In this document: positions 1-12,924 of the stretch, piece by piece
Position numbering within the stretch: position 1 is the stretch's first letter
Layout of the letters: the number at the start of each line of letters is the position of its first letter
Assembly: GCA_048940925.1 (NCBI GenBank)
Contig: JBHLOC010000074.1
Coordinates: 1-12,924, forward strand
Direction of reading: 5' to 3'
DNA from: Promethearchaeota archaeon
Lineage (GTDB): Archaea > Asgardarchaeota > Lokiarchaeia > Sigyniarchaeales > SOKP01
Length of the DNA stretch: 12,924 nucleotides
Notes under the pieces: generated by a model
Seen by the model: the letters and a program-made list of their open reading frames with translations, nothing else
What the model was told of the DNA's origin: nothing
Database searches by the model: none
Position numbers and translations under genes: made by a program

Positions 1-1
1 T

Positions 2-1201
2 ATGAAAGAAGTAATCAATGTATTTTTTAATTTTATGTTATCAATTAATTTTATTATTCTACTCCTCTTTTTCATATTTTTATATAACATATTAATTTAT
101 TTAATTAGAGATAGGATTTATATCGAAAATTTTAACCAGCATAAAGATCCTGAAGTTGTAAATATATCAGATTTAAAAAAATTACCCCTTGTAAACATTA
201 TTATTCCTGCTTGGAAAGAGGGAAAAGTATTTGAGGATTGTCTATTATCTATTTCAAATTTAAGTTATCCCTACTTAAAGGTAATAATAAGCGCAGGAGG
301 TAATGATGATACAATTCAAATAGCTAATTCATTTAAAAAATTCAATAATTTTATTATTTTAGAACAGAAGCCTGGGGGAAAAATGAAGGCATTAAATGAT
401 TGTTTAAATTACGTATCAGAAGGCATTATTTATTCAATTGATGCAGATGTAATACTTAATGATGAAATTTTAATAAGAATGCTTTATCCCTTAATAAATG
501 AAAATCAATTTGTGACAGCAGGTAGTATTCGACCTTTAAAACTTCAAGAAAATATTGATATCGTTAAATATATAGTTATAAATCGCAATACACATTTTCG
601 AATTAAATTTTCAAGATTAGGAAGAGTTGAGATATCTGGACCGAATAGTTGTTTCAAATATGAAGTTATTAAAAAAATTGGCAATTTTTTCAATGATAAA
701 TTATTTCTTGCTTCAGATAGATTTAGAGGGCCTCTAATCTTCTCCAAAGGATTTAAAATATATTGGTTAACTGATTATCGAGGAAAAATTTTTACTTACT
801 TTCCTGACTCATTAAAAGAATATTTTTTGCAAGAATTTCGTTGGAGAATGAATTCATTAACAAATCCTTATTTGCAAAAAAAGATAAATATTTATATTAA
901 ATTCTCAATTTCTTTTCTAATTTCTTTGTATCTTTTAAGCTCTCCGTTCTTTATGTTTTTAAACATAAATTTAGCCTTAATAGGTCTTCTAATATTATTA
1001 AGCAAATATTTAAAGAAATTAAGAAAAACTATATTTTTCAAGAGAACAGTTAATAAAAAATATTATGAAAACTTTGGATTATTTTTTTTTTTTAAATTAG
1101 TAATTTATATATATATGGATGCGATAATAACTTTTTATTTAGGAATTAATTTGTTAATTACCCGAAACAAACATGGTAATATAAGGAAACAAAATATATA
1201 G
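2..1201 (+). CDS. Membrane-bound family 2 glycosyltransferase (cellulose/hyaluronan/PNAG synthase-like motif set)
   Basis: 399 aa. Hydrophobic N-terminal segment, IIIPAWKE, GGKMKALN, DAD (DxD), ISGPNSCF, a putative catalytic Asp in LASD, QEFRW (QxxRW), and further hydrophobic C-terminal segments. The ATG lies at the window edge, so the true start may be upstream. Confidence 0.85.
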   Translation: MKEVINVFFNFMLSINFIILLLFFIFLYNILIYLIRDRIYIENFNQHKDPEVVNISDLKKLPLVNIIIPAWKEGKVFEDCLLSISNLSYPYLKVIISAGGNDDTIQIANSFKKFNNFIILEQKPGGKMKALNDCLNYVSEGIIYSIDADVILNDEILIRMLYPLINENQFVTAGSIRPLKLQENIDIVKYIVINRNTHFRIKFSRLGRVEISGPNSCFKYEVIKKIGNFFNDKLFLASDRFRGPLIFSKGFKIYWLTDYRGKIFTYFPDSLKEYFLQEFRWRMNSLTNPYLQKKINIYIKFSISFLISLYLLSSPFFMFLNINLALIGLLILLSKYLKKLRKTIFFKRTVNKKYYENFGLFFFFKLVIYIYMDAIITFYLGINLLITRNKHGNIRKQNI

Positions 1202-1301
1202 AAATCTTTTTTAAAATAATTTGGTAAATTCCTCTTTCCAAGTTTAAGAATGACAATATTATTTTGATTATATCCAAATTAGATTTTTAAAATACAATAA
1301 C

Positions 1302-1319
1302 CATTTCTTTTAAGAAATG
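1302..1319. promoter_or_regulatory. 18-bp inverted repeat, possible operator
   Basis: CATTTCTT-TT-AAGAAATG: perfect 8-bp arms with a 2-nt spacer in the GT2-tagF intergenic region. Confidence 0.3.
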
Positions 1320-1419
1320 CATACCGTAGAAAATCATTATATTAAAAATTTTACCTCAAATTTTTCCTTTTGAACCTGAATATTCAATGAAATTAAAAGC
1401 ATTTTATAGTTATAGCTTT

Positions 1420-1433
1420 AGAAAATTATATAA
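1420..1433 (+). promoter_or_regulatory. Putative archaeal promoter (BRE + TATA box) for the TagF-like gene
   Basis: AGAAAA followed directly by TTATATAA (1426-1433), 25-32 nt upstream of ATG 1458, with no SD. Consistent with a leaderless transcript. The AT-rich background lowers specificity. Confidence 0.5.
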
Positions 1434-1457
1434 CAATTTGATTAATTTATGTAATTA

Positions 1458-2696
1458 ATGGAAATCATGAAAAGGGTTCTAAATAAAATCAATTATAATT
1501 ATTTTTTTCTTAAATTAGTTGAACTTTTTTCTGCGATATATAATAGGACTTTACGAAAAAATATCAATCAAAAACTCTTAATATTCGGGGGAGACCATTT
1601 TTCAGATAATAGCAAATATCTCTTTCTTTATTTAAATTCTTTTTCATCTTATAGAATTATATGGTTATCTAAATTCAAGGATGTGGTATATACTTTAAGA
1701 AAAGGAGGTTTTGAAGCATATAAAAGATTTTCTTTAAAGGCTTTTTTTTTATTATTGAAAGCAAAATATATTTTTATAACACATACTCTCACTGATATTC
1801 TACCCGTCAATTTAAATCCTTACACAAAATTAATATATCTCGCTCATGGGATTCCATTTAAAACTACTAATTTTGATGTAAAAAATTTCCAATCATTATT
1901 TCCAACCAAATTTCAACTGGAAATAATATTTAAGATGTTTAAAACAACAGAATATCACATTTCATGTTCAGACAATTTCCATGCTATTTTAAGTAATGCA
2001 TATAGAATATCAAAAAAGAGAGTGATATCAACGGGATATCCCAGAAATGATATACTTTTTATCAATGATAGACAATATATTTCTAAGATCTATGAAAAAA
2101 ATAAAATTCCTCGTTCAATTGAAAGAATTATATTATATGCTCCAACATTTAGGGAAGAAAAAGTTGCTAAATTTCCCTTGGATAGACAATTATTAAATAA
2201 GTTAAATAAGGTTCTTAAAGAATCTAAGTCAATACTTCTTTTAAAAGCTCACAAATTTGAACAAATAATTGATTTTAAAACCCTAGAGAATATAAAAATA
2301 GTCGATAAAAACCAAGATATAATGAATTTGTTATTGATATCTGATATATTGATCACTGACTATTCTTCCGTATTTCTTGACTATATTTTAACATTAAGAC
2401 CAATAATTTTTTTTGCATACGATCTTGAATCTTTTCGTAAGTTAAGAGGGTTTTATTATGGATATGAAAGTTTTATCCCTGGGCCATTAGTTAAGGATGG
2501 GATAGAATTGATTGAAAAAATTAAAACTATATCTATTTGGGCTCCAAAATATAAAGATCAATTAATTAAAGTAAAGAATTTTTCTCATAAATATCAAGAT
2601 GGTAATTCATGTTATAGAATTTGCAAATACCTGCATTTAAAATTGGATCCTGAAAAAATAAAATATCAAAAAAAATGGTATAATTTCGATATTTAA
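1458..2696 (+). CDS. CDP-glycerol/CDP-ribitol:polyol-phosphate transferase, TagB/TagF/TarK-L family
   Basis: 412 aa with the family motifs FSDNSKYLF, HGIPFK, TGYPRND, LYAPTFRE, LKAH and LITDYSSVFLDY. Both putative catalytic histidines are present. Confidence 0.92.
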   Translation: MEIMKRVLNKINYNYFFLKLVELFSAIYNRTLRKNINQKLLIFGGDHFSDNSKYLFLYLNSFSSYRIIWLSKFKDVVYTLRKGGFEAYKRFSLKAFFLLLKAKYIFITHTLTDILPVNLNPYTKLIYLAHGIPFKTTNFDVKNFQSLFPTKFQLEIIFKMFKTTEYHISCSDNFHAILSNAYRISKKRVISTGYPRNDILFINDRQYISKIYEKNKIPRSIERIILYAPTFREEKVAKFPLDRQLLNKLNKVLKESKSILLLKAHKFEQIIDFKTLENIKIVDKNQDIMNLLLISDILITDYSSVFLDYILTLRPIIFFAYDLESFRKLRGFYYGYESFIPGPLVKDGIELIEKIKTISIWAPKYKDQLIKVKNFSHKYQDGNSCYRICKYLHLKLDPEKIKYQKKWYNFDI

Positions 2697-2752
2697 ATGT
2701 ATTGTTAACAATTAATTATGATATTTCTCTTTAGATTAATTAGATTCTTAAA

Positions 2753-4135
2753 TTAATCAAAATACAATTCTTTATCATCTCTTCTAACATCAATTACACT
2801 TCCAGTTAAATTAGATAATAAAGTCTGTAGAGATACAAACGCTACTTGTTCTGGAGATAATAAAGTTTCAGGAGGTTCTTTACCGAAATGTTTAAACCTC
2901 ATTGGCGTAGCGGTTCTTTCTGGATTTATTGCATTTATTTTTATATTGTAAATTGCTAGTTCATCAGATAAAGCTTGAACTAAATTTACAATTGCTGCTT
3001 TTGATGAAGAGTATATTGAATATAGAGCTCTTCCTCTAGTATATGAACTTGAAGTAAATAATAGGATTCCTCCATTACTTTTCTTTAAATATTGTATACC
3101 AGCCTTACAAACAGCAATACTTCCAAAATAGTTTACTTTTATTTCATCAAAAATATCATCTAATAAATCTCTGTCTTCTAATTTTCCCATTCGTAAAATT
3201 CCGGCAGTATTTATAATATAATTAATTATACTTTCTTTATTGTAAGTTTCTGCCAATACCATTTTAATCTGTTCATAATTTGAGATATCTACACCCTTTG
3301 ATCTTGAAAAATTATAAACTTTCGCACCATATTTTTTTGCTATGTCTGATATTGCCTTTCCTATGCCTTTAGTTCCCCCAAAAATAACTATTACTTTTTG
3401 TTTTAATTTATGTAATGAAATTTCATCATAAATTTCAAAAGCATTTAATTGGAATAATTTATCAGCGAGAAAAACATCTTCTGAATATGTAATTTTAATA
3501 TTTTTTTGTTCTCCGTTGACAACATATATCTTCTCATGTAAGTATTCTAAAACTAATCCACAATCATCAGAAAAAGTATCTTTTTTATTATCCTCTAATG
3601 CTAGTTTATGAGCTTTTTTTATTGTTTGAAGCTTGAATCCTTGAGGGGTTTGCCCTCTCCATAAATATTTTCTATTTGGAATATTAGTAATTAATTTTTT
3701 ATTATTAATTTCGATAATAGTGTCCGATGAGGGAATGGCTACATCTACAGCATTAAAATCTCTTAAAGCTTCAATACATTCGTTTATTATTCTATTTGAA
3801 ATAAAGGGTCTTACTGCATCATGAATTAAAACTATAGCATCTTCATCTTCAATTGAATTTAAACCAATATAAGAACTTTCTTGACGAGTTTCTCCCCCAT
3901 TTAAAATTTTAATAACTTTTTTATAATTATTTTTAATTATAATTTCTTCCATCAAATCTTTATAATTTTGATGAATTACAATGATAAGATAATCAATTCT
4001 ATCATTTTTTTCAAAAATATCAATAGTATGTTCTAAAACAGTCTTACCCGCGATTTTAATAAATTGTTTAGCGAGATGATGTTTAATTCTTTCCCCAATC
4101 CCTCCAGCTAAGATTATTGTATATACTTTCAACAT
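2753..4135 (-). CDS. bcs1: Bifunctional ribulose-5-phosphate reductase / CDP-ribitol pyrophosphorylase (Bcs1/Acs1-like)
   Basis: 460 aa. N-terminal IspD/TarI domain (ILAGGIGER, KQF, GGETRQES, IHDAVRP, GQTPQGF, NIKIT) fused to an SDR domain (GGTKGIG, TSSSYTRGR, YSSSK, INPERTATPMR). The architecture and motifs match Haemophilus influenzae Bcs1/Acs1 as I recall them. Confidence 0.9.
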   Translation of the reverse strand: MLKVYTIILAGGIGERIKHHLAKQFIKIAGKTVLEHTIDIFEKNDRIDYLIIVIHQNYKDLMEEIIIKNNYKKVIKILNGGETRQESSYIGLNSIEDEDAIVLIHDAVRPFISNRIINECIEALRDFNAVDVAIPSSDTIIEINNKKLITNIPNRKYLWRGQTPQGFKLQTIKKAHKLALEDNKKDTFSDDCGLVLEYLHEKIYVVNGEQKNIKITYSEDVFLADKLFQLNAFEIYDEISLHKLKQKVIVIFGGTKGIGKAISDIAKKYGAKVYNFSRSKGVDISNYEQIKMVLAETYNKESIINYIINTAGILRMGKLEDRDLLDDIFDEIKVNYFGSIAVCKAGIQYLKKSNGGILLFTSSSYTRGRALYSIYSSSKAAIVNLVQALSDELAIYNIKINAINPERTATPMRFKHFGKEPPETLLSPEQVAFVSLQTLLSNLTGSVIDVRRDDKELYFD

Positions 4136-4250
4136 TCACTTTACTTTTAATTGATTTTTATTTATTTTAGATTTGTTATTTATATTTTTTTAAAGAATTA
4201 AATCTTTAAGTAATTTATTTAAAAACTAATTATTTAAAGATAGGATCAAT

Positions 4251-5420
4251 TTATGAAATCTTATCAATGAATTCTTTAAACATATTGATTTCGCTATCAA
4301 TAGAATATTTTTGAAGCGCATATTCTTTCGCTAAATTTTGAAGTACTTTTAATTGTCTCGGATTACTCGACCATAATTTATATAATTCATTAATTTTTTC
4401 TTTGAAATGTTTTACATTTAAATCCTTAAGAAAATAAGCAAATTTTTTTCCTTTTAAAATTTCTATTGATCCTACGGTTCTAGTACAAATTATTATTAAT
4501 CTTGCTGCTAGTGCTTCTATTATCACTCTTCCAAATGGTTCTTTACGAGAAGAGAATAAAAATATATCATTTCTTTTAAGAGTTTTTACTAAATCCTCAT
4601 GAGTTAAATATCCTAATGAACTAATAAAATTTGGAAACCTTTTTTCTAATCTTTCCACCTCTGGTTTTAAAGGTCCCACACCTATTATTTCAAAAAATAT
4701 TTTGAGATCCTTATTATCATTTAAGAATTCTTCGATTGCTTTTAGTAAAACGCCTACTCCTTTATGAATATCGTCGAGAAAGCCCAAATAGACGAACTTT
4801 AAGATATCACTTCTCTTTTTCTCTTCATCATTCTTATCAAACTTTTTTAATTCTAATCCTTCGATTAAGAATACTACTTTTTTCTTAGCAAAAAAATTTT
4901 CAAGATATTTTTTGGTATGAAGTGATATCGTATGATGATATAAATTTTTTTTAAAAAGAGAGAATAATAATATAGAAATTCGATATGTTAAATTATACAT
5001 TGATAATTTTTTTTCACTATGTAGTGGTTTATGATATCCAATAATGAATTTTTTTTGAGGATTTAATATATTAGTAAACATTAAAATCAGATTTATCTTA
5101 AAATTCCCAGCTGTTGTATAGATAATATCATTTTCTTTGACCTTTCTCATTATTTTTTTTATAGTTCCAGGATATGGAAAATTAAATTTTTTATTGAAAA
5201 GGTTAAGTTGAGCAAATTTTAATTGAGGATTTCTCTTTACTCCTCGCAATCTTTTTTCTATTTCTTCTTCCAGTAAAAACTTCTTATTAATTAATATATT
5301 CGTATCTATGAGAGTTACGTTATAATAACCACCTAATCCAGCAGCTAGTTCAATAAAAAAAACTTCTCCCCCTCGTCCGTTTTCTAACGCATTCTTAGAG
5401 AAAATTAAAATTTTTACCAT
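4251..5420 (-). CDS. Family 4 (GT-B, retaining) glycosyltransferase
   Basis: GRGGE near the N-terminus, HKGV, and the EX7E motif SRKEPFGRVIIEALA. Start placed at ATG 5420 (MVKILIFS, 389 aa) rather than TTG 5462. Confidence 0.88.
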   Translation of the reverse strand: MVKILIFSKNALENGRGGEVFFIELAAGLGGYYNVTLIDTNILINKKFLLEEEIEKRLRGVKRNPQLKFAQLNLFNKKFNFPYPGTIKKIMRKVKENDIIYTTAGNFKINLILMFTNILNPQKKFIIGYHKPLHSEKKLSMYNLTYRISILLFSLFKKNLYHHTISLHTKKYLENFFAKKKVVFLIEGLELKKFDKNDEEKKRSDILKFVYLGFLDDIHKGVGVLLKAIEEFLNDNKDLKIFFEIIGVGPLKPEVERLEKRFPNFISSLGYLTHEDLVKTLKRNDIFLFSSRKEPFGRVIIEALAARLIIICTRTVGSIEILKGKKFAYFLKDLNVKHFKEKINELYKLWSSNPRQLKVLQNLAKEYALQKYSIDSEINMFKEFIDKIS

Positions 5421-5776
5421 TTTCCTAAAAAGATGTATTTTGATATTATTTATTAAATTCAATTAATCTGTTTTTGTAATCTACCTTTAAAAAAATATAT
5501 AATTGATATTTAAGATAGTTTTCAAAATGATTAAAAATTGAAAAATTCATTGATTTTGAATTTCTTAAATAACTTCTAAATCGATCCTTTAAAACCAACA
5601 TTAAAATTTAAAATGTAAAGATTTTTATTATTGAAATAAATAACCAAAACTTAAAAATCTTAAAATTTTCATGCCCATATCCGAAAAAACCTGAAAATTG
5701 AAAGATTTATTAATATTTTGTGAAAAAAATAATAATTAAGTTAAAAATCAATCTAAAATTTCTTTTTATAGATATT

Positions 5777-6928
5777 ATGAATGATTTTATACCTATAGAA
5801 AAAGTATTAGAAGAAAATATTAGAGTTAAAGAACTAGTAAGTCAAGATTTCATAATAAAACCTGAAAATATTGACACTTATTTAAAAGAATTTGAAAATC
5901 GAACTAGCACTTTACCAAATAAAGATTATTGGAGAGAAAAAAGGATTCTTATAACTGGAATTAGTGGTTTTGCGGGAAGTCATTTGGCTGAACAACTATT
6001 AGATTTAGGATGTGAAGTACATGGAACCATTCGAAGGCATTCAGTACCTATGCATGAAAATATTGAACATTTGAGAGGGAAAATATATTTACATGAAGCA
6101 GATATTACGAGTGCGGAACGGATACTTGAGATATTTGAAAAAATCCAACCTAATGCTATTTTTCATTTAGCAGCAGAATCTTTTGTTCCGACTTCTTTTC
6201 GAGAACCTGTGAGGGTGAGTAATAATAATATTGTAGGAACAATTAAAATATTTGAAGCAGCGCGTAGATTTGATGATGACCTAGAAAGTGTTCATGTTGC
6301 CTGCAGTAGTGAACAATATGGATTAGTGGACCCAAAAGAAGTTCCCGTTGTAGAAGATTTAAAAAAAAATCCTTTTAGACCAAGAAGTATTTATGGCATA
6401 TCTAAGGTTGCAACGGAACAGATTGCTTGGTTATATCACAATTCCTATGGAGTTCCAAGCATAATCACTCGAGGATTTAATCATGAAGGACCTAGGCGAG
6501 GAATCCAATTTGTAACTAGCGTAATCCATCGCCAAGTTGTTGAAATCTTAAAGGGAAAAAGAGATAAAATTGTAATTGGAAATCCCAATTCAATTCGAGA
6601 TTTCACTCATGTAAAAGATACTGTTAATGCTTATATCTTGGTAAGCGAACAGAGAAAATATAATGAACCTTATAATGTATGTTCAGGTAAAGGGATCTCA
6701 ATTGCAGATTATGTTGAAGTAGTAAAAAAGGTATTCAATATCTCGAATCCAGTATATATAGATCCAAAACGATTACGTCCAAGTGAAGTTCCTTTACTAA
6801 TTGGTATGAATAATAAAATTGTAAATGATACAGGATGGTTACCTACGAAATCTATAATTGATATAATAAAAGATGGTGTAGAATATTTTAAAATGCATCC
6901 AGAACAATTAGGTATTGAAGCTCATTAA
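5777..6928 (+). CDS. gmd: GDP-mannose 4,6-dehydratase / GDP-6-deoxy-4-keto-hexose reductase (GMD/RMD family extended SDR)
   Basis: ITGISGFAGSHL, HLAAESFVPTSF, SSEQYG, PRSIYGISK (YxxxK), FNHEGPRRG..FVT, RPSEVPLLIG. Start placed at ATG 5777 (383 aa) rather than GTG 5720. Confidence 0.78.
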   Translation: MNDFIPIEKVLEENIRVKELVSQDFIIKPENIDTYLKEFENRTSTLPNKDYWREKRILITGISGFAGSHLAEQLLDLGCEVHGTIRRHSVPMHENIEHLRGKIYLHEADITSAERILEIFEKIQPNAIFHLAAESFVPTSFREPVRVSNNNIVGTIKIFEAARRFDDDLESVHVACSSEQYGLVDPKEVPVVEDLKKNPFRPRSIYGISKVATEQIAWLYHNSYGVPSIITRGFNHEGPRRGIQFVTSVIHRQVVEILKGKRDKIVIGNPNSIRDFTHVKDTVNAYILVSEQRKYNEPYNVCSGKGISIADYVEVVKKVFNISNPVYIDPKRLRPSEVPLLIGMNNKIVNDTGWLPTKSIIDIIKDGVEYFKMHPEQLGIEAH

Positions 6929-7026
6929 TTGAGAAAAATGAAAAATCTATTATTTTTTGATTAGTTAAGTCCTTCTATTTAATTTTACTGTAAAACTTAT
7001 TTAATTATTTTCACTTATATAAGTTA

Positions 7027-8505
7027 ATGAATAAGTCTCAAACAATTAAAGCAGTTTTCTTAATAACTATAGATGCATTAAGGGCAGATCATTTAAGATC
7101 TTATGGATATCATCGAAATACGGCACCAAATTTAGAAAGATTTGCTGAAAAAGGTAAAACTTTTTTGAATGCAATAACAAATGGACCAGAATCACCAACT
7201 GCATTTTCTGCTATATTTACTTCAATCCTGCCATTCCTCGATGGAGGCTATAGCCCACTACCTCCCCAAAAGATTACATTCCCTCAGTTAATAAAAGAAA
7301 CTGGAATTTTTACATATAGTATTCATAGTAACCCCAATCTTGGACGTTTCTTTAATTATGATCGTGGATTTGAAGTTTTCTTAGATGGAGAAAGATATAA
7401 AAGAGAGCCAAATATCGATAAGAATTTAGGAATTAAACAATTACTTAGTTTTTATGTTAAAAAAATTTTGGATTATAAATCACTCTCTGAAAAATTAATG
7501 TATAGATTAAAGGGGTTTAATAGAATAAAGGCTTGGTTAAGGAATAAAATTCCTCTTCTTACAGATATTCTATTACCTTTCACACCAATAGCTTATAATG
7601 CACCCTATGTTTCAACTAAAGTTATATCCCTTTTAAAGAAAATAAAAACACCTTTCTTTGTATGGGCCCATTTTATGGATGCTCATAGCCCATATAATCC
7701 TCCTACGAAAAATGTATTAAACTTTAGAAAAAAAGATTTTTCGATTTCAGAGAGGGATTTTTTAGTTAATAAAACTCGTTCACAGACTCATAATTCTAAA
7801 ATTTCTAAAGACATTATTGAAGATTTAATGATATTATATGATAGTGAAATTAATTATATTGACGAAAATCTAGCAAAACTTTTGAATTATATAACTAGTC
7901 ATTTTAAAGAAAATGTTCTAATAATTATTACTGCTGATCATGGGGAAAGTTTTTATGAGCATGGCGTATTTGAACACCAAGGCAGTATTTTTGAAGAACT
8001 TTTAAGAGTTCCTTTTTTTATGATAGAAATTGGGAGAATAAATCAAATTAAAATTATTAAAGATCCTGTTCAATTAATTGATATCGCTCCAACTATTCTG
8101 GATTATTATGGTTTAGAAATACCTGATAATTTTCAAGGTAGGAGTCTTTTACCTATTCTGCAGGGTAAACAATTAGAAAATGTAGATATTATATTTTCAG
8201 AATGCTATCAGAAAAATGGATTTATGAAGCGAAATCATAATGAAGGATTTATATTGCTCGCGCTAAGAAAAGAAGGCTGGAAATATATTTATGATGAAGA
8301 AAGTGAACAAGAATACCTTTTCGATCTAAAAAATGACCCTTTTGAGAAACAAAATCTAGTTAATAGCAATATGCAGAAATTAAACGAATTTCAGGAAATT
8401 AGAGATAGACATATTCAAGAAAGTATTTCATCTACTCAAGAAAAATCAAAAATAATGAAAGCAATTAATCTTATAGGTTTTAACGAATTGAAAAAAGAAG
8501 AATGA
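7027..8505 (+). CDS. Sulfatase-like hydrolase/transferase (alkaline phosphatase superfamily), non-FGly type
   Basis: 492 aa. TIDALRADHL, HFMDAHSPY, TADHGE, FEHQG, VQLIDIAPTIL, QGRSL, LFDLKNDPFEKQNL. The nucleophile region is GPESPTAFSAIFTS rather than C/SxPxR. No evident signal peptide. Confidence 0.85.
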   Translation: MNKSQTIKAVFLITIDALRADHLRSYGYHRNTAPNLERFAEKGKTFLNAITNGPESPTAFSAIFTSILPFLDGGYSPLPPQKITFPQLIKETGIFTYSIHSNPNLGRFFNYDRGFEVFLDGERYKREPNIDKNLGIKQLLSFYVKKILDYKSLSEKLMYRLKGFNRIKAWLRNKIPLLTDILLPFTPIAYNAPYVSTKVISLLKKIKTPFFVWAHFMDAHSPYNPPTKNVLNFRKKDFSISERDFLVNKTRSQTHNSKISKDIIEDLMILYDSEINYIDENLAKLLNYITSHFKENVLIIITADHGESFYEHGVFEHQGSIFEELLRVPFFMIEIGRINQIKIIKDPVQLIDIAPTILDYYGLEIPDNFQGRSLLPILQGKQLENVDIIFSECYQKNGFMKRNHNEGFILLALRKEGWKYIYDEESEQEYLFDLKNDPFEKQNLVNSNMQKLNEFQEIRDRHIQESISSTQEKSKIMKAINLIGFNELKKEE

Positions 8506-8541
8506 ATATTTTTAATAATAAATAAGATTATGACAAGGCCT

Positions 8542-9261
8542 TTATTTTATATTTAAGACTTTTTTTTGAATTTTTATTAATTCAAAGATACCCTTTTCTC
8601 CTAAATCAATTATTTCATAAATTTTTTTTTTATTAAACGCAGCTCCTTCGGCAGTACCCTGAATTTCAATAATCTCTGAATATTCATTCATTACGAGATT
8701 GAAATCAACATCCACTTTTGAATCCTCAGCATAATTCAAATCAAGTGAGATTTCACTATCTTTTATACCTACTGAAATTGCGGCAACAACTTTGTATTCT
8801 GGAAATTCATAAATTAATTGTTGATCATACATATAATTAATTGCATCAAAAACTGCAATAAATGCCCCGGTAATTGATGCACATCTAGTACCGCCATCTG
8901 CTTGTATTACATCACAGTCGATCCTTATTGTATATTCCCCGAGCTTTTCATAATTAAACGCAGCTCGCATAGATCGTCCAATTAAACGTTGAATTTCCAT
9001 AGATCTTCCCCGATAGGTTTCTCTTTGATTTCTTGTTTGTGTTGCTCTAGGAAGCATTGAATATTCTGCTGTTATCCATCCTGTTCCTGTATCTAATAAA
9101 AATCTTGGTACCGATTCCATCACTGACGCAGTTATAATGATTTTCGTGTGTCCTTGAGTTATTAATACAGATCCTTCAGGATATTTAAGATAATTTCGTT
9201 TAATTGTGGTTTTTCTTATCTCATCATTTTTGCGACCATCAAACCTTATTTTCTGACTCAT
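8542..9261 (-). CDS. rph: Ribonuclease PH (bacterial type)
   Basis: 239 aa. RFDGR, EGSVL, GWITAEYSMLPRAT, EIQRLIGRS, DCDVIQADGGTRCASITGA, DLNYAEDS, IEIQGTAEG. Confidence 0.95.
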   Translation of the reverse strand: MSQKIRFDGRKNDEIRKTTIKRNYLKYPEGSVLITQGHTKIIITASVMESVPRFLLDTGTGWITAEYSMLPRATQTRNQRETYRGRSMEIQRLIGRSMRAAFNYEKLGEYTIRIDCDVIQADGGTRCASITGAFIAVFDAINYMYDQQLIYEFPEYKVVAAISVGIKDSEISLDLNYAEDSKVDVDFNLVMNEYSEIIEIQGTAEGAAFNKKKIYEIIDLGEKGIFELIKIQKKVLNIK

Positions 9262-9275
9262 CGAAAGTAAACCAT

Positions 9276-9333
9276 TTTTTACTAAAAAAAGTATATAAGT
9301 ATATTTTTTGTCAAGTAAAAACGTTACTAAAAA
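9276..9333. repeat. Cluster of short direct and inverted repeats upstream of rph
   Basis: TTACTAAAAA at 9279-9288 and 9324-9333; tandem AAGTATAT x2 at 9289-9304; inverted pair TTTTTACT (9276-9283) / AGTAAAAA (9314-9321). Confidence 0.35.
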
Positions 9334-9347
9334 TGACTTAAATTCTG

Positions 9348-10451
9348 CTATTTAAAAATAGGATAAGATCCTAATAGTTTATACCATATCACAATCTCAT
9401 TCATTTCATTTAATACTTCTTTTATTTTAGTATCTTCACTGTTACCTTCAAAATCCATTAGAAATATATATTCCCATCGACCTTTTCTCCGTGGTCGAGA
9501 TTCAATTTTCATTAAATTAATACCTGCGTCAGCAAAAATTTTGAGAACTCGGTATAAAGCTCCTGGAACATGCTTAGTGACAAAAACTATAGATGTTTTA
9601 ACTTTAGGTGCTTTTAGTTTATTCTCTTTTTTAGAAATTATTAAAAACCGTGTGTAATTTGAAGGATTGTCTTCAATCTTAGAATTAAGAACTTTTAAAT
9701 TATATCTTTTGCTCGCGAATTCAGTACCAATGGCTGCATATGATTTATCATTTAATTCGTTTACTCTATGAACAGCTTCAGCTGTTGAATTAACATTAAT
9801 TACATTAACATTAGGTAAATATTTTTTAAGCCAAGATCTCGTCTGAGCAAAAGCTTGAGGATGAGAAATAATATTTTTAATCATGGATAAATCAGATTTT
9901 TCTAGAGAAATTAAATTTTGAATAATTCTCAACTCAACTTCCCCATATATTGTGAGATTTTTTTCAATTAGTAAGTCTAGAGTTTCTCTTACAGTACCTT
10001 GAAGGCTATTTTCAATTGGAATAACTCCAAATTCAATAATATCTTTTTCTATACTTTCAAAAATCTCTGAAGTACTATTAAATGTTTTGAATTCTGATCC
10101 AGCTTTTGGAAAATATTCTAGAGCTGCTTGATGGGTAAATGTTCCTTCTGGTCCAAGATACCCCACTTTATTAATATCTCCTTGAATCAATTTGCTAGCA
10201 CTCATAATCTCTTTCCAAATTGCATCAATACTCCCGTTTTTAAAAACTGTTGCTTTATTTTTTAGTCTTTCAATAATCTCTTTTTCTCTTTGTGACTGTG
10301 ATACTTTTAAATTTAATTTTTGTTTTAAATTACCAATATCTATTACTAATTTTCCCCGTTTGTTTAAGAGATCTATAATTGAATCATCAATTTTATCGAT
10401 TTTGTCCCTTAAAATTCTTAGATCTTTCTCTAGGTTGTTGTTTTCACTCAT
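9348..10451 (-). CDS. pheA: Chorismate mutase / prephenate dehydratase (P-protein: AroQ + PDT + ACT)
   Basis: LRDKIDKIDDSIIDLLNKR (AroQ), YLGPEGTFT, PIENS, SHPQAFAQ, NYTRF, PGAL, KIESRP, LLGSYP. Start placed at ATG 10451 (MSENN, 367 aa). Confidence 0.95.
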   Translation of the reverse strand: MSENNNLEKDLRILRDKIDKIDDSIIDLLNKRGKLVIDIGNLKQKLNLKVSQSQREKEIIERLKNKATVFKNGSIDAIWKEIMSASKLIQGDINKVGYLGPEGTFTHQAALEYFPKAGSEFKTFNSTSEIFESIEKDIIEFGVIPIENSLQGTVRETLDLLIEKNLTIYGEVELRIIQNLISLEKSDLSMIKNIISHPQAFAQTRSWLKKYLPNVNVINVNSTAEAVHRVNELNDKSYAAIGTEFASKRYNLKVLNSKIEDNPSNYTRFLIISKKENKLKAPKVKTSIVFVTKHVPGALYRVLKIFADAGINLMKIESRPRRKGRWEYIFLMDFEGNSEDTKIKEVLNEMNEIVIWYKLLGSYPIFK

Positions 10452-10482
10452 TTTAAAAATTGTAGTGCTTTTAGTATAAAAA

Positions 10483-10497
10483 TAATAAAATTTTTCG
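10483..10497 (-). promoter_or_regulatory. Putative archaeal promoter (BRE + TATA) for pheA
   Basis: Minus strand CGAAAAA-TTTTATTA, with the TATA element 32-39 nt upstream of ATG 10451. An alternative TTTATA lies at 10480-10475. Confidence 0.4.
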
Positions 10498-10501
10498 TTA
10501 A

Positions 10502-12178
10502 TCAAAAAAGTTGTTCAATATTTAATTCAAATGCTGCAACAGGAAATTCTAGCTTAAAATTCACTAAAACTTCTGGATGTATTTCACCAATTTCTCCGAG
10601 GGAAGAATCATTCAAATAAATTTCCCCATATCGACCTTCTATATAGCTCTGATTTTTAGCAGGTCTAACTTCATAATTATCGTAAATCCCAAGTGAGGTC
10701 ATTATGAAGTCTAAAGTGGACTTTATTTCCGTATAATCTGCATCTTCATGATAAGAAACAGCAGATAAATGAACTTCACTTTTAGCTCCAGTCTCCTCTT
10801 TTTTTGATAGTAATATTACATCTCCCACCTCAAAAATTCTAATAGGTTTTTCTTCAGATCTATTTAACAGTAATGTGTCCATTAACTTTGGTAGAATTCT
10901 CGTTCTAGTTGTATTATACTCTTTAGAGACGGGATTTGCAATTTTTACAATTTTCCTCTTTTCAAACTCTTGTTTCATGTAATTAAATTGTTTTTCTGAA
11001 CTTGTTAAAATAAAATTAAGAACTTCTAAGTATCCTGCTCCAATCATAATTTTTCTTATTCTATTTGAGAAATCCTGCAGTGGATGAAATTCACCAATTC
11101 CACCTTCACGAATTGTTAGTGGTAAATTGAAGTACCCATACCCTATTGCGCATTCTTCGGTAAAATCAGTAGGATGCATAATATCTCCCCTGTAAGCAGG
11201 TACCCAAATATCTAAATAACCTTTCTTTTTAGACTCTTCAGCATTCATTCTAACTTTATTAAAGCATTTTATCATTTCTGAAATTTGTAAATTCAATCCA
11301 ATGACATCATTAATATAGTTGCTATTAACCTCCCATCTTTTAGGATTCAAATTAGGTGTAATAATTTCTTTGCCTCGTTCATAATTTACATTAACACTTT
11401 CAAGTTTTGCTCCCATATCTGCTAATGTCGTAGATAAAATATTTAACGCTAAATTTACTGCATTAAAGTCGGTGCCGGTTAAGTCTAAGAATAAATTCTT
11501 AGTATCATCAGTAACTGTAGTTAATTCTCCATTTATTATAGGAGGAAATGAAAGAACTTCATTCTTACTATCAAAAATTATTGGGTATACCTCCTTTCCT
11601 TCTAAAATATGAGCATATTCAATTCCCTTTTCATGAAGTAATAAAATTTCCTCTAAATTCATTGGATATCCATCACCATGTAAAGGTACAAAACTAACAG
11701 AATCTGGTTTCACTGCTGTATATCTATAAGGTGGTACAATATTATCTAAATCATGAACACCTATTGCTACTTTCTTCCTATTTCTTCCCACTGCCCAATG
11801 TAAATGTTCTTGAATATTCATCAAAGTTGCTACTTCATCCTCATCTAAATCAATGTCTCGAATTATTCCACATACAATATAAGGTCTAACCTTTTTAACC
11901 ATTGGATCAACGTTTAATGTAATATCTCCTGGCGTAATTTCGTATGAGGGGAGTCCCATTTCAATTTCGTAATATCCTCTAAGAGCTCTAGCAATGCCCT
12001 CTGGGCTAGAAAAATCAGGTCTATTTGGATTATATTCTACCTTAATTTTTTGATCTTCTTCATTGATATCTTCCAAATCTAAACTTATCCACTGTAAATC
12101 ATATTCCAAATCTTTAATATTCAACTTCTTTCCAACTAATCTTTCCAATCTTTCTATTTTTAATTCAATTGTAGGCAT
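10502..12178 (-). CDS. pheT: Phenylalanine--tRNA ligase beta subunit, archaeal/eukaryotic type
   Basis: 558 aa from MPTIEL. VEYNPNRPD, QEHLH..GRNRKKVAIGVHDLD, SFPPIING, YRGDIMHPTDFTEE..IGYGY, GEIHPEVL. No bacterial B2 OB insert or B8 anticodon-binding domain. Confidence 0.96.
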   Translation of the reverse strand: MPTIELKIERLERLVGKKLNIKDLEYDLQWISLDLEDINEEDQKIKVEYNPNRPDFSSPEGIARALRGYYEIEMGLPSYEITPGDITLNVDPMVKKVRPYIVCGIIRDIDLDEDEVATLMNIQEHLHWAVGRNRKKVAIGVHDLDNIVPPYRYTAVKPDSVSFVPLHGDGYPMNLEEILLLHEKGIEYAHILEGKEVYPIIFDSKNEVLSFPPIINGELTTVTDDTKNLFLDLTGTDFNAVNLALNILSTTLADMGAKLESVNVNYERGKEIITPNLNPKRWEVNSNYINDVIGLNLQISEMIKCFNKVRMNAEESKKKGYLDIWVPAYRGDIMHPTDFTEECAIGYGYFNLPLTIREGGIGEFHPLQDFSNRIRKIMIGAGYLEVLNFILTSSEKQFNYMKQEFEKRKIVKIANPVSKEYNTTRTRILPKLMDTLLLNRSEEKPIRIFEVGDVILLSKKEETGAKSEVHLSAVSYHEDADYTEIKSTLDFIMTSLGIYDNYEVRPAKNQSYIEGRYGEIYLNDSSLGEIGEIHPEVLVNFKLEFPVAAFELNIEQLF

Positions 12179-12184
12179 ATTTTT

Positions 12185-12191
12185 CCACCTC
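12185..12191 (-). promoter_or_regulatory. Shine-Dalgarno site of pheT overlapping the pheS stop codon
   Basis: Minus strand AAATGAGGTGGAAAAATATG: GAGGTGG lies 6 nt before ATG 12178. Confidence 0.7.
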
Positions 12192-12924
12192 ATTTAAGAT
12201 ATGACTGCTGTCTTAACCACTTAATTGGATTGATGTAAAAATCACGCATATCTTCTCGCCCATAATAAGGCATCGCAATCCTTTCTAAACCTAGGCCCCA
12301 TGCTAAAACACGTGTAGGCTCTTTAATTCCCCATGGATACGTAACTTCTGGTCTAAATATTCCCGACCCCCCCATTTCTAACCATTCACCTAATTTATCG
12401 TAATAAACTGCAACTTCCATACTAGGTTCAGTATAAGGAAAAAATCCTGGTCTGGTGACAATCTTTTTAAAACCTATTTTTCGATAAAATTCTGATAATA
12501 AACCAATTAAATCACACAAAGTTGCATTGTCATCAATAACGATACCCTCGACCTGAGTGAATTCTGCTAAGTGAGATTTATCAACTCTTTCATTTCGAAA
12601 AACTCTATCTACACAAAAAACCTTTACTGGCACTTTATCATCCTCCCTATAAAATTGTGCCAATCTACGCATTGTTGTAGAAGTTGTGTGTGTCCTCAAT
12701 ACTATCTTTTTTGCAGTTTCAAGATCCCATTTATAACCCCAACCAATCGAACCTGAATCTCCTCCACTTTCATGGGTCTCCTGAACAGCTAAAACTCTGT
12801 CTCTTTCTGGTAATTTTGCAATTTTTGGATTATCTAAATAGAAAGTATCTTGCATTTCACGAGCTGGATGATCTTGTGGTTGAAATAAAGCATCAAAACA
12901 ATAAAAAGCACTTTCAACAATAGG
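12190..12924 (-). CDS. pheS: Phenylalanine--tRNA ligase alpha subunit, archaeal/eukaryotic type (5'-truncated by the window edge)
   Basis: The frame stays open beyond the listed ATG to the edge: PIVESAFYCFDALFQPQDHPAREMQDTF. Also LRTHTT, VFRNE..DKSHLAEFTQVEG, FFPYTEPS, GSGIFRPE, AWGLGLERIAM. Confidence 0.97.
   Translation of the reverse strand, partial: PIVESAFYCFDALFQPQDHPAREMQDTFYLDNPKIAKLPERDRVLAVQETHESGGDSGSIGWGYKWDLETAKKIVLRTHTTSTTMRRLAQFYREDDKVPVKVFCVDRVFRNERVDKSHLAEFTQVEGIVIDDNATLCDLIGLLSEFYRKIGFKKIVTRPGFFPYTEPSMEVAVYYDKLGEWLEMGGSGIFRPEVTYPWGIKEPTRVLAWGLGLERIAMPYYGREDMRDFYINPIKWLRQQSYLK

Follow-up and report, generated by a model that had tools for sequence, protein, structure and literature searches.

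A predicted CDP-ribitol synthase beside a native TagF-family transferase in a variable, putative surface-glycan island of a Lokiarchaeon

Based on profile searches, a structural model and comparisons with related Asgard loci, we tentatively propose that the 12,924-nucleotide stretch of DNA analysed here (the window) carries a donor cassette alongside a native glycan-capping transferase in a variable surface-glycan island, rather than the genes for a teichoic-acid polymer. Gene identity and intactness, host, synteny and the exchange of cassettes were established by observation. The system looks like one that caps surface sugars interchangeably instead of building teichoic acid, since transferases of the same type in relatives adjoin genes for the supply of phosphonates, inositol phosphate or glycerol phosphate. 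The two central genes are intact and convergent, with 56 bp between them, and the claims of the original prediction that a Bcs1-like fusion faces a TagB/TagF-family phosphotransferase, and that the host is archaeal, were borne out (Table 1).

Table 1. Genes of the island and its flank, with predicted functions.
Feature	Position	Strand	Remarks
GT2 glycosyltransferase	2..1201	+	N- and C-terminal hydrophobic segments; family recurs in relatives' islands; candidate builder of the acceptor glycan
Single-module TagF-family (PF04464, GT-B) CMP/CDP-donor phosphotransferase	1458..2696	+	Predicted from profile, motifs and model
Bcs1/Acs1-type IspD/TarI-SDR fusion	2753..4135	-	Predicted ribulose-5-P to CDP-ribitol synthase
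GT4 glycosyltransferase	4251..5462	-	Co-directional with the fusion, 115 bp upstream of it
Extended SDR, GDP-mannose 4,6-dehydratase-like nucleotide-sugar enzyme	5720..6928	+	Conserved island member in relatives; 79-82% identity to the L159 and L192 copies
Soluble sulfatase/alkaline-phosphatase-superfamily protein	7027..8505	+	May edit or turn over the glycan
Core block pheS (partial)-pheT-pheA-rph	8542..12924	-	Anchors the island

The transferase gene was confirmed as intact and single-module, its activity being predicted. Its 412-residue product matches Pfam Glyphos_transf (PF04464) over residues 28-393 (E 8e-73; 245.9 bits against a curated cut-off of 22.1; profile positions 3-366 of 367), is without a transmembrane segment, and finds S. 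epidermidis TagF as its top PDB match (E 4e-39). The motifs H130-G-I-P133, GYPRND193, YAPTFR227, KAH265 and TDYSS300 are present, with H130 and H265, both intact, aligning with the catalytic H444 and H584 of TagF. The AlphaFold model (pLDDT 92.8) superimposes on TagF (3l7i) with a Z-score of 35.2 and an rmsd of 2.8 over 365 aligned residues, then on TarL (Z 34.1), Cps3D (Z 32.7) and Bcs3 (Z 32.3), the following match dropping to Z 17.9. The enzyme is native to Lokiarchaeia, being detected in 39 of 161 genomes, and the three Lokiarchaeal transferases linked to a Bcs1-type fusion form one clade within the Lokiarchaeal radiation of family f1 (support 100/100).

The fusion comprises 460 residues, with an IspD match at residues 4-226 (E 5.5e-54) and an adh_short match at 282-414 (E 2.4e-28), i.e. 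an IspD/TarI cytidylyltransferase domain at about 1-230 and a classical SDR reductase at about 243-450. In an alignment of nine homologues, both the cytidylyltransferase residues R16, K23, D106, R109 and K214 and the SDR residues G253-G259, R278, S362, Y375 and K379 are invariant. The top PDB matches are TarI-type ribitol-5-P cytidylyltransferases, and bacterial proteins about 60% identical bear the automatic labels 'bcs' or 'ribitol-5-phosphate 2-dehydrogenase (NADP+)/D-ribitol-5-phosphate cytidylyltransferase'. Judged by architecture and these labels, the fusion is predicted to make CDP-ribitol. The full fusion occurs in one of 161 Lokiarchaeia genomes and two of 301 Asgard genomes; the ribitol version is rare and was probably acquired from bacteria, a quick midpoint-rooted tree not picking out the donor lineage. 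In a plasmid search, a Parabacteroides fusion was found adjoining LicD and Wzy rather than TagF.

The pairing recurs outside the window, as fusion and transferase are adjacent on three separate contigs, convergent here and co-directional in L158 and L159 (23 and 32 bp apart). Two metagenome pattern scans, limited by the type of scan, yielded no further Lokiarchaeal copies: the transferase query returned no relatives, and the fusion alignment only distant SDR/IspD matches. Other Asgard TagF genes lie beside different cassettes, namely PEP mutase/Ppd/Fe-ADH/NTP transferase, MIPS with an IPCT-like gene, G3P dehydrogenase with an NTP transferase, TagD, or a TarI-like gene, and 23 of 39 TagF-positive relatives have PEP mutase. 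In the genome carrying the window (G000), neither PEP mutase nor TagD was found. No other user of CDP-ribitol was found there either, since searches of that genome gave a single PF04464 gene, a single full IspD-family gene and nothing of the LicD family.

We propose the following mechanism. The SDR domain would reduce ribulose-5-P, supplied by RpiA, with NADPH, and the IspD domain would add CMP from CTP to give CDP-ribitol, as family membership and intact motifs suggest. The transferase, presumably cytoplasmic and membrane-peripheral, would then move ribitol-5-P via His130 and His265, with release of CMP, to a hydroxyl group on a glycan that the GT2/GT4 neighbours assemble on a polyprenyl or dolichol carrier, probably one unit per acceptor or repeat. 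In the least certain step, the glycan may be flipped and end up on protein (through AglB) or as a surface polysaccharide; the genome encodes RpiA, a Wzx-type flippase, AglB/STT3 and two initiating transferases of PF00953. Throughout Lokiarchaeia, cassettes for 2-hydroxyethylphosphonate, aminoethylphosphonate, inositol phosphate, glycerol phosphate or ribitol phosphate would feed transferases of this type, and from their exchangeability we propose that the enzyme serves as a surface-diversification device.

The donor in this scheme is tentative. A phosphonate operon followed by transferases 88-90% identical to the L158 and L159 enzymes occupies the same slot elsewhere, and adjacency alone therefore leaves the donor unfixed. 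Furthermore, Pro133, three residues past the catalytic histidine, occupies the position where the ribitol-P transferases TarL and CroT have glycine; the H. influenzae type b (Hib) Bcs3 study assigned proline to glycerol-P and glycine to ribitol-P transferases (CroT Gly99; PMC10299916). All three Lokiarchaeal Bcs1-linked enzymes have the proline, whereas glycine is found in TarL and in two Bcs1-linked enzymes from outside Asgard archaea (L167 and L168), which together with PDB entries make up the comparison beyond Asgard. Hence, of the ribitol-phosphate module originally predicted, the Bcs1-type donor enzyme and the TagF-family transferase stand, but ribitol phosphate as the donor does not follow, given Pro133 and the phosphonate operons of the sister enzymes. 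The neighbours may be uncoupled, with the transferase using CDP-inositol (from the IPCT-like/MIPS pair on contig C68 of the same genome), CDP-glycerol or a phosphonate since lost, while CDP-ribitol goes to another enzyme or is left unused. Besides the pocket, the sister operons and the C68 pair, this would fit the convergent arrangement in the window and another Asgard genome (G112) that has the fusion while no PF04464 gene was found in it. We nevertheless regard uncoupling as unlikely, because the pair is co-directional in L158 and L159, neither LicD nor a second PF04464 gene was found in the window's genome, inositol-linked TagFs fall in separate clades with mostly Ser or Gln at the Pro133 position, and the fusion, itself intact, shares 77% identity with its L158 copy.

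Alternatively, the fusion could make another CDP-alditol, e.g. CDP-arabitol from xylulose-5-P, which the transferase would add to the glycan. The fusion is assigned by its architecture and the automatic labels of its homologues, and the non-canonical proline pocket could suit a different polyol. Against this stand the ribitol-specific labels of the homologues, the ribitol-5-P cytidylyltransferases as top solved matches and the presence of RpiA, which render it improbable.

A further alternative is a true teichoic-acid-like homopolymer, in which the single enzyme would both start and extend poly(ribitol-P) chains on an anchor of lipid or glycan. Fold and catalytic residues agree with the polymerases TagF and TarL, and the islands of several relatives have ABC-2/Wzm-Wzt-like genes. 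However, the TagA/TarA linkage-unit transferase (PF03808) and the LCP anchoring ligase (PF03816) had no match in the window's genome, each being matched in 7 of 14 control genomes, nor was a second primase or polymerase found there. Likewise, a query with the relatives' ABC-2 permease (Wzm) gave no match, and only generic ABC ATPases were recovered. Two proteins of PF00953, the profile of TagO-type initiating transferases, are present and may be of AglH/Alg7 type. The transferase also falls far short of the NCBIfam equivalog cut-offs for TarF (177 of 550 bits), TarL (107 of 1000) and TarB (59 of 500), and is without the extra N-terminal part of TarL (412 against 562 residues). Moreover, orthologues of nearly the same sequence occur together with a 2-hydroxyethylphosphonate pathway, and such pathways in known systems decorate glycans. 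We thus consider a homopolymer quite improbable, and 'teichoic-acid-like', the wording of the original prediction, overstated.

The core block sets the host as Promethearchaeia, and it is a confirmed Lokiarchaeon, archaeal and non-chimeric. PheT scores 581 bits with the archaeal model TIGR00471 (cut-off 283) and shares 86% identity with its Promethearchaeia counterpart, and the island follows pheST-pheA-rph in at least ten relatives as well. Between 9 and 11681, every junction of one gene with the next is contained in a single contig of a sequencing run that may itself be the assembly source (depth 21-28), the breaks between run contigs falling inside ORFs. A single run contig covers 9-7137, and a contig of a second sample covers the transferase/fusion junction (2328-2830); GC3 is 0.13-0.20 in every gene. 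The genome is 100% complete by markers, with an estimated bin contamination of 8.4%. Despite that figure and the bacterial origin of the closest named homologues of the fusion, PheT, synteny, contig continuity, uniform GC3 and the nesting of the transferase among Lokiarchaeal family-f1 proteins effectively refute a bacterial contig or an assembly chimera.

Among known systems, Hib shares the IspD-SDR fusion as CDP-ribitol source (Bcs1) and a TagF-like GT-B enzyme with two catalytic histidines (Bcs3 CroT; PMC10299916). The window differs in its stand-alone transferase with Pro in place of CroT Gly99, in having neither ribosyltransferase and phosphatase domains nor group 2 capsule export genes, and in its archaeal host. 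With wall teichoic acid enzymes (TagF/TarF/TagB/TarL and TarI/TarJ) it has the PF04464 fold, motifs and CDP-polyol chemistry in common, in contrast to the missed cut-offs, the undetected TagA and LCP and the lack of a primase-polymerase pair; TarI and TarJ, too, are separate whereas the window enzyme is fused. The original statement that no archaeal example had been characterised holds for biochemistry, but the genes were predicted in 2010 in Methanobrevibacter ruminantium M1, where TarI/TarJ-like (IspD-like and alcohol dehydrogenase), TagD and TagF-like proteins are listed as teichoic acid genes (PMC2812497, Table S1). That archaeon is pseudomurein-walled and has several GT2-TagF fusions of Firmicute affinity, unlike the present lineage, which is without a known wall and combines a single native TagF clade with a Bcs1-type fusion. 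In the accessible literature, which leaves out most subscription journals, no paper was found that describes Bcs1 or TagF from Asgard archaea.

Single-unit transfer, as favoured here, has precedents. In C. difficile CD0241-CD0244, a cytidylyltransferase and a single TagF-like protein, CD0244, are proposed to place one phospho-threonine on flagellin GlcNAc (PMC10714395); the HAD, NTP transferase and methyltransferase of that set recur in locus L161, though the donor is CDP-threonine, the product a bacterial O-glycan, and the sequences presumably distant. The N-glycan of Thermococcus kodakarensis likewise bears one polyol phosphate, myo-inositol phosphate rather than ribitol (PMC11407970, review).

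If the favoured reading holds, the CDP-ribitol donor and ribitol phosphate on a protein glycan would be shared with animals, in which CRPPA/ISPD supplies CDP-ribitol and fukutin/FKRP place ribitol phosphate on alpha-dystroglycan. The animal transferases are of LicD type, a family not found in the window's genome. An ancestral link to ISPD/FKRP is not supported: human ISPD scores 66 bits, against the N-terminal domain of the fusion only, and Listeria TarI 128 bits. Convergence is likelier than ancestry given the full fusion in so few Asgard genomes, and a rare, probably bacterial acquisition says little on the origin of the eukaryotic ribitol glycan.

The locus is made up of familiar types of enzyme; its interest lies in the surface chemistry of Asgard archaea, about which very little is known. 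We found one study of Asgard glycoproteomics in the searchable literature, with several residues left unexplained. About a quarter of Lokiarchaeia genomes have a phosphotransferase of teichoic-acid type whose donor cassettes are interchangeable, and the glycan mass shifts predicted for these donors are +214.024 (ribitol-P), +107.998 (hydroxyethylphosphonate), +242.019 (inositol-P) and +154.003 (glycerol-P). With PEP mutase matched in 36 of 161 genomes, Lokiarchaeia would be likely phosphonate producers in sediments. A wider proposal, which we hold to be on balance doubtful, is that Lokiarchaeia cap protein N-glycans through the native TagF-family transferase and swappable CMP/CDP cassettes, that ribitol phosphate is here placed on glycoproteins, reaching alpha-dystroglycan chemistry by a separate route, and that an unexplained 311.08-Da N-glycan residue of Promethearchaeum syntrophicum is HexNAc-2-hydroxyethylphosphonate. 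No link of P. syntrophicum glycans to phosphonates was found in the literature, again with most subscription journals out of reach. This cultured organism encodes the 2-hydroxyethylphosphonate pathway, and one predicted shift already agrees with its public data, as HexNAc plus 2-hydroxyethylphosphonate amounts to 311.077 Da.

The gene pair in the window is real, archaeal and intact, and represents CDP-polyol/TagF chemistry of a known type in a new form. The window makes up the whole of contig C16 in a 4.8-Mb genome with 29.6% GC, and carries ten genes: GT2, the TagF-like transferase, the Bcs1-type fusion, GT4, a GDP-mannose-dehydratase-like SDR, a sulfatase-like gene, rph, pheA, pheT and a partial pheS. 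Its PheT is 86% identical to that of Promethearchaeia, and most of the best 80 PheT loci bear Asgard or uncultured-archaeon titles. In sequencing run X1, possibly the source of the assembly, a single contig spans positions 9-7137 and other contigs cover the remainder (depth 21-29), with contig breaks falling inside ORFs only. The transferase/fusion junction is also bridged by a contig from a second sample. Evidence that does not depend on the assembly comes from relatives, where pheS-pheT-pheA-rph is immediately followed by a TagF gene accompanied by the SDR and GT4 genes seen here. PheT identity, run contigs, junction and synteny together rule out a bacterial or chimeric contig; the archaeal host, only apparent in the original prediction, and the continuity that it had asked about are thus established.

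PheT proteins 74-84% identical to that of the window occur in records titled Nanopelagicaceae, Hodarchaeota, Hermodarchaeota, Odinarchaeota or Thorarchaeota (L093, L043, L045, L049, L095), whose titles or bins may be wrong. A tRNA-Sec in the window's genome is consistent with a Lokiarchaeal host. The RNase PH is of bacterial type, not exosome Rrp41, and its position beside pheA is kept in relatives.

Coordinates in the window, in other contigs of its genome (C) and in comparison loci (L)
Feature	Location	Strand	Basis
TagF-like transferase, 412 aa	1458-2696	+	PF04464 over entire domain
Predicted Bcs1-type fusion, 460 aa (IspD/TarI domain, classical SDR)	2753-4135	-	domain profile match
Soluble sulfatase-superfamily gene	7027-8505		
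RNase PH	8542-9261		TIGR01966, 324 bits (cut-off 141.5)
tRNA-Sec	C3:50049-50141		ARAGORN call
IPCT-like/myo-inositol-1-P synthase pair	C68 ~72000-75360		
Second sulfatase-like family, copy	C87:37416-38915		63% identity
Fusion of Asgard genome G112	L137:1256-2635		53% identity
FkbM methyltransferase, TagF, NTP transferase-HAD fusion	L161:9166-12746		
NTP transferase/permease pair	L170:5310-7563		
Two-domain TagF proteins	L127:5909-8353; L130:3184; L133:3214		
TagF/TarI-like pairs	L138:9228-11146; L139:5619-7590		
Priestia aryabhattai flagellin locus	L166:3875-9350		
MK-D1 TagF-family protein QEE16063.1	L169:15470-16747		
MK-D1 phosphonate operon	L188:6564-10958		

The closest structure aligned to the transferase is S. 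epidermidis TagF (E 4e-39), and both catalytic histidines, H130 and H265, are kept. Its model (pLDDT 92.8) matches TagF, TarL, Cps3D and Bcs3 at Z 32-35, with the next fold at Z 17.9, and the protein has no transmembrane segment. PF04464 proteins occur in 40/301 sampled Asgard genomes and in 39/161 Lokiarchaeia; in the tree, the window transferase falls within a Lokiarchaeal clade with good support and is separate from two Bcs1-linked enzymes of non-Asgard origin. Internally duplicated TagF proteins (~815-826 aa), with pocket motifs differing between the halves, are found at three other loci.

Catalytic residues of the fusion do not vary among aligned homologues, and those ~60% identical bear automatically assigned Bcs1-type labels; the Bcs1-type function is predicted from architecture, residues and these labels. 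The full fusion is present in one of the 161 class genomes, that of the window, and in one more Asgard genome, G112, where no PF04464 gene was found. By tree and distribution, the transferase is native to Lokiarchaeia, and the fusion was probably imported from bacteria. Neighbors of the G112 fusion are a flippase, a GT4 and a UDP-GlcNAc 2-epimerase.

The short contigs L158 and L159, from metagenomes, each carry a fusion (in L158, 77% identical to that of the window) directly upstream of a transferase ~60% identical to the window enzyme; tree and synteny suggest that both are archaeal. In two family-f7 Asgard genomes, TagF is convergent with a stand-alone TarI-like cytidylyltransferase, which no dehydrogenase adjoins. 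Priestia aryabhattai consecutively encodes flagellin, a GT2-TPR-TagF fusion and a Bcs1-type fusion, a candidate ribitol-phosphate modification of flagellin.

We tentatively propose, at a little under an even chance, that the pair would cap a lipid-linked surface glycan with one ribitol-phosphate unit, every enzymatic step being predicted. The genome encodes AglB, two PF00953 genes and a Wzx-type flippase. Coupling of the two enzymes is supported by their pairing on three contigs, by RpiA, and by the finding of no second PF04464, LicD or TagD gene in the genome. Against it, the residue three after the catalytic histidine is reported to be glycine in ribitol-phosphate and proline in glycerol-phosphate transferases (PMC10299916); TarL and two non-Asgard Bcs1-linked enzymes (L167, L168) have glycine, while proline is found at this position in the enzymes of the window, L158 and L159. 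Moreover, the IPCT-like and myo-inositol-1-P synthase genes flanking a 468-aa gene on C68 are a predicted alternative source of CDP-inositol. Weighing both sides, uncoupled enzymes are unlikely, yet the strongest contender to ribitol-phosphate capping; action of the pair with another alditol is improbable. Slightly less probable still is the teichoic acid polymer, as TagA, LCP and a primase-polymerase pair were not found in the genome and the transferase misses the NCBIfam TarF/TarL/TarB cut-offs. Of the proposed teichoic-like module, the intact CDP-polyol/TagF gene pair stands and the teichoic character is unlikely.

Beside other Asgard TagF genes lie other donor modules: phosphonate (PEP mutase, phosphonopyruvate decarboxylase, Fe-alcohol dehydrogenase or class V aminotransferase, NTP transferase), inositol (myo-inositol-1-P synthase, IPCT-like enzyme), glycerol (glycerol-3-P dehydrogenase, NTP transferase), as well as TagD, a TarI-like enzyme or an NTP transferase-HAD fusion. 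The clearest case concerns relatives of the L158/L159 transferases, sharing 88-90% identity with them, that follow a phosphonate operon; at L192 they fill the equivalent position, ahead of a GT4 and an SDR that are 91% and 95% identical, respectively. PEP mutase occurs in 23/39 TagF-positive versus 13/122 TagF-negative Lokiarchaeia (kin counted, hence not independent). The window's genome has none, consistent with the fusion having assumed the role of the phosphonate cassette. Judged by gene content, a system with swappable donors is widespread in Lokiarchaeia, and the putative ribitol module is a rare variant of it. The L161 gene set equals the enzyme set of C. difficile CD0241-CD0244. An NTP transferase paired with a GlpT/PgtP/UhpC-like permease is conserved near TagF or phosphonate genes (L170, L125, L134, L183, L189, L191) and may import or recycle the phospho-donor.

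Such genes are not new in an archaeon, since Leahy et al. 2010 (PMC2812497) included IspD-like, dehydrogenase, TagD and TagF-family genes in their list of teichoic acid genes for M. ruminantium; the statement that no characterised archaeal example is known holds for biochemistry, not for gene content. Our literature search turned up nothing published about either TagF or Bcs1 in Asgard archaea. In C. difficile, addition of one phospho-threonine to the flagellin glycan has been proposed for a TagF-like enzyme (PMC10714395), and the T. kodakarensis N-glycan bears inositol phosphate (PMC11407970).

P. syntrophicum MK-D1 encodes a TagF-family protein and a phosphonate operon of cytidylyltransferase-PEP mutase, phosphonopyruvate decarboxylase (both exceeding NCBIfam cut-offs), Fe-ADH (best model of phosphonate type, below cut-off) and NTP transferase, the usual route to CMP-2-hydroxyethylphosphonate (PMC6697681). 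N-glycans of 801.30 and 909.30 Da are reported from it, the latter with an unassigned 311.08-Da residue in place of the terminal HexNAc (Nakagawa et al. 2024, PMC11284389). HexNAc plus C2H5O3P computes to 311.077 (glycan 909.299), and isethionyl to 311.068. HexNAc-2-hydroxyethylphosphonate thus matches at two-decimal precision, which leaves room for different formulas and for isomers (ethyl phosphate, for example); the match makes a phospho-capped N-glycan plausible in this lineage. The MK-D1 TagF is no more than a candidate for the transfer: it belongs to a distant clade (30% identity), and its gene sits in a polysaccharide cluster away from the operon. A 6.0-Mb relative assembled as a single contig carries the phosphonate operon and no clear PF04464 gene.

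The sulfatase-superfamily gene of the window lies within the glycan island. A second sulfatase-like family (~500 aa), with a copy in the window's genome, adjoins phosphonate operons in L190 and L191 and is also found near the MK-D1 TagF cluster (L170).
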